A stretch of DNA of 54,066 bases from Dehalococcoidia bacterium (GTDB lineage Bacteria; Chloroflexota; Dehalococcoidia; Dehalococcoidales; W111), in contig DUEU01000071.1 in assembly GCA_011191985.1 (NCBI GenBank), positions 1,283 through 55,348 on the forward strand. Reading direction: 5' to 3'. Below, piece after piece: positions 1 to 54,066 of this stretch. How positions within the stretch are numbered: the first letter of the stretch is position 1; the number at the start of each line of letters is the position of its first letter. Position numbers and translations under genes: made by a program. The notes under the pieces are model-generated. The model was not told the DNA's origin, did no database searches, and was given only the letters and a program-made list of their open reading frames with translations.

Positions 1-61
1 CGGGTACCGGTACGCCTTCACGGGAGAATAACTCGTGTCCTTCGTATTCGTACAGTCTCAT
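1..61 (-). CDS. N-terminal fragment of succinyl-CoA synthetase beta-like ATP-grasp protein (runs off the window edge)
   Basis: Manual translation from ATG at 61: MRLYEYEGHELFSREGVPVP, resembling the SucC-type N-terminus MxLxEYxxKxLFxxxGxPxP. Not in ORF track. Confidence 0.7.
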   Translation of the reverse strand, partial: MRLYEYEGHELFSREGVPVP

Positions 62-167
62 ATCGGCTAACCACTACATCTTACCCTGCCCGGGCAAGAT
101 GAGTCAAATCGGTACTCCTACCGCCCAACCAAGCCGCAGTATAGCGCCACGCTCAAACACTGCGGTT

Positions 168-197
168 TTTACAACCAACACCGCTAAATGTTATACT
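168..197 (+). promoter_or_regulatory. sigma70-type promoter upstream of abfD-pur operon
   Basis: TTTACA (168-173), 18 bp, extended -10 TG-T-TATACT (189-197). Confidence 0.5.
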
Positions 198-254
198 GAC
201 TTAGGAGCTGAAATTTCTTCAATTCTGGCGGGACAAGGAGGCTAGAGGAGACCA

Positions 255-1694
255 GTGGCATTAAAGACAAAGGAACAGTATTACGAGTCATTGAAAGAAC
301 TGCACCCTACGGCCTACATCCTGGGGGAGAAGGTGGATAATCCCACCGAGCACCCCCTGATTAAGCATATGACAGCAGCGGTGGCGAAAACCTACGAGCT
401 GGAAAATGACACGGAAGGTAAGAAATTCCTGGTGGCTCAGTCCGACCTGACTGGGGAAGAGGTCAGCCGCTTTGTGAAATTCTATAAGGGTGTTGACGAT
501 CTGATGGCTAAGGTGAAAATGCTGAAATACCTTTCCCAGAGGATCGGCGGTTGCTACATGCGTTGCACCGGCATGGACGCCATCAATGCCGTTGGCATAG
601 AGGCCTATAACTGCGACCAGAAGTACGGCACGGAGTACTGGCCCCGACTGCAGGAATTCGTCAAGATGGTGCAGAAGAATGACCTCGTCGTCTTCAGCGG
701 CGTTACCGACGTTAAAGGGGACCGCTCACTGCGCCCGTCTCAGCAGAAAGACCCGGATATGTACCTGCACGTGGTAGACCGGAATAAGGACGGCATCGTC
801 GTCCGGGGCGCCAAGATACACCAGACCGGCTCCATGTGCGCCCACTGGGCACTGGTAGTGCCCACCCGGGAGATGCGCGAGGATGACAAGGACTACGCCG
901 TTTGCTTCGCCGTACCCAACGATGCCGAAGGGCTTATTCACGTCTACGGCCGGGGTACGCTGGAAGCCCAGCCGCTGCAGGACTGCGACCTGGGTAACGC
1001 CGAGTTCAGCAAGGCCTCTCCCATGGTCATCTTTAACGACGTATTCGTGCCCTGGGAAAGGGTGTTCCTGTGCGGGGAATACGAGTACGCCGGCGATATG
1101 GTACGCAACTTCGGTAACTACCACCGTCACTCTCACGGCGGCTGCAAGTGCGGTGTGGGCGATGTCTTGATTGGTGCTGCCGCTACCGCCGCCGATTATA
1201 ACGGCTTACCAAAGATATCTCACCTCCAGAATAAATACGCCGAGATGCTTAAGGTTACCGAAGCAATCTATGGCTGCTCCATCGCCGCATCGGTGGAATC
1301 CACCGAGACACCGTCCGGCATCTATACCGTTGACCCGGTGCTGTCAAACACATCCAAGCTCTACGAAGGCAAGGAGTTGGCTGAAGTTGTACGCCTGATG
1401 ATCGAGGTTGCTGGCGGCATGACCACCGACCTCCCTTCAGACAAAGACTTCGCCAACCCGGAAATCGGCCCCCTGCTGACCAAATACCTCAAGGGCGTGG
1501 ATGGCGTTGCTACGGAAGACCGGGTGAAGATATTCCGGTTAATCGAGAAGCTTGCCTTCGAAAGCCGGGATATCGTCTCCAACATCCATGGTGCCGGCTC
1601 ACCAGAGACACACCGCATGACCATACTGCGCAATGCCAATATAGAGGCCAAAAAGAAGCTGGCCAAGAACCTGGCCGGTATCAAAGAAAACTAA
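255..1694 (+). CDS. abfD: 4-hydroxybutyryl-CoA dehydratase / HpaB-family flavoprotein
   Basis: CYMRC and HRHSHGGCKC Fe-S ligand motifs, VTDVKGDRS, RGAKIHQTG, HGAGSP; GAGG RBS before GTG. Confidence 0.8.
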   Translation: MALKTKEQYYESLKELHPTAYILGEKVDNPTEHPLIKHMTAAVAKTYELENDTEGKKFLVAQSDLTGEEVSRFVKFYKGVDDLMAKVKMLKYLSQRIGGCYMRCTGMDAINAVGIEAYNCDQKYGTEYWPRLQEFVKMVQKNDLVVFSGVTDVKGDRSLRPSQQKDPDMYLHVVDRNKDGIVVRGAKIHQTGSMCAHWALVVPTREMREDDKDYAVCFAVPNDAEGLIHVYGRGTLEAQPLQDCDLGNAEFSKASPMVIFNDVFVPWERVFLCGEYEYAGDMVRNFGNYHRHSHGGCKCGVGDVLIGAAATAADYNGLPKISHLQNKYAEMLKVTEAIYGCSIAASVESTETPSGIYTVDPVLSNTSKLYEGKELAEVVRLMIEVAGGMTTDLPSDKDFANPEIGPLLTKYLKGVDGVATEDRVKIFRLIEKLAFESRDIVSNIHGAGSPETHRMTILRNANIEAKKKLAKNLAGIKEN

Positions 1695-1698
1695 AACA

Positions 1699-2970
1699 AT
1701 GAAGGTACTGGTTATCGGCGGTGGTGCCAGAGAGCATACCCTAGTCTGGAAGCTCACCCAGAGCCCCAGGGTCAGCGAAATTTTCGTTACGCCGGGTAAT
1801 GCCGGCACCGCTCAGCTGGCCTACAACCTCGATATCAGCCCGACCGATATTGAAGCCCTGGCCCAGGCCGCCAGAGATAACCGAATCGACCTCACCGTAG
1901 TCGGCCCGGAGGCACCGCTGGCCGAGGGCATCGCCGACCAGTTCCTCATCAGGGGGATGGCCATCTTTGGTGCCACTAAAAAGGCCGCCGAAATAGAAAC
2001 CAGCAAGGTTTTTGCCAAAGAACTGATGCAGAAATATAACATCCCCGGCGCCGGCAGCGCCAGCTTTGCCGACTACAACCAGGCGAAAGAGTATGTCTCC
2101 CAGCAGACAGCGCCGGTAGTGATAAAGGCCGATGGGCTGGCAGCAGGTAAAGGGGTAACAGTCGCCGAGACAATCCCGCAGGCCCTGGATACCCTGGCTA
2201 GCATCATGGAAGCTAAAGTCTTCGGGGCGGCCGGTGACCAGGTGCTCGTTGAGGAATACCTGTCTGGAAGAGAGATGAGCGCCTTTGTCTTTACCGATGC
2301 CCACACCGTGGTGACGATGGTACCCGCCTGCGACTACAAGCCGGTTTTCGATGGCGACCTCGGCCCCAACACCGGTGGCATGGGCAGTTACAGCCCTCCG
2401 TATTTCTACGGCCCTGACCTAGCACAGGTGGTCGCCGAGACAATCATGAGGCCAACAGTAAAGGCCCTTTATGAGGAAGGCAGACCCTATAAAGGTGTCC
2501 TCTACGGCGGCCTGATGATTACCAAGAACGGGCCAAGGGCACTGGAGTTCAACGCCCGCTTCGGTGACCCTGAGGCACAGGTTATTCTGCCCCGGCTCAA
2601 AACTGACCTGCTGGAAATCATGATAGCCGTGGTTGACAACAGACTGGATAAGATAAACGTAGAGTGGAGCCAATATGCCTGTGTTGGTGTTGTCCTGGCA
2701 TCTGCCGGCTACCCCGACAGCTACCAGACCGGCTTCCCCATCAGCGGCCTCGACGACCTGGATGATAACATCCTAGTATTCCATGCCGGCACCAGGGCCG
2801 GTACCGGGACGGGACAGGTATTGACCAGCGGTGGGCGCGTGCTTACAATAGTAGCTATGGGGAAGACCATTGCCGAGGCGAGGGAAAAGGTCTACGCTAA
2901 TGTCCCCCGAATTCACTTCGAGGGTGTTCACTATCGCCAGGACATTGCCCTCACCAAGAGAGGTAAGTAA
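1699..2970 (+). CDS. purD: phosphoribosylamine--glycine ligase
   Basis: MKVLVIGGGAREH, KADGLAAGKGV, GPNTGGMG, EFNARFGDPE. Confidence 0.97.
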   Translation: MKVLVIGGGAREHTLVWKLTQSPRVSEIFVTPGNAGTAQLAYNLDISPTDIEALAQAARDNRIDLTVVGPEAPLAEGIADQFLIRGMAIFGATKKAAEIETSKVFAKELMQKYNIPGAGSASFADYNQAKEYVSQQTAPVVIKADGLAAGKGVTVAETIPQALDTLASIMEAKVFGAAGDQVLVEEYLSGREMSAFVFTDAHTVVTMVPACDYKPVFDGDLGPNTGGMGSYSPPYFYGPDLAQVVAETIMRPTVKALYEEGRPYKGVLYGGLMITKNGPRALEFNARFGDPEAQVILPRLKTDLLEIMIAVVDNRLDKINVEWSQYACVGVVLASAGYPDSYQTGFPISGLDDLDDNILVFHAGTRAGTGTGQVLTSGGRVLTIVAMGKTIAEAREKVYANVPRIHFEGVHYRQDIALTKRGK

Positions 2971-3431
2971 TGCCACCGGTAGCCGTGGTCATGGGTTCCA
3001 AATCAGATGCCGAGATAATGCAGGCAACACAGGACGTGCTAGACAGTCTGGCTATCGGTTATGAGGTGAACGTAATCTCGGCCCACCGCACCCCAGAAAA
3101 GGCAAAACAGTTTGCCCTGAACGCGCGCGACTGCGGTATAGAAGTCATAATTGCCGCCGCGGGCGGAGCAGCCCACCTGCCCGGGGTTCTGGCCAGCTGG
3201 ACAAGCCTGCCCATTATCGGCGTCCCCCTGGCCAGCAGCGATTTGCAGGGGCTCGATGCCCTCCTTTCTATAGCCCAGATGCCGGCCGGTATCCCTGTGG
3301 CCACGGTAGCGGTAGGCAAGGCCGGCGCCAAGAACGCCGCCTATCTTGCTGCCGAAATCCTGGGCCTGAAATACCCCGAGATAAGAGACGCCTACGAAGA
3401 ATACCGGAAGGGCCTGCAAGGAGAGTCATGA
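2970..3431 (+). CDS. purE: N5-carboxyaminoimidazole ribonucleotide mutase
   Basis: VMGSKSD, SAHRTP, AAHLPG, QMPAGIPVATV. Confidence 0.97.
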   Translation: MPPVAVVMGSKSDAEIMQATQDVLDSLAIGYEVNVISAHRTPEKAKQFALNARDCGIEVIIAAAGGAAHLPGVLASWTSLPIIGVPLASSDLQGLDALLSIAQMPAGIPVATVAVGKAGAKNAAYLAAEILGLKYPEIRDAYEEYRKGLQGES

Positions 3432-4777
3432 TTGAGCGTTACTCTCGTTCCCAGATGAAGAGAATATGGTCCGATGAGAACAAGTTTAGCAAGTGGCTTG
3501 AGGTCGAGATTTCCGTTTGTGATGCCTGGGCAGAGCTGGGCGTTATTCCCCGTCAGGCGGCCGCCAAGATTAAGCTGGCCAAATGCAATCTAAAACGTAT
3601 GGAGGAGATTCTCAAAACAACTCACCACGACGTGACCGCCTTTCTCGGCTCGGTGTCAGAAAGCCTGGGAGAGGAATCACGATTTGTCCATCTCGGTCTC
3701 ACCTCATCCGACGTCATCGACACAGGCTTGAGCCTGCAGATGGTTGAAGCCGCCGAGATACTGGCCCAGGATATAAAGGAACTGATATCAGCACTGGCAC
3801 AGAAGGCGATAGAACACAAATACACGCCAATGATAGGTCGCACCCACGGCGTTCACGCCGAGCCGATTTCCTTCGGGCTAAAGCTGGCACTGTGGACAGA
3901 GGAGATGAGGCGCAATCAGAAGCGCCTGGCCGAAGCCAGACAGGCAATCGCGGTGGGCAAGATTTCCGGCGCCGTCGGCACCTATGCCACGGTGCCGCCT
4001 GAGGTCGAGGAGAAGGCCTGTGCCAAGCTGGGTCTTACCCCCGCCCCGGTGTCCAGCCAGGTTCTACAGCGCGACCGCCATGCCCAGTTTGTGACCACCT
4101 TGGCCATAACCGCCAGCTCTCTGGAAAAGTTTGCCACCGAGATCAGGCTTCTGCAAAAAACGGAGACACGGGAGGTAGAAGAACCGTTCAGTGCCGGGCA
4201 GACCGGCTCGTCGGCCATGCCCCATAAACGGAACCCCGAGCTCTGTGAGCGCATCAGCGGCCTAGCCCGGCTGGTACGGGGTTACGCCCTGACCTCAATG
4301 GAAAACATCGCCCTCTGGCACGAGCGGGACATAAGTCACTCCTCCACCGAGCGCATCACCATACCCGACGCCTGCCTGCTGCTGGACTACTGCCTGGCCA
4401 TGTTCACCTCGATAATCAGCGGGCTGCACGTTTACCCCCGGAAAATGAAGCAAAATATCGGGCTCACCAAGGGACTTATCTTCTCCCAGAGGGTGATGCT
4501 GGCGCTTATTGATAAAGGACTCTCCCGGCAGAAAGCCTACGAACTGGTGCAGCGCAACGCTATGCCAGTATGGCTCAAAAACCGTAATTTCCTGACCCTG
4601 CTGAAGGCAGACCCTGAGGTGACGGCCAACCTATCCCCGGCAGAGCTCGAAGCACTATTCGACTACCGGTACTACCTGCGCTATATAGACGATATCTTCC
4701 AGCGCCTGGGGTTAACCCAAACGCAGTGGAAACCCAGCATCACCAAGCATGCCGACCTGGGTCCCCGGGCACTATAA
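3428..4777 (+). CDS. purB: adenylosuccinate lyase
   Basis: MIERY, GRTHGVHAEP, GSSAMPHKRNP signature, WHERDISHSS. Confidence 0.97.
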   Translation: MIERYSRSQMKRIWSDENKFSKWLEVEISVCDAWAELGVIPRQAAAKIKLAKCNLKRMEEILKTTHHDVTAFLGSVSESLGEESRFVHLGLTSSDVIDTGLSLQMVEAAEILAQDIKELISALAQKAIEHKYTPMIGRTHGVHAEPISFGLKLALWTEEMRRNQKRLAEARQAIAVGKISGAVGTYATVPPEVEEKACAKLGLTPAPVSSQVLQRDRHAQFVTTLAITASSLEKFATEIRLLQKTETREVEEPFSAGQTGSSAMPHKRNPELCERISGLARLVRGYALTSMENIALWHERDISHSSTERITIPDACLLLDYCLAMFTSIISGLHVYPRKMKQNIGLTKGLIFSQRVMLALIDKGLSRQKAYELVQRNAMPVWLKNRNFLTLLKADPEVTANLSPAELEALFDYRYYLRYIDDIFQRLGLTQTQWKPSITKHADLGPRAL

Positions 4778-4784
4778 GGAGCCT

Positions 4785-5699
4785 ATGGACAATAGCACCC
4801 CGGTCTTACTAGAAACTGATTTACCACTACCCCTATTCCTAAGGGGCAAGGTACGGGACACCTACGACCTCGGTGACCTGATGCTCATTATCGCCACTGA
4901 CCGCATCTCGGCCTTCGATGTGGTCCTCCCCGATGGTATACCAAGCAAAGGACGAGTGCTCAATCAACTTTCCAGCTTCTGGTTCCAGAAGACCGCAAGC
5001 CTGATACCCAACCACCTGGTAGCCACCGTGGATGACGTCCAGAAGCTCGATGCCTACCTCCCGGCTCAGAGTCGCGCCTACCCCGCTTACCTGGCCGGTC
5101 GGTCAATGATAGTTAAGAAGGCAGAGCGGGTGCTGGTGGAATGTGTCGTTCGTGGCTATCTGGCCGGCTCAGCGTGGGACGAGTACCGGCAACATGGTAC
5201 GGTACTAGGCAAGACGCTATCGGCCAGACTCCAGCATAGCCAGGAACTACCCGAGCCACTGTTCACCCCGACCACCAAGGCAGAGAGCGGCCACGACCTG
5301 CCCCTCAGCAATGCCGAGCTGGAAAACCTGGTCGGCAGAGCCGTTGCCGAGGAACTGGAAGCCAGAAGCCTGGCCATATATCGCTATGCCCGAGAGTACG
5401 CCAGTAAGCAGGGCATTATTATTGCTGATACCAAGATGGAGTTCGGGCTGGAAGACGGTCGGCTTATCCTTATTGACGAACTGCTGACCCCAGACTCGTC
5501 TCGCTTCTGGGACGCCGGCGAGTATAAGGTCGGCCAATCTCAACCCAGCTACGATAAGCAGCCGGTCCGCGACTGGCTCACCAACTCCGGGTGGAACAAA
5601 GAGCCGCCGGCGCCAAATTTACCACCGGCGGTCATTGCCAGCACCACGAAACGATATGAGCAGGCCTACGAAAGGCTAACGGGCCAGAGACTGAGGTGA
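4785..5699 (+). CDS. purC: SAICAR synthetase
   Basis: GKVRDTY, TDRISAFD, ADTKMEFG, DELLTPDSSRFW; start moved to ATG 4785, which follows AAGGAG. Confidence 0.95.
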   Translation: MDNSTPVLLETDLPLPLFLRGKVRDTYDLGDLMLIIATDRISAFDVVLPDGIPSKGRVLNQLSSFWFQKTASLIPNHLVATVDDVQKLDAYLPAQSRAYPAYLAGRSMIVKKAERVLVECVVRGYLAGSAWDEYRQHGTVLGKTLSARLQHSQELPEPLFTPTTKAESGHDLPLSNAELENLVGRAVAEELEARSLAIYRYAREYASKQGIIIADTKMEFGLEDGRLILIDELLTPDSSRFWDAGEYKVGQSQPSYDKQPVRDWLTNSGWNKEPPAPNLPPAVIASTTKRYEQAYERLTGQRLR

Positions 5700-5703
5700 T
5701 AGC

Positions 5704-6048
5704 CTAGCGGTAGTAGGAGGTCGACTTCTCGAGGCCCGATTGAAGAAGTTTGTCTTCCGCCAGGTAATAATCGCCGTCTTTGGTCATGATTACAATCTCG
5801 GCCCTCATCAGCGAAGCCAAAGCATACTGCTTGTAGTCACGTCCCCGGAACATCCCTTCCAGCATCCCCTTGGGCCTCAGTCCCAGTTCGTCAAGTGACT
5901 TGGCACTGCCGATGCCGACAGCGTTACTCTCCCGGAAAATCCGTATTACCTGCCGCACGGCCCGCTTCAGACGCCATTGGGGAATAAAAATCAGGGCCAG
6001 GAGCATGAGTACAATAGCGGCGATTATCAAAACTACATCATTGTTCAT
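5704..6048 (-). CDS. small membrane-anchored hypothetical protein
   Basis: N-terminal hydrophobic helix plus soluble domain; starts 8 bp after hisB. Confidence 0.65.
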   Translation of the reverse strand: MNNDVVLIIAAIVLMLLALIFIPQWRLKRAVRQVIRIFRESNAVGIGSAKSLDELGLRPKGMLEGMFRGRDYKQYALASLMRAEIVIMTKDGDYYLAEDKLLQSGLEKSTSYYR

Positions 6049-6056
6049 GTTAAACC

Positions 6057-6647
6057 CTAGCTTTCTAACAGGTCCTTAGTGCTGGGCAGATCGCCGGCAA
6101 TCCGCTCGTCTATCTTGGTCGCTGCGTCCAGCGCCCGGCCCAAAGCCTTAAACAGGGCCTCGGCCTTGTGATGGTCATTAGTGCCGTAAGCCACCCGGGC
6201 ATGAAGATTAAGACGGCCTTCAATGGCAAACGACTCCATGAAGTGGCGGATAAGGTCAGTGGGAAATCCGGCCATGTCGTTATCGCTAAAGGACAGGTCC
6301 AAGACCGTGTATCCCCTACCGCCGATGTCAACGGCCACCATCGCCAGGGCGTCATCCATAGGCACGGCAACATCCGCCATCCGGACTATACCGCGTTTTT
6401 CACCCAGGGCTTCGTTAAAGGCCTTACCCAAACAGATAGCAACATCCTCCACCAGGTGGTGCTGGTCATTACCCACGGCTGACAACTTTATGTCGAGTAG
6501 CCCGTGGCGGGCTATCTGCGCTATCAGATGGTCAAAAATTCTGATGCCGGTGTTGGTCTCCCATATTCCGCTACCATCGAGGGCGAGCTCCAGACTGATG
6601 TTAGTTTCCGCTGTCTCGCGTCTGACGACCGCAAGTCTATTTGTCAT
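6057..6647 (-). CDS. hisB: imidazoleglycerol-phosphate dehydratase
   Basis: DQHHLVED and NDHHKAEA metal-binding motifs, PSTK. Confidence 0.97.
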
Positions 6648-7749
6648 CCAACTCCTTCTCTATTTGCTTGAGTACCCTTATCATAACATCAGTGTGCTCC
6701 GGTTTGCCAACACCGAAGCGAAGGGCGTTCTGCAATAGCGGAATATTGAAGTAGCGTATCAGTATCCCCTTTCTCTCAAGTCTTTGCTGGATTTCGTAGG
6801 CGTTACCCTTCAGGACAGAACAGAATACAAAGTTGGCCCAGGACGGATATGGCTTCAGGAAAGATAGCTGGCTCAACTCGGCAAATAGCCTGTCCCTCTC
6901 GGCCACTATAGTCTTCACGTTGTTACGCAGATACTCAAGGTCTTTGAGCGACTCCCGCACCGCAATCTGAGCGGCTATATTTACGTTGTAGGGCTCCTTG
7001 ATCTTCATTACATAGTCAGCGATCTGGGGAGGGAAGATACCATAACCAATCCTCATCCCGGCCAGTCCCGCCCACTTGCTGAAGGTCCGCAGTACCATCA
7101 TATTGTCATACTTACTGGCCAGAGGGACAACGGTTTCCCCGTTGAACTCGACATAGGCCTCGTCCACCAGAACAGGTACCCCGGTCTCCACTATTTCCAG
7201 GATGTCCTCTAGCGGTATCTTGGTGCCGGTGGGATTATTCGGGGTCGCCAGAGGTATCAATCTGGTCCGCGGGGTGATGGCCGCTTTCACAGCCGCGACA
7301 TCGACCATATAATCCTCGTTGCGGGGCACCTCGACCAAGGTGCCGCCGCACAGTTGCGTCCGGTGACGGAAGATATCAAAGGTGGGCACACAGTTTATTA
7401 CCTCATCACCCGGCCCGACAAAAGAGCGCATAATATAGCCTATCAGCTCGTCGCTGCCGTTACCGGCGGCGATACACTCTGGCCTGGCGCCGACATACTC
7501 TGAGAGCATTTTCCTCAGTTCTACCTGCTCGGCATCGGGGTAGATATTAATACTAGAGCACTCGGCCAGTGCCCGCTGGACTCTGGGTGAACAACCGTAA
7601 GGATTTTCATTGGCATCCAGTTTGATGACATCCTTTGTCGCCACCTCCATCTTGCCCTCCAGGGCATCTGGGGCCTTGCTGGCAACGTAGCCACCCAGGG
7701 CAATAATCCAAGGCTTGACCAGCCCTTCTATTCCGATAACCTTACTCAT
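6637..7749 (-). CDS. hisC: histidinol-phosphate aminotransferase (possibly also aromatic aminotransferase)
   Basis: [34 protein letters not shown] lysine; ATG 7749 follows GAGGTGAGG (GTG 7758 is an alternative start). Confidence 0.93.
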
Positions 7750-7816
7750 TTTCCTCACCTCTTATCGCTGATTATTTTTAACCGGTCTATGACCAGCAGT
7801 TTTAATTACGTTCACC

Positions 7817-7844
7817 AAAATAAAATTCCCTCCGCTTGGGAGGG
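7817..7844 (-). terminator. attenuator terminator upstream of hisC
   Basis: Minus strand CCCTCC-CAAGC-GGAGGG followed by AATTTTATTTT. Confidence 0.75.
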
Positions 7845-7896
7845 CTTCTCTTTTAATTTCCGGATTGTCTTATTTCTTTGAGCTATACCATCGACA

Positions 7897-7983
7897 TTAC
7901 ATCAATACCTCCCAAGCGCCGCTGCGCCCAGTAAACGCGAAATAATAATAGTAAGCCTTGTGAACAACTAAATACGCTTTCAT
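7897..7983 (-). CDS. Tyr/Phe-rich attenuation leader peptide, 28 aa (MKAYLVVHKAYYYYFAFTGRSGAWEVLM)
   Basis: Manual translation; four tandem Tyr codons then F-A-F; its 3' part (7908-7918) is an 11-nt perfect complement of the terminator arm and loop (7833-7843). Confidence 0.8.
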   Translation of the reverse strand: MKAYLVVHKAYYYYFAFTGRSGAWEVLM

Positions 7984-8013
7984 CTCTAACTCACTTTATT
8001 TGCCGTAAGTTTA

Positions 8014-9357
8014 TCACAACGAGCGTGGTTTGTCAATATCCTGAATCCGCCTTTCCACTGCCCGGGCGTGGGCATCAAGCCCCTCGGCCCGGGCGATGAT
8101 GGCGGCCGCCTGCCCCAGTTGTCCCAGGTCGAACTGGTCAGTATCAACCAGGTTCGTAAGCTTGATGAAACTGCCTACATTAAGTGGTGAGCTGAACCGG
8201 GCCGTGCCGCCGGTGGGCAGAACATGACTTGGCCCGGCCACGTAATCCCCCAGAACCACGGTAGAACCCCGGCCGACAAATACCGTCCCGGCACTGGTTA
8301 TCTTGTTGAGGTGCGCGCTGGCCCGGTCTATCATCAGGCACAGGTGCTCCGGCGCATAGATGTTGGCCAGCTCTATCGCCTCGTCAAGGGTATCAACCAT
8401 GGCAATTATCCCCCTCCTCTCCAGGGACTCGGCGATGGTGGCTTGCCGCGGCAAATCTTTAACCTGCCGCTCAACTTCTCGGTTGACCTCTTCGGCCAAC
8501 CGCCACGAAGTGGTTACCAGAATAGCCGAGGCCAGGGGGTCATGCTCGGCCTGGGCCAGGAGGTCACCGGCACAATACGCAGGGTCGGCCTTTTCATCGG
8601 CGATAATCAAAACCTCGCTCGGGCCCTGCAGCCCATCGATATCCACCACGCCGTAGACCATCTTCTTGGCCAGAACCACGAAGATATTGCCCGGACCACA
8701 AATCTTGTCCACACGGGGGATAGACTCCGTGCCGAAGGCCAGGGCAGCGATGGCTGACGCCCCGCCGACGCAAAATATGCGGTCGACACCGGCAATATCG
8801 GCCGCTACCAGCGTTGCCGGCGGTACTACTCCCTGCGGACCCGGTGGGGTGACCAGCACGACTTCTTCAACCCCGGCCACCCTGGCCGGAACCGCCGTCA
8901 TCAGTACCGTGGACGGGTAGCTGGCAGTACCACCGGGGGCATAGACACCGACCCGCTGCAATGGCCTTATCAACCAGCGCAACTGCTCTTTTTCCGCCTG
9001 GCCCCAGATAATGTGCTTCTGAGCGCTGTGGAAGGCCTGGATTCGCTCCGCAGCCAGCTTCAGGGCCGATACCAGCTCTTCAGCCACCTCGCGGTAGGCG
9101 GCGGTTATCGCTTCCCGGCCTACCTCCAGCGAGGTCAGTTCCAGCCCGTCAATCCGCAGGGCATAATCAAAGAGGGCCGCATCCCCCCGCTCCCGCACTT
9201 CGGCAACAATCTGCCGCACCGCCGCCTCAGGCTCAATCTCCCGGCCGAATATCTGCTTTAGCCTCTCCGCCAGCGCTGGCGAAACCGTATTCAACTCGGC
9301 AAGGGGGGACCGGGTTAACGCCGACTTCGCCGGCTGAAAGCCGTCAATAATAATCAA
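8014..9357 (-). CDS. hisD: histidinol dehydrogenase
   Basis: GVYAPGG, KICGPGN, GPSE, QAEHD, APEHL, GPSHVLPT. Confidence 0.97.
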   Translation of the reverse strand: MIIIDGFQPAKSALTRSPLAELNTVSPALAERLKQIFGREIEPEAAVRQIVAEVRERGDAALFDYALRIDGLELTSLEVGREAITAAYREVAEELVSALKLAAERIQAFHSAQKHIIWGQAEKEQLRWLIRPLQRVGVYAPGGTASYPSTVLMTAVPARVAGVEEVVLVTPPGPQGVVPPATLVAADIAGVDRIFCVGGASAIAALAFGTESIPRVDKICGPGNIFVVLAKKMVYGVVDIDGLQGPSEVLIIADEKADPAYCAGDLLAQAEHDPLASAILVTTSWRLAEEVNREVERQVKDLPRQATIAESLERRGIIAMVDTLDEAIELANIYAPEHLCLMIDRASAHLNKITSAGTVFVGRGSTVVLGDYVAGPSHVLPTGGTARFSSPLNVGSFIKLTNLVDTDQFDLGQLGQAAAIIARAEGLDAHARAVERRIQDIDKPRSL

Positions 9358-9358
9358 A

Positions 9359-10777
9359 TCACGCCTCCACTGCTGCCTTCAGGGTAGCCATAATCGCCTT
9401 TATCCGTTTCCTTTTTTTCGGGCTGGCAACAGCGACAGTGCTGCCAACCAGGCAGGCCGTTGACTCGAAAAGACGGTCGATAATACGAAGGTTATGACGG
9501 GAAATCGTCCGTCCCGTCTGGGTATTCTCGATAAGTAAATCGGCGTCTTCCGGCAGAAAGCCTTCGCTGGCCCCCCAGGTCGGCACCACCCGATACCAGC
9601 CGAGGTGGTTATCCCGGGCATACTTATCAGCAATATTAACGTATTCCGAGGCTACCCGTAACGGAAGCTGCCATTCCCGGCTGAGCTTTCCCAGGTCCTC
9701 AACACTGTCAACAACCAGACTTTTGCTGATGACCGCGACGATTTTTACCCCACCAAAGCCAAGGCCCAGAAGCTCGGTGACCGGGCTGGACGGGAACTGG
9801 TAGAGATGCTCCGTCAGCCAATCGCGGCCAGTGATGGCCAAGTCAAAATTCCCATTGGCAACCTGCGAGGGCATATCCTGGGGCCTTATCACCTTAATCC
9901 TGACCCCTTCCAGCTTAGAGGTCGGCCGGCGATTACCGGATGGAGACGGGTAATCGTCAATCTCAATACCAGCCCTGGTTAAAAGGTCAAAAGTGGGCTG
10001 CTGCTGGTGCCCGTCGGGCAAGGCCAGCCAGACGGTATCTTCAGCCAGCGGCCCCACACCGGAACCGTCTTTCTTTGCCGGCGACTTCACCTGGTCGCTC
10101 CGGGGAGTGGCATCCTCACTCCCGGCAAGGCTATGGTAAATTGAGGTCAGCACCTGGCGCATATCCCTAGACTCCCAGCTGTTTTTATTGGCTATCAGAA
10201 AAGCGCTGGAACGGAGGGTCTTGCTCACCGACAGCAGTCCATAGTCAACCAGCTGATCCTCGGTATCCACCGGGATTAAGGCCAGGTCAGCGCCCTCTGG
10301 GGGATATACCTCGGCCGCTCCCCATACCGGGAATATGCTGAAGCGCCTCAGCCGCAGCCGGACGGCAAACGATTCGGCCAGATTGGGATACTCACTGGCG
10401 ATGCGGACAGTGTCCGGCCTCGCCCGTAACCGGGCCAGAGCAGCCGTCCCTGCCGAGCGGCTGGCGGTCATGAGCAGGCTGCTTCGACCGTACCCCAGCT
10501 CTTTTACCTTGACCAGGTTGCTGCTGGGGTACCGGGACAGGAGTTCTTCAATCCAATCCCGTCCGCAGATGCCCAGGTCATAGTTGGCCACGGCTACCTG
10601 AACCGGGATATCCTTTTCATGGAATACCTTTATCGCCAGTTCGGGAAACCTAGTGGACTCGAGACGATAAGACGATGCCCCCTGATGGTAGCCGCTGATT
10701 CCCCAGCCGGCGTTATCGAGCAACCTGGCCGTCTGATTGAGCAGACGTCCCTTAGGCAGCGCCAGCTTTATCGGCAC
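9359..10777 (-). CDS. hisG: ATP phosphoribosyltransferase with two tandem short-form HisG domains
   Basis: Two repeats: ALPKGRL..KDIP..DLGICGRD..ASEYPN..GAAE and ALPDGHQ..QDMP..DLAITGRD..ASEYVN..GASE..QTGRT. Confidence 0.88.
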   Translation of the reverse strand: MPIKLALPKGRLLNQTARLLDNAGWGISGYHQGASSYRLESTRFPELAIKVFHEKDIPVQVAVANYDLGICGRDWIEELLSRYPSSNLVKVKELGYGRSSLLMTASRSAGTAALARLRARPDTVRIASEYPNLAESFAVRLRLRRFSIFPVWGAAEVYPPEGADLALIPVDTEDQLVDYGLLSVSKTLRSSAFLIANKNSWESRDMRQVLTSIYHSLAGSEDATPRSDQVKSPAKKDGSGVGPLAEDTVWLALPDGHQQQPTFDLLTRAGIEIDDYPSPSGNRRPTSKLEGVRIKVIRPQDMPSQVANGNFDLAITGRDWLTEHLYQFPSSPVTELLGLGFGGVKIVAVISKSLVVDSVEDLGKLSREWQLPLRVASEYVNIADKYARDNHLGWYRVVPTWGASEGFLPEDADLLIENTQTGRTISRHNLRIIDRLFESTACLVGSTVAVASPKKRKRIKAIMATLKAAVEA

Positions 10778-12014
10778 CTTTTCCCTCCAGCAAGGCTAAG
10801 ACCTCGGTCGTACTCTGCACTTCGTGTCTTTTCTGCCCGAGCCGGTCAGTAAGAACAAACCGGTCGGGCCCGACTTCCAGGGCCCAGCCAAAATCAGCCG
10901 ACTCCCGGGTACCAAGGTCAAGCTCGGCGATGTATCCGGCCTCACGCAGTTCGCTGACAATACCGAATCCCGGCTTCAGTGCCCGTGACTCATCAGCAGT
11001 AAAGGTAACCAGAACCCGCTGTGCCAGGGGCTGACTCAGGACCTCCGGCGGCAATTGGTTCATCAGCCGGTCAAGGTAAAGGGCAAAACCCGAGGCGGGC
11101 ACATTCTGGCCACCCAACAGCGGTATCAAGGCATCATAGCGTCCCCCGCCGCCTATCTTTTCCCCATTCAGGAATAGCTGGAAGGTCATGCCGGTGTAGT
11201 ACTCAAAGCCAGTGCCGGCGGTAATATCAATATGGTAATCATAACCCAGGGTGTCTAGCAGGCTGACCACCTCAATAAAGTCATCTACATGCGTTTCGAG
11301 CCGGGGCAGTTCATGATTAAACAGCGCCTTGAAGTTATGCAGAAAGCCAGATGATTTGCCCTTAAGGTCGAGCAATTGGGACATTACCCTGCCCAGTTCC
11401 GGGCTCTTTGGCTTTATCCTGGCCAGCGCGGCCGTGTCACCGCCCAGAATCTGGTCAAACACCTTTATCTGCTCACTGCGGCTCAACCCGAGCTCCTCAA
11501 GCAGGGTCCTTATCAGGCCAACGTGCGACAACCTCAGCTCTACCGTGCCTATCCGCAGCTTACTCAGCACTTCACGGGCTAGCGTTATCAGCTCTACATC
11601 GGCCAAGGCAGAACCAGCACCGATAAGTTCGGCGCCACACTGCCAGCGTTCCCGCGATTCGGCACCGGTCTCCTCAAACATAAAGACATTGGCAATATAG
11701 AAAAGCTTGGCCAGTGCCGTACTTTCCATACCTTCAATATAGAGCCGGGCGACAGGGATGGTGCCATCGGGCCTCAGGACAACCCGCTCGCCGCTCCAAC
11801 CATCCCAGTCCAAAAAGGAGTATACACGGCGCAAGGTACCCGGTGTAAGCGTTCCCGCTGCCGTAAACAGGTGGAGGTACTCAACGGTCGGCGTTCTTGC
11901 TTCCTCATAGCCCGCTTTAAGGCAACAGTCCCGGAATGTCTCCTCAATGTGGCGAAACCGCCGCATATCTCCGGGGGATAGGTCACGGCTGCCCTTGCAT
12001 CTCTGAATTTTCAC
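10752..12014 (-). CDS. hisZ: ATP phosphoribosyltransferase regulatory subunit (HisRS-like)
   Basis: VLRPDGTIPVAR, QCGAELIG, EYYTG, GGGRYD; overlaps hisG; GTG 12014 follows GAGGGTGA. Confidence 0.85.
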   Translation of the reverse strand: MKIQRCKGSRDLSPGDMRRFRHIEETFRDCCLKAGYEEARTPTVEYLHLFTAAGTLTPGTLRRVYSFLDWDGWSGERVVLRPDGTIPVARLYIEGMESTALAKLFYIANVFMFEETGAESRERWQCGAELIGAGSALADVELITLAREVLSKLRIGTVELRLSHVGLIRTLLEELGLSRSEQIKVFDQILGGDTAALARIKPKSPELGRVMSQLLDLKGKSSGFLHNFKALFNHELPRLETHVDDFIEVVSLLDTLGYDYHIDITAGTGFEYYTGMTFQLFLNGEKIGGGGRYDALIPLLGGQNVPASGFALYLDRLMNQLPPEVLSQPLAQRVLVTFTADESRALKPGFGIVSELREAGYIAELDLGTRESADFGWALEVGPDRFVLTDRLGQKRHEVQSTTEVLALLEGKGADKAGAA

Positions 12015-12180
12015 ATCACCCTCTCTACAGTAGCCGATAAATTTTACACCATACGCCATAGCTATTCAACCGGGCCCTGCCGCTATTGATACGGTGCCCT
12101 TGACAACTCCCACCTCCATTGCAATGATACCTCAAGCCCGATATGATATAATGAATATAAATTCAGGGATAAACTAAAAC

Positions 12181-13491
12181 ATGGCCAGAATCGTTCGCAT
12201 TCTACTCCTAACCGGCCTGATTGTCGCGGTCTTTATCTCGGCCAGAGCACAGGCCGCCACCGACGATATCGTGGTGCTTGAGATTGAAGGCACCATAAAC
12301 CCGGTCGTCGCCGAGTACATCCAGAACGGTATTGAAAAAGCCGAAGAGGCCGATGCCATGGCCTGCGTTATCCAGATGGACACCCCGGGTGGCCTGGACA
12401 CCGCCATGCGGGACATCGTGCAGGCCATTCTTAACGCCGACATCCCGGTAATTGTATATGTATCGCCATCGGGGGCCCGGGCCGCCTCGGCAGGAACCTA
12501 TATCACCCTAGCCGGCCATGTTGCCGCCATGGCACCGAGTACGGCCATCGGAGCGGCCACTCCGGTATCGCTGGGCAGCGGCGGTGAGGCGGAAATATCC
12601 GACGAAATGCAGAGAAAGATTATCAATGATGCGGTGGCCTATATTATCGGCCTCGCCGAGAACCACGGGCGCAATGCGGAATGGGCCGAGGACGCTGTCA
12701 GAAAGGGTGTTTCGGCCTCAGAGCAGGAGGCCCTGGAACTCGGTGTCATCGAAATCATTGCCAGTAATCTTGACGACCTGGTATCACAGCTCGATGGCTG
12801 GGAGGTAACCATGCTCGATGAGAGTGTGGTGACCCTGCACACGGAGGGGGCCAGCATCAAGTTCATCAAGATGACCCTGGTTCAGGATTTCCTGCACACG
12901 ATAGCCGACCCCAACATCGCCTTTATACTGCTAAGTCTGGCCACACTCGGCATATTTATTGAAATCACCAACCCGGGGCTTATTTTCCCGGGCGTGGTCG
13001 GTGCTATCTGCGGTATACTGGCCTTCTATTCACTGGGCCAGCTGCCAGTAAACTGGGCCGGGGTCCTGCTCATCGTGCTCGCCTTTGGTCTCTTTGTCGG
13101 CGAGGTGCTCACCTCAACCTTCGGTCTGTTCACCGCCGGCGGCGTCGTAGCCCTGGTCTTAGGTGCTCTAATTTTAATTCCGGGAGGCTCTCCAGTGTTT
13201 GAACCAGTTAATCCCTGGCTAATCGCCGTGGTGACCATCTGTATTGCCGGTCTGTTCGCCTTCGTCATCAATCGGATTATCCGAGCCCACCGCCGTCAGG
13301 CGTCAACCGGCCGGGAAGAACTAGTGGGCAAGAAAGCCGTGGCCAAGACAGTTCTCGACCCCGAGGGGATAGTCTTTTTCAAGGGTGAACGCTGGAATGC
13401 AACCTCGGAATCGGGACGGGTGGAACCCAAAGAAGAGGTAATCATTACCAGGGTGGACAGCCTGAACCTGTGGGTAACCAAAAAAGAATAA
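12181..13491 (+). CDS. nfeD: NfeD long-form membrane-bound serine protease
   Basis: DTPGG, RAASAG, IGAATP ClpP-like domain, TM region, C-terminal OB domain (GERWNA). Confidence 0.9.
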   Translation: MARIVRILLLTGLIVAVFISARAQAATDDIVVLEIEGTINPVVAEYIQNGIEKAEEADAMACVIQMDTPGGLDTAMRDIVQAILNADIPVIVYVSPSGARAASAGTYITLAGHVAAMAPSTAIGAATPVSLGSGGEAEISDEMQRKIINDAVAYIIGLAENHGRNAEWAEDAVRKGVSASEQEALELGVIEIIASNLDDLVSQLDGWEVTMLDESVVTLHTEGASIKFIKMTLVQDFLHTIADPNIAFILLSLATLGIFIEITNPGLIFPGVVGAICGILAFYSLGQLPVNWAGVLLIVLAFGLFVGEVLTSTFGLFTAGGVVALVLGALILIPGGSPVFEPVNPWLIAVVTICIAGLFAFVINRIIRAHRRQASTGREELVGKKAVAKTVLDPEGIVFFKGERWNATSESGRVEPKEEVIITRVDSLNLWVTKKE

Positions 13492-13551
13492 ATACCGGTA
13501 CAGCCGGTTCTCCCCGAATATTACCGTAGCCCAATCATAGCTCCGAGGAGG

Positions 13552-13860
13552 TTGAAATTGCCTCAAATAGGGTCACCAGACGTATGGCTTATTGTTTTAG
13601 TCGTCGTAGCCCTGGCTGCCTTCGTTGCCGTCAGTATCATCTGGGGTATCCGCGCCCATCGGTCGCAAATACTGGCTGGCAGAGAGGACCTGGTAGGTAA
13701 AATTGCCGAGGCCAAGACGGTGATGAGGCCCAAGGGAACCGTTTTCGTTGAGGGTGAACACTGGACGGCGATATCAGAGAAAGGCCGGGTAGAACCCGGG
13801 GAGGAGGTGATTATCACAAAGGTCGATGGCCTTAAACTGTGGATAACCAAAAAAGAGTAA
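13552..13860 (+). CDS. short NfeD-like protein (TM + OB fold)
   Basis: Near-copy of the upstream NfeD C-terminus (GREDLVGK..GEHWTA..LWITKKE); GAGGAGG RBS; TTG 13558 is an alternative start. Confidence 0.85.
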   Translation: MKLPQIGSPDVWLIVLVVVALAAFVAVSIIWGIRAHRSQILAGREDLVGKIAEAKTVMRPKGTVFVEGEHWTAISEKGRVEPGEEVIITKVDGLKLWITKKE

Positions 13861-13869
13861 AGGAGATGC

Positions 13870-14658
13870 ATGCCAATGGGTAACATAGTCATCATCGTAA
13901 TAATTGTTCTATTTGTGCTTATACTCATCCCGATGACGGTAAAAATTGTCGCCGAGTATGAGCGGGGGGTCATCTTCCGCCTGGGGCGGCTGGTTGGGGC
14001 CAGGGGCCCGGGCCTCTTCCTGATTATCCCCTTCGTTGACCGCATGGTGAAGGTTGACCTGCGGGTGGTTACCATGGATGTCCCACCGCAGGACGTCATC
14101 ACCAAGGACAATGTTACCGTCAGGGTGAACGCCGTGGTGTACTTCCGGGTGGTCGACCCCGAGGCCTCGGTGGTTAAGATTCTGGACCACATCCGGGGCA
14201 CCTCGCAGATTTCCCAGACAACGCTACGCAACGTACTGGGCCAGTCAGAGCTGGATGACCTGCTGACCGCCCGGGAGAAGATAAACCAAACCCTGCAGCA
14301 GATAATCGACGAGCACACCGACCCCTGGGGAGTCAAGGTAAGCACGGTAGAGATTAAAGACGTTGAGCTTCCGGAAACAATGAGGCGTTCCATGGCCGCT
14401 CAGGCAGAGGCAGAGCGTGAGAGACGGGCCAAAATCATCCATGCCGACGGCGAGTTTCAAGCCTCGGAGAGGCTGGCCGAAGCCGGCGCCGTCATTGCCA
14501 AGGAGCCAACAACCCTGCAGCTTCGCTACCTGCAAACACTCACCGAGATAGCCTCGGAGAGAAACAGCACCATAATCTTCCCGTTGCCGATAGACATGTT
14601 TAAAGCCTTTGCCGGTCTCGGTGCCAGCAAGCCCCCGGAAGAGAAGAAGTCACGATAA
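13870..14658 (+). CDS. SPFH/stomatin (slipin) family protein
   Basis: [47 protein letters not shown]. Confidence 0.93.
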
Positions 14659-14664
14659 TCAAGT

Positions 14665-14702
14665 AAAAAAGCCTGGAGCCCGCTATATGAGCGGGCTCCG
14701 GG
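14665..14702 (-). terminator. intrinsic terminator between convergent SPFH gene and birA
   Basis: 13-bp stem CCTGGAGCCCGCT/AGCGGGCTCCGGG (one imperfect pair) with A6 at 14665-14670, giving a U-tract on the minus strand. Confidence 0.75.
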
Positions 14703-14714
14703 TGCTACCTGGAG

Positions 14715-15494
14715 CTAGTAGCGCAGGGATACGTCACCGGCGACGATTTTAAGCTGCTTCCCGTCAGATTGCCGCAGCAGCAGACTGCCGTCCCTGGCCA
14801 CCGATTCGGCTATACCCTGGTATAACTTTTCCCCTTCGGTCACCCGAACGTCCTTACCCAGCATTACCAGATTGTCACGCCACGCCTCGAAAGCAGACCC
14901 CCCCGCCCGGAGGGTTAAATATAGCCTCTCTACTTCAACCAGTAGGTGGCGCACTATGTCCCGGCGGGAAACATCCCTTCCCGTCTCGGCAACAAGGCTG
15001 GTGGCGGTTGCCGCAATCTCCGGGAAATCGGATAGCCTTATATTAACGTTTATCCCCATGCTGACAGTGGAATAGTCAACCTTATCCCCCCGTACCTCGC
15101 TTTCAATCAAGATACCGCAGACCTTCTTGCCATTAATCAGCACATCGTTGGGCCACTTGATTCCTGGCTCTAATCCAGTGACTGCCCTGGTGCTGTTGAC
15201 CACGGCCAGTGAGGCCAGCATGATGAGGGACGGCAGATGGGCAACGTCGGGATAGAGGATAATAGACAGGGCAATGCTGCCCCGGGGTGATAACCATGAG
15301 CGTCCCCGCCGCCCCCGGCCTCCCGTCTGTTCCCCGGTGATGATAACGGTCCCCTCGGCGGCCTCCTGCCGGGCTTCCCGCCTGGCCACATCTATTGTTG
15401 ACTTCAACCGGCGGTAGTATATAGTCCTCTGCCCGACAAAGCGGGTGCCCAGACCACGGGTAATGGACTGTGCCGAAAGGTCATCTGCGGTCAT
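14715..15494 (-). CDS. birA: biotin--protein ligase (no N-terminal HTH)
   Basis: QTGGRGRRGRSW, KWPND, KKVCGILIE. Confidence 0.93.
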   Translation of the reverse strand: MTADDLSAQSITRGLGTRFVGQRTIYYRRLKSTIDVARREARQEAAEGTVIITGEQTGGRGRRGRSWLSPRGSIALSIILYPDVAHLPSLIMLASLAVVNSTRAVTGLEPGIKWPNDVLINGKKVCGILIESEVRGDKVDYSTVSMGINVNIRLSDFPEIAATATSLVAETGRDVSRRDIVRHLLVEVERLYLTLRAGGSAFEAWRDNLVMLGKDVRVTEGEKLYQGIAESVARDGSLLLRQSDGKQLKIVAGDVSLRY

Positions 15495-15763
15495 TTCAAG
15501 CTACCCTCATATCACACCGACCATACAAAATGCTACCACTATAATAACATATGCCAACTCCAAAAAATTGACACCGGCTGAAGGCGAAGTATATTATTCT
15601 AGCAAGGCCTACTTACCCGAGAACGACTGAATCACGGCGCAGCGACTCTCCCAGGTGACCAAAAAGAGTTCCGACGAGATTGAAGCCTTCAGGAACTACC
15701 TCAATCTCTGGACTCTGTTGCGGCCATGCCCGACTCTATTAGCGGGTTAAAAAGCGCGCTTTT

Positions 15764-17446
15764 ATGTCATTATCAATGAGAATAGTGCCTACAGGATACC
15801 GAGAAGCTAGCAAAGAAGCCCCCTGCAAACGTGCTTGTCTGGCGGGAGTGGATATTCCGCGCTACATTCGCTTAATCAGGCTAGGTAAATATGATAAGGC
15901 ACTGGCCGTTATCCGCGAAAGAAACCCCTTCCCGTCAGTCTGCGGTCGTGTCTGTCCAGCCCCCTGCGAGAAGGCATGTCAGGCACACCATAACCACCTA
16001 GGTGGACCGGTAGCCATCAACGCTCTCAAGCGTTTTGTCGCCGAACGGGGCTCAACGGCCGGCCCGCTATCGGTAAACGAACCATCCGGTAAACGGGTGG
16101 CCGTCGTCGGTTCCGGCCCGGCCGGGCTGACCGCCAGCTATTACCTCGCCGGGCTTGGCCATGAGGTGACCGTTCTGGAGGCCTTACCGGTGGCCGGCGG
16201 CATGATGCGGGTGGGTATCCCAGAGTACCGCCTGCCCCGGGAAGTGCTGGACAAAGAGATAGATGAGATAAAGCGAGCTGGTGTCACCATCAAGACAGAC
16301 ACCAGGGTCAATTCCCTGGATGAACTGCTGGAGCAGTATGATGCTGTTTTCCTGGCGCTGGGGGCCCACCGTGGCCTCGGGCTGATGGTGGAAGGAGAGG
16401 ACAATCAAGGGATAGAGCCAGCGATAAACTTTTTGAGAGAGGTAAGCCTGGGTAAAGGGGTGAATCTGGGAGATAGTGTCGCCATTATCGGTGGTAAATA
16501 CGCCGCCATAGATAGCGCCCGAACCGCCCTTCGCCTCGGCAGTCGGGAAGTTACCGTAATCTACGCCGGCACCAGAGAAAAGCTACAAGCTGGCCAGGAA
16601 GAGGTAGCGGCCGCCATCCAAGAAGGTGTAAAGATAGTGTTTTCAGCGGTACCGCAGAGTATAAGACGGCAAAACGGTAAACTGCGTTTATCGTGCTCCC
16701 GTACGGAGATGGCCAAACCCGATGAGAGTGGCCAGCAGCAACCTATGCCGGTTAAAGGTGGTGACTTTTCCCTGAAATGCGATGCCATACTGGCTGCCAT
16801 CGGGGAGACCTCCGATGTTCCCAGCCAGTATGGCTTGGAGATGGGCAAGGGAAACACCATCCAGGTCGATAACCAACATACACTGGCTACCAGCCGACCG
16901 GGCGTTTTTGCCGGTGGTGATGCGGTTACCGGCCCATCCTCGGTGATTGCGGCCATCGCCGCCGGCAGGCGGGCGGCCATTTCCATAGACAAGTACCTTG
17001 GTGGCAGCGGCAATATTGATATTGATGAGACAAGTATCGCTCCTAATGAAGAATTGCCAGCGCCGGTGCGCGGCGTTACTGTCGGCCAACGGGCCGCGAT
17101 GCCAACGCTACCTCTCAAAAAGAGGTTGTCCGGTTTTAATGAGGTGGAGCTTGGCCTTGACGAAGCCGCTACCACGGGCGAGTCTACCCGGTGTCTCTGG
17201 TGCGACCTGCCGATCCTGGCTGACCCGACAAAATGCGTCGGCTGCCTCAGGTGCGCCCTGATGTGCAGCTTCCGGTTCGAAGGGGCATTCCACCCCGGCT
17301 ATGCCCGGATTAAAATCGTCCCCCCGGACCGCTCCACGCCGCCCGGTGAGCCCGAAATTTTCTTCAGCGACGATTGTGACGGTTGTGGCATCTGCGTCAG
17401 AACCTGTTCTTACGGCGCTTTGACCCGTGAAAAAAGGCGAGCCTGA
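15764..17446 (+). CDS. GltD/NfnB-like FAD/Fe-S oxidoreductase fused to a C-terminal 4Fe-4S dicluster
   Basis: APCKRAC, CGRVCPAPCE, VGSGPAGL, GIPEYRLP, FAGGD, then CVGCLRC..C and CDGCGICVRTC. Confidence 0.85.
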   Translation: MSLSMRIVPTGYREASKEAPCKRACLAGVDIPRYIRLIRLGKYDKALAVIRERNPFPSVCGRVCPAPCEKACQAHHNHLGGPVAINALKRFVAERGSTAGPLSVNEPSGKRVAVVGSGPAGLTASYYLAGLGHEVTVLEALPVAGGMMRVGIPEYRLPREVLDKEIDEIKRAGVTIKTDTRVNSLDELLEQYDAVFLALGAHRGLGLMVEGEDNQGIEPAINFLREVSLGKGVNLGDSVAIIGGKYAAIDSARTALRLGSREVTVIYAGTREKLQAGQEEVAAAIQEGVKIVFSAVPQSIRRQNGKLRLSCSRTEMAKPDESGQQQPMPVKGGDFSLKCDAILAAIGETSDVPSQYGLEMGKGNTIQVDNQHTLATSRPGVFAGGDAVTGPSSVIAAIAAGRRAAISIDKYLGGSGNIDIDETSIAPNEELPAPVRGVTVGQRAAMPTLPLKKRLSGFNEVELGLDEAATTGESTRCLWCDLPILADPTKCVGCLRCALMCSFRFEGAFHPGYARIKIVPPDRSTPPGEPEIFFSDDCDGCGICVRTCSYGALTREKRRA

Positions 17447-17483
17447 CGAAGACATCACAATATATGGCAAAGGAGAAGCTCCA

Positions 17484-19451
17484 ATGCAATCCAACGGGTA
17501 TATGGGAAAGATGCTCTCCGTAGACTTAACCACCGGAAATATACGAGAGGCAGACCTTACCCCGGATATTACCAGCCGGTATGTTGGTGCCTTCGGTATC
17601 AGTGCCCGGATGGCCTATGATCTTATAGCGCCCGGTATCGACCCGCTCTCACCGCAAAACTACATCATCATTGGTGCCGGCCTGCTGGTGGGGACACCAT
17701 GCCCATCGACACCAAAGTGTAATGCCTGGACAAAATTCCCGCTAACCAATACCATCGGACCGGGCAGCAGCTCCATAGGACTGGCCAGCCGGCTCAAGCA
17801 CGCCGGGTACGATGAGCTGATTATTTCCGGGCGAGCCGACCGGCCGGTCTATCTAAAGATCTCCGACGAAGGTGTGGAAATCTGCGACGCTGCTGACCTG
17901 TGGGGTAAGGACAGCTTCGAAGTTACCGATGAAATGTGGCAAAGATATGGCATTGACTACAGCATCGTCTCCATCGGTCAGGCCAGCGAGAACCTGGCGA
18001 AGATCTCGCTGGCCATAGTCGACAAGAGCGGCACATTGGGCCGGCACGGCTTCGGTGCCGTGATGGGCTCCAAGAACCTGAAGCTGATAGCGATCGGTGG
18101 CAAGAAAAAAGTACCGGTCGCTGACCCGGCCAGGTTTATGGAGCCGGTCGACCAGATAATGACCGATATCATGAACTGGCCGATACGGGATGATATCGTG
18201 AGGATAGGACTTGCCGAGTATGGCTTTGATACCGTTTTTCGCGGGCAGTTACTAGGTTACTACAACGAAGCACCCGATAATCTGACTGCCGCCAGAGAGA
18301 AATTTGGACCCGAGGTATACCTTCATAGGGTGCTAAAGTCAAGGCTTGGCTGCCACTCCTGCCCTATCGCCTGTCGGGATGTTGACCAGGTGGTACAGGG
18401 GGAGTATCAGGGGCTGATAACATTCCAGCCTCACCCGGCCCACTGCGAGGGTATTCGCCTGGCATTCCAGAACTTCGAAGAGGCCACCAATTTTGTCCAT
18501 GTTTCGCAAATCTACGGAATTGACCGGATGTCATTTATGGCGGGTGCCCAGTTTCTTGTTGATTTACACAAGCGGGGCATCATAACCAAGGATGACCTTG
18601 AGGGTATTGAGATAGGTAATGAGAAGAGTTTAACCAACCTGCTCGAGAAAGTGGCCTTCAGGCAGGGAGTGGGCGACGCGCTAGCTGATGGTATCCAGGG
18701 GGTAGTTAAACGATTCGGCCAGGAATGTGAAAAATATGCCTACTGCATTAAGGGTGGTGAGCTCTGGCGTGATGCCAGAACGGACAGTCTGCATCCCGCC
18801 ATGCTAGGGGCAGTAGTATCACCCCACGTTTTTGGTAATTCCAAAAGCGGCGGTCCGGGGCCAGGCAGGTCCGTAGCCAGAGAGAAGGCAAAAGAAATAT
18901 TTCGGAGATACGGCGAGCAGACAGCCATACCACCAGACACTATGAACAGAATCCTTGATACCCCCTTCAATGTCAACGTGGCCCGGTTTTTAAGACACAG
19001 CGAAGATATCTTCACCATCTATGAGGATCTAGGCTTGTGCCTGCACGCCCCGCCTTTCTTCAGCATGGAAAGGCTGGCCAATCTTTACTCAGCGGCCACT
19101 GGGATTGAAATGGATGCTGGCGAGCTAAAAAGAGCTGGAGAGAGAGCCTGGAACCTGCTGAAGGCACTTAATGCCAGAGAGGGCTTTTCCCGAGAGGATG
19201 ACAAATTCCCCCTAAAGTGGCTGGAGCCTCTGAAGCGCGGAGACGAGGTCATCCGGATGAAGGATTTCTTGGGAATTAAGGTCCTTACCTCCGATGACCT
19301 GGAGCAGATGCTGGATGACTACTATGACGAAAGAGGCTGGAATATAGAGACGGGGTTACCAACCAGAGAGAAGCTGGTGGAACTTGATCTTGAGGACATC
19401 GCCGATGACCTGGCCAAGCGAGGAATTCTCCCTACCAAGCATCTAAAATGA
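17484..19451 (+). CDS. aldehyde:ferredoxin oxidoreductase (AOR/WOR) family W/Mo-pterin enzyme
   Basis: GYMGKMLSVDLTTG, LKHAGYD, GAVMGSKNLK, CHSCPIAC, YYDERGW..GLPT; ATG 17484 follows AAGGAG. Confidence 0.9.
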   Translation: MQSNGYMGKMLSVDLTTGNIREADLTPDITSRYVGAFGISARMAYDLIAPGIDPLSPQNYIIIGAGLLVGTPCPSTPKCNAWTKFPLTNTIGPGSSSIGLASRLKHAGYDELIISGRADRPVYLKISDEGVEICDAADLWGKDSFEVTDEMWQRYGIDYSIVSIGQASENLAKISLAIVDKSGTLGRHGFGAVMGSKNLKLIAIGGKKKVPVADPARFMEPVDQIMTDIMNWPIRDDIVRIGLAEYGFDTVFRGQLLGYYNEAPDNLTAAREKFGPEVYLHRVLKSRLGCHSCPIACRDVDQVVQGEYQGLITFQPHPAHCEGIRLAFQNFEEATNFVHVSQIYGIDRMSFMAGAQFLVDLHKRGIITKDDLEGIEIGNEKSLTNLLEKVAFRQGVGDALADGIQGVVKRFGQECEKYAYCIKGGELWRDARTDSLHPAMLGAVVSPHVFGNSKSGGPGPGRSVAREKAKEIFRRYGEQTAIPPDTMNRILDTPFNVNVARFLRHSEDIFTIYEDLGLCLHAPPFFSMERLANLYSAATGIEMDAGELKRAGERAWNLLKALNAREGFSREDDKFPLKWLEPLKRGDEVIRMKDFLGIKVLTSDDLEQMLDDYYDERGWNIETGLPTREKLVELDLEDIADDLAKRGILPTKHLK

Positions 19452-19485
19452 CGCATAATATTTGTAAAAAGGAGGCATTACTTCG

Positions 19486-20880
19486 ATGAGTAACAATAAA
19501 AACACACCTATTGAGGCGCTATCAGCCAATGTTCTGGAGACCCGCTTTGATAACTTTGACCAAGCGACGGTGGAGAACGCCCGGTACCGTATTATTGATG
19601 TGCTGGGATGCGGCATCGGCGGTGCCCCGGCTGTCGGCAACGCCGCACTGGTAGAGCTGGTCAAAGATTGGGGCGGTAAGAAAGAGGCCTCGATTATTGC
19701 CCTCGGTGGCAAGGTGCCCGCCCACAATGCGGCCATGGTGAATAGCATTATGGCCCGGTCTTTTGATTTTGAACCGGTGGGTGTTTTATATGGGGATAAA
19801 TTTATCCCCGCCCATATCAGCGGGACAACGGTCATGACTGCCGTTACCCTGGGAGAAATGACGAATATAGACGGCAAGGAACTGATTACCGCCTTGCTGG
19901 TCGGCGATGATGTTGCCTCACGGGTATTAGCGGCCACCGGCTTCCAGCTGAGCCGTGGCTGGGATAATACCGGCACGGTAAACGCCATCGGCGCTACCGC
20001 TATTGCCGGGCGTCTCCTGGGCTTGAACGAGCGGCAGATGAGGCACGCCTTTGGCATCGTCCTGAGTCAATTGGCCGGGAGCCTGCAAAATGTCTGGGAC
20101 GCCAGCACGGTCTTCAAGTTGCCCCAGGGGTTATCCGCCCGCAACGGGGTCTTTTCGGCGCAGCTGGCCAAGGCCGGCTGGACCGGGCCGGAAGATATGC
20201 TGCTCAGCCAGTATGGCTACTATTATCTCTATGCCGAAGGTTGCCAGGATCCAGAAATCATAACCAGGGATCTGGGTCGGAAATACTATTCTGATAGCTC
20301 TTTCAAGCCCTACCCTTCCTGCCGCGGTACCAATCCGCCCATTGAGTGCGCCCTAGCGATGGTCAATAAACATAATATAAAAGCTGACGACATCGCTGAA
20401 GTAATCCATTATGTACCCAAAGAGGAGTTAGAGCTATTTTGTGCACAACCTTTTAGAATTAGAGACTTTCCCCACGGCGATGCTGCCTTCAGCTACCAGT
20501 ATACCGTGGCCAATGCCCTGCTCCGGGGCAGTTCCAAGCCCGAGCATTTCACCGAGGCGGCGATACGTGATCCCCAGGTCAACGCCCTTATCAGCAGAGT
20601 AAGGTTTGAGGAACTACCCGGAGAGCGCATGCTAAGCGCGACCAAACTTGAGGTCAGAATGAAGGATGGACGGCAGTTCTCCGAATTCACCGATGCCCCC
20701 AAGGGTGACCCGGTCAGGAATCCTATGTCAGAAGAAGAAAAGAAGGATAAATTCAGGGCCAATGTTGAATTTTCCCAAACGGTAGACAAGGATAATGCCG
20801 AAAAGGCACTAAAGTTGCTGGAGAACTTAGAGGAAATTGATAATGTAAACAAAATAGTCGAGCTGCTGGTTATCCAGTAA
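19486..20880 (+). CDS. MmgE/PrpD family protein
   Basis: DVLGCGIGG, RGWDNTGT, FKPYPSCRGT, KGDPVRNPMS; AGGAGG RBS. Confidence 0.88.
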   Translation: MSNNKNTPIEALSANVLETRFDNFDQATVENARYRIIDVLGCGIGGAPAVGNAALVELVKDWGGKKEASIIALGGKVPAHNAAMVNSIMARSFDFEPVGVLYGDKFIPAHISGTTVMTAVTLGEMTNIDGKELITALLVGDDVASRVLAATGFQLSRGWDNTGTVNAIGATAIAGRLLGLNERQMRHAFGIVLSQLAGSLQNVWDASTVFKLPQGLSARNGVFSAQLAKAGWTGPEDMLLSQYGYYYLYAEGCQDPEIITRDLGRKYYSDSSFKPYPSCRGTNPPIECALAMVNKHNIKADDIAEVIHYVPKEELELFCAQPFRIRDFPHGDAAFSYQYTVANALLRGSSKPEHFTEAAIRDPQVNALISRVRFEELPGERMLSATKLEVRMKDGRQFSEFTDAPKGDPVRNPMSEEEKKDKFRANVEFSQTVDKDNAEKALKLLENLEEIDNVNKIVELLVIQ

Positions 20881-21467
20881 AGAGGGCAACGTAGGAATAA
20901 ATTGCCAGCTTGAAGAAGCCAGCACTCCCCACTTTCACTAAGATATACTTGAGCAACACTTGTGGTATTAACCTGGCTTCAATTGCTCTGGCACTTAAAG
21001 ATGCAGTAACAATGCCGACAATCAGCAAGATGATACCAGCAGCCATGATCAATAACACTTCTCTCATTCTTATTTGAACTCCGTTCTGCATGGGTCTAAC
21101 GTGAGTCAAGCATAGTGTAATATGATTTTCTATTTCAATATATAGAACATTCCTGAAGTAAAATCATAGAACCGAATGAAAACGGTGTGGAGATATTGAT
21201 TGAGCAATGGAGGATGGAGTACAATTAGGTACGTCCTCATAGCTCGTTAGGCTACCGTCCACCTGCTCCTGAGGTTAAAATACTGCAACTCTAACTTAAG
21301 ATGTGGTATCTATCCTTTATGGAGGCAGGTCAGCCCCAATGAGACAAGAAGCCATGGTGATAGTTTTCAGTATAACGAGTAGGAATTGAATCGACAAAAC
21401 ATAGCCAGATTTACGATATAAAATTTTGTATCTCAGAAAGCTAAATTAGAAAAGGGAGGATCGCAAC

Positions 21468-22625
21468 GTGAGCGGTAAGACTCTGACAGTGCTAGCAGTG
21501 GGGGATATTATCCTTGGGAAACCGGACGCTGAATCCTACTTTACGTTGGCAGCACCCGTGCTTAGGTCAGCCGACGTAGTAGTTGGACAACTAGAGATTC
21601 CGTTTACGAAGAGGGTTATCAATCCATACTACCTAGAGATACCAACGGAGATACCGGCCATACCAGGTTGTGACCCGAGTAATATGAGCGCTTTTCCTTT
21701 TGCTGGCTTTAATGTGCTTACTCTTGCTGGCAACCATATCTGGGATGCGGGCGTGCCGGGGATAGAGGACAGTATTGACGGCCTTCGGAAATACGACATT
21801 GCGTTCGTAGGGGCCGGAATGAATATTGATGAGGCCAGGAACCATGTCGTGATTGAGCGTGATGGAACTCGCTTCGGTTTCTTGGATTATAATTGTGTTG
21901 GGCCGAAACTGACATGGGCCACGCCGGATAAACCGGGTTGTGCCTATGTGCATATCATTACCCATTACGAATTGGACCATCCCACTCCGGGAAGCAATCT
22001 CGCAATGGTCTATACCTTCGCCGAGCCAGTTAGCCTAGGGGCAATGGTAGAAGATATCAACAAGCTAAGGCCGCTCTGTGACATACTGGTGGTTGCTTTT
22101 CACAAAGGTGTCGGCTTTAAGCCAGTCGAAATAGCTTGGTATGAGAAACAAATATCGTATGCTGCTATAGATGCCGGGGCTGACCTGATTTTAGGGCATC
22201 ATGCCCACATACTCAAAGGAATCGAGCAGTACAAAGGGAAGATAATATTCCATGGGCTAGGCAATTTCGTGGTGGCTATGCCTCCCGTACATGAAGAACC
22301 GGTAACCTGGGCTTTTCAGCAATGGGAGGAGAGGATGAAGGATATCTTTCATGGCTTAAATGAGCCTGATACTGGGTATACCGATTATCCCTGGCAAGCA
22401 GAGACCGCGCAGACCATCATTGCCAAGTGCGAGGTAGATGGTGGGCAAATCTCCCGGGCAAGTTACCTCCCCTGTCTAATCAATAAACAAGGCCAGCCGG
22501 AGATGCTTAAGAATGACGAAAGAGGGCAGCGGGTGTTTGATTACATGGATAGAATAACGAGAGAAGCTGGCCTGAATGCCCGGTATGAGTGGGAGGGAGA
22601 TGAAGTAGTTGTCCATTCGGAGTAA
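21468..22625 (+). CDS. CapA family metallophosphoesterase-fold protein
   Basis: AVGDI, LAGNHIWDAG, HKG, GADLILGHHAH, HGLGNF; no signal peptide. Confidence 0.85.
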   Translation: MSGKTLTVLAVGDIILGKPDAESYFTLAAPVLRSADVVVGQLEIPFTKRVINPYYLEIPTEIPAIPGCDPSNMSAFPFAGFNVLTLAGNHIWDAGVPGIEDSIDGLRKYDIAFVGAGMNIDEARNHVVIERDGTRFGFLDYNCVGPKLTWATPDKPGCAYVHIITHYELDHPTPGSNLAMVYTFAEPVSLGAMVEDINKLRPLCDILVVAFHKGVGFKPVEIAWYEKQISYAAIDAGADLILGHHAHILKGIEQYKGKIIFHGLGNFVVAMPPVHEEPVTWAFQQWEERMKDIFHGLNEPDTGYTDYPWQAETAQTIIAKCEVDGGQISRASYLPCLINKQGQPEMLKNDERGQRVFDYMDRITREAGLNARYEWEGDEVVVHSE

Positions 22626-22715
22626 GTATCAGTTTCCTTTGCCCATGAATAGAGGTGTAATTTTCCGGGTACGCAACGTATCAATTCGCTTAAAAAGGAG
22701 AATATTAATCGATAA

Positions 22716-23921
22716 ATGGACTTTGAATTAACAGAAGAACAAAAGGCTCTTGTAGCAATGGCCAAGGATTTCTGTAAACGAGAGACTAGCCCGGAGCTGT
22801 TGCGTGAATATTCCGCAAAAGAGGACCCGAGGGACCGTGTACCATGGAGTGTGTTGAAAAAAATGCATGATGTGGGGTTGCTAACGGTTACCGTTCCAGA
22901 AAGATACGGGGGCAGGGACGCCGATTTACTTACTCTGGTGTTGCTGGCCCAGGCATTAGCGCAAAATACGGGCCCCGGGATTGCCGGTCTGCTTGCCCCA
23001 AATTTGCTCACCTTTAACTGGAAAATGTGCGGAGACCTGGGTGCCGTCGGCACTGAAGAACAACAAGACGAGTTCTTTAAACGGATAACCAGTGACTATA
23101 CCTTCTCTATGGGCGAAATAGCCACCGAGCCTGACCACGGGCTTGACCCGATATTACCACATGATGAGCCTGGTTCCGGTCTGGCGACTTATGCCTATAG
23201 GGATGGGGACGAATACGTCGTAAACGGCGAGAAGTGTTTCTGTGGAAATGGGACGGCTAGTCTGCTGTGGGTCATTCTTCGAACGGATAAGACAAAACCG
23301 GTATCCCAATCTACGAGTATATTACTGGTGCCTACGGACACGCCGGGATTCTCCATTCAGAAGGTTAACGAGTTTATTAGTACGGCCCTCGGAATTAATG
23401 CCGACCTTCATTTTGACAACATGAGGGTTCCCGCGCGTTATTTGGTAGGTGAGGAAAACAAAGGTTTCGCTATATTCGAGGGCCGCCGGGCATTCTGGCT
23501 GCCTATTCATGGTTTTGAACTTGGCATGGCTCAGGCAATTTATGAGTATACCAAGGAGTATGCTAAAACAAGAATCCAGGGTGGCAAACCTATTTTCGAA
23601 CACCTGACCGTCGGCAGCAGAATAGTGGATATGCTCCTTCACATAGAGCAGGCCAGGTATCTCGTGTACAAGACCGCCTGGGAGTATGACCAGGCGGTCA
23701 AGGCTGGCAGCAAACTGGTTAGTTCGTTGGGGTTCAATTTATGCAATACTACTTTGCGTGAACTCGGCGTGTTGATTGCTGGGCATGCCGCCGAAGTCTT
23801 CGGGGGACGGGCGGCACTGAAAGAGCTACCCATCGAAGGATATATCCGTTCGGTTTATGGCGGCCTTCATGCCTTTGGGACAGCCACCTTCAATCGCATC
23901 AAGTCAATGAACATGATATAG
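22716..23921 (+). CDS. acyl-CoA dehydrogenase family protein
   Basis: MDFELTEEQ, TEPDHG, YVVNGEKCF, RIQGGKPI, EVFGG. Confidence 0.9.
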   Translation: MDFELTEEQKALVAMAKDFCKRETSPELLREYSAKEDPRDRVPWSVLKKMHDVGLLTVTVPERYGGRDADLLTLVLLAQALAQNTGPGIAGLLAPNLLTFNWKMCGDLGAVGTEEQQDEFFKRITSDYTFSMGEIATEPDHGLDPILPHDEPGSGLATYAYRDGDEYVVNGEKCFCGNGTASLLWVILRTDKTKPVSQSTSILLVPTDTPGFSIQKVNEFISTALGINADLHFDNMRVPARYLVGEENKGFAIFEGRRAFWLPIHGFELGMAQAIYEYTKEYAKTRIQGGKPIFEHLTVGSRIVDMLLHIEQARYLVYKTAWEYDQAVKAGSKLVSSLGFNLCNTTLRELGVLIAGHAAEVFGGRAALKELPIEGYIRSVYGGLHAFGTATFNRIKSMNMI

Positions 23922-24023
23922 ATTATAGGTATGTCAATACAAGTACTGTGTTTTAAGAGCTGGATAATTCTCCGGCCTGCCTGAAGAATCTACAATTCCA
24001 CTGTTGTCTTGACAAGGGTAACT

Positions 24024-25160
24024 TTATCGTTCTTCTATAGACTCGATAAAAGCTTCGATTCGGGTGCTGAGCTGACCGTGTTCCGCATCGTCGTATTCTG
24101 ACACTATCTTGATGAAAGGGATGTCTTTACTTTGTGCCATACGCCCGAAGTGGATACCGCCGATATCATAGGAGTCACGGTACAATGTTGAATACCAGAT
24201 TATCCCATCAACACTGAATTCCTTGACCAGTTTTAACAGGAAAGCAGCCCTATCTTCAGTGGCCGGCCGGAAAAAAGCCGGAGGCGGAATCCTTCTCCTG
24301 AAGTAACCATCGGCTAACGCTTCTATTAAATCACCACCGTCTTCTACTTCTTGCCAGTATGGCTTCATCCCTTCCGAGAACTCCTCGATGACAACATCGG
24401 CCCCGGCCGACTCTAAAAGATCATAAACCTTGTAGTCCCCCTCAGCTATAGAGGAGCCAACCAGCAGTATTCTGGGACCTTTCTTACCTTCCTTCCGTTT
24501 CAGTTCTTGAGATAGGGACTCCAGGCTCTTTATCATGAAATCTCTATCAGTGTGAAAGGAAGCATGGTGCAGTTTTATATAATCCTTCCCGCTTATTGGC
24601 GGCCGCTCGGATTTTCGCATCTCACTTATCTGTCGCAGGAGGAACCGCATCCGGTTGGCTAAATCGACTTCCTTCCTTAACTTATCCTCGGCAATGGAGT
24701 TACCGGTCAGCTTTTCCACCTCCCCTTTAAGCGAATGTAGACCCTCGAGATAATACTTAAAGGCATGGTCCCTTTTGTTATGCGGGATACCGAGCTTTAC
24801 GACCTTTGTCTCGGTCCACATTTCCCAGCAGTCGGCGATGGATGATATATTTTTATCGGTGCAGGGGACAACAAACAGGTCAACCATTCGATATAGAGGC
24901 TCTTCTAATGCCCAATAACCTATCTGAGCTCTAGAGTAAGCATCAAGGAATCTGGGAATATATTCCGTCGACTTGAGCACTGCCTCGTGGTCTCCGCCTC
25001 GATTGAGCCCTACCGGTATTGCCCCACCAGCCCATACCAGTTCCTCAGGCATAAATCCCCCGGTGATATAGCCCACAACTTTCTTGCCATCTTCCTTCAA
25101 CCTCTTCAGTTCTGACACTCTTTCTTCCAGGTAGGTTGATAAGTCCTTCGTTGTGTTCAT
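24024..25160 (-). CDS. 2-hydroxyacyl-CoA dehydratase subunit (HgdA/HgdB family)
   Basis: GKKVVGY..PEELVWAGG, PCTD, RILLVGS, DGII, TRIEAFIE. Confidence 0.85.
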   Translation of the reverse strand: MNTTKDLSTYLEERVSELKRLKEDGKKVVGYITGGFMPEELVWAGGAIPVGLNRGGDHEAVLKSTEYIPRFLDAYSRAQIGYWALEEPLYRMVDLFVVPCTDKNISSIADCWEMWTETKVVKLGIPHNKRDHAFKYYLEGLHSLKGEVEKLTGNSIAEDKLRKEVDLANRMRFLLRQISEMRKSERPPISGKDYIKLHHASFHTDRDFMIKSLESLSQELKRKEGKKGPRILLVGSSIAEGDYKVYDLLESAGADVVIEEFSEGMKPYWQEVEDGGDLIEALADGYFRRRIPPPAFFRPATEDRAAFLLKLVKEFSVDGIIWYSTLYRDSYDIGGIHFGRMAQSKDIPFIKIVSEYDDAEHGQLSTRIEAFIESIEER

Positions 25161-25190
25161 TACTCCCTCTTTAATCTTTAATAATTATTG

Positions 25191-25964
25191 TCAGCCAAGC
25201 TCAGCATCGGCAAGAAGGGCAGCTCCCAGGGCCCCGGTAATCTGTGGCTCTTCCGGAATAACGACCTCCATCTTGATCTCGTCTTCCAGAAACTTTTTAA
25301 CCCCAATATTTTTGGCCACCCCTCCGGTAAGAACCACCTCTCTTTCATAGCCTACTGCCTTTCCCATGGTTACAATTCTAGAAACCGCCGCTTTGTGGAT
25401 CCCGCCAATTAAATCTTCCCGTCGTTTTCCCTGGGCGCGAAGGGAAACCATCTCTGACTCGGCAAAAACAGTGCAGGTGCTGCTTATCTGGCAAGGCTGG
25501 CTGCTTTTAAGAGCTACTGCCCCCATCTCATTTATGTCAAGTCCCAAAACCTTAGCCATGACTTCAAAGAATCTGCCTGTCCCGGCGGCACACTTATCGT
25601 TCATGGTGAAATTGACGACGTTGCCCTTTTCATTGACCCGGATCACTTTGCTGTCCTGACCGCCGATATCAATTATTGTTCTTACCGCCGGCAGTTGAAA
25701 ATGCGCCCCTTTAGCATGACAGCGTATCTCGGTTACCGCTTTATTAGCAAAGGGGACCGCACTTCGGGCATAACCTGTGGAGACGATAAACCCGATTTCA
25801 TTCATCGAACAGTTGGCTTTTTCCAATGCCAGCTTGATTACTTCATTGGCGGCGTTAACAACGTCGAATCCGGTAGGACTGATGGCGTAAGAGAGAACCT
25901 CGCGGTCGTTTAAAATGACTGCCTTAGCCGTAGCCGCCCCAACATCAATACCTGCAACTAACAA
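25191..25964 (-). CDS. CoA-substrate-specific enzyme activase (HgdC/HadI ATPase)
   Basis: GIDVG, STGYAR, EIRCH, DIGGQD, MNDKCAAGTG, CTVFAESE, GGVAKN. Confidence 0.95.
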   Translation of the reverse strand: MLVAGIDVGAATAKAVILNDREVLSYAISPTGFDVVNAANEVIKLALEKANCSMNEIGFIVSTGYARSAVPFANKAVTEIRCHAKGAHFQLPAVRTIIDIGGQDSKVIRVNEKGNVVNFTMNDKCAAGTGRFFEVMAKVLGLDINEMGAVALKSSQPCQISSTCTVFAESEMVSLRAQGKRREDLIGGIHKAAVSRIVTMGKAVGYEREVVLTGGVAKNIGVKKFLEDEIKMEVVIPEEPQITGALGAALLADAELG

Positions 25965-25977
25965 CTTTATCAGTCTC

Positions 25978-27363
25978 TCACTTCGTTTTCGCAGCCTTGG
26001 CGGCTTTTAACATTTCGGCAAATGCCTCTACTCTGTTCCTCATTGCCTCAGCGCTATAATCCCGGGTATCGATGTGGTCACACTCTAACAGTAAAACCGG
26101 AACTCCCAACTCTTTCATTATAATATCCCTGGATTTGACCGGCGCAACGCACAAATCTCGGCACCCGATAGGATAGTTCAAGATCGCCCCATCTACACCC
26201 CATTCTTTACATATCTGTTTAAAGCGTCTGGCAAATTTTATACCACAAAAGCGCAGTGTCGCTTCGGCACTGCGTTCCCAATAATCTTCGTACTCACTCG
26301 GAATACGTTCCAGTTCTGTAATTGTAGTCATATCTACAATTACCGCTAATCCTGCCTCATCTATTACCCTCGCCCCGGTCGGCTCAGTCCAGGGTAAACC
26401 CATGGCTATCCTCGGTGCCCCCTTCGGGAGTACCCCTTCACCTCGGTCCACTCTTTCCTTCAACTCTCTATATAATAAATCAACCAGTCCCCCGGTATCT
26501 GTTGATACGGTCGTGGTGTTAGCCACTCTTGTGGCTAACCGGAACGCTATACCCATGTCAACAAAGCTTATTGGTGACGGATCAGCGCTTCTAATAAGAT
26601 CGAGTACCCGATTGCCGCGTGTGAGAAGGTCGGCCGACCGTTCGTTGGCCCTTTGGGACACCTCCTCGGTCACCTTATAGCCGGTAACCTCTTCAAATAT
26701 CGCCAGGGCATCCCGCGCCTCTTGGGCAATGTATTCTATCCTTTTATCGCTTACCCGCGGCCATCTTTCTTCCAGCTCATCATTAACACCATCTACATAG
26801 GCTACTGGAATGCCATATCTCTTACTGACCAACTCATCTAATTTAGGTGTCTCGTCACACACAAAACCGCTCGAGACCAGAAGATCCGGGACCGGGATTA
26901 CTCCCTTAATAATTCCGCCCAGCCTGACTTGGAGGCCGGAACAATAAGCCAGACCGGCGGGCAATAAGTCTCCCTCAGCTGCTTCTAAGACGGGGTTTAG
27001 CTTGTCGAATATCCCGCCCAGGGTTTGGGAAACCGTTACCTCTGGAGAAGTAACAAAGATTTCTTTAGAAACCATTACCATCGCGTTGGCCAGTTGAGGA
27101 AAAGGTGGAGCCGCACAATAGATTATCTTCTCCCTTTCTTCCCTGGCGAGGACAAGGTCAATAAGGCTTTTTAGCCACAGCCCCATCATTTTCCTGATGC
27201 TGGTTAATTCTATATCAAAATACTGGCTAACTCTCTTCACACCCCTGTCTATATCCTTAGGGGTGAGTTCTAGCTTCTCAAGCGCCTTTTCTATCCTCGT
27301 CCTCTCATTCTCAATCTCCTCAGGTTCATAGCCGCATAACCTCAACAACTCGTCATAATACAT
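25978..27363 (-). CDS. 2-hydroxyacyl-CoA dehydratase subunit (HgdA/HgdB family)
   Basis: YCS, VCD, GCR Cys ligands; LECDHIDTRDYS..RNRVEAFAE C-terminus; adjacent to activase. Confidence 0.85.
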   Translation of the reverse strand: MYYDELLRLCGYEPEEIENERTRIEKALEKLELTPKDIDRGVKRVSQYFDIELTSIRKMMGLWLKSLIDLVLAREEREKIIYCAAPPFPQLANAMVMVSKEIFVTSPEVTVSQTLGGIFDKLNPVLEAAEGDLLPAGLAYCSGLQVRLGGIIKGVIPVPDLLVSSGFVCDETPKLDELVSKRYGIPVAYVDGVNDELEERWPRVSDKRIEYIAQEARDALAIFEEVTGYKVTEEVSQRANERSADLLTRGNRVLDLIRSADPSPISFVDMGIAFRLATRVANTTTVSTDTGGLVDLLYRELKERVDRGEGVLPKGAPRIAMGLPWTEPTGARVIDEAGLAVIVDMTTITELERIPSEYEDYWERSAEATLRFCGIKFARRFKQICKEWGVDGAILNYPIGCRDLCVAPVKSRDIIMKELGVPVLLLECDHIDTRDYSAEAMRNRVEAFAEMLKAAKAAKTK

Positions 27364-27573
27364 TTTCCCCTCTTTTATAAAACTGATAAGAGCTTGATTG
27401 CGGTCGAAAATCCGCTATTTTCAGCCTTCTAAAAATCCCACTAAATATATTTATAGCAATTTTGTTAGCACCCTGTCAAAGGATAAGGCCAGCAGGTTCC
27501 GCTAAATAGTCAGGGCATATTTTATTGGCAATAGTGCCAATGAGAGCCGAGCGCAAGCGGGCTTCAGGCATGT

Positions 27574-27603
27574 TTGACAACCAGTTGCCAGGGCACGTAT
27601 ACT
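27574..27603 (+). promoter_or_regulatory. sigma70-type promoter of Fe-ADH gene
   Basis: TTGACA-N18-TATACT. Confidence 0.6.
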
Positions 27604-27682
27604 GCCGTTAACAAGGGCTGAGGGATACCTCATCGTAAGTTGCGATGGAAAATCCTGGCCATTATCAGCTGAGGAGGCAAAA

Positions 27683-28894
27683 GTGATAAATAAACAGGTG
27701 TTTCAGTTTCCTATAATATATACCATGCCAATGAATAAGATTGCCATTGGCTGGGGGGTACATGAAACGGTAGCCGACGAATGTAAGCAGGCCGGAATTA
27801 AAAAGGCGCTGATCGTGACTACCGGTCTGAAGGGGACCGGAATCGTCGACGAGATTAAGCAAATTCTAACCGGCAACGGCATCGCCACCGCAATCTACGA
27901 CAAGATAACATCCAACAACAAAGACTATGAAGTGATGGCAGCCTACGAAGTCTTCAAGAACGCTGAATGCGACGGAGTAGTCTCGGTTGGCGGCGGTAGT
28001 TCCCACGATTGTGGAAAATGCGTCCGAATGCTGGCGGCCAACGAAGGAAAACAACTCACCGACTTTATCTTGCGTAAGGGCGTACCCTGGATGGAGGAAG
28101 CCAGAAAGCACAAGCCGGCTACTATACCACAAATCACTGTTAATACCACTGCTGGTACATCAGCAGAGTCCACATGCGCGGCCATGTTCACAGATACAAA
28201 AAGCCGTACCAAGCCGGGGATGATTCTGCCTTACCTGGCACCCACTACCACCCTTGTCGACCCCCTGCTGGTCCGGATGATGCCGCAGAACATTGCCGCC
28301 TGGACGGGATTCGATGCTTTCGCCCATGCATTCGAAGGATACTTATCCCGAATCCGCTCCCGATACACCGCCGCAATGGCTATAGCAATAATAAAACTGA
28401 TCGCCGGAAACCTCAGAGAGTTTACCCACAACCGTATGAACCACGTGGCCTGTGAAAATATGTGCTGGGCATCGAACATGGCCGTTGTTCTATTGCACTT
28501 CGGTGGGGCAGTCGGCATTCCACACGGTATCGGACTGCAACTCTCGGCGTTAACCGACTGCCATCATGGCCGTGCCAACGCCATTTTAACGCTACCACTG
28601 GAAAGGGCTAACGAAGCTTCCTGCCCGGACGAATTTGCCGAGATGGCAAGGGCAATGGGCGTTGATACCAGAGGCATGACCAAGATGCAAGCTGCCGATA
28701 AATGGTTCGATGAAGTCGAAAGATTACTGAAAGATTTGAATATCGAATCGGGGAACCTGAACAAGCAACTAGACATACAGAGAGATGAGCTGGAAAATAT
28801 GGCAAGTGTATATTCCAATGATTTTGTTCAAGAAGGAAATCCGAGAGACGTCGGTTATGACGAGTGTCTTAAACTATTAGAGGGCATGCTATAG
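27683..28894 (+). CDS. iron-containing alcohol dehydrogenase
   Basis: GGGSSHD, NTTAGT, DAFAHAFE, PHG..HHG metal ligands; GAGGAGG RBS. Confidence 0.92.
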   Translation: MINKQVFQFPIIYTMPMNKIAIGWGVHETVADECKQAGIKKALIVTTGLKGTGIVDEIKQILTGNGIATAIYDKITSNNKDYEVMAAYEVFKNAECDGVVSVGGGSSHDCGKCVRMLAANEGKQLTDFILRKGVPWMEEARKHKPATIPQITVNTTAGTSAESTCAAMFTDTKSRTKPGMILPYLAPTTTLVDPLLVRMMPQNIAAWTGFDAFAHAFEGYLSRIRSRYTAAMAIAIIKLIAGNLREFTHNRMNHVACENMCWASNMAVVLLHFGGAVGIPHGIGLQLSALTDCHHGRANAILTLPLERANEASCPDEFAEMARAMGVDTRGMTKMQAADKWFDEVERLLKDLNIESGNLNKQLDIQRDELENMASVYSNDFVQEGNPRDVGYDECLKLLEGML

Positions 28895-29075
28895 AGGCTG
28901 CTTGAAGCGAGGGTTAGCAACCGAATTTGGCAGTATCGTTGGCCTTTGGCGCATTTAACTGTGCTCGCAAAGGTGAAGAGCACTGGCAACGTATGATCGA
29001 CTCCGGCAGGAAAGCCTATAATCCTCTTCGGTAACAGAATAAGCAACCGTTATCACTTTGTGATATTACACAAGG

Positions 29076-29231
29076 CTATTTGTCATGTGATATCTGGCTT
29101 GCTACTGATTTTTGCAGCATTTCAATTTGCCGCTGCAGTCTTTTCTGTTTCCGCTGCATATACAAAACGTAGCCAAAGATAACAGCCCAGACAACAGAAT
29201 ACGCGGCAAATAGATACCCTAAATATTCCAT
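29076..29231 (-). CDS. ccmD: heme exporter protein CcmD
   Basis: 51 aa, YLFAAYSVVW TM helix plus basic tail; ATG 29231 follows GGAGG; directly after ccmC. Confidence 0.8.
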   Translation of the reverse strand: MEYLGYLFAAYSVVWAVIFGYVLYMQRKQKRLQRQIEMLQKSVASQISHDK

Positions 29232-29245
29232 AAGCAGCCCACCTC

Positions 29246-29926
29246 CTAACCTGTTCGCCTTATTTTTAAACGTTTGATACTTGTCTCCAAAGATTTCAGG
29301 CCAGCACCCTGAGCGGTCAAGAGCACATACAATACGGTGAAAGCGGCAATACAAACCACCAATGTCATGAGCATTGGCGCTGTGATGCCGTCAGTAAAGA
29401 TGATGGTAGTCGGATGCTGGGTCCGCCAGACGTTTACCGTCAGAAAAACGATGGGGACATCGATGAAGCCCACGATACCCACCACGGCTCCGAACCTGGC
29501 ACCGCGGGCCGGCTCGGTGGCATACCCGCGCACCAGAAGATAGGCAATATATGTCAGCCAGAGCACCAAGGACGTCGTCAGGCGGGCATCCCACGTCCAC
29601 CAGATTCCCCAGGCCGTTTTCGCCCAGATAGGGCCGGTAATCAAGACCAGGGTGGTAAAGACAACGCCAACTTCTGCCGAAGCGTGGGCAATATAATCCC
29701 ACTTCAACAGCCGTTTACGGAGATAACAGATACTGAAGACAAAGGTGACCAGAAATGCCAGAAAGCTGACCCAGGCCAGGGAAACATGAAAATAGAATAT
29801 ACGCTGCACGATCCCCATAGATTTCTCGGTTGGCACATACATGAAGACCATATAGAGGGCGGCTATCATCAGCGCCAGTCCCAGCCCGAACAACAGGTTA
29901 TTTATAAGATTACGCCTTCCGTTCAT
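29246..29926 (-). CDS. ccmC: heme exporter protein CcmC
   Basis: QRIFYFHV, WGIWWTWDARLT WWD domain, RTQHP; start moved to ATG 29926. Confidence 0.93.
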   Translation of the reverse strand: MNGRRNLINNLLFGLGLALMIAALYMVFMYVPTEKSMGIVQRIFYFHVSLAWVSFLAFLVTFVFSICYLRKRLLKWDYIAHASAEVGVVFTTLVLITGPIWAKTAWGIWWTWDARLTTSLVLWLTYIAYLLVRGYATEPARGARFGAVVGIVGFIDVPIVFLTVNVWRTQHPTTIIFTDGITAPMLMTLVVCIAAFTVLYVLLTAQGAGLKSLETSIKRLKIRRTG

Positions 29927-29951
29927 AAGGGGCTCTTCTTCTTGGTGATTT

Positions 29952-30623
29952 TTACTCCTCAACAACAAAATCGAAAACCAGCGTGGATACGACGAGGTAA
30001 ACAATGTCGAAGGCTATCATTATTTGCAGCCATGTTAGCATATCTGACCACGACTTGTCGGCCAGCACCACCGCCGTAGCCCGCACCGCCGCAACCACCA
30101 CTGGAACGACGACCGGCAAAAAGAGGACCGGCAGCATAATATCCCGCGCCCGCGTGTTTATGGCCACCGCCGAGAACAGAGTGCCCACCGCCGCAAAGCC
30201 GAGAGAGGCCAGCCCGATTACAAGTAGCAGCCGGGGTAAAAAGAGGGGCAGGTTAAAAAGGGCGAGAAAGATAGGGGTAATGATAATGGCCACAACCATG
30301 GTGAAGGTGAAGCTGCCCGCGAGCTTACCCCAGTAAATAACAGCCCGGTCCACCGGACAAAGCATTAGTCCTTCCAGACGGGAATTTTCCTTCTCCACGG
30401 CAAAGGTATGATTGAAGCCAAGCACCCCACCGAAGGTTAACGCCGCCCACAGGATACCGGGGGCAACCAGCTCGGCCGTATCAATCCTGGTGCTAAAGGC
30501 AAAGCTGAAAATCACCACCACCAGCAGGGAAAAGACCAGCACCGAGGTCACGACCTCCCTGGCCCTGAGCTCCGTAAGGATATCCTTCCAGAAAATGGTG
30601 ATTATTCTGGCAAAAGTGCTCAT
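29952..30623 (-). CDS. ccmB: heme exporter protein CcmB
   Basis: WKDILTELR, APGILW, EKEN..LEGL, LPVLFLPVVVP. Confidence 0.93.
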   Translation of the reverse strand: MSTFARIITIFWKDILTELRAREVVTSVLVFSLLVVVIFSFAFSTRIDTAELVAPGILWAALTFGGVLGFNHTFAVEKENSRLEGLMLCPVDRAVIYWGKLAGSFTFTMVVAIIITPIFLALFNLPLFLPRLLLVIGLASLGFAAVGTLFSAVAINTRARDIMLPVLFLPVVVPVVVAAVRATAVVLADKSWSDMLTWLQIMIAFDIVYLVVSTLVFDFVVEE

Positions 30624-30626
30624 AAC

Positions 30627-31373
30627 CTAGCCCGTCTCCGTGCACTGATTATAGACCTGCCTGAAGAGCGTGGTGTCTATATCATGTCTGGATGCCCGAT
30701 AGGCGACTTTGCCTTTATTAAGGATGACGATACTATCACCCAGTTCCAGGCCTCGCTCCAGATTATGGGTGACCATCACCACGGTAAGACCATCGCCACC
30801 GGCATTGCCCATTACATCATTTATAACGGTGCTGGCCTGAGGGTCAAGACCAGCCTCCGGCTCATCGAGTAACATTATTGACGGCCTGTGGAGAGCCGCC
30901 CGGGCAAGGGAAGCCCTCTGCTGCAAACCGTGTGATAGGGTGCCGACCCGGTCATGCCGTCGGTCCACAAGCTGCATCCAAGACATTACCTCTTGAATCC
31001 GCTGTTCCAAATTCGCGATACCGTACATCTGGCTATAGAATTTAAGGTTCTCGTAAACGGTAAGGTTATCATAGAGAAAGGTCTGATGACCAACCAGACC
31101 TATCTTACGCCTCACCTGGGCCGGTTTATCACGTATGTTTACGCCATCCAGCCATACGTTGCCGGAGGACGGCCTGACTAGCATAGACAGTATCTTGACC
31201 AGCGTCGTCTTACCTGCCCCATTGGGCCCAAAGATGACCAGCCGCTCGCCCCGGCCAACCTGCAGGTCAATACCACGCAGGGCTGGATGGTAGCCGAACG
31301 ATTTGGTCAGCCCTTGAACCTCTATAGCCCAGGAGAAAGGGGATCGAGCATTCTCACTCACGGCTATTTCCAC
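30627..31373 (-). CDS. ccmA: heme ABC exporter ATPase CcmA
   Basis: GPNGAGKTT, LSHG, LLDEP; operon context. Confidence 0.9.
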   Translation of the reverse strand: MEIAVSENARSPFSWAIEVQGLTKSFGYHPALRGIDLQVGRGERLVIFGPNGAGKTTLVKILSMLVRPSSGNVWLDGVNIRDKPAQVRRKIGLVGHQTFLYDNLTVYENLKFYSQMYGIANLEQRIQEVMSWMQLVDRRHDRVGTLSHGLQQRASLARAALHRPSIMLLDEPEAGLDPQASTVINDVMGNAGGDGLTVVMVTHNLERGLELGDSIVILNKGKVAYRASRHDIDTTLFRQVYNQCTETG

Positions 31374-32319
31374 CCCTTCTTCTTCTCACTAGGTAAGTGA
31401 TAATACCAGCGATTATCACCACAACCACTACCCAGAAAAATACCAAAGACATACTGCTATCAGTCGGTAAATAAGAAAAGCTTAAGTGTATCACGGTGTC
31501 ACGGGGGAGATTGTCGCCCCGGAAGTGCAGGAAACGCTCACCGGCGTCAGTAATTACTGGCTCAGCCGGGGCCAGCTTATCCGTAGCCACCTCTATCCCC
31601 TCACTGGCTACCAGGAACTCGAAATTATCCGTAGGATAGTTGATTTTCAGGGGAATAGCTATCTCATTTGAATCCGGCCCAGCCAGCCGGTAAGAGTAGA
31701 CAAGCTGTCTTTCCCCCGGGGGAAACGGCACAAGATAGCTGACCGTATTGTCGTCCAGGAACTGGTAGTCCGGCATCAGTTCTGGCGGGGCCTCAAAGCC
31801 GGCCGCGCCCTCGGGTAGATTAAAAACCAGCCCGCCTCCTGTCTCGACATATGTCCGGTCTCCGTCATTGACTAGCCAGAGAACCTCGGTCACCAGCAGG
31901 CCCTCTTCCTCTAAAGTGATAATAACATGGGCCAGGCCAACCCTTATCGCCTCATCACTGTTAGTAGCATCACAGACCCAGACCTCCAAATATGCCGTCG
32001 CCTCTCCTGATTCAAAAGCCACCGGGTAGTAGTAATCAACCTCCATGTATTTCGCCGAGACCAGATAGGTATGCTCCACGGCAACATTGTCAAACCGGAA
32101 CTTACCTTCCTGATCGGTCCTGGTAGTTCTTGTTGCCGTCATCACATCTTCAACGTATGTAATCAAGATAACCTCTATTTCAGCTACGCTGCCACCACCT
32201 TCAGTGCCGTTGATTACTTGCCCATCGATTACCCCGACAGAAGGTCCCTGAGCAAGGGCGGTCACCGGTAAAATGACCATCAGCGAAACGAAAATGACAG
32301 CAATAATAATACGATGCAT
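31354..32319 (-). CDS. exported protein with carboxypeptidase-regulatory-like beta domain and C-terminal TM anchor, within ccm operon
   Basis: Signal peptide (TALA-Q), TRTDQEGKFRF motif, C-terminal TM followed by RRRR. Confidence 0.7.
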   Translation of the reverse strand: MHRIIIAVIFVSLMVILPVTALAQGPSVGVIDGQVINGTEGGGSVAEIEVILITYVEDVMTATRTTRTDQEGKFRFDNVAVEHTYLVSAKYMEVDYYYPVAFESGEATAYLEVWVCDATNSDEAIRVGLAHVIITLEEEGLLVTEVLWLVNDGDRTYVETGGGLVFNLPEGAAGFEAPPELMPDYQFLDDNTVSYLVPFPPGERQLVYSYRLAGPDSNEIAIPLKINYPTDNFEFLVASEGIEVATDKLAPAEPVITDAGERFLHFRGDNLPRDTVIHLSFSYLPTDSSMSLVFFWVVVVVIIAGIITYLVRRRRGGNSRE

Positions 32320-32322
32320 AAT

Positions 32323-34281
32323 CTATACTCTATCCCGATATAGCTGCCTGTCCTCGGCTAAAAAGGCGACCGCTCCCCCCAGCAGGAAGAAACCTCCCCC
32401 CACCCACATCCAGACAATCAACGGGTTCACCAAAACCCGGAAGGTAGCTGATTTATCCCCGGGGTCAAAACCGGTCCAGACCAGAGAGACGAATAGGTCC
32501 TCGGCCGGTGTGCTGCGTACTGCTACTTCGGCAAAGTGGTCATCGTGCCGGAACCAGTAATCATAGCTTGGCTGCATAACGCCCACCGGACGGCCATTAC
32601 GACTTGCCGACAGGGAGGCAATGGCCCTCGCTCTCACGTTGTCCTGTCTGAATATCAGTTCATCATAGGTTAATTCATATTTGCCAATATTCATAGTCTC
32701 GCCAATATCAAGGGTCGCCGTCCTCTCAATGTTATAGAAAGAGGAAACGATAATGCCGAGGGTAATGAGAATTATACCGATATGGGCCAGAAAACCACCG
32801 TACCTCGCCCGGTTGCTGCCAATCAGGAAAAGGAAGGCCAGGAAGTGGTTCTCCCCCCTGGCCCGGTGACGGGCCCTGGTGCCCCGGTACCACTCTTGCA
32901 GCACGATAAAAAGCGGAAAGCTGCATACCATCATCACCGCAATATACCAGTTGCCAATCCCGAAAACCAGAATAGCGATGGTAATTACCAGTACGGCCAG
33001 CAAAAAATAGCCGGCATTTCGCTCCGCTGGACTCCAGACCGCTTTCCCCCACCCCAGCAGCGGGCAAACTCCAGTAAAGAACACCAGGACGAGCATAACC
33101 GGCCCACAGGTCCGGTCAAAGAAGCTGCGGTCTAGCGTTATCCTCACCCCCGCCACGGCCTCAATTACCCGCGGCAGCACCGTTCCCGCCAGGATAATGA
33201 ATGCCAGGACTACTAGGATAACATTGGTCAGCAGAAAAGCGCCCTCTTTTGAGACGAGTGACGCCGGTTTTTCCTCATTCCCTGAATCCCGGTGGCGATA
33301 TAATAACCACGACGAACCGACCAGCGTAATCAGAATGGCCGCCAGGATGTACGGCGGAAAGGTCGAGCCGTAAAAGCCATGCAGGGGCGACTCAATGCCA
33401 CCGTGGGTGATAAAGGGGCTAAGCAGGGTCAATGCGAAAGTGAAAACAATAAGAAGCCGGCTCCAGGTAACCAGGTAACGCCGCCGCCTTCGCATCGCCA
33501 TCGAGTGTATAAAGGCGGTCCCCACCAGCCAGGGCATCAGCCCGGCATTCTCTACGGGATCCCACGCCCAGTACCCGCCCCAGCCGAGCTCATTGTAAGA
33601 CCACCACATCCCCAGTAAATTGCCTACCCCCAGGGTACACCAGGCAAAGATTGCCCAGCGTCTGACCACCGCGCCCCACTCGGCACCGGCGCGACGGGTG
33701 ATGAGCGCCGCCATGCTCAGGGCGAAGACAACGGCAAAGCCAGCGAAGCCCAGATACAGCAAAGGGGGATGAACTAGCATACCGAAATTCTGCAGTAGCG
33801 GATTCAGGCCAAAACCTTCGGCCACCGGTGATGGCTGTTTTTCAAATACGTTTACTACCAGTGTGATCAGGGCAATGAAAAATACCTGCACTACTGCCAG
33901 GATAGTAAGAGCATAATACTTAACCTGCCGGTGAAAACCCTGTTTCTGGAAAGCCAGGACAGCCGTAAAAAGCGAGACCAACCATCCCCAGAAGAACATG
34001 GAGCCGGCCTTGTCGGCATATAGAGCGCTCAATGTGTAGGCAGCGTTCAGGTCCCGGCTGACATGCTCGACGACAATTCTTAGGCTGAAATCCCTGGTGA
34101 AAAAGGCGTATATAATAACTGCCAGTGCCAGCGTGAACAGGCCGAAGAGAACGTATATGCTATTTCGGGCAATGGTTGTTGGCCACCCCGGCCCAATCCT
34201 GGCACCAATGGCTGAGGCTGTTGCCGCGAGTATTGCTACCGGGAGAGCCATAATTAAGGCGATATGTCCTATTTCCGTCAT
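32323..34281 (-). CDS. ccmF: cytochrome c heme lyase CcmF
   Basis: GLNPLLQ, HPPLLY, LGWGGYWAWDPVENA, NPLIVWMW. Confidence 0.95.
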   Translation of the reverse strand: MTEIGHIALIMALPVAILAATASAIGARIGPGWPTTIARNSIYVLFGLFTLALAVIIYAFFTRDFSLRIVVEHVSRDLNAAYTLSALYADKAGSMFFWGWLVSLFTAVLAFQKQGFHRQVKYYALTILAVVQVFFIALITLVVNVFEKQPSPVAEGFGLNPLLQNFGMLVHPPLLYLGFAGFAVVFALSMAALITRRAGAEWGAVVRRWAIFAWCTLGVGNLLGMWWSYNELGWGGYWAWDPVENAGLMPWLVGTAFIHSMAMRRRRRYLVTWSRLLIVFTFALTLLSPFITHGGIESPLHGFYGSTFPPYILAAILITLVGSSWLLYRHRDSGNEEKPASLVSKEGAFLLTNVILVVLAFIILAGTVLPRVIEAVAGVRITLDRSFFDRTCGPVMLVLVFFTGVCPLLGWGKAVWSPAERNAGYFLLAVLVITIAILVFGIGNWYIAVMMVCSFPLFIVLQEWYRGTRARHRARGENHFLAFLFLIGSNRARYGGFLAHIGIILITLGIIVSSFYNIERTATLDIGETMNIGKYELTYDELIFRQDNVRARAIASLSASRNGRPVGVMQPSYDYWFRHDDHFAEVAVRSTPAEDLFVSLVWTGFDPGDKSATFRVLVNPLIVWMWVGGGFFLLGGAVAFLAEDRQLYRDRV

Positions 34282-34290
34282 CGATAAGAA

Positions 34291-34674
34291 CTATTCTACG
34301 GGTTCGTACTTGGAGGGGCATTTCATTATAATTTGACTTGCCCGAAATACCCCGTCGGGGTGACCCTTTCCCTCAACCAGTATGTTAGAACCGACCTTAA
34401 ACCCGCTGGGCTTGGCACCCTGGTAAATCACCGGCAAGTTACGGCCACCTTCAGTGATGTCGAACCTGAGCTCGAGGTCGGCAGCATTCCAGTCAACCGG
34501 ACTATCCGCTATCTTACCAGCTACCCTAACGTTGGTATCATGGAACTCGCTACCGCTCTCTAAAAACTCGCTCACCGTTAGATAGTAACTTACCGAACTA
34601 CCAAAACTGAGGTAGAGAAGATAACCCACCACCAGTATAAGGATTACCCCCCCAATTAAATACTTCTTTTTCAT
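34291..34674 (-). CDS. ccmE: heme chaperone CcmE, CxxxY variant
   Basis: YYLTVSE, VRVAG, KCPSKY. Confidence 0.93.
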   Translation of the reverse strand: MKKKYLIGGVILILVVGYLLYLSFGSSVSYYLTVSEFLESGSEFHDTNVRVAGKIADSPVDWNAADLELRFDITEGGRNLPVIYQGAKPSGFKVGSNILVEGKGHPDGVFRASQIIMKCPSKYEPVE

Positions 34675-34795
34675 ACCCCCATCTTTAGTCTACTGTGGCC
34701 GCCGGTATAGTGTCAATGAAAATCGCCTGAGAGAGCCATTCTCAGCCTCACCGCTGCCGGTTTCCCGACTCATGAAAAATACCGGCCAATAATGT

Positions 34796-34825
34796 TTGAC
34801 TTAGCATACCTACGTATGGTATACT
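34796..34825 (+). promoter_or_regulatory. promoter of rhodanese-cytochrome operon with overlapping CsoR-family operator
   Basis: TTGACT (34796-34801), N18, TATACT (34820-34825); ATACC-TACGTAT-GGTAT at 34806-34822. Confidence 0.7.
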
Positions 34826-35007
34826 TCACCGTTGGAATGTTATGCGGTTTTACGGTAGCCTCCTACGCTTCTACCCTATTAGCCCTGTTTCATATTTATC
34901 CACCTACTGGCTCAGCCTGGCAGCATCTAAATGATTGTGTCCGCCAGTGCTCCGGCCAGTGTTCATATACATTATTATAAATCGCACAGTAACAAGGAGG
35001 ATAATTA

Positions 35008-36015
35008 ATGCGAGTAAGACTATGGCCCGGTGTGGTAACCATTGTCGTCCTGCTGGCACTACTGGTATCAATTCCATTGCTCAGCGCCTGTGGTGGACCA
35101 AGTGAGACGCCAACTACCCCGACCACACCAACCACTCCAACAACACCGACCACTCCACCGACAGCAGAAGAATCCGAATTTGACGTAGTGCAGGATGCCG
35201 TGGCGGACTACCTGACCCACATGGCTCAGCACATAAAGGCTTCCGATTTACACATGATGATAGTTGAAGGCGATGCTCCATACATCGTCAGTACGCAAAG
35301 CGCGGAAAATTATGCCAAGGGAAATATTCCCGGGGCAATTAATATCGCATTCAGCGAACTGACCACACTCCCCAAGGATGAGGAGATTCTCCTATATTGC
35401 GATTCAGGTCAGGTAGCTTCCTTCGGAGCGGTAGTACTCGGTGTTCTGGGCTATGATGTCAATAATCTAAAACACGGGATAGCCGGCTGGACTTCGGACC
35501 CGAGCATTGCCACGGCACAGTTCGACCCGGAGAAACACCAGTCTGATTTCCAAACGGAGACCACGGCCAACGCTGGTTCGACCTATGACTACCCGGATAT
35601 TGACAACACTACCTCAACCGATACTGATGACATCATAGAGGCTGCAGTGGCAACGATATCGGCTAAATTTATCCTGGCAACTGATTTGAACATGAAGATT
35701 GCTGAAGGCGAGGACATGACTGTCCTGGACATTCGCAAGGCGGAGTATTATGCCGCCGGGCACATTCCCGGTGCCATAAACTTCGGGATAAGCAAACTGG
35801 TCGAGAACCTGAACAAACTTGACCCGGATGCACCAGTCTACGTATACTGCGATACTGGACACTGGGCGGCGGAGGCAGCGGCTCTACTGCAAGCGCTGGG
35901 GTATGACGCCTGGAGCCTCAAATACGGCATCTGCTCCTGGTCACCAGATGAGGCAATCAATAATGGCCTGTGCTACGATGCCGCCAGTATCCCGAATTAC
36001 GAGTTGGAAAAATAG
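35008..36015 (+). CDS. tandem rhodanese-domain lipoprotein
   Basis: Lipobox LSA-C, Pro/Thr linker, two domains with G[NH]IPGAIN and active-site YCDSGQ / YCDTGH; AAGGAGG RBS. Confidence 0.9.
   Translation: MRVRLWPGVVTIVVLLALLVSIPLLSACGGPSETPTTPTTPTTPTTPTTPPTAEESEFDVVQDAVADYLTHMAQHIKASDLHMMIVEGDAPYIVSTQSAENYAKGNIPGAINIAFSELTTLPKDEEILLYCDSGQVASFGAVVLGVLGYDVNNLKHGIAGWTSDPSIATAQFDPEKHQSDFQTETTANAGSTYDYPDIDNTTSTDTDDIIEAAVATISAKFILATDLNMKIAEGEDMTVLDIRKAEYYAAGHIPGAINFGISKLVENLNKLDPDAPVYVYCDTGHWAAEAAALLQALGYDAWSLKYGICSWSPDEAINNGLCYDAASIPNYELEK
35110..35163 (+). repeat. (Pro-Thr-Thr)x5 coding linker repeat
   Basis: cca act acc ccg acc aca cca acc act cca aca aca ccg acc act; synonymous codons vary between units. 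Confidence 0.9.
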
Positions 36016-36028
36016 CTTTTACAAAACT

Positions 36029-36064
36029 CTGCCTGTCCGGGGGCAATATCCCTCGGACGGGCAG
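36029..36064 (+). other. strong intergenic hairpin without U-tract
   Basis: CTGCCTGTCCGGGGG-CAATAT-CCCTCGGACGGGCAG, 15-bp stem including G-U pairs. Confidence 0.6.
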
Positions 36065-36127
36065 CCAAAGCCAATAAGGTTCATCAGTTACTACGTCTAA
36101 TAAGGCCAAGAAGAAATGGAGTGGCCT

Positions 36128-37447
36128 ATGAAGCGACCGATATTAGCAGTGGCAGCGGCAATATTGGTGCTGTTTGTAATTGCCGCCTTTGGCTGTACGG
36201 AAGGAGAACCGGCGGTAACCCCCGTAGAAGGGGAGGTAGTCGCCAGCTCCTGTGTAAGCTGCCACAGCGATAAAGACCTGCTTAAGGCAGTAGCTTCACC
36301 GGAACCAGAAGAGGCCGTGTCTGAGGCCACCACGGGCGAAGGCTGAGGGGGAGAGTTGCCTCCGTTGGAGGCATGGGAAAAGGTCTTCCTGGGTGATGCC
36401 GATTTCATGGAGAGCACCCACGGCAAGGTGGGTTGCGTTATCTGTCATGGTGGCGACAGCAGTATAGCAGACAAGGAACTGGCCCATACCGGGCTGTTAG
36501 CCGACCCTTCCGACATCAGTTGTGATACCTGTCACCAGGATATTGACGAGAAGCATGATTTCAGTCTCCATGCCACCCTCGGTGGCTTTCAGTCGGTTCT
36601 TGAAGCCAGGGGTGGTAATCTGGAAGAGGGCTCCCCACTGGCCACGGCCTTTGAGAATCACTGCCAGCAGTGCCACACCTCCTGTGGTCAGTGCCACGTC
36701 AGTCGGCCGGATGAGACGGGCGGGGGACTGGTCTCGGACCATGAGTTCCGCCCTACTCCCTCGATGCAGTATAACTGTGTAGCCTGCCACGGCTCACGTG
36801 TTGGCGATGAATACCTCGGCAATAACGAGGGAATCCCAGCCGATGTCCACTGGACGCAGGCAACAATGACTTGCGCCAAATGCCACAGCCAGGAACTGCA
36901 CGGCTCCAGCCAATCCGCAGCTACCCGATACCAGAATTCAAATGTCGTAAAATGTGAAGACTGCCATGAGGAAGTCTGGACAAACACGGAGGGTAATCCC
37001 CAGCATGAGCAGCACCTGAGCGACCTTCAATGCCAGGTGTGCCACTCTGTAGCCTATAAGAACTGCTACGGCTGTCATGTTGCTTTTGATGAGGAGGGGC
37101 TACCCTGCCGTACCAGTGAACCTTCCCAGATAGACTTTGAAATCGGCTACAATCCGCTGCGGTCCTCGGAGCGTCCCTACAAGTACGTAGTATTACGCCA
37201 CGTACCTACTTGCCTGGGCACCTGTGACTACTATGGCGCCAACCTATTGCCAGACTTCAATGCCTTACCAACCTGGAAGTACGCCACGCCGCATAACATT
37301 CAGCTCAACACCCCACAAAATGAAAGCTGTGACGCCTGTCATGGCAACATTGACCTGTTCTTAACCGAAGATGACGTCCGCCCCGAGGAGAGAGAGCCCA
37401 ATAAGGATGTCATTGTGACCGGTAATCCTTATACGCCGGAGGAATAA
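36128..37447 (+). CDS. 11-heme c-type cytochrome lipoprotein with predicted selenocysteine (U73, GEG-U-GG), 439 aa
   Basis: ORFs 36116-36346 and 36356-37447 share a frame and are separated only by TGA 36344-36346; lipobox AFG-C; 1 CxxCH before and 10 after the TGA; the downstream part has no signal peptide of its own; SECIS-like hairpin follows. Confidence 0.85.
36357..36373 (+). promoter_or_regulatory. SECIS-like hairpin
   Basis: TGCCTCC-GTT-GGAGGCA, perfect 7-bp stem; G-first loop 17 nt downstream of the in-frame UGA. Confidence 0.75.
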
Positions 37448-37454
37448 CCAGGGC

Positions 37455-38372
37455 ATGGAGCTAAGTCGAAGGAAATTTTTAAAAGCCTCCGCCTGTGCCG
37501 CTGGTGCTGCCGGTCTGCTGTTACTTAAGCCAGCAACCTCGGTCCTAGCCAGCGATTCACAGACTCGAGAAGGCATGGCCATGCTGGTGGATGTTACCAA
37601 ATGCGTCAGTTGCTGGTGGTGCTACGCCGCCTGTAAAAATTACAACAGGCTACCGGAGACTATCAAACCCGACCCGGCAGACCCGCCCCCGCTTTCCCCT
37701 AAGGTCTGGACGACTCTGAAACCGATAAAGAAGGGTAATGAGTGGCATTCCCGAAAACAGGCGTGTAACCACTGCACTGATGCCGCCTGTGTTGCGGTCT
37801 GCCCCACCGGAGCGCTGAGCTACAACCATCAGGGTTTCGTCCAGTACGATAAGGAGAAATGCTCCGGCTGCGGGTATTGCGCCGAGTTCTGTCCCTTCGG
37901 GGTGCCGCAAATGGAGAGCAACCGGCTTACCGGGGTCGCTATCATGAACAAGTGCACTTTCTGCCAAGACCGGGTGGCCAATGGTGAGCAACCCGCCTGT
38001 GCCGAAGCCTGTCCCACGGGGGCAATCAAATTTGGCCAACGTTCAGAACTGGTGACGGAGGGACGGGGAAAAACAGCAGACCTGAGAAAGACAAATCCCG
38101 ATGCGACCTTCTACGGAGACAAAGAGCTAGACGGCCTGCACGTGATGTATGTGCTTGATGATGCACCGGCAGTATACGGTCTGCCCGCGGAACCTGAAGT
38201 CGCGGCGGCTACTTCAGTGCGAGACGTACTTCAATGGGTAGGAGCCGGCGCCACCGTCGCCGTAATTCTCGGCTTCGGTCTCAACTATATTGTCGCCCGC
38301 GAAGCAATGATGACCAGCCGTCTACCCGGGAAAGAGTATATGCGCAAGAGTAAAATTGAAGGCAAGCAATGA
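37455..38372 (+). CDS. Tat-exported 4x[4Fe-4S] electron-transfer subunit (FdnH/HybA/DmsB-like) with C-terminal TM
   Basis: SRRKFLK twin-arginine; CVSCWWCYAAC, CNHC..C..VCPTGA, CSGCGYCAEFCP, KCTFC..PAC..CP. Confidence 0.9.
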   Translation: MELSRRKFLKASACAAGAAGLLLLKPATSVLASDSQTREGMAMLVDVTKCVSCWWCYAACKNYNRLPETIKPDPADPPPLSPKVWTTLKPIKKGNEWHSRKQACNHCTDAACVAVCPTGALSYNHQGFVQYDKEKCSGCGYCAEFCPFGVPQMESNRLTGVAIMNKCTFCQDRVANGEQPACAEACPTGAIKFGQRSELVTEGRGKTADLRKTNPDATFYGDKELDGLHVMYVLDDAPAVYGLPAEPEVAAATSVRDVLQWVGAGATVAVILGFGLNYIVAREAMMTSRLPGKEYMRKSKIEGKQ

Positions 38373-39016
38373 CTGAACCGCGAGTAGTGGAGCGTTTCAA
38401 GAAGAGGACCATCTGGTTTCACTGGATTCATACTACCGCCTTCCTGGCGCTGATAGTGACCGGGGCAATTCTGTTCTTCCCGGGGCTCGGCGCTCCTGCC
38501 GCTGGCGGCCTGACCAGACTTATTCACCGCATTGCGGCGGCACTCTTCGTGGCGGCACCAGTAATATACGCTGTGTTCAACCCGAGAATGACGCTGCATT
38601 TCATCAAGGAGACCCTGACATGGGGCATAGACGACTTTGGCTGGGCAGAAGCCGCCCCGCTCTACTACTTCGGTGGTGGGGAGGAAAAGATGCCCCCGCA
38701 GGGACATGTAAATACCGGCCAGAAGATGTGGCAGGTTATCGTACTGGGCACTGGCGTTTTATTCTTTATAAGCGGCTTAATAATGTGGTTTTTCAAAGGA
38801 ACGGTTACTACAGAAGTCTTTCAGTGGTGCGTTATTGTTCATGACGTTGCCTTTATCCTGGCCTTCCTCATGCTGCTGGTACATATCTACACCGGCGTCA
38901 TTCATCCCCGGATGACTGAGTCGCTTCGTTCAATGTGGGACGGCAGAGTTTCCAAAACTTATGCCCGGCACCACTATGGCAAGTGGTATGATGAGACTTC
39001 GGCCGGTGACAAGTAG
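38369..39016 (+). CDS. di-heme cytochrome b membrane anchor (FdnI-like)
   Basis: WFHW, LIHRI, NTGQK, IVHD, LVHIY heme His residues; HHYGKW tail. Confidence 0.9.
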   Translation: MTEPRVVERFKKRTIWFHWIHTTAFLALIVTGAILFFPGLGAPAAGGLTRLIHRIAAALFVAAPVIYAVFNPRMTLHFIKETLTWGIDDFGWAEAAPLYYFGGGEEKMPPQGHVNTGQKMWQVIVLGTGVLFFISGLIMWFFKGTVTTEVFQWCVIVHDVAFILAFLMLLVHIYTGVIHPRMTESLRSMWDGRVSKTYARHHYGKWYDETSAGDK

Positions 39017-39045
39017 CGAAATTTACTCTCCGTTATTGGCTGAAT

Positions 39046-39330
39046 CTAGTCGCCTACCCGCACCCGACCCCAGATGCCGATTACTCTGGCTAGAGAATCA
39101 AGGGCAACCGTATCGGTTTCTTGAGCGGTCTGGCGGAAGCAGAGATGCATGTAGTTATTCAAGACCAACGCCCCGGTACTGTCAATAGCCGAACGTACGG
39201 CCGCTAGCTGGGTCACTATACTTTCGCAATCCCGCTCTTCGGAAACCATTTTCTGGAGACCCCGTAACTGACCCTCGATTCTCTTGAGGCGCTTTAACAC
39301 TGCTTCCCTTGATACTTCTTCCTGATTCAT
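39046..39330 (-). CDS. CsoR/RcnR family repressor, CstR-like
   Basis: RLKRIEGQLRG, DC35..TQLAAVR, C64; Tyr60 at the usual Cu-ligand His position; ATG follows GGAGG. Confidence 0.88.
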   Translation of the reverse strand: MNQEEVSREAVLKRLKRIEGQLRGLQKMVSEERDCESIVTQLAAVRSAIDSTGALVLNNYMHLCFRQTAQETDTVALDSLARVIGIWGRVRVGD

Positions 39331-39454
39331 CAAGTCCTCCGGAATACCAGCCTAGTTCATAGTATACTACAATCTAATATCGCCTGAATACAGCAGGAAA
39401 GCAGCGTGGTAATATTAGTACCGCCATGGCATCATAGAACTAACCTGGTACCGG

Positions 39455-39997
39455 TTATTTCGTCAGCACCAGGTTAGATTCCAGTCGCTCTCTAGCGATA
39501 TTCTGGGCCAGTTTCAGCAGTTTGCGCTTCTGGATGGATTTCCGGATACTTATAAGACGCCTCTTTTTTGCTCTGGCATCTTTATATATGTATTTCTGGC
39601 CCTCTTGATAACATCTTGGTGAGCAGTAGACCCTTCTGCCTTTCGGAATGGGGCGAGAGCACATTCTACATCGGCGGTTTTCCTGGTAATGGCTGATTAT
39701 CTTAGCCACTGTCTGAGGAGACCATAGAAGGCGGTGATGCTTACCCGTTTTCCACTCCACCATCGGTATTATCATACGGTCTTCATATAAGTTCACGATT
39801 TGGTGCCTAGATAGGCCCAGTAGATCACAGATTTGGGCAGTGGACATCATATTAATTTTGGTTGTTCCGTAATTCTTGAAAAGTAGTTGCCTGATTCTCT
39901 CTTTGCTCTTGCCTGTCATTTCGGCAATTTGCTGTAGAGATGCCCCAGCTTGCCGCATCCCGTATAAAGTGTCGATATTTAAAGAGGAGGTTGCCAT
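39455..39997 (-). CDS. putative DNA-binding protein (HTH-like segments plus Cys4 Zn finger)
   Basis: SLQQIAEMTGKSKERIRQ HTH, second HTH-like segment, CRMC..YCSPRC, basic tail. Confidence 0.6.
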   Translation of the reverse strand: MATSSLNIDTLYGMRQAGASLQQIAEMTGKSKERIRQLLFKNYGTTKINMMSTAQICDLLGLSRHQIVNLYEDRMIIPMVEWKTGKHHRLLWSPQTVAKIISHYQENRRCRMCSRPIPKGRRVYCSPRCYQEGQKYIYKDARAKKRRLISIRKSIQKRKLLKLAQNIARERLESNLVLTK

Positions 39998-40039
39998 GCT
40001 GAAATCTACTTAACAATGTGAAGAGCGCGCGTATTTAAC

Positions 40040-40091
40040 ATACTATACCCTAGACGGGTATAGTATATCTATTCCTGAATTACTATGTCAA
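40040..40091 (-). promoter_or_regulatory. promoter with perfect palindromic CsoR-family operator
   Basis: ATACTATACCC-TAGAC-GGGTATAGTAT (40040-40066); minus-strand TTGACA (40091-40086), N18, TATACT (40067-40062). Confidence 0.8.
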
Positions 40092-40299
40092 TACTAGCTA
40101 TCACCACATATTTATAGAATTAACTATTGGATATACGGACAAAGCGGAGTGCGCTGGCTTGACTCCTAAGCTTCGTTCAACAAAGTGTGTATAACTCTGA
40201 ATAGTACGACAAGTGGTTGTTGTTGACAATATATCATGCTGGTGGTATTCGTGTTTAAGTGGTATCATAAGTTAAAGTAACTACACTATAGGAACGAGT

Positions 40300-41712
40300 C
40301 TGAAGATTAGGCTACATTTTTTAGGTGCTTCACGTAATGTTACTGGTTCCTGTTACCTGTTAGAGGCTGATGATATCCGCGTGATTATAGATTGTGGGTT
40401 ATATCAGGAGCGTAAATATCAAGATAGGAACTGGCAACCATTCCCATTCAGCCCGGAAACAATCGATGCTGTCTTTCTAACGCATGCCCATCTCGACCAC
40501 TGTGGCCTGTTACCCAAGCTGGTGCGTGATGGCTTTAAAGGTAGGATATACTGCACGCAAGCCACAGCAGAGATAGCCCAAATTATTCTACTCGATGCGG
40601 CCCATCTTCAGGAAGAAGACGCTGCTTATAAGGCAAAACGTCACCAGCGTGAAGGTCGTCGGGGGCCGCATCCGGAGTTACCACTTTATACTGTTGAAGA
40701 TGCCGAGGCAGTCGCACCATACTTCACTGCTGTAGAATATGATAGTTGCGTAAGAATAAAAGACGGCATCGAGGGCTGTTTCTATGAGGCCGGCCATGTT
40801 CTCGGTTCAGCGACTGTTGCTATCAATACAGTCCAGGACGACAAGAAGCAGCGTATCCTTTTCTCCGGTGATATTGGCGAACCAGACCGGCCTATTATTA
40901 ATGACCCGGCCATTTTTAATGCGGCAGATTATATAGTCGTTGAATCAACCTACGGTGACCGCACCCATGCCGAGCATAAGATCACTGATATTCAATCACA
41001 ACTGCGTGATTGCATAAACGAGACAGTACAGGCAGGCGGTAACATCATCGTGCCCAGCTTCGCATTGGAACGCAGTCAGGAAATACTCTACCATTTGAAT
41101 GAACTCTTCCTGCGCAACGAAATACCGCCGATAACCGTCTTTCTGGATAGTCCGATGGCAATACGTATTACCGAAGTCTTTAAACATCATGCCGAACTCT
41201 TCGACACGGAAATGACGCGGCGTCTGCGCCAGGGAAATTCACCTTTTAGCTTTGACAACTTGAAAATGGTGCAGACTACAGAGGAGTCCAAGGCAATCAA
41301 CTCTCTTAAAGGTAGCGCTATAATCATAGCGGGTAGCGGCATGGTGAGTGGCGGACGTATTAAACATCACCTTGTGAACAACATCACCCACCCCGGGAGC
41401 ACCGTTCTTTTCGTGGGATATCAAGCGGAGGGGACGCCGGGTAGAAAACTCCTGGACGGGGCGAAGCGGATACGACTATTAGGGCGTACTCACCGCGTGC
41501 GGGCGCGCGTTGTTAAAATAGACGGCTTTTCTGCCCATGCTGATCGTGACGGGCTGTTGGCCTGGCTATCTGACATCAGAATACCACCTCGCTACGTATT
41601 TATCACCCATGGTGAAAAGAAGGCCGCCATTAGCTTTGCCCAGTTTCTGGGAGAGAAGACAGGTTGGAAAACATCTGTGCCAGAATATGGGGCAGACGTT
41701 TTACTGGAATAG
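40300..41712 (+). CDS. MBL-fold beta-CASP ribonuclease-like hydrolase
   Basis: LHFLGASRNVTGSC upstream of the track start, THAHLDH, AGHVLG, SGD, ESTYG, FSAHAD, HGE; start probably CTG 40300. Confidence 0.88.
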   Translation: MKIRLHFLGASRNVTGSCYLLEADDIRVIIDCGLYQERKYQDRNWQPFPFSPETIDAVFLTHAHLDHCGLLPKLVRDGFKGRIYCTQATAEIAQIILLDAAHLQEEDAAYKAKRHQREGRRGPHPELPLYTVEDAEAVAPYFTAVEYDSCVRIKDGIEGCFYEAGHVLGSATVAINTVQDDKKQRILFSGDIGEPDRPIINDPAIFNAADYIVVESTYGDRTHAEHKITDIQSQLRDCINETVQAGGNIIVPSFALERSQEILYHLNELFLRNEIPPITVFLDSPMAIRITEVFKHHAELFDTEMTRRLRQGNSPFSFDNLKMVQTTEESKAINSLKGSAIIIAGSGMVSGGRIKHHLVNNITHPGSTVLFVGYQAEGTPGRKLLDGAKRIRLLGRTHRVRARVVKIDGFSAHADRDGLLAWLSDIRIPPRYVFITHGEKKAAISFAQFLGEKTGWKTSVPEYGADVLLE

Positions 41713-41745
41713 CACTATTAATATTCATATCAAGGGGAGGAGAAA

Positions 41746-42429
41746 ATGCGACGAGGCTATGAAATAAACGATTTAGCCAAGGAAGAATCCTGGCGAATGT
41801 TCCGGATAATGGGCGAATTGGTAGAGGGCTTTGATAGACTTGCTGGTATAGAGCCGGCGGTTACTATATATGGTTCGGCGCGACTTCGCCCGGATGACGA
41901 GCTTTACACACAGACAGAAGAAATCGCTAATAGATTGGGGCAGGCGGGCTTCTCAATCGTAACCGGCGGTGGGCCTGGAGTGATGGAAGCAGCCAATAAG
42001 GGTGCGCTCAAAGCCGGGGTTAAATCGGTTGGCCTGAATATTGATCTACCCGAGGAGCAAGTATGTAATACCTATACTACAATGTCAATGACGTTTAATC
42101 ACTTCTTCGTTCGTAAAGTCATGCTGGTGAAGTACGCCACTGCCTTTGTCACTATACCTGGCGGATTGGGCACGCTTGATGAACTAACTGAAGTGCTAAC
42201 ACTAATACAAACCTATAAAATGATGCCCTTCCCTGTTTTGCTGGTCAATAGCCGGTACTGGCAAGGACTTATGGATTGGTTAAAGAAATCGGTCCTGGCC
42301 AAAGGGTTTATCTCTGAAGGCGACCTTAATCTACTAAGAGTATGCGATCAACCTGATGAGGTAATTGAGACTATTCAGAGGTGGTACACTAAGCGGGAGA
42401 TTGTCGGTAGAGAGGCACTACGGGGATGA
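41746..42429 (+). CDS. LOG family (TIGR00730) nucleotide 5'-monophosphate nucleosidase
   Basis: GSAR, TGGGPGVMEA, FFVRK, PGGLGTLDE. Confidence 0.92.
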   Translation: MRRGYEINDLAKEESWRMFRIMGELVEGFDRLAGIEPAVTIYGSARLRPDDELYTQTEEIANRLGQAGFSIVTGGGPGVMEAANKGALKAGVKSVGLNIDLPEEQVCNTYTTMSMTFNHFFVRKVMLVKYATAFVTIPGGLGTLDELTEVLTLIQTYKMMPFPVLLVNSRYWQGLMDWLKKSVLAKGFISEGDLNLLRVCDQPDEVIETIQRWYTKREIVGREALRG

Positions 42430-42474
42430 AGATTAGCTCCTAAAGCCAGATATCCAGTCGTAGTTGGCCGCGCA

Positions 42475-43680
42475 CTACAATTCAATTCCCATCGCTTCCG
42501 CCACCAAAGTTGAGAGGTCGCATACTTCCAGTTCCATTCCCTGTTTTCTTACCGCTTTATCCATGATATTAAAGCAAGAAGTACATGCCGTTACGATAGT
42601 GTCGGCAGCTTGCTTCCCCTCCACCAATCTTTCCTTGGTGATAGCAGTGCTAAATTCCGGATAACAGTTCGAAATTACCTTGGCCCCAGACCCACAGCAG
42701 TAAGACCACCTTCTGCTTCGCTCCATTTCAATAAGCTTAATCCCGGGTATGCTCTCCAGAACCTTTCTCGGCTCATCATAAACCTTGCCGTGTCTGCCGA
42801 GAAAACATGGGTCGTGATAGGTTACTCCTTTCTTAACCTCATGGGTGAACCGTATCTTTTTCTCATCAATGAGCTTGGCAAAAAGCTCGGCAACATGTAC
42901 TACCTCGAAAGGAAGCTCCCCCAAGATGAGCGGATAGTCGATTTTCAGGGTCTTGTAGCAGTCGGCACAGGATACAATCACCCGTTTAGCCCCGGCCTTT
43001 TTGAACGCAGCGATATTTTCAGTTGCCTGTTGTTCCAGTAACGCGGTGTTGCCATCGTGTCCGGCCACAAAACCACAGCATCTTTCCGCGTCACCCAGGC
43101 AGGCAACGTCCATGCCGGCGGTCTTTAAGACCTCGACGGTAGCTTTTATGACTTCTGGCTGCTGGAAGCGGGCCGTACAGCCAGCAAAGTAGATATTCTC
43201 CCCAGTGGTCGGGATCTCTTCAAGGGCTTTGGGTTGTCTTCTGGCACCGAATATATTACCCGATTTCTCGATGTTAGCGTGTATCCTGTCCAGAGGCTCT
43301 GGCAGTTTGGCCCCCCTCTGTACCAGTTCTTCCCGTAAAGCCCATATAGCGGTGAGCGGTTGAAATTGTCGGCAGATTTCAGAGCACATGCCACAGCTGG
43401 TGCAGGTGTAAACAACTTTTATCAGGTCATCGGTAATCGGAAAATCGTTGTCATCAAAAACAACGGCGGCCAGGTTACCCCTACCGGAGGCAGTATAAGC
43501 ACGAAAGTAGTAATACTCAAAGGAAGGGCATTTACGCTGGGGAGGTGACCATTCGGGCGGTGGCAATTCAAGCCAGTTATGGGGAATATTCGGCCCCCTA
43601 TAATAACACCCGGCACAGTGAAGACAAAAAGTCCAGCTTTCTTTGAAATCTTTCAGGTTTGTTTTCTTTAACTCTTTCAC
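42475..43680 (-). CDS. Fe-S oxidoreductase with CCG domains (GlcF/HdrD-like)
   Basis: CLHCAGC, CTSCGMCSEIC, ERCCG, YHDPCFLGR, YCCGSG. Confidence 0.88.
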   Translation of the reverse strand: MKELKKTNLKDFKESWTFCLHCAGCYYRGPNIPHNWLELPPPEWSPPQRKCPSFEYYYFRAYTASGRGNLAAVVFDDNDFPITDDLIKVVYTCTSCGMCSEICRQFQPLTAIWALREELVQRGAKLPEPLDRIHANIEKSGNIFGARRQPKALEEIPTTGENIYFAGCTARFQQPEVIKATVEVLKTAGMDVACLGDAERCCGFVAGHDGNTALLEQQATENIAAFKKAGAKRVIVSCADCYKTLKIDYPLILGELPFEVVHVAELFAKLIDEKKIRFTHEVKKGVTYHDPCFLGRHGKVYDEPRKVLESIPGIKLIEMERSRRWSYCCGSGAKVISNCYPEFSTAITKERLVEGKQAADTIVTACTSCFNIMDKAVRKQGMELEVCDLSTLVAEAMGIEL

Positions 43681-43681
43681 T

Positions 43682-45118
43682 TTACCCTTCTCCCAGTTCG
43701 AACGTTCCCGGGCTCAAGATGTTATTGGGGTCAAGAACTGCCTTGATACTTTTTAGAAGCGCAAAGGCGCTCAGCTGATTTGTCCAGACAAACTCAGGCA
43801 CCAGCGGAGGCAATCTGTATTGAAACGTCCCCCCCATTACCCCAAACCATTCTCTGAATTCACCCTGAGCCTTATGGAAACGCTCAACCATATCCGGGTC
43901 ACTATCATCAAGGGCTATCGGGATAGGTGAACATATCACCTGGGGACTCATGGTGAAGCCGTCAAAGCCGGCCGCCTGTGGCGGATCCCATAGTCCATGC
44001 TTCTGGCAAATTTCCGTTACTTTGGTATAGACGTCGGGCACTTTTGATGTGGGATAGATGAGCTCATCGACGAGATACAGGTAACGACGCAGCTTTTTGG
44101 TTGGCGTATGCGCAGACGGAGGTGGCTCAGCCATCATCAGACAAAAGTAGGTTGGCCAAATAATATGGACATTTTCAGCAATACCCGGTAGAGAGGCACC
44201 TCCGTAGGTCTGGCATATGTCTTTAACGGACTGTTCCTTGCCATTCAACTCCTGTTGGTTCTCTGCATTTACTATTACCGTGAGGGCGAAGTGACAATCA
44301 TCGGGTATCGTGAAACCCATACCTAGGAGCCACCACTTATCATAGAGGTGAGCATCAAACACCTCAATAGCTGTTACTGCCATCAGAGCCTTGGTGACAT
44401 CTTCTATCTTTTCCAGAGGCCAGCAATAAGAATGGAAAGCCCAGTGTGCTGGCCGGTGCAGACAACGATAGGCGACTTTGGTGACAATGCCGAAGGCACC
44501 GTTGGACCGGGTAAATAGCCCGACCAGGTCCGGCCCGGTTATATATCGGTAGTATGGCCCAAAATCACTGTCAGCATAGGCCATAGAGCCTACCCTTATC
44601 GTCTCACCGGAGGGGAGAACGACCTCAAAGCCTTCTACCAGGTTTATGTTTGCTCCGTACCTCGTTTCACCAAAGCCGTTGGCCGGGGTTATCGCTGAGG
44701 CCGCCACGCTCGGTCCGGGGCCGTAAGCAGCCGTAGGCAACATTAATCCATTCTTGAACAGTTCCTGGGATAGCTTGAAGAAGCTGCATCCGGCTTCGGC
44801 TACTGCCTTCATGTTGGTAGCATCAATCAAGATTATTCTATCCATGAGAGCCAAGTCGAGCAGGATGCCTCCTTTTAGAGGCCCTCCGTGCCCGGCCCCA
44901 CCAACTGCCCCCTTGGGGGTCACCGGTACCTTATACCGGTTTGCCACTTTTAATATTGCTGACACCTCCTCAGCTGTTTCCGGCATGACTACTATATCTG
45001 GCTTCCTTACGATACCTTTACCCATGAAGCAGTTAAATGCGTAGCTCAGACAAACCGCGTCAGAGGTTGAGACTCGGTCAGGGCCAACGATTTCCGCCAA
45101 ATCGCTTACAATTCCCAA
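43682..45118 (-). CDS. FAD-binding oxidoreductase (GlcD/VAO family)
   Basis: PDIVVMPETAEEV, GPDLVGLF, GAFGIVTK, LDPNNILSPG. Confidence 0.88.
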   Translation of the reverse strand: MGIVSDLAEIVGPDRVSTSDAVCLSYAFNCFMGKGIVRKPDIVVMPETAEEVSAILKVANRYKVPVTPKGAVGGAGHGGPLKGGILLDLALMDRIILIDATNMKAVAEAGCSFFKLSQELFKNGLMLPTAAYGPGPSVAASAITPANGFGETRYGANINLVEGFEVVLPSGETIRVGSMAYADSDFGPYYRYITGPDLVGLFTRSNGAFGIVTKVAYRCLHRPAHWAFHSYCWPLEKIEDVTKALMAVTAIEVFDAHLYDKWWLLGMGFTIPDDCHFALTVIVNAENQQELNGKEQSVKDICQTYGGASLPGIAENVHIIWPTYFCLMMAEPPPSAHTPTKKLRRYLYLVDELIYPTSKVPDVYTKVTEICQKHGLWDPPQAAGFDGFTMSPQVICSPIPIALDDSDPDMVERFHKAQGEFREWFGVMGGTFQYRLPPLVPEFVWTNQLSAFALLKSIKAVLDPNNILSPGTFELGEG

Positions 45119-45191
45119 AACAGCACCTCCATGATAATAGCTCTACAGGTAAAAAAGGACTGAGGAAGTATTACGGTCTTTTCCCGAAGTG

Positions 45192-46145
45192 TCATCGGTC
45201 AAGCTTAATACGTGGTGGCTTTTTTACCTTGAAGAAAGGAATATCCCAGTTGATTGTCTCCAGTGGTACTAACCTCCGAAAACGCCCCTTGGCCTCGGCG
45301 GTATCGAAAAATACCATCATCTCATTTGCCATCGGCGTTTTTTGCGGCTCAACAAGTTTGTCGTAAGGTTCCCAGTCGACTTCTATCGCCCCCCGAGGGC
45401 AGGTCTGCTCACAATGCCAGCACCAATCGCAATTTATCATGAAAAGGGGCGGCGATACCGAGAAGTCAATGGCACCCATAGGGCAAATATCAATACAATG
45501 GCTACATTTGGGATAATTACACTTCTCCATGTTGACCTTGAACCCGAAGCTCTGGGACTTATACAGTTGCCTGTTTGTTGCGCTTTCCAGTATTGGGCCT
45601 ACAGTTGGCCCATAGATTTCATCATAGTCTTTACCTCTGGGAAATGTGGGGACGAGACTTTTTTCACCCAAGGATATCCTGCGGCTGCGTATCACCATCT
45701 CGGTGCCAAAGTCCTCGGCTTCTTTGATATCAATTTCGTCAGGATGTCCATCAGTGATATATGGTTTGGGAAGAAAAGGATAATATTGGCTGCCATACCA
45801 TGAATTCCAGCCAATAACGATTAAACCTCTCTGTGTCAGCGCCGATACCACTCTCGATAGATAGTGGCCAATCATGCCAGCGTAGGTGCAAAAGACAAAT
45901 GCGTGCTTCCCATCTAGGGATTCCATGTTGTGCTCTATAAAGTGTGTTACATTGGCGAGTTCTCTAAAGTGAAACACGGGGCTACCCAGACCAATCAAAT
46001 CGTAGTTCGCTAAATCCCGCAAATTTACGTCCCGTAGTCGCACAATATCGCACTGCTCTCTCAGACGGCTCATCCCCTTGTGGATGGCATAGGCAATCCT
46101 CTTGGTGTTTCCGGTATAAGAATCGTAAATTACTATGCTTTTCAT
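45192..46145 (-). CDS. flavodoxin-ferredoxin fusion (EFR1 family)
   Basis: IYDSYTGNT flavodoxin loop, GHPD, C-terminal CSHCIDICP and CDWCWHCEQTCP; start taken at ATG 46145 (46187 possible). Confidence 0.8.
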   Translation of the reverse strand: MKSIVIYDSYTGNTKRIAYAIHKGMSRLREQCDIVRLRDVNLRDLANYDLIGLGSPVFHFRELANVTHFIEHNMESLDGKHAFVFCTYAGMIGHYLSRVVSALTQRGLIVIGWNSWYGSQYYPFLPKPYITDGHPDEIDIKEAEDFGTEMVIRSRRISLGEKSLVPTFPRGKDYDEIYGPTVGPILESATNRQLYKSQSFGFKVNMEKCNYPKCSHCIDICPMGAIDFSVSPPLFMINCDWCWHCEQTCPRGAIEVDWEPYDKLVEPQKTPMANEMMVFFDTAEAKGRFRRLVPLETINWDIPFFKVKKPPRIKLDR

Positions 46146-46231
46146 CCGCGCTACCGTCCTCTGGTTGTTATTCCTCGTCCCAACCAATTACGGTCATGCT
46201 CTTGTTGGTGATTCATCTGCAGTATTGTTTT

Positions 46232-46450
46232 TCACCATGATACCAGGAGTGGTACGTGTCTTACAGGCGATACATATATGGCATCCTCAGGGCATTCAAG
46301 TTCACAGATGTAGCAACACATACAGTCCTCAGGATATTTACAAACAGCCTTGTTACTCTCTTCATCCAGCCTTATCACATCCATGGGGCAGCTATTGATA
46401 CACAGTCTACAGCCGTTGCATAAATCAGGATTTATCCGCTCGATAGCCAT
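46232..46450 (-). CDS. 2x[4Fe-4S] ferredoxin (AprB-like)
   Basis: CNGCRLCINSCPMDVI, CMCCYICELECPEDAI; ATG 46450 follows GGAGG. Confidence 0.88.
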   Translation of the reverse strand: MAIERINPDLCNGCRLCINSCPMDVIRLDEESNKAVCKYPEDCMCCYICELECPEDAIYVSPVRHVPLLVSW

Positions 46451-46531
46451 GGTAACTACCTCCAAACAATAACAAACTATTATGTTTTCTCTGCCTATGG
46501 GTCTTCTCAACCCGCTGATATAAAAACACTG

Positions 46532-48217
46532 TTATTCCCCAAGCAGTCTTCTAGGATAGATCTCTTCGTAGGGCTTTGACAGGTCCGGCCACCACTCCTT
46601 TGGAACCGGCTCCTTCCAAAGCTTCATCTCGCCATTCTCCTCTCGTAGTTTCACCCAGGCTAGCCAAGCGGGATCATCTCTACGAGGATAATCCTCCCGG
46701 TAGTGGACACCCCGGCTCTCGGTCCTGAAAAGGGAGCACCTCAGTATCATTTCGGCATGAAGAACCATATTTTTAGTGTCATGGGCCAAACGCAGTTCGT
46801 GACTATCCTTGGCAGTCAGTTTTGGCACAAGGTGGTCATTCAGGAACCTAACTATTGTTAATGCCGCCTTTAAACGCTCCTCGTGCTTAATATAAATAAT
46901 GAAGTAAGGTACCACTGTGTTGTGCAGTATTTGTGTTACCCACCTCGGGCTGAAACCGCTATTACGTTCGACCGGGGCATATAGAATCCTCTTTGCCCTT
47001 GCCAGCTCTTCCCCGTCTATCACTGGCTTTTCTACTTGAAGAGCATACTCGGCAGCACCAATTCCAGCCCTGGTACCGGTAACCGCCGAACCGAGGAGAC
47101 CGAATCCAGGCGCGGGGTGATAAGCACCCAGGTACCTCGTGCCGCAACATTCACCGGCAGCGTAAAGTCCGGGAAGGGTAGTGGCACATTTTGTGTTAAT
47201 GGGCCATATACCTCCGGTTTGAGAGTTCTGCATCCCCACCCAAGCACCACCCGCTATTCGAAATTTCCCCCGCTTGCCCGGGTCGAAGGCTGCCCACTTG
47301 CTCTTCGGCGGAACTGAATGCTCCTGCCGCTGGCGCATTTTCTCAATATCTTCAGAAGTGGCGGTGTCAAGGTCCCAAATAATCGGGCCCCTGCCAGCAT
47401 GGACGGCAAACTCCTGAGTAAGGGCTAATTCATATTCATCGCTCAGGTCCAGCCTGTTGCCTTCGGCGTCAGTATGGTAACGCCAGAGGGGAAAGGCTTC
47501 CCCAAAGAGACTGCCACTGGGATCAACCGGTAAGGCATTTGTATCGGGAAACTCTTTGGATGTGATCTCAGCACCGGCCCGGTAGGCCATTGCCTCCCCA
47601 TCACCGGTTAGGTTGCTGATGTTACCCAGGCTCCTGAATGTGTTTACTCCGCTACTTATGACAGTGGCCTTCGCTTTGAAGACATACAGGTCGCCGGTGG
47701 TCGGCGCGAAGCCAATGGCGCCAACCACTCTCCCATCCTGCTTCAGCAGTTCAACAACCGTGATTCCATCCATGATTTCAACGCCGCTCTTCACCGCCTG
47801 CTTCCTAGAAGGTGGACCGGCTCTTGTTAGCCCCATGCGAACAACCCCGAAAGGAGGGTAGGCTTTTACAGATTTGGTACCGTCTTCACCTTCTACGAAT
47901 TCTGTTCCCCAGGACTCGAGAGCCTCATAGGTCGCCCACGAATCCTTCAAGACAATCTCAGTCCATTCACGGTTGTTGATGTATTCACCCTTTGTGTTGA
48001 TGGCATTCATGCAATCATCCAGGTTATGACCCCATTCAGGGTTGAAGACCACGTAGCCATAGCCGGCAACGAGAGTACCGCCCGAGTTACCGGCAGAAGT
48101 CTTATCGGCAATGGTTACAGCGAGCCCATGCTCTCTAGCCTTTATCGCAGCGAAACAACCAGCAATGCCGCCCCCGACAATGAGAACATCAGTCTCAACC
48201 ACATTCTCTGATGGCAT
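46532..48217 (-). CDS. FAD-dependent oxidoreductase, SdhA/FrdA/AprA/NadB family
   Basis: DVLIVGGGIAG, TGDG, PGLYAAGE, RTESRGVHYREDYP; paired with ferredoxin. Confidence 0.85.
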   Translation of the reverse strand: MPSENVVETDVLIVGGGIAGCFAAIKAREHGLAVTIADKTSAGNSGGTLVAGYGYVVFNPEWGHNLDDCMNAINTKGEYINNREWTEIVLKDSWATYEALESWGTEFVEGEDGTKSVKAYPPFGVVRMGLTRAGPPSRKQAVKSGVEIMDGITVVELLKQDGRVVGAIGFAPTTGDLYVFKAKATVISSGVNTFRSLGNISNLTGDGEAMAYRAGAEITSKEFPDTNALPVDPSGSLFGEAFPLWRYHTDAEGNRLDLSDEYELALTQEFAVHAGRGPIIWDLDTATSEDIEKMRQRQEHSVPPKSKWAAFDPGKRGKFRIAGGAWVGMQNSQTGGIWPINTKCATTLPGLYAAGECCGTRYLGAYHPAPGFGLLGSAVTGTRAGIGAAEYALQVEKPVIDGEELARAKRILYAPVERNSGFSPRWVTQILHNTVVPYFIIYIKHEERLKAALTIVRFLNDHLVPKLTAKDSHELRLAHDTKNMVLHAEMILRCSLFRTESRGVHYREDYPRRDDPAWLAWVKLREENGEMKLWKEPVPKEWWPDLSKPYEEIYPRRLLGE

Positions 48218-48549
48218 TTATCTTCCCCTCCTTCTGTTCCAAAGCATTATATAACCAAGAGACGTTTCTGGCCACTTATTATAATCCGATAGATATACAC
48301 GAATACCGGGCCAAACAACTGTTTAAAGAATCATATGCATACCTACTACATCTTGTCAATTTTTATAATTCTCTTGACAAATCTAAGAACTATGTTATCC
48401 TTTTATTATTAACAGTATTTACAGTTATTGCCAGACTCGATTATAATTATGTTTCACATTTAAGATATTGAGGGGGTAGGAGAAATGTGATGATAAAACT
48501 GCTCGTTGGTAGTTCAAAATACCTCTCTTAAGGACAAGGAGGCGTTCAG

Positions 48550-49758
48550 GTGGCAAGAAAGAAGTTATTAACCTTAGTTGGTAGCATCTGTCTAATTCTG
48601 ATAGTGGCAAGCCTTTCCCTCATGACAGCTTGTAAGCCGGCAACACCCGAAGAGAAGACTTTGCAGATTGGCGGTCTTTGGGCTCTGTCAGGCTGGGCTT
48701 CAGCTAATGACGTTAAATCTGTCCAGGCCGCACAAATAGCAGTGGACATGTTTAATGAAAGAGGCGGACTTACTATTAACGGACAGAAATACAAGGTTGA
48801 GCTTGTCGTTGAGGATGTTAAATCTACTGCTGAAGGAGCTGCGGCTGCTGCCAACAGGCTTGTCTATGACAAAGGCATTAAGTTCATTGCCGGCGGTTTG
48901 GCGTTTATGACCGCGGGAGCCGGAACGGTAACTGAACCAGCCCAGGTGCTACGTTGCACATTCTACAACGTAGGTTCGCCCGGGGAATTAGGACCGGATG
49001 TACCGTACACCTTTTCTAGTACCTGCAACTTGGGAGGTGCTATAGCCGGCATTGAGTATCTCAAGCAGGCTTACCCTGATGTAAAAAACGTTGTTGAGAT
49101 TGAACCAGTGGGAGCCTTTTCACCCGATTTTGGTCTTCAGGTCAGGAATGTCTTCCAACAAGCTGGTATTTCTTTAGTTGGAGATGTGTTAACCTATCCT
49201 GACGAGATAGTGGACTTTGCCCCCTTTATAGCCAAGATTACGTCTCTAGACCCGGATGCCCTGTTTTCGGCAAGCGGAATGCCGCATCACTCTGGCGCTA
49301 TCCTTAAAGGGATAAGGGAAGCAGGCTGGAACAAACTTTATGCTATGGGCTGTCCCATGTCGGCTGTAGAGCTGGTAGCCATCAGCGGTAAGGATACAGC
49401 CACAAATACCTTCACTCTATGTGATGTTGAGGGAGCACCTGGGACGCCGCCTGTCTTAGCTGAGTTCCAATCTAGGACCAGGGCAGAATTAGACGACGTA
49501 AGTCTCATGTTAGGGTACGGGGCAAATTGTGTATGGACCCTGCTAAGTGCCATTCAGGCGGCACAAAGCCTTGATCCAACTGTGGTCAAAGACACTTGGG
49601 AGAATCTGGATACTATTGATACTCTTTATGGAACCGGGTGGATGGGTGGACAGGAAACTTATGGGATTAAACACCAAGTAGGTTACAAAATGCCAGTACA
49701 GGTTATTGAAAATGGCGAGGGCAAGTTTGGTGACTGGATAGAGGTTCGCATCCCGTAG
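48550..49758 (+). CDS. ABC transporter substrate-binding lipoprotein (LivK/PBP1 type), solitary
   Basis: Lipobox MTA-C, IGGLWALSG, NERGG, DFAPFIAKI; AAGGAGG RBS. Confidence 0.85.
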   Translation: MARKKLLTLVGSICLILIVASLSLMTACKPATPEEKTLQIGGLWALSGWASANDVKSVQAAQIAVDMFNERGGLTINGQKYKVELVVEDVKSTAEGAAAAANRLVYDKGIKFIAGGLAFMTAGAGTVTEPAQVLRCTFYNVGSPGELGPDVPYTFSSTCNLGGAIAGIEYLKQAYPDVKNVVEIEPVGAFSPDFGLQVRNVFQQAGISLVGDVLTYPDEIVDFAPFIAKITSLDPDALFSASGMPHHSGAILKGIREAGWNKLYAMGCPMSAVELVAISGKDTATNTFTLCDVEGAPGTPPVLAEFQSRTRAELDDVSLMLGYGANCVWTLLSAIQAAQSLDPTVVKDTWENLDTIDTLYGTGWMGGQETYGIKHQVGYKMPVQVIENGEGKFGDWIEVRIP

Positions 49759-49793
49759 GTAATGTTCCGCAGGTAATATTGTGCTATGCTGTG

Positions 49794-49835
49794 ACAATCG
49801 TGGGCGGGGGAATTAGCCCCTCCCACGATTGTTTA
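49794..49835 (+). terminator. intrinsic terminator
   Basis: ACAATCGTGGG..GGGG / CCCC..CCCACGATTGT stem followed by TTAATT. Confidence 0.7.
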
Positions 49836-49961
49836 ATTATTGCGATATCTAACATTCATAAGTAAAAGGCCTGAAACGCTGAGTAGGATAACGCGGTACG
49901 GACATTAACGAACCGCGCACAGTCAGGCGGGGTGCGTATAGACTTCCCCTAGGAACGCTCG

Positions 49962-50060
49962 CTACTTCTTCTTGGGAGGTGCTTTCTTTACTCTTCCCGG
50001 TTTGGTTGCCGGTTTATCGACATACAGTTCCGGATGGTGGCGTCTACAGGTCTGGCACAT
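49962..50060 (-). CDS. 32-aa small protein MCQTCRRHHPELYVDKPATKPGRVKKAPPKKK
   Basis: Manual translation; SD AAAGGAGGT 7 nt before ATG; below the ORF-track size cutoff. Confidence 0.6.
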   Translation of the reverse strand: MCQTCRRHHPELYVDKPATKPGRVKKAPPKKK

Positions 50061-50411
50061 GTTCGTGACCTCCTTTGGCTACTCGAATTACATCAGGTCG
50101 TTGGATTCCCTGACAAAATGGCAACCTGTAAATGTACGGTGGCTCTGGCGTTACCTCTAGTCAGATCGTGCACCTCACTGACCAAGTCCTCAATGTCGTG
50201 ATTATCTAAAATGGAACTGGCACAAGTAGGTATTAATACGTAGATGTTGGCAGTTGGAAATAGGTATCACGGCGGAAGCCAGTTTAGTCTGTTGGTGGTA
50301 AATTAGTAGTGGAGGTAGGAGGAAAGGAGGAAAATTTAAAGAAATCTCTGCGGCTTAGCTCCGTAATCCTCTTACCTCCGGCAAATATCAGCTTGGGAGG
50401 GGGTGTGAGCA

Positions 50412-50582
50412 ATGGAATGGCAGTTCATAGTAGCGCTGGTGATTGCCATCCCTATAATCCTTTTCCCGGCAGCGTTTGTCTGGTACCTGAATATCGGCGG
50501 TATTTATGCCGCCATCAGGGAAGCACGGGCAAGAAGAGCTGCCCACGAAAAGGAAGTTAGGGAAGCTGTTAAAGCCAAGTAG
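50412..50582 (+). CDS. 56-aa small membrane protein (WYLNIGG motif)
   Basis: Manual translation MEWQFIVALVIAIPIILFPAAFVWYLNIGGIYAAIREARARR..; GGAGG RBS; paralog of the next ORF. Confidence 0.8.
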   Translation: MEWQFIVALVIAIPIILFPAAFVWYLNIGGIYAAIREARARRAAHEKEVREAVKAK

Positions 50583-50633
50583 AAGATATACGAAGCAAGG
50601 CGAACAGAAAAATTCTGAAGGGAGGGACTGATA

Positions 50634-50843
50634 ATGCAGTGGCAGGTCATAGTGGCTCTGGCAGTGGTGATACCTATTATCCTTATTCCGGTGTTGTTTG
50701 TCTGGTATCTGAATATCGGCGGTGTCTATTCTGCCATTAAGGCCAGGCAAGCTGCCCGGGCACAAAGGAGGAAGGTGAAGGTGGCGGCAGACGCCATGCA
50801 GCGTGCTGCCATAGTCGTTAATGAAGAATCCGCGAAAAGTTAG
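50634..50843 (+). CDS. 69-aa small membrane protein (WYLNIGG motif)
   Basis: MQWQVIVALAVVIPIILIPVLFVWYLNIGGVY; GGAGG RBS. Confidence 0.8.
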   Translation: MQWQVIVALAVVIPIILIPVLFVWYLNIGGVYSAIKARQAARAQRRKVKVAADAMQRAAIVVNEESAKS

Positions 50844-50955
50844 TGTTGACAAAGCCGTACGAGAATTAATTAAAATAAGTGGAGAGTGGCATGCACGGTT
50901 TTTCGGTGTCTCTAGGTGATAGCCTTCTGCCTCAGTGGAAAGGAGGAGACTACTT

Positions 50956-53900
50956 GTGGAACTAAACCGCAGAGATTTTTTAAAGCTGTCAGGAATAGGT
51001 ACCGGTGCCGCTGTAGCTTTTAGTCTCCTTCCCTATACAGCGGCATTTGCTGCCCCCAGAGAGTTCCCTCTAAAGAGAAAGGTCAAAGAGACCAGCACCG
51101 TCTGCTGCTACTGCTCTGTTGGCTGCGGAGCAATTGTAACGGCATATGAGGATGGAATCATCAAGATTGAGGGGGACCCCGACCATCCCATCAATGAGGG
51201 TGCGTTATGTCCCAAGGGGCAGGCTATGGCTCAGATTCACCAAGTTAATGGTGAGCCCAACCAGTACCGGCTTACTAAACCTCTGTATCGGGCGCCAAAC
51301 GCCGAAGACTGGGAAGAAAAGTCGTGGGACTGGATGATAGAGACAATCGCTAGAAGGGTTAAGAATACCCGTGATAATAACTGGAACAATTCGGCGAACC
51401 GGACCGATGCCATTGCCAGCCTGGGCGGTGGCGAGCTGGATAATGAAGAGTGTTATCTGCTGACTAAGATGAACCGTGCCCTCGGCGTTGTGTATTTAGA
51501 GCACTGTGCCCGTATCTGACATTCCTCTACAGTTGCGGCTCTGGCAGAGTCGTTCGGTAGGGGAGCAATGACCAACCATTATATTGACCTTAGAAATGCC
51601 GACTGTGTGATGATTATTGGCTCCAATGCAGCCGAGAACCATCCCATATCATTCAAATGGATTACCAGGGCGATGGAGAAGGGGGCCAAGCTTATCAACG
51701 TTGATCCGCGCTTCACTCGCACCTCTTCCAAGGCAGATATCTATGCGCCAATAAGGTCTGGTACCGATATCGCCTTTATCGGTGGCATAATAAACTACGT
51801 GCTTAATGACATGGAGAAAAATCCCGGTAACTACAATATGGAATATGTGAAGCAGTATACCAATGCCGCTCTTATTATCAATCCTGAGTTTACTTTCAAT
51901 AACGGGCTATTCGGAGAAATAAGTAGTGGTAATTATACTGCTGCTTCAAAGAACACCTGGAAATATGCCGATACAAAAGCGCCAGCCGCTGACCTGACTT
52001 TAAAAGACCCCAATTGTGTCTTCCAGTTGATGAAAAAGCATTACTCACGCTATGACGTGGATACAGTATGTAATATTACTGGTACCCCTAAGAATGTTTA
52101 CCTGGAGGTTATCAAGGCCTATACGGCAACAGGTAAAAAGGGTAAGGCAGGTACTATTTGTTATGCCATGGGCACCACCCAGCACACTTATGGCACCCAG
52201 AATATCAGAAGCTATGCCATACTCCAGCTTCTGCTGGCCAACATGGGTGTTGCCGGTGGTGGCATAAATGCCCTGCGGGGCACATCCAATGTGCAGGGCT
52301 CCACTGATATGTGCCTGCTGTCTCATATCCTGCCCGGTTATCTCAATGTACCGGTTGAAAGCGACACTGATCTTGAAACATACCTGAAGCGAAGTGATAA
52401 GCACCCTGATGTCACCATCACACCTCAAGGCCTGGCTGGTGATACCAGTTCTAACTGGTGGGGCAACGCCAAGAAGTACACAGTCAGCTTGCTCAAGGCC
52501 TGGTATGGTGATGCTGCTACCAAGGACAATGAATTTTGCTTCAATTACCTGCCCAGAGTTGACTCCAAGGTAAACTACACCCATATCGGGATGTTTGAGG
52601 CCATGGGGCAGGGCAAAATCAAGGGACTCTGGGTCTGGGGGCAAAATCCAGCAGCGGGAGGTCCTAATTCTAACGGGGAGCGGGAAGCACTGGCAAAGCT
52701 GGATTGGCTTGTTGCCGCCGACATATGGATGAACGAGACCTCTGAGTTCTGGAAGAGACCCGGCGTAAATCCGTCTGACATCAATACCGAGGTATTTATT
52801 TTACCGGCAGCCTGCTCCTATGAAAAGGAGGGGAGCATCAGTAACAGTGGGCGCTGGGCACAGTGGCGCTACAAGGCAGTGGAACCCCCAGGGGAAGCCA
52901 TGGCCGACCTGGAGATTATGAACCTCGTTATGCTGAAGCTGAAAGAGCTTTATCAGGCAGAAAGCACCCCCCAAGCCAGGCCAATCATGGACTTGGACTG
53001 GAATTATGGGGAGCATATTACTGCTGATGCCGTGGCAAGAGAGGTCAATGGCTATGACCTGACCACCGGTAAGCTGGTCGCCAGCTTCGCGGCATTGAAG
53101 GACGACGGCACTACCACGTCCGGTAACTGGCTATACTGCAACCAGTACTCTGAAGAAGAAGGCAACAAATGCGCCAGACGTGGCATGGTGGATTCACATC
53201 CCCGGCAGATCGGGCTTTATTCTAACTGGTCATGGTGCTGGCCGTTAAACCGGCGCATTATTTACAACCGGGCATCCGTTGACCTTAATGGGATACCCTG
53301 GGATGGTGAGCGACCTGTTATCCTTTATGACAGTGCGACAAAGAAGTGGGAAGGTGATGTTCCCGATGGCGGCTGGCCACCCATTAATAAAGCGGAAACT
53401 GGAGCAAAATATCTACCCTTTATCATGAAGCCGGAAGGCGTAGCACGACTCTGGGGCTATGGCCGTGTCGAGGGACCGCTGCCCGAAGCCTATGAGCCGT
53501 GGGAAAGCCCGTTAGATAAGAACCTGATGTCTGGAACCAAGACTAATCCTTGTGCTTTTATCGGCACTTACATGAATGAGCGGGGCACGCCGGATAAATA
53601 TCCTTGTGTGGGCACTACTTATCGCTGCACCGAGCACTGGCAGACCGGTATCATGACCCGGAACCTCCCCTGGCTGGTGGAACTCATGCCCAATATGTAT
53701 GTAGAGATGGACGAGGAACTGGCTGCCGACAAGGGTATTAAAGGTGGCGATAATGTCGTGGTGAGTTCGGCGCGAGGGGAAATCAGCGCTGTGGCGGTAG
53801 TCACCAGGCGCTTCCGACCGCTGCGAGTGGATGGGCAGACCATCCATCACATAGGCGTAATCTGGCACTTCGGTTACAGCGGCATGGCGAAGGGTGATAG

Positions 53901-53988
53901 TGGCAACATCCTTACTCCGCATGTTGGTGATGCCAACACGACCATTCCGGAATACAAGACATTCCTGTGCAATGTGAGGAGGGCATAA
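50956..53988 (+). CDS. fdnG: formate dehydrogenase-N alpha subunit, selenocysteine-containing (U188), Tat-exported
   Basis: NRRDFLK Tat motif, CCYCSVGC..LCPKG, ARI-U-HSSTVAALAESFGRGAMTN across TGA 51517-51519, ALRG..NVQG; GTG 50956 follows AGGAGG. Confidence 0.95.
51535..51553 (+). promoter_or_regulatory. SECIS hairpin of fdnG
   Basis: GCGGCTCT-GGC-AGAGTCGT stem-loop; G-first loop 23 nt after the UGA. Confidence 0.75.
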
Positions 53989-53989
53989 G

Positions 53990-54066
53990 ATGGGTAAAGG
54001 AGTATTATGTGACGCAACCAAATGCATAGGATGCCGGGCCTGTCAGGTGGCCTGCAAGCAGTGGAA
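53990..54066 (+). CDS. fdnH: formate dehydrogenase beta (Fe-S) subunit, partial
   Basis: MGKGVLCDATKCIGCRACQVACKQW; truncated by window end. Confidence 0.88.
   Translation, partial: MGKGVLCDATKCIGCRACQVACKQW

Follow-up and report, generated by a model that had tools for sequence, protein, structure and literature searches.

A candidate Tyr/Phe leader-peptide attenuator between hisD and hisC, and its RNA family in Dehalococcoidales

We analysed a stretch of 54,066 nucleotides (hereafter the window) from the genome of a Dehalococcoidia bacterium. It carries three genes of histidine synthesis on the reverse strand, to which all coordinates below refer: hisD, encoding histidinol dehydrogenase (9357-8014), hisC, encoding histidinol-phosphate aminotransferase (6637-7758), and hisB, encoding imidazoleglycerol-phosphate dehydratase (6057-6647). 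We assigned them with NCBIfam models, and all three scored above the curated cut-offs (hisD, TIGR00069, 509.1 bits for a cut-off of 243.8; hisC, TIGR01141, 322.2 bits for a cut-off of 276.55, with a Pfam Aminotran_1_2 match; hisB, NF002116, 294.5 bits for a cut-off of 269). The candidate start codons of hisC are a GTG at 7758 and an ATG at 7749, and the ATG, which lies behind AAGAGGUGAGGAAA, is the likely one. Since hisB and hisC overlap by 11 nt, they are presumably co-transcribed. The gap between hisD and hisC spans 255 nt and contains a leader open reading frame (ORF), of which hisD is the upstream neighbour. Further upstream, inspection by eye of the region preceding hisZ (12060-12180) revealed no His-rich leader or other element.

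The element in the gap starts with a promoter-like site, TTGACA-17-TG.TAAACT (8036-8008; 10/12 matches), made of a -35 box TTGACA (8036-8031), a 17-nt spacer and a TG-extended -10 box TAAACT (8013-8008). The site straddles the stop codon of hisD (8016-8014). Neither this site nor the local hairpin described below figured in the first-pass annotation. The leader ORF MKAYLVVHKAYYYYFAFTGRSGAWEVLM (7983-7897, 28 codons and a stop) encodes 5 Tyr, 2 Phe, 1 Trp and 1 His, which is the composition that the first-pass annotation of this DNA had reported for the gap. Its Shine-Dalgarno sequence is weak, with only GAG-type purines before the ATG. The single His codon, CAC (7960-7962), lies three codons ahead of a run of Tyr codons, and this run opens the putative regulatory block YYYYFAF (7933-7953), where six codons in seven are aromatic: TAC TAT TAT TAT (7953-7942), TTC (7941-7939), GCG and TTT (7935-7933). 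The block is followed by segment 1, CUGGGCGC (7924-7931), the 5' strand of a hairpin of -11.0 kcal/mol. Segment 2 (7908-7919) can pair either with segment 1, through 7919-7912, or with segment 3. The 1:2 hairpin (7931-7924/7919-7912) therefore ties up the 5' portion of the stretch of segment 2 that pairs in the antiterminator, CGCUUGGGAGG (7918-7908). The leader stop codon (7899-7897) starts 9 nt past segment 2. A terminator scan identified a downstream hairpin with CCCUCC (7844-7839), loop CAAGC (7838-7834) and GGAGGG (7833-7828), i.e. a stem of 6 pairs, 5 of them G-C, and a loop of 5. A U-rich tail, AAUUUUAUUUU (7817-7827), follows; the scan itself gives AATTTTATTTT after the stem, ending at 7817. 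Segment 3 (7843-7833) takes in the final 5 nt of the 5' arm, all of the loop and a single nucleotide, the first, of the 3' arm. The end of the tail and the first possible hisC start (GTG 7758) are 58 nt apart.

The first-pass annotation had proposed a perfect 11-nt pairing between the leader and the 5' arm and loop of the terminator. This pairing is exact: CGCTTGGGAGG (7918-7908) is the reverse complement of CCTCCCAAGCG (7843-7833), and the resulting antiterminator duplex has 11 bp and -23.6 kcal/mol. We assessed its significance by measuring, in the 164 nt upstream, the longest stretch that is perfectly complementary to the terminator. This is 11 nt, a length that none of 20,000 dinucleotide-preserving shuffles of the upstream region attained, the best value being 10, in 9 shuffles.

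The element belongs to a family found across Dehalococcoidales. A covariance model, R1, describes the aromatic codon block, the 1:2 hairpin, the GGGAGG strand and the CCCUCC...GGAGGG terminator, and it matches 121 of the 151 sampled genomes of the order (67 of 82 among the high-quality ones), so that leader ORF, terminator and antiterminator are conserved across the order. The source genome is among the 7 seeds of R1, so its own full-length match (124.5 bits, E = 4.4e-17, model positions 1-142) arises by construction and the independent support comes from the 120 other genomes. In a class-wide sample, just one matching genome is labelled as lying outside the order. By their titles, 33 loci with the exact pattern were labelled as Dehalococcoidales or Dehalococcoidia (25), other Chloroflexota (5) and other phyla (3). 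Genomes often carry 2-4 copies. The covariance model was needed to reveal the family, as a plain blastn search with the gap retrieved only 7 of 40 relatives. We placed the segments with model-based alignments, regular expressions being unreliable on divergent copies (segment 2 was matched in 92/148). The family has the codon consensus YYxYFxF directly 5' of segment 1. Sites resembling a promoter occur in 116/148 copies, against 146 of 2,960 shuffles (4.9%); 101 of them have the TG extension, and their distance is constant (median 54 nt). Rfam has no counterpart of this family among its entries, those for amino-acid leaders, T-box and riboswitches included. Near the element, at E up to 10, it gave five matches, all to eukaryotic families far below threshold and none to a bacterial leader or riboswitch, and over the whole window no match reached a gathering score. 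Our literature search found no paper on such a family in Dehalococcoidales, and what it retrieved on leader-peptide attenuation in this lineage was, by title and opening of the abstract, judged unrelated.

In 30 relatives, pairing holds in 95.4% of the alignment cells of the 1:2 hairpin and terminator, and in 100% of those of the terminator stem. Compensatory changes affect 4 of the 7 modelled pairs of the 1:2 hairpin, and this count of four, for hairpin and terminator together, was reached by 1 of 500 shuffles. For the antiterminator, 96.3% of the cells are paired in the 30 closest copies, against 65-67% when the partners are slid by one column. These copies are almost invariant, with a single pair changed on both sides, and their column-wise covariation does not exceed that of shuffles (84/500 and 63/500). 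We compared matched with swapped partners across 130 copies instead: segment 2 paired with its own terminator half has a mean energy of -20.1 kcal/mol, against -18.2 kcal/mol with swapped partners, and none of 5,000 permutations gave a mean as low. Single copies show compensation at several bases. For example, in copy L138 CACCCGGGAGG pairs with CCUCCCGGGUG. The antiterminator partners thus covary. The same swapping test led us to reject, as a conserved feature, a long helix joining the region of the Tyr codons to the linker past the stop codon, which is present in the best fold of the source sequence. Across 130 copies its energy was -7.42 kcal/mol with the own partner and -7.18 kcal/mol with swapped ones, 514 of 5,000 permutations were as low, and the mean z against shuffles was -0.04.

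The genes downstream of the 148 copies, named via Pfam or NCBIfam on one representative of each class, encode mostly DAHP synthase (87), followed by an AMP-ligase of type 1 (21), hisC (8), CoA-transferase III (7), aroB (6), an AMP-ligase of type 2 (4), pheS (3), MBL (3), an octopine-DH-like protein (2) and DctP (2), with 3 single cases and 2 contig ends. The codon content of the leader tracks the regulated gene. The median is 4 Tyr and 2 Phe codons in leaders of DAHP synthase and hisC, those of pheS have 0-1 Tyr and 3-5 Phe, and those of type 2 ligases and DctP have 3-11 Tyr and no Phe, in peptide lists that are somewhat biased by a leader-calling script that takes the frame richest in aromatic codons. 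Variants of the same chassis (Tyr-only, Phe-only or mixed) also precede genes for CoA-transferase, 2-hydroxyacyl-CoA dehydratase, acyl-CoA ligase and transporters. The arrangement hisD-leader-hisC(-hisB) occurs in 23 genomes of two families: the source genome and one relative (G001) in family f1, and 21 genomes of family f39. A His codon stands just 5' of the Tyr run in 22 of these 23 hisC-type leaders, against 13 of 148 other leaders. In the source genome (95% complete, 97 contigs), R1 finds a single copy at E up to 1, and no leader was seen in the 420 nt preceding each of the orthologues of DAHP synthase, pheS, CoA-transferase and ligase. Its DAHP synthase gene follows trpF in a trp-aro gene string, without an R1-type leader. 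This string runs off the contig at trpE. Likewise, no examined leader copy precedes DAHP synthase in the f39 genomes.

We regard these features as the signature of a transcription attenuator of the ribosome-mediated, leader-peptide kind that has a promoter of its own and controls hisC and the overlapping hisB, and we give this reading a probability of roughly 85%. Transcription would start a few bases past the -10 box (8013-8008), and read-through from hisD may also enter the element. The 28-codon leader would be translated while the RNA polymerase advances. With ample charged tRNA-Tyr and tRNA-Phe, the ribosome would reach the stop codon and cover segment 2, as expected from the 9 nt that separate them. 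Segments 3 and 4 could then form the terminator, and the transcript would end at about 7825-7817. A ribosome stalled on YYYYFAF (7953-7933) would instead leave segment 2 free to form its 11 bp with the terminator's 5' arm and loop. The terminator would then be precluded and hisC-hisB transcribed. Translation of the leader and its response to tRNA charging are inferred, and hisC/hisB expression probably depends on how well the cell is supplied with aromatic amino acids.

The folds fit this scheme in part. Following the suggestion to fold both conformers, we found them nearly iso-energetic, with -41.8 kcal/mol for the terminator and -40.0 kcal/mol when the antiterminator is enforced. The first-pass annotation had envisaged that a ribosome stalled on the Tyr run frees the antiterminator and that one reaching the stop covers it. 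The second half agrees with the equilibrium folds, in which the terminator forms once a ribosome footprint is set at the stop codon. The first half is less simple. In these folds a footprint on Tyr codon 1, Tyr codon 4 or the first Phe codon leaves both the 1:2 hairpin and the terminator in place, and the switch to the antiterminator comes only with the A site on the second Phe codon. For a footprint to act by simple masking, the Tyr codons would have to lie 11-22 nt further 3'. Folds of the growing transcript suggest a different picture: with the 3' end anywhere between 7836 and 7822, the antiterminator (7-11 pairs) is the best structure. By this logic the antiterminator would be the default, prevented only by a ribosome close to the stop codon that covers segment 2, so a stall at any upstream codon would work. 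This default outcome is predicted in only 88 of the 144 family members analysed, and the stop codon lies at a median of 9 nt past segment 2 in the family, with more than 15 nt in 31% of 142 copies.

The same results bring up the alternative that survives best, that the attenuator senses the general speed of translation, or several amino acids, and not specifically Tyr and Phe. Termination would then require the timely arrival of a ribosome, and any hungry codon, His included, or a global slowdown would relieve it. The default antiterminator when segment 2 is uncovered, the distance of the Tyr codons from the site that they should unmask and the His codon of the hisC-type leaders are all in its favour. 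Yet a general sensor has no need for a block enriched in Tyr and Phe, or for one matched to the gene, Phe-only before pheS and Tyr-only before type 2 ligases and DctP. We consequently think this alternative unlikely. The initial proposal of a response to aromatic rather than His starvation is supported, each of the computational checks listed with it having come out in its favour. The predominance of aromatic-pathway targets and the tracking of codons and genes back the aromatic part, but 'rather than His' may be too strong, because the His codon is kept in nearly all hisC-type leaders.

An attenuator driven by translation also has to be distinguished from an RNA switch operated by a protein or ligand that binds the conserved GGGCGCAC...GUGCGCUUGGGAGG hairpin, the ORF being incidental. 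The sequences of the hairpin and of segment 2 are more conserved than pairing requires, and the ribosome-binding site of the leader is weak in the source genome; in the family, a loose purine motif precedes the leader in only 64/148 copies. Against this, the ORF starts with ATG in 143/148 copies with a constant geometry (median 28 nt before the model start), its stop precedes the end of the terminator in 148/148, and the in-frame aromatic codons keep a fixed distance and an identity that tracks the gene class. No riboswitch, T-box or protein-binding leader of Rfam matched either, and we find such a switch very improbable.

Even less credit is due to the idea that the ORF encodes a functional small protein instead of acting as a sensor. 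The peptide motif FTFTGRTRCAWEALV does recur in many copies, but the conserved RNA beneath it, GUGCGCUUGGGGGG, is decoded as CAWG, VRLGG or ALGG depending on the copy. These shifted reading frames imply that the RNA is conserved, not the peptide. Furthermore, some ORFs end inside the hairpin loop, e.g. with FTGR-stop in pheS leaders. Finally, the gap could simply hold the terminator of hisD and a promoter of hisC, with the ORF and the 11-nt complement arising by chance, as the folding energy of the full 255-nt gap is unremarkable (z = -1.17, 26 of 200 shuffles as good) and the region has 7 terminator-like hairpins where shuffles predict 6.4, but we practically discount this because no shuffle reproduced the complement, the promoter-like site lies upstream of the terminator and not 3' of it, and the comparative data place the module mostly before DAHP synthase, not after hisD.

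The attenuation mechanism itself is textbook, while its siting within a histidine operon is unusual. In E. coli attenuators of the pheL, pheM and trpL type, a short ORF with a codon run is followed by a terminator and an exclusive antiterminator that is covered by the ribosome at the stop codon. The element described here has the same parts, a leader ORF with a run of regulating codons, an intrinsic terminator and a mutually exclusive antiterminator, and its family has a Phe-only version before pheS, as in pheM-pheST. It differs from them in lacking any sequence or Rfam relation, in its mixed Tyr and Phe block, in its targets (hisC-hisB within the histidine operon) and in a 1:2 hairpin that covers segment 2 only in part. 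Because of this partial cover, a leader that is not translated may allow read-through instead of super-attenuation, as far as the model of the folds goes. To our knowledge, Tyr-rich leader attenuators are barely documented by experiment. In Bacillus subtilis, hisC lies among aro, trp and tyr genes in the aromatic supraoperon and is controlled by gene position and by TRAP and promoter regulation. As there, the element described here would put a HisC-family aminotransferase under aromatic control, which fits a dual histidinol-phosphate/aromatic role, but here hisC stays in the his operon and a Tyr/Phe leader is inserted ahead of it.

The closest parallels concern DAHP synthase. PMC11802643, which names E. 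coli pheL-pheA, pheM-pheST and trpL as leader-peptide attenuators, describes the aroR leader of Corynebacterium glutamicum, located before the operon of the DAHP synthase gene aroF (Neshat et al. 2014). With its F-Y-F motif, aroR responded, according to the same paper, to Phe limitation and not to Tyr availability. Tyr codons alone are therefore no proof of Tyr sensing. As in aroR, the family combines a leader of Phe and Tyr codons, presumed ribosome stalling and an aromatic-pathway target, most copies preceding DAHP synthase, but it belongs to a different phylum and usually has 3-9 Tyr codons where aroR, compared by its description, has F-Y-F. The second parallel is uORFC-13-1 of Acholeplasma, upstream of aroF, which PMC8632094 presents as a candidate uORF-and-terminator attenuator from comparative genomics, experimentally untested, tied to the speed of phenylalanine incorporation and seen only in Acholeplasma and environmental sequences of unknown origin. 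Our family shares this architecture and the DAHP synthase target, but is found in Dehalococcoidales, outside Acholeplasma; the terms 'Dehalococcoid-' and 'Chloroflex-' have 0 occurrences in PMC8632094. The element is most likely a classical attenuator, new in its target and its mix of codons. With about 80% of the sampled Dehalococcoidales genomes matched, it represents a large family new to Rfam, and its codon blocks, swapped with the gene controlled, make it a ready means of spotting the genes that supply aromatic amino acids in a mostly uncultured lineage.

Control of hisC by aromatic supply would be sensible if the enzyme also served aromatic synthesis. HisC enzymes of B. subtilis and Thermotoga maritima are bifunctional histidinol-phosphate/aromatic aminotransferases, according to PMC9309667, and PMC4703992 ranks the substrates of the M. 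tuberculosis enzyme as Hsp > Tyr > Phe, in agreement with the activity on Tyr and Phe that had been put forward for the HisC family. We infer that HisC acts as a Tyr/Phe aminotransferase in the source organism, and aromatic gating of hisC predicts that it has this role in these small-genome anaerobes. The source genome has only four genes of the Pfam class I/II aminotransferases, namely an AspC-like gene, DapL, HisC and a fourth, which adjoins an ORF that, on our own reading, is cobD-like. Tyr/Phe control of hisB is physiologically odd, because hisB is specific to histidine synthesis. If true, the locus is a concrete case of cross-pathway control, a gene pair of the histidine operon being gated by aromatic supply.

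A broader reading, which we hold only tentatively and as a whole, takes the hisC leader as a hybrid Tyr/Phe/His sensor and the chassis elsewhere as a trace of aryl-acid salvage. The combination of the Tyr/Phe block with a conserved His codon would let one attenuator report all three shortages. The hybrid may have been built for a bifunctional HisC, signalling the shortage of any of the three amino acids that depend on it, and the aromatic attenuator may have been placed at hisC inside the histidine operon in f1 and f39. The re-coded chassis before CoA-transferase, ligase and transporter genes hints at an unrecognised salvage of aryl acids to Tyr and Phe in these anaerobes.

Between hisD (9357-8014) and hisC (7758 or 7749 to 6637), a gap of 255 nt, the minus strand carries in order a promoter-like site, a leader ORF, a local hairpin (1:2), an antiterminator (2:3) and a terminator (3:4), followed by hisC and hisB (6647-6057, overlapping hisC by 11 nt). 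All genes relevant to this element are on that strand, and these three pass the NCBIfam cut-offs. The first-pass annotation, made from the sequence alone, had proposed a Tyr-rich leader peptide in the gap, and the ORF at 7983-7897, which translates to MKAYLVVHKAYYYYFAFTGRSGAWEVLM, bears this out. The 11-nt pairing it proposed with the 5' arm and loop of the terminator is exact: CGCTTGGGAGG (7918-7908) is fully complementary to CCTCCCAAGCG (7843-7833), and when the 164 nt upstream were shuffled 20,000 times with dinucleotides preserved, no complement of at least 11 nt arose. The terminator, found by a terminator scan, spans 7844-7828 (CCCTCC-CAAGC-GGAGGG) with a tail to 7817 (AATTTTATTTT). Two parts were absent from that annotation, namely the promoter-like site TTGACA-17-TG.TAAACT (8036-8008), positioned across the hisD stop codon, and the 1:2 hairpin (7931-7924 with 7919-7912; -11.0 kcal/mol), which sequesters the antiterminator strand in its 5' half. 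Two observations count against a functional attenuator: the ribosome-binding site of the leader is weak, and the whole hisD-hisC gap folds no better than shuffles (z = -1.17). The hairpin at 7826-7844 also scores as a plus-strand terminator, then followed by CTTCTCTTTT, and could be bidirectional; no plus-strand gene ends close to it.

We found that this leader belongs to a family spread over the order. A blastn search with the hisD-hisC gap matched 7 of 40 relatives, which have similar Tyr-rich ORFs and a near-identical terminator, mostly before a gene other than hisC. A covariance model of the leader RNA (R1), seeded with 7 copies and modelling the 1:2 hairpin and the terminator, retrieved a single copy in the genome holding the window (E up to 1). 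In an order-level sample it matched 121 of 151 genomes at E up to 0.01. Among high-quality genomes of the order, 67 of 82 matched, and many genomes of the order carry 2-4 copies. A class-wide sample gave five matches in 151 genomes: the genome holding the window, three others of the same order and G293, the sole one labelled outside the order (within the same class), which carries two copies (L196 and L200, E = 2.6e-6 and 9.4e-6). Scanning the genomes of 185,579 species for the exact pattern returned 33 loci, titled Dehalococcoidales or Dehalococcoidia (25), other Chloroflexota (5) and other phyla (3). Rfam has no family matching the element.

In the 30 best copies of the family, pairing holds in 95.4% of the cells of the 1:2 hairpin and terminator, with compensatory changes in four pairs, a count matched by 1 of 500 shuffles. 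The antiterminator has 96.3% of its cells paired, and a shift of one column lowers this to 65-67%; its covariation in these copies does not exceed that of shuffles (84/500 and 63/500) because it is nearly invariant there. Coordinated changes are visible among 100 further, more divergent copies: in locus L138 CACCCGGGAGG faces CCUCCCGGGUG, and in L044 UGCUUGAGGGG faces CCCUCUCAAGCA, the 3' arm being altered too. Over 130 copies, the duplex of segment 2 (7919-7908 in the window) with the terminator half averages -20.1 kcal/mol for own partners and -18.2 for swapped ones, and 5,000 permutations gave no value as low. Since copies that are related do not count as independent, we take this as support and not as a probability. 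We also tested for a conserved long helix that includes the Tyr codons and rejected it.

We read 148 copies, i.e. the 30 best loci of the order-level search and 118 further ones, leaving out the remaining weaker matches, which number at least 25. The promoter-like site recurs at a constant distance in 116 of the 148, against 4.9% of shuffles, and 101 times it has the TG extension. The leader ORF starts with ATG in 143 copies, at a median of 28 nt upstream of the model start; its stop codon lies at a median of 9 nt 3' of segment 2, and it terminates before the terminator end in all 148. The frame was chosen by script on aromatic content, which biases it toward aromatic readings, but this bias does not account for an in-frame ATG at constant distance. 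Many copies translate the conserved stretch GUGCGCUUGGG(A/G)GG as C-A-W-E/G and others as V-R-L-G-G or A-L-G-G, and in several copies the ORF ends within the hairpin loop. These shifted readings and stops argue that selection at this place acts on the RNA and not on the C-terminal peptide.

Genes following the leader were assigned to classes by blastp against 13 representatives, which Pfam or NCBIfam identified. DAHP synthase predominates (87 of the 148 copies). The others are AMP-binding ligases of type 1 (21) and type 2 (4), hisC (8), family III CoA-transferase (7), aroB (6), pheS (3), metallo-beta-lactamase fold (3), octopine-dehydrogenase-like (2), DctP-type binding protein (2), and 2-hydroxyacyl-CoA dehydratase D, PPDK-like and AAA ATPase (1 each); two copies abut a contig end. 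Median counts are 4 Tyr and 2 Phe for leaders before DAHP synthase and hisC. Those before pheS have 0-1 Tyr and 3-5 Phe, those before type 2 ligases and DctP 3-11 Tyr and no Phe, and those before type 1 ligases retain mainly an F-x-F pair. Such codon content tracking the gene is the pattern expected if a translational amino-acid sensor had been copied and re-coded. The pheS leaders (L052, L064 and L092, in G126, G070 and G035) are a Phe-only version, e.g. MKYNTSFQFNFNFMFTGR, whose stop codon falls in the 1:2 hairpin loop. A Tyr-rich leader, MSLYVAYHPYYYMYFMFTGCARHAWGQFV, precedes an AAA/MoxR-like ATPase without obvious link to aromatic amino acids (L013, G004). In L028, L048, L085, L114, L118, L130, L150, L131, L201, L099 and others, the leader precedes the CoA-transferase, the dehydratase D-component, both ligase kinds and the DctP-type, metallo-beta-lactamase-fold and PPDK-like genes. 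Speculatively, a leader before CoA-transferase, dehydratase, ligase or transporter-type genes may mark a salvage route from aryl acids to Tyr and Phe.

Folding both conformers of the window's leader, another check proposed at first pass, gave nearly equal energies (terminator -41.8, enforced antiterminator -40.0 kcal/mol). We masked ribosome-sized stretches and refolded the RNA. A ribosome at the stop codon gave the terminator fold, as anticipated by the claim that it would cover the antiterminator. With the second Phe codon in its A site the antiterminator formed, whereas on the first Phe codon or the Tyr codons the 1:2 hairpin and terminator remained the best fold; simple masking therefore favours Phe over Tyr. 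The proposal that a stall on YYYY frees the antiterminator is not borne out by these masked folds. When the naked transcript is folded as it grows, however, the 2:3 helix is preferred at all 3' ends between 7836 and 7822, and the terminator fold gets ahead, by 0.7 kcal/mol, only after the U-tract emerges. Of 144 family members, 88 show this default and the rest do not. Because of this default, we read termination as requiring a ribosome near the leader stop codon. According to these energy models, such a ribosome would cover segment 2 and cause termination, and one that stalls at any earlier point, on the Tyr or Phe codons, would leave segment 2 able to pair with the 5' arm as it emerges. The 1:2 hairpin may serve as a pause or protector element.

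The placement before hisC is not peculiar to the genome holding the window. Eight of the 148 copies (that genome and G001, of family f1, and six genomes of family f39) have hisB downstream and, wherever the sequence reached far enough, hisD upstream. R1 matches 28 of 30 genomes of f39, and among 23 new loci read there 15, each from a different genome, lie between hisD and hisC, giving 23 genomes with this layout. Class I/II aminotransferase genes (Pfam) in the genome holding the window number four: AspC-like, DapL, HisC and one adjoining an ORF that looks cobD-like by eye. Published reports describe HisC of Bacillus subtilis and Thermotoga maritima as bifunctional for histidinol-phosphate and aromatic substrates (PMC9309667), and Tyr and Phe activity for that of Mycobacterium tuberculosis (PMC4703992). 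These observations, with those on DAHP synthase below, make it plausible that HisC makes Tyr and Phe here and would be induced when these run short.

DAHP synthase lacks an R1-type leader in the genome holding the window. It begins 36 nt 3' of trpF in a string trpE(partial)-trpG-trpD-trpC-trpF-DAHP synthase-aroB (contig C28, L228, 492-6419, minus strand). This string continues past the edge of the contig, beyond which its control region would lie. The gene for DAHP synthase is present in 5 of 5 f39 genomes tested and follows none of the f39 leader copies examined.

The hisC-type leaders share a further trait. A His codon lies 0-3 codons 5' of the Tyr run in 22 of 23 of them (CAC, 7962-7960, minus strand, in the window) against 13 of 148 other leaders. 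The Fisher value of 1e-17 exaggerates the contrast, as the hisC copies are probably of common descent. Flanking residues nevertheless vary while the His is constant, and non-hisC leaders of the same f39 genomes have no His codon there. It is conceivable, if rather doubtful, that this single codon gives the hisC leader some histidine response, provided that any upstream stall relieves termination. If so, the position of hisB, a histidine-only gene, behind an aromatic sensor would be less odd.

Ribosome-mediated leader-peptide attenuation is a textbook mechanism (trpL, pheL, pheM), and the predicted mechanism of the element resembles these cases. Aromatic leaders before DAHP synthase are known from Corynebacterium glutamicum (aroR; PMC11802643) and proposed for Acholeplasma (uORFC-13-1; PMC8632094). 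The C. glutamicum F-Y-F leader is there described as responding to Phe and not to Tyr (PMC11802643), which counts against reading the element as a Tyr sensor. Titles and abstract openings of the literature on Dehalococcoid* leader-peptide attenuation contained nothing related. What is added here is a position within a histidine operon, ahead of hisC-hisB, that two families have in common, together with the His codon of hisC-type leaders and an order-wide regulon table of putatively leader-controlled genes.

Other genes flank this unit. Directly 3' of hisB is a 114-aa ORF (5704-6048, minus strand). Its N-terminus is hydrophobic, and NCBIfam gives no match at E up to 1e-5. Upstream, a HisS/HisZ-like paralogue (12059-10752, minus strand) reaches neither curated cut-off (hisS 214.8 against 286.75; hisZ 207.2 against 271.65) and overlaps hisG by 26 nt. 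hisG itself (10777-9359, minus strand; 472 aa) passes the NCBIfam cut-off with two stretches that both match the 183-position model, and by this tandem form looks like a duplicated short-form ATP phosphoribosyltransferase.

Follow-up and report, generated by a model that had tools for sequence, protein, structure and literature searches.

The window analyzed here, a 54,066 bp stretch of contig DUEU01000071.1 from a Dehalococcoidia bacterium, contains an operon built around a gene (36128..37447, + strand) predicted to encode an 11-heme c-type cytochrome lipoprotein with one selenocysteine (Sec). The operon also includes genes encoding a tandem-rhodanese lipoprotein (35008..36015, +; PF00581, 107 bits over two stretches), an FdnH/HybA-like four-cluster iron-sulfur subunit with a Tat signal (37455..38372, +; Fer4_11 and TAT_signal matches) and an FdnI-like membrane cytochrome b, the putative quinone module (38369..39016, +; PF01292, 71.6 bits). 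A CsoR/RcnR/FrmR-family repressor is encoded on the opposite strand (39046..39333, −; PF02583, 89.7 bits), and a ccm cluster encoding CcmC-like, CcmB, ABC ATPase, CcmF and CcmE proteins, together with one unknown ORF, lies divergent from the operon (29246..34674, −). The same window carries an FdnG-type formate dehydrogenase gene (50935..53988, +), already reported in the initial annotation, with a Sec codon of its own at 51517-51519 (HCARI-U-HSSTV, U195) and its own iron-sulfur and membrane subunits 3' of it.

Among 80 related loci compared with this operon, the rhodanese gene is present in 56, including the non-Chloroflexota loci L058 and L072 (there downstream), and in locus L041 it is fused in frame to the cytochrome N-terminus. 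The FdnH-like gene lies directly 3' of the cytochrome gene in 55/80 loci, the FdnI-like gene is present in 40/80 and the repressor gene in 31/80, while ccmE and ccmF are found beside the operon in 20/80 and 21/80 loci, respectively. The best matches of the iron-sulfur and cytochrome b partners are to formate dehydrogenase beta and gamma subunits and to HybA, and the cytochrome b also matches PhsC weakly (E 0.0042). Formate dehydrogenase-N likewise comprises a Tat-exported four-cluster ferredoxin with a C-terminal helix and a four-helix cytochrome b, encoded after the catalytic-subunit gene, and modules of this FdnH/FdnI type also occur in hydrogenase-2 (HybA) and thiosulfate reductase (PhsC). 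Formate dehydrogenase-N differs in using a Sec-molybdopterin catalytic subunit, whereas the module here adjoins a putative Sec-heme protein. Membership in FdnGHI was rejected, since both subunits score below the curated cut-offs (TIGR01582, 173.8 bits against 334.7; TIGR01583, 103.2 bits against 115.85) and the upstream gene encodes a cytochrome and no molybdoenzyme. The pair was also rejected as partners of the fdnG of this window, which has its own subunits, as it adjoins the cytochrome gene in other genomes.

From the ATG at 36128 to the TAA at 37445-37447, the cytochrome gene reads as a single open frame with one in-frame TGA at 36344-36346. The ORF list cuts this frame in two (36116/36128-36346 and 36356-37447), and the initial annotation, which placed the cut at a TGA within a continuous GEG-U-GGELPP frame, was accurate in all its coordinates. 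The joined protein has 439 residues, with Sec at position 73 (TTGEG-U-GGELPPLEAW), and carries 11 CXXCH motifs, at C42, C103, C132, C179, C186, C217, C249, C276, C302, C313 and C401, all 11 of them invariant across 68 aligned family members. It matches Pfam multiheme domains, and no other frame in the genome exceeds two CXXCH motifs; its 11 motifs, an export signal read from the sequence and the adjacent ccm cluster are the features of a c-type multiheme cytochrome. The signal peptide (36128..36196, +), read off the sequence letters, ends in a lipobox Cys23 (AAFG-C), and of the 29 aligned members whose sequence extends to the N-terminus, 25 have Cys in this column. The heme-1 motif CVSCH (36251..36265, +) lies 5' of the TGA, with C42, C45 and H46 invariant in 68/68 members. 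The putative Sec73 lies near the N-terminus, 27 residues past heme 1 and between hemes 1 and 2. In agreement with the initial annotation, no signal peptide could be read in the ten-heme part downstream of the TGA, and attachment of heme by the Ccm system takes place outside the membrane. Some Anaerolineae members of the family carry two additional hemes and a C-terminal membrane anchor.

Beyond the heme-binding motifs, the protein contains 10 non-motif His residues for 11 hemes, nine of them invariant and one (H178) conserved in 67/68 members, a deficit that suggests the presence of a special heme. The heme count does not force a contact between Sec and heme, because Met247, conserved in 64/68 members, could be the eleventh distal ligand. 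The additional non-heme cysteines noted in the initial annotation do exist (C327 in LPCRT, C362 and C366 in CLGTC), but their conservation extends to only 22, 22 and 21 of the 68 aligned members, respectively; a family-wide role in the active site was thus rejected, and by sequence comparison they are a feature of a subclade and not part of the family core. The predicted structure of the cytochrome is poor (mean pLDDT 65.9, and below 50 around the Sec site) and yields no geometry.

The family extends well beyond this window. In a library clustered at 50% identity 555 clusters match it, and in a species-level genome collection 201 stretches encode a relative. The gene is split at the TGA in 116 of the best 120 database homologues (lengths 317–373, 71–83% of the query), and 32 of 150 listed representatives in the 50%-identity library start a few residues past the site; family members are nearly always entered in two pieces, a short fragment and a "hypothetical protein". 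Four of the 80 related loci end before the site, leaving 76 informative loci, and 73 of these have TGA at the site, in the same motif and the same frame. Neither frame nor spacing varies among the 73. The stop is never TAA or TAG, and the pattern of two genes separated by such a stop or by a frame change at the site, which had been named as evidence against Sec, was seen in no locus. Counting the window, the internal stop is TGA in 74/74 genes, whereas the terminal stops of the same genes are TAG in 31, TAA in 27 and TGA in 14 (19% of 72), two genes running off their locus. Among loci, the codons flanking the TGA (GGn GAn GGn TGA GGn GGn GAn) differ in nothing but their third positions, a pattern typical of translated sequence.

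The three remaining informative loci comprise one with TGG at the site (L064) and two without the motif (L066, L070). Loss of Sec through loss of the Sec machinery was rejected for these, given that all three genomes have selA; selB is above cut-off in two of them and present as fragments only in the third. Among 39 uninterrupted distant representatives spanning the site, 10 have Cys exactly there, in a G-C-GG context, and a further 5 have Cys at most two residues away, so that Cys is the commonest replacement of Sec; the homologue comparison proposed in the initial annotation thus came out in favor of Sec. Other representatives have His, Met, Leu, Val or Tyr at the site, and 6/39 have Trp. 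The initial annotation had regarded Trp, Arg or Gly here as grounds for abandoning Sec, and Trp does occur, in locus L064 and in these six representatives, although as a minority beside TGA and Cys. Because the L064 genome keeps both selA and selB and the Trp forms are such a minority, the sequence comparison identifies them as secondary losses and not as a sign of an erroneous TGA; a near relative of L064, L073, has TGA. Their occurrence implies that the residue is not required for folding, nor perhaps for some function.

Ten nucleotides past the TGA, within the coding sequence, lies a SECIS-like hairpin (TGCCTCC-GTT-GGAGGCA; 36357..36373, +) with a 7-bp stem (36357-36363 and 36367-36373) and a GTT loop (36364-36366). 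A three-base loop on a 7-bp stem is small for a bacterial SECIS. The hairpin is contained in the minimum-energy fold of the window sequence, with an unremarkable single-sequence fold energy (z = −1.1 over 86 nt and −1.9 over 50 nt; 26/200 and 10/200 shuffles fold equally well), so support for it comes from comparison with the related loci. Over 73 sequences the hairpin is 96.5% paired, against 42–57% for slid controls, and 0/500 shuffles attain the observed scores. Compensatory changes occur in 4 of the 7 pairs: one pair (24-38) is G-C in 40 sequences, A-U in 18 and G-U in 13, and in a Syntrophaceae locus a pair is flipped, with C-G for G-C. The first loop base, G, is invariant across the alignment. 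Synonymous codons are frozen within the hairpin (CCT in 72/72, CCG in 69/69 and TTG in 63/65), whereas the same three codons make up 13%, 42% and 13% elsewhere in these genes. Conservation of the hairpin, which the initial annotation had put forward as a check on the Sec reading, was therefore borne out. An Rfam search of the whole window at gathering thresholds returned nothing and also missed the fdnG SECIS, making it uninformative, and a tRNA search of the window found none.

The evidence for Sec decoding in this organism is partly internal to the window. The fdnG gene is itself evidence of this kind, as judged from its sequence: its TGA is followed by a stem-loop with a three-base loop beginning in G (z = −3.96), comparable to the cytochrome hairpin. 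The search for Sec machinery suggested by the initial annotation gave a mixed outcome. A selB gene is present in the genome, above cut-off (393.5 bits), but searches of this draft (95% complete, 97 contigs, 33 tRNAs found) did not recover selA, selD or tRNA-Sec (selC). The absence of three genes exceeds what 5% incompleteness would predict, unless the genes are linked. All three same-genus or same-family genomes have selA, and genomes carrying close homologue loci encode selA, selB and selD.

Taken together, the conserved TGA, the covarying hairpin, the Cys homologues and selB uphold the initial reading of the gene as encoding one exported 11-heme cytochrome c. We consider insertion of Sec at the TGA, giving a single protein, to be very likely. 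The family to which this protein belongs is very probably a new selenoprotein family, mostly of Chloroflexota, that gene callers split in two.

Searches with curated models set this family apart from known ones. No curated selenoprotein model matches the cytochrome. The model for MccSep (ExtKL; NF040886) gave no match at E up to 0.01, and neither did those for two heme-related selenoprotein families, the GSU2204 family (NF041027) and a tetrathionate-reductase-family octaheme cytochrome (TIGR04315), which likewise consist of CXXCH proteins with an in-frame UGA (PMC13188914). MccSep of Geobacter sulfurreducens (GSU2937-2936) has been described as a five-heme Sec enzyme with polysulfide and selenite reductase activity (PMC13510729), encoded together with a rhodanese, ExtH, in the ext cluster (cluster named in PMC5877670). 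As in the family described here, MccSep is an exported multiheme c-type cytochrome whose gene has been annotated in two parts, divided at an in-frame UGA with a stem-loop downstream, and its homologues alternate between Sec and Cys at the site (PMC13510729). On sequence grounds, the 11-heme family is nevertheless distinct from it. The number of hemes is 11 against five, and Sec occupies residue 73 of 439, in GEG-U-GG, whereas in MccSep it is U325, in a DG-U-P context within a C-terminal Ig-like domain. The heme-ligating C239 of MccSep has no family-wide free Cys counterpart, and the FdnH/FdnI-like partners are a further difference. The 11-heme family is found mostly in Chloroflexota, whereas MccSep is reported mainly from Desulfobacterota and Nitrospirota, and the main text of the MccSep paper makes no mention of Chloroflexota (PMC13510729).

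Profile and PDB sequence searches found no sequence relation of the cytochrome to TsdA or SoxAX, the His/Cys-ligated heme enzymes that combine c-type hemes with a chalcogen side chain as possible catalytic ligand (PMC13510729). Like the ligands of these enzymes, the residues at the Sec site of homologues include the heme ligands Cys, His and Met. The PDB sequence search returned only short generic multiheme matches (best E 0.0012 with the single protein); with an alignment profile the best match reached 4e-07, over about 70 profile positions. Local matches, also weak, were obtained to the densely packed CXXCH proteins of the DmsE/MtrA family (TIGR03508) and to NrfB; membership in the former was rejected (32.2 bits against a cut-off of 192.2). 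We know of no Sec-containing member of either family.

We place considerable confidence in a single explanation of the locus as a whole, again drawn from sequence: one gene, with UGA read as Sec, would encode an 11-heme lipoprotein belonging to a quinone-linked redox complex for sulfane sulfur or selenium. The ribosome would decode the UGA at 36344-36346 as Sec, with the hairpin at 36357-36373 directing SelB to it, and the product would be a membrane-anchored, outward-facing 11-heme lipoprotein with Sec in a glycine-rich loop (GEG-U-GG). The cytochrome, rhodanese, FdnH-like and FdnI-like proteins would assemble on the outside of the membrane into a quinone-linked redox complex, whose substrate would be either sulfane sulfur (polysulfide, persulfide, S0) or selenium oxyanions. 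The rhodanese may pass the chalcogen to Sec73, located beside or on a heme iron, and the iron-sulfur subunit and cytochrome b would then link the heme chain with menaquinone. We infer that Sec could serve as a heme ligand or as a redox arm, the two roles envisaged in the initial annotation. The functional part of the explanation, sulfur or selenium chemistry, draws on the gene neighborhood and on analogy with the unrelated MccSep family, and we place its probability a little short of even. The chances of a reductive and an oxidative direction are about even. A more specific version is tentative and, in our estimate, probably incorrect in at least some of its terms: Sec73 as distal axial ligand of one c-heme, or directly over it, in a rhodanese-fed, molybdenum-free polysulfide, S0 or selenite reductase wired to menaquinone, on which respiration in many sediment-dwelling Dehalococcoidia and Anaerolineae would chiefly depend. 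The suggestion of a main respiratory enzyme stems from the fact that these small genomes encode no other multiheme cytochrome.

The same Sec protein might instead be an electron conduit to or from extracellular metals, humics or cells, with Sec as an axial ligand or redox tuner and the rhodanese as an accessory; we regard this as conceivable, if rather unlikely. The best family matches of the cytochrome are to electron-transfer multihemes (Cytochrome_C7, c3 and MtrC/MtrF domains, DmsE and NrfB), all of them weak, and a surface lipoprotein that is the only multiheme cytochrome of its genome would suit such a role, as would the Anaerolineae members with extra hemes and a C-terminal anchor. Replacement of Sec by Trp, Leu, Val or Tyr in some homologues is also as expected if catalysis is not essential. 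The linkage to a rhodanese across phyla and the in-frame fusion of the two are, however, hard to square with a plain wire, and a CsoR-family regulator accompanies the operon. Sec is, moreover, costly, and the known selenoproteins tabulated in PMC13188914 carry it in redox-active sites.

An oxidative version of the sulfur or selenium complex, in which sulfide, polysulfide or thiosulfate is oxidized outside the membrane and menaquinone is reduced in a proton-motive loop like that of formate dehydrogenase-N, is in our assessment improbable in this specific form. It draws on the partner subunits, whose top-scoring models are formate dehydrogenase beta and gamma and HybA; modules of this type carry electrons from an outside donor to quinone. 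Against it, the cytochrome b family also serves the thiosulfate reductase PhsC, which operates as a quinol oxidase, although the match to PhsC is the weak one given above; in addition, the periplasmic formate dehydrogenase on the same contig, which has its own partners, would supply quinol for a terminal reductase. An oxidative role would find a parallel in a remark of the MccSep authors, who raised a possible link with the TsdA and SoxAX reactions run in reverse (PMC13510729).

Two further readings dispense with Sec. According to one, the TGA ends a 72-residue, one-heme lipoprotein, and a ten-heme protein restarts by coupled re-initiation at a TTG or GTG. Gene callers do split most of the database homologues here, an in-frame TTG, GTG or ATG occurs within seven codons past the TGA in 73 of the 74 genes, and the Gly and Glu codons past the TGA are purine-rich and resemble a ribosome-binding site. 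Yet the ten-heme protein would lack an export signal for hemes that are attached outside the membrane, and an ordinary terminator would hardly be TGA in every gene, at constant frame and spacing, when TGA makes up so small a share of the terminal stops. Third-position variation continues across the junction, the hairpin covaries, and homologues in which Cys, Trp, His or Met stands in place of the TGA are continuous, single polypeptides, all of which makes this reading highly improbable. Least credible of all is readthrough that inserts Trp or some other standard amino acid at the UGA, whether through near-cognate decoding or through a changed genetic code. This reading is consistent with the TGG of L064 beside the TGA of its relative L073, with Trp in the six distant representatives and with the selA, selD and tRNA-Sec genes not seen in the draft, but runs against the use of TGA as ordinary terminator in 14/72 of these same genes, a covarying hairpin at SelB distance that has no role in near-cognate decoding, the predominance of Cys, the usual Sec counterpart, among replacements, and the presence of selB and a canonical FdnG Sec codon.

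Returning to the Sec-containing redox complex, MccSep, described in 2026, is the only multiheme cytochrome selenoprotein characterized so far, and finding Sec, heme and rhodanese combined again in a family unrelated to it would mean that this chemistry arose more than once; the 11-heme family would thereby open a second system for studying heme-selenium chemistry. Should Sec touch the heme iron, the protein would hold a natural selenolate-heme centre, of which no example is known to us. Because the gene is hidden behind a fragment and a "hypothetical protein", metabolic reconstructions of Chloroflexota miss an exported respiratory complex, one that suggests sulfur or selenium respiration or oxidation in sediment and aquifer Dehalococcoidia and Anaerolineae. 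If the cytochrome does prove to be a main respiratory enzyme, these abundant and poorly understood bacteria would gain a role in sulfur or selenium respiration that the splitting of a gene has kept from view.

The Sec-cytochrome gene, encoding an 11-heme cytochrome c lipoprotein, occupies positions 36128–37447 of the forward strand in a single frame running from an ATG at 36128, with a GGAG seven bases upstream, to a TAA at 37445–37447, and contains only one in-frame TGA, at 36344–36346. A mechanical ORF list cuts this frame into a 72–76-residue piece and a 363-residue piece starting from a TTG at 36356. The initial annotation had described one frame split by the TGA, and all the items it described are present where it placed them. 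The read-through product comprises 439 residues, with Sec at residue 73 (Sec73) and a junction reading TTGEG-U-GGELPPLEAWEK. Its N-terminus is a hydrophobic signal ending in the lipobox-like AAFG-C23, and its 11 CXXCH motifs are distributed as one before the TGA and ten after it.

A protein search with the Sec-cytochrome yielded 2319 relatives at E ≤ 0.001 among 8000 scored candidates. Among the best 120 homologues, 116 are 317–373 residues long and cover 71–83% of the query, indicating that their gene calls begin just past the same point; the others are two shorter fragments and two longer proteins, the 428-residue P0118, uninterrupted and covering 98% of the query, and the 373-residue P0120. 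When one genome per species was scanned, 201 stretches were found to encode a relative, and the best 80 were kept as loci. By record title, 77 of these best 80 belong to Chloroflexota lineages (Dehalococcoidia, Anaerolineae, Ardenticatenales, Caldilineales and "Chloroflexia"), and the remaining three to Syntrophaceae, Eisenbacteria and Thorarchaeota, one each. The gene on the contig labelled Candidatus Thorarchaeota (L059) has a bacterial-type hairpin inside its coding sequence and groups with Anaerolineae-like members; the contig is probably bacterial and mis-binned.

Tracing the frame upstream from the ten-heme part of the 80 loci revealed a TGA within GEG-TGA-[GA]G in 73. The sequence is truncated before the site in four loci (L022, L025, L029 and L067), the motif is absent from two (L066 and L070), and one (L064) has TGG, encoding Trp; no TAA, TAG or frame change was found at the site among the 80. 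Exactly one internal stop is present in each of the 64 TGA loci with gene bounds set. Across 74 genes (the 73 loci and the window) the internal stop is TGA in 74, and the terminal stops are TAG (31), TAA (27) and TGA (14), with two lying off the locus end. The nucleotide alignment around the TGA reads GGn GAn GGn TGA GGn GGn GAn, and third codon positions alone vary on both sides, which is the pattern of translated sequence.

An arrangement of two genes, in which the TGA ends the first and the ten-heme part restarts nearby, is formally possible, since an in-frame TTG, GTG or ATG lies at most seven codons from the TGA in 73 of the 74 genes and the Gly and Glu codons between the TGA and the restart codon are purine-rich. 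However, the ten-heme part has no signal peptide, as first proposed, and heme attachment by the Ccm system occurs outside the membrane; the stop never takes the form of TAA or TAG, frame and spacing across the TGA are invariable, and uninterrupted homologues show the unit to be one polypeptide.

An exhaustive HMMER search against 1.84 billion cluster representatives returned 555 proteins at E ≤ 0.001. Among the 150 matches listed, at least 32 representatives start within a few residues past the site (query residues 77–84 at protein residues 1–6), which is the signature of a gene call restarting after the TGA. Residues at the site were read at a fixed distance from a conserved WEKV anchor in 39 proteins, namely 38 representatives with a match starting before the site and P0118. 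Cys, the classical counterpart of Sec, occupies the site in 10 of the 39, alongside Trp (6), Gly (4), Tyr (3), Met, Leu, Val, Ala, Pro and Ser (2 each), and His, Glu, Thr and Arg (1 each). Most Cys forms keep the G-C-GG context (e.g. GEGCGGTVPEMEAWEK), and in five non-Cys rows of the 39 a Cys lies no more than two residues away, linker alignment being uncertain for the most distant rows. The initial annotation had held that Trp, Arg or Gly here, or two genes separated by TAA, TAG or a frame change, would speak against Sec; Trp does occur, in 6 of 39 proteins and as TGG in L064, and no TAA, TAG or frame change was seen in the 80 loci. Trp, one base away from TGA, marks secondary loss. A close relative of L064 (L073) has TGA, and the L064 genome keeps selA, selB and selD.

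The hairpin reported after the TGA, TGCCTCC-GTT-GGAGGCA (36357–36373, forward strand), is present ten bases past it as part of the minimum-energy fold; the fold energy of this region in the window sequence alone is not unusual (z = −1.1 and −1.9). This spacing would agree with published bacterial SECIS models and with the fdhF element of Escherichia coli (about 11 nt). Across 73 sequences aligned without gaps (the window and 72 loci; L016, which starts at the TGA, was excluded), its pairs are conserved and covarying: the seven proposed pairs are formed in 96.5% of cells, and four of the seven show changes on both sides. Column shuffles reached the observed values in 0 of 500 cases, a zero that is not a probability because relatedness is lost in this control. 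When the 3' arm is shifted by one to three columns, pairing falls to 42–57%, and these shifted-arm controls and the compensatory events speak for the hairpin independently of the shuffles. The sixth pair (G-C in 40 sequences, A-U in 18, G-U in 13) joins the synonymous third position of a Leu/Val codon with an Ala/Val replacement ten residues after Sec; a C-G pair is swapped for G-C in the Syntrophaceae locus and for A-U in L073. Synonymous sites are frozen in the hairpin codons relative to the rest of the same genes, with CCT at the first Pro codon in 72/72 (13% elsewhere), CCG at the second in 69/69 (42%) and TTG at the Leu codon in 63/65 (13%). The first loop base is an invariant G, and the two-tier stem-loop downstream of the fdnG Sec codon in the window also has a three-base, G-first apical loop (z = −3.96). 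An Rfam scan of the window gave no match, even at the fdnG site, making Rfam silence uninformative on the hairpin.

The fdnG gene itself (50935–53988), cited in the initial annotation as a sign of Sec decoding, carries its TGA at 51517–51519 in the canonical HCARI-U-HSSTV. The draft genome (97 contigs, 2.0 Mb, estimated 95% complete and 2.3% contaminated) encodes selB (393.5 bits, above cut-off). No selA was detected in it by TIGR00474, PF03841 or tblastn with a relative's SelA; selD gave only a 44-bit match below cut-off and nothing with NF002098, the sole match to a relative's SelD being a 24%-identical paralogue; for tRNA-Sec the best Rfam score, at a tRNA-Ser, was 42.5 (threshold 47), and none of the 33 tRNAs identified by ARAGORN is for Sec. 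These missing components are the main gap in the case for Sec, and were taken as an assembly gap. We found selA in 3/3 related genomes searched (one of the same genus and two of the same family) and in 11 of 21 searched across the order, the source genome counting among those without it. In genomes with close homologues, selA adjoins selB and selD has a TGA of its own. All five relatives' genomes searched for selD (L091, L092 and three others) contain it with one in-frame TGA each, making their selenophosphate synthetase itself a selenoprotein. BSepDB reports 46–49 selenoprotein genes in Dehalococcoidia genomes, so a Sec-rich background is expected. The conserved TGA, covarying hairpin, Cys homologues and selB support the core of the initial interpretation, and 36128–37447 is very probably one gene decoded with Sec.

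The Cys-Cys-His triads of all eleven motifs are invariant in 68 aligned members; the plain CXXCH count is 10 in some Anaerolineae because one motif has a longer spacer there. An Anaerolineae/Ardenticatenales subgroup (L046, L048, L052, L053, L055 and L056) has 13 CXXCH motifs, its C-terminal extension adding two hemes together with a membrane anchor. Outside the motifs, H98, H120, H148, H205, H241, H258, H296, H358 and H389 are invariant in the 68 members, H178 is present in 67 and Met247 in 64. The nine invariant His and H178 provide ten candidate distal ligands for eleven hemes; one heme may be His/Met, five-coordinate, or have Sec73 as its ligand or neighbour, among which the count alone is indecisive. 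We consider it unlikely that Sec acts as a heme ligand or heme-adjacent catalyst. The extra non-heme Cys (C327, C362 and C366), originally listed as a feature of the protein, proved to occur only within a subclade of Dehalococcoidales (22, 22 and 21 of 68). Family scans and PDB sequence searches returned only generic matches, multiheme in the former and short in the latter, the selenoprotein models ExtKL (NF040886), GSU2204 family (NF041027) and octaheme (TIGR04315) did not match the Sec-cytochrome, and its AlphaFold2 model was poor, with no structural neighbour found.

The gene lies in a conserved four-gene unit encoding a rhodanese, the Sec-multiheme cytochrome, an iron-sulfur protein and a cytochrome b, accompanied by maturation genes and a small repressor. 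Upstream is a lipoprotein in which two rhodanese domains are accompanied by a Pro/Thr-rich linker (35008–36015); downstream, a Tat-signal four-cluster ferredoxin (37455–38372; best match formate dehydrogenase beta, 173.8 bits, below cut-off) and a four-helix cytochrome b (38369–39016; best match formate dehydrogenase gamma, 103.2 bits, just under the cut-off of 115.85) complete the unit. Of the 80 loci, several of which have too little flank to judge, 56 have the rhodanese, 55 the iron-sulfur subunit and 40 cytochrome b. The rhodanese lies downstream of the cytochrome gene in the Syntrophaceae and Eisenbacteria loci, and in L041 rhodanese domains lead directly into heme 1 and the TGA within a frame of 405 residues, so that the two are fused there. 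That Chloroflexota locus (L041:27-2492) encodes rhodanese, heme 1, TGA, ten more hemes and a C-terminal membrane helix in one frame but for the TGA. Several ten-heme fragments are named "thiosulfate/3-mercaptopyruvate sulfurtransferase" by JGI, probably owing to such fusions. In Anaerolineae loci without the FdnH/FdnI-like pair, such as L047 (5372–8660, reverse strand), the opposite strand close by encodes a ferredoxin with a Tat signal and a polytopic membrane protein of 785 residues that has CXXCH motifs at its end; this may be an alternative membrane module.

A 95-residue CsoR/RcnR/FrmR-family repressor (39046–39333, reverse strand; PF02583), kept beside the operon in 31/80 loci, has Cys36 and Cys65, with a Tyr in place of the His of copper-sensing CsoR; this set of residues would resemble that of the persulfide sensor CstR. 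The divergent upstream ccm cluster (29246–34674, reverse strand) looks complete, encoding a CcmC-like protein, CcmB, an ABC ATPase, a 321-residue ORF of no clear family, CcmF and CcmE. Apart from the Sec-cytochrome, no frame in the draft genome has more than two CXXCH motifs, and the Ccm system may therefore serve chiefly this one protein. Because fdnG is followed, just outside the window, by iron-sulfur and membrane partners of its own, the iron-sulfur/cytochrome b pair beside the cytochrome belongs to the cytochrome. The FdnG-type formate dehydrogenase is Tat-exported, has Sec195 and is followed by an iron-sulfur subunit and, rather than an FdnI-type cytochrome b, a 385-residue polytopic membrane protein. 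Further along the window, a beta-CASP metallo-beta-lactamase ribonuclease (40381–41712, forward strand) has as its best NCBIfam match the type VII CRISPR Cas14 model, at 393 bits far under the cut-off of 800; its probable identity is an ordinary nuclease resembling aCPSF1 or RNase J.

Given two lipoprotein signals and a single Tat signal, the catalytic parts would all face outward on the cytoplasmic membrane. Cytochrome b would exchange electrons with menaquinone, the iron-sulfur subunit and eleven hemes would carry them, and Sec73, on a flexible glycine loop beside heme 1, would be the reactive group; the rhodanese, as a member of a persulfide-carrier family, would supply sulfane sulfur or take it away. 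The two directions of electron flow are about equally likely. An FdnH/FdnI-type module usually feeds quinone from an outside donor; thiosulfate reductase, which runs as a quinol oxidase, also uses this family of cytochrome b, and the match to it here is weak (E 0.0042). Electrons passing from formate via quinone to the cytochrome complex would be consistent with the periplasmic formate dehydrogenase encoded on this contig. That the complex and its rhodanese carry out sulfur or selenium redox chemistry is a real if tentative possibility. The proposed mechanism mirrors the only characterised case, MccSep (ExtKL), the five-heme Sec enzyme of Geobacter, in which Sec attacks polysulfide or selenite beside a His/Cys heme and which S0 respiration requires (PMC13510729); the extHIJKLMNOPQS cluster contains its gene together with the rhodanese-like ExtH (PMC5877670, PMC13510729).

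Despite this conceptual similarity, the Sec-cytochrome differs from MccSep in lacking a model match, in heme number, in Sec position and in having no conserved ligating Cys. Three heme-related families appear in a 2026 review table of prokaryotic selenoprotein families (PMC13188914), and the Sec-cytochrome matches none of them. Members seen in the protein search are named "hypothetical protein" by NCBI, and full-text literature searches covering main texts turned up no description of the family. We rate it as a second multiheme cytochrome selenoprotein family, unrelated in sequence to MccSep and with a different architecture and partners.
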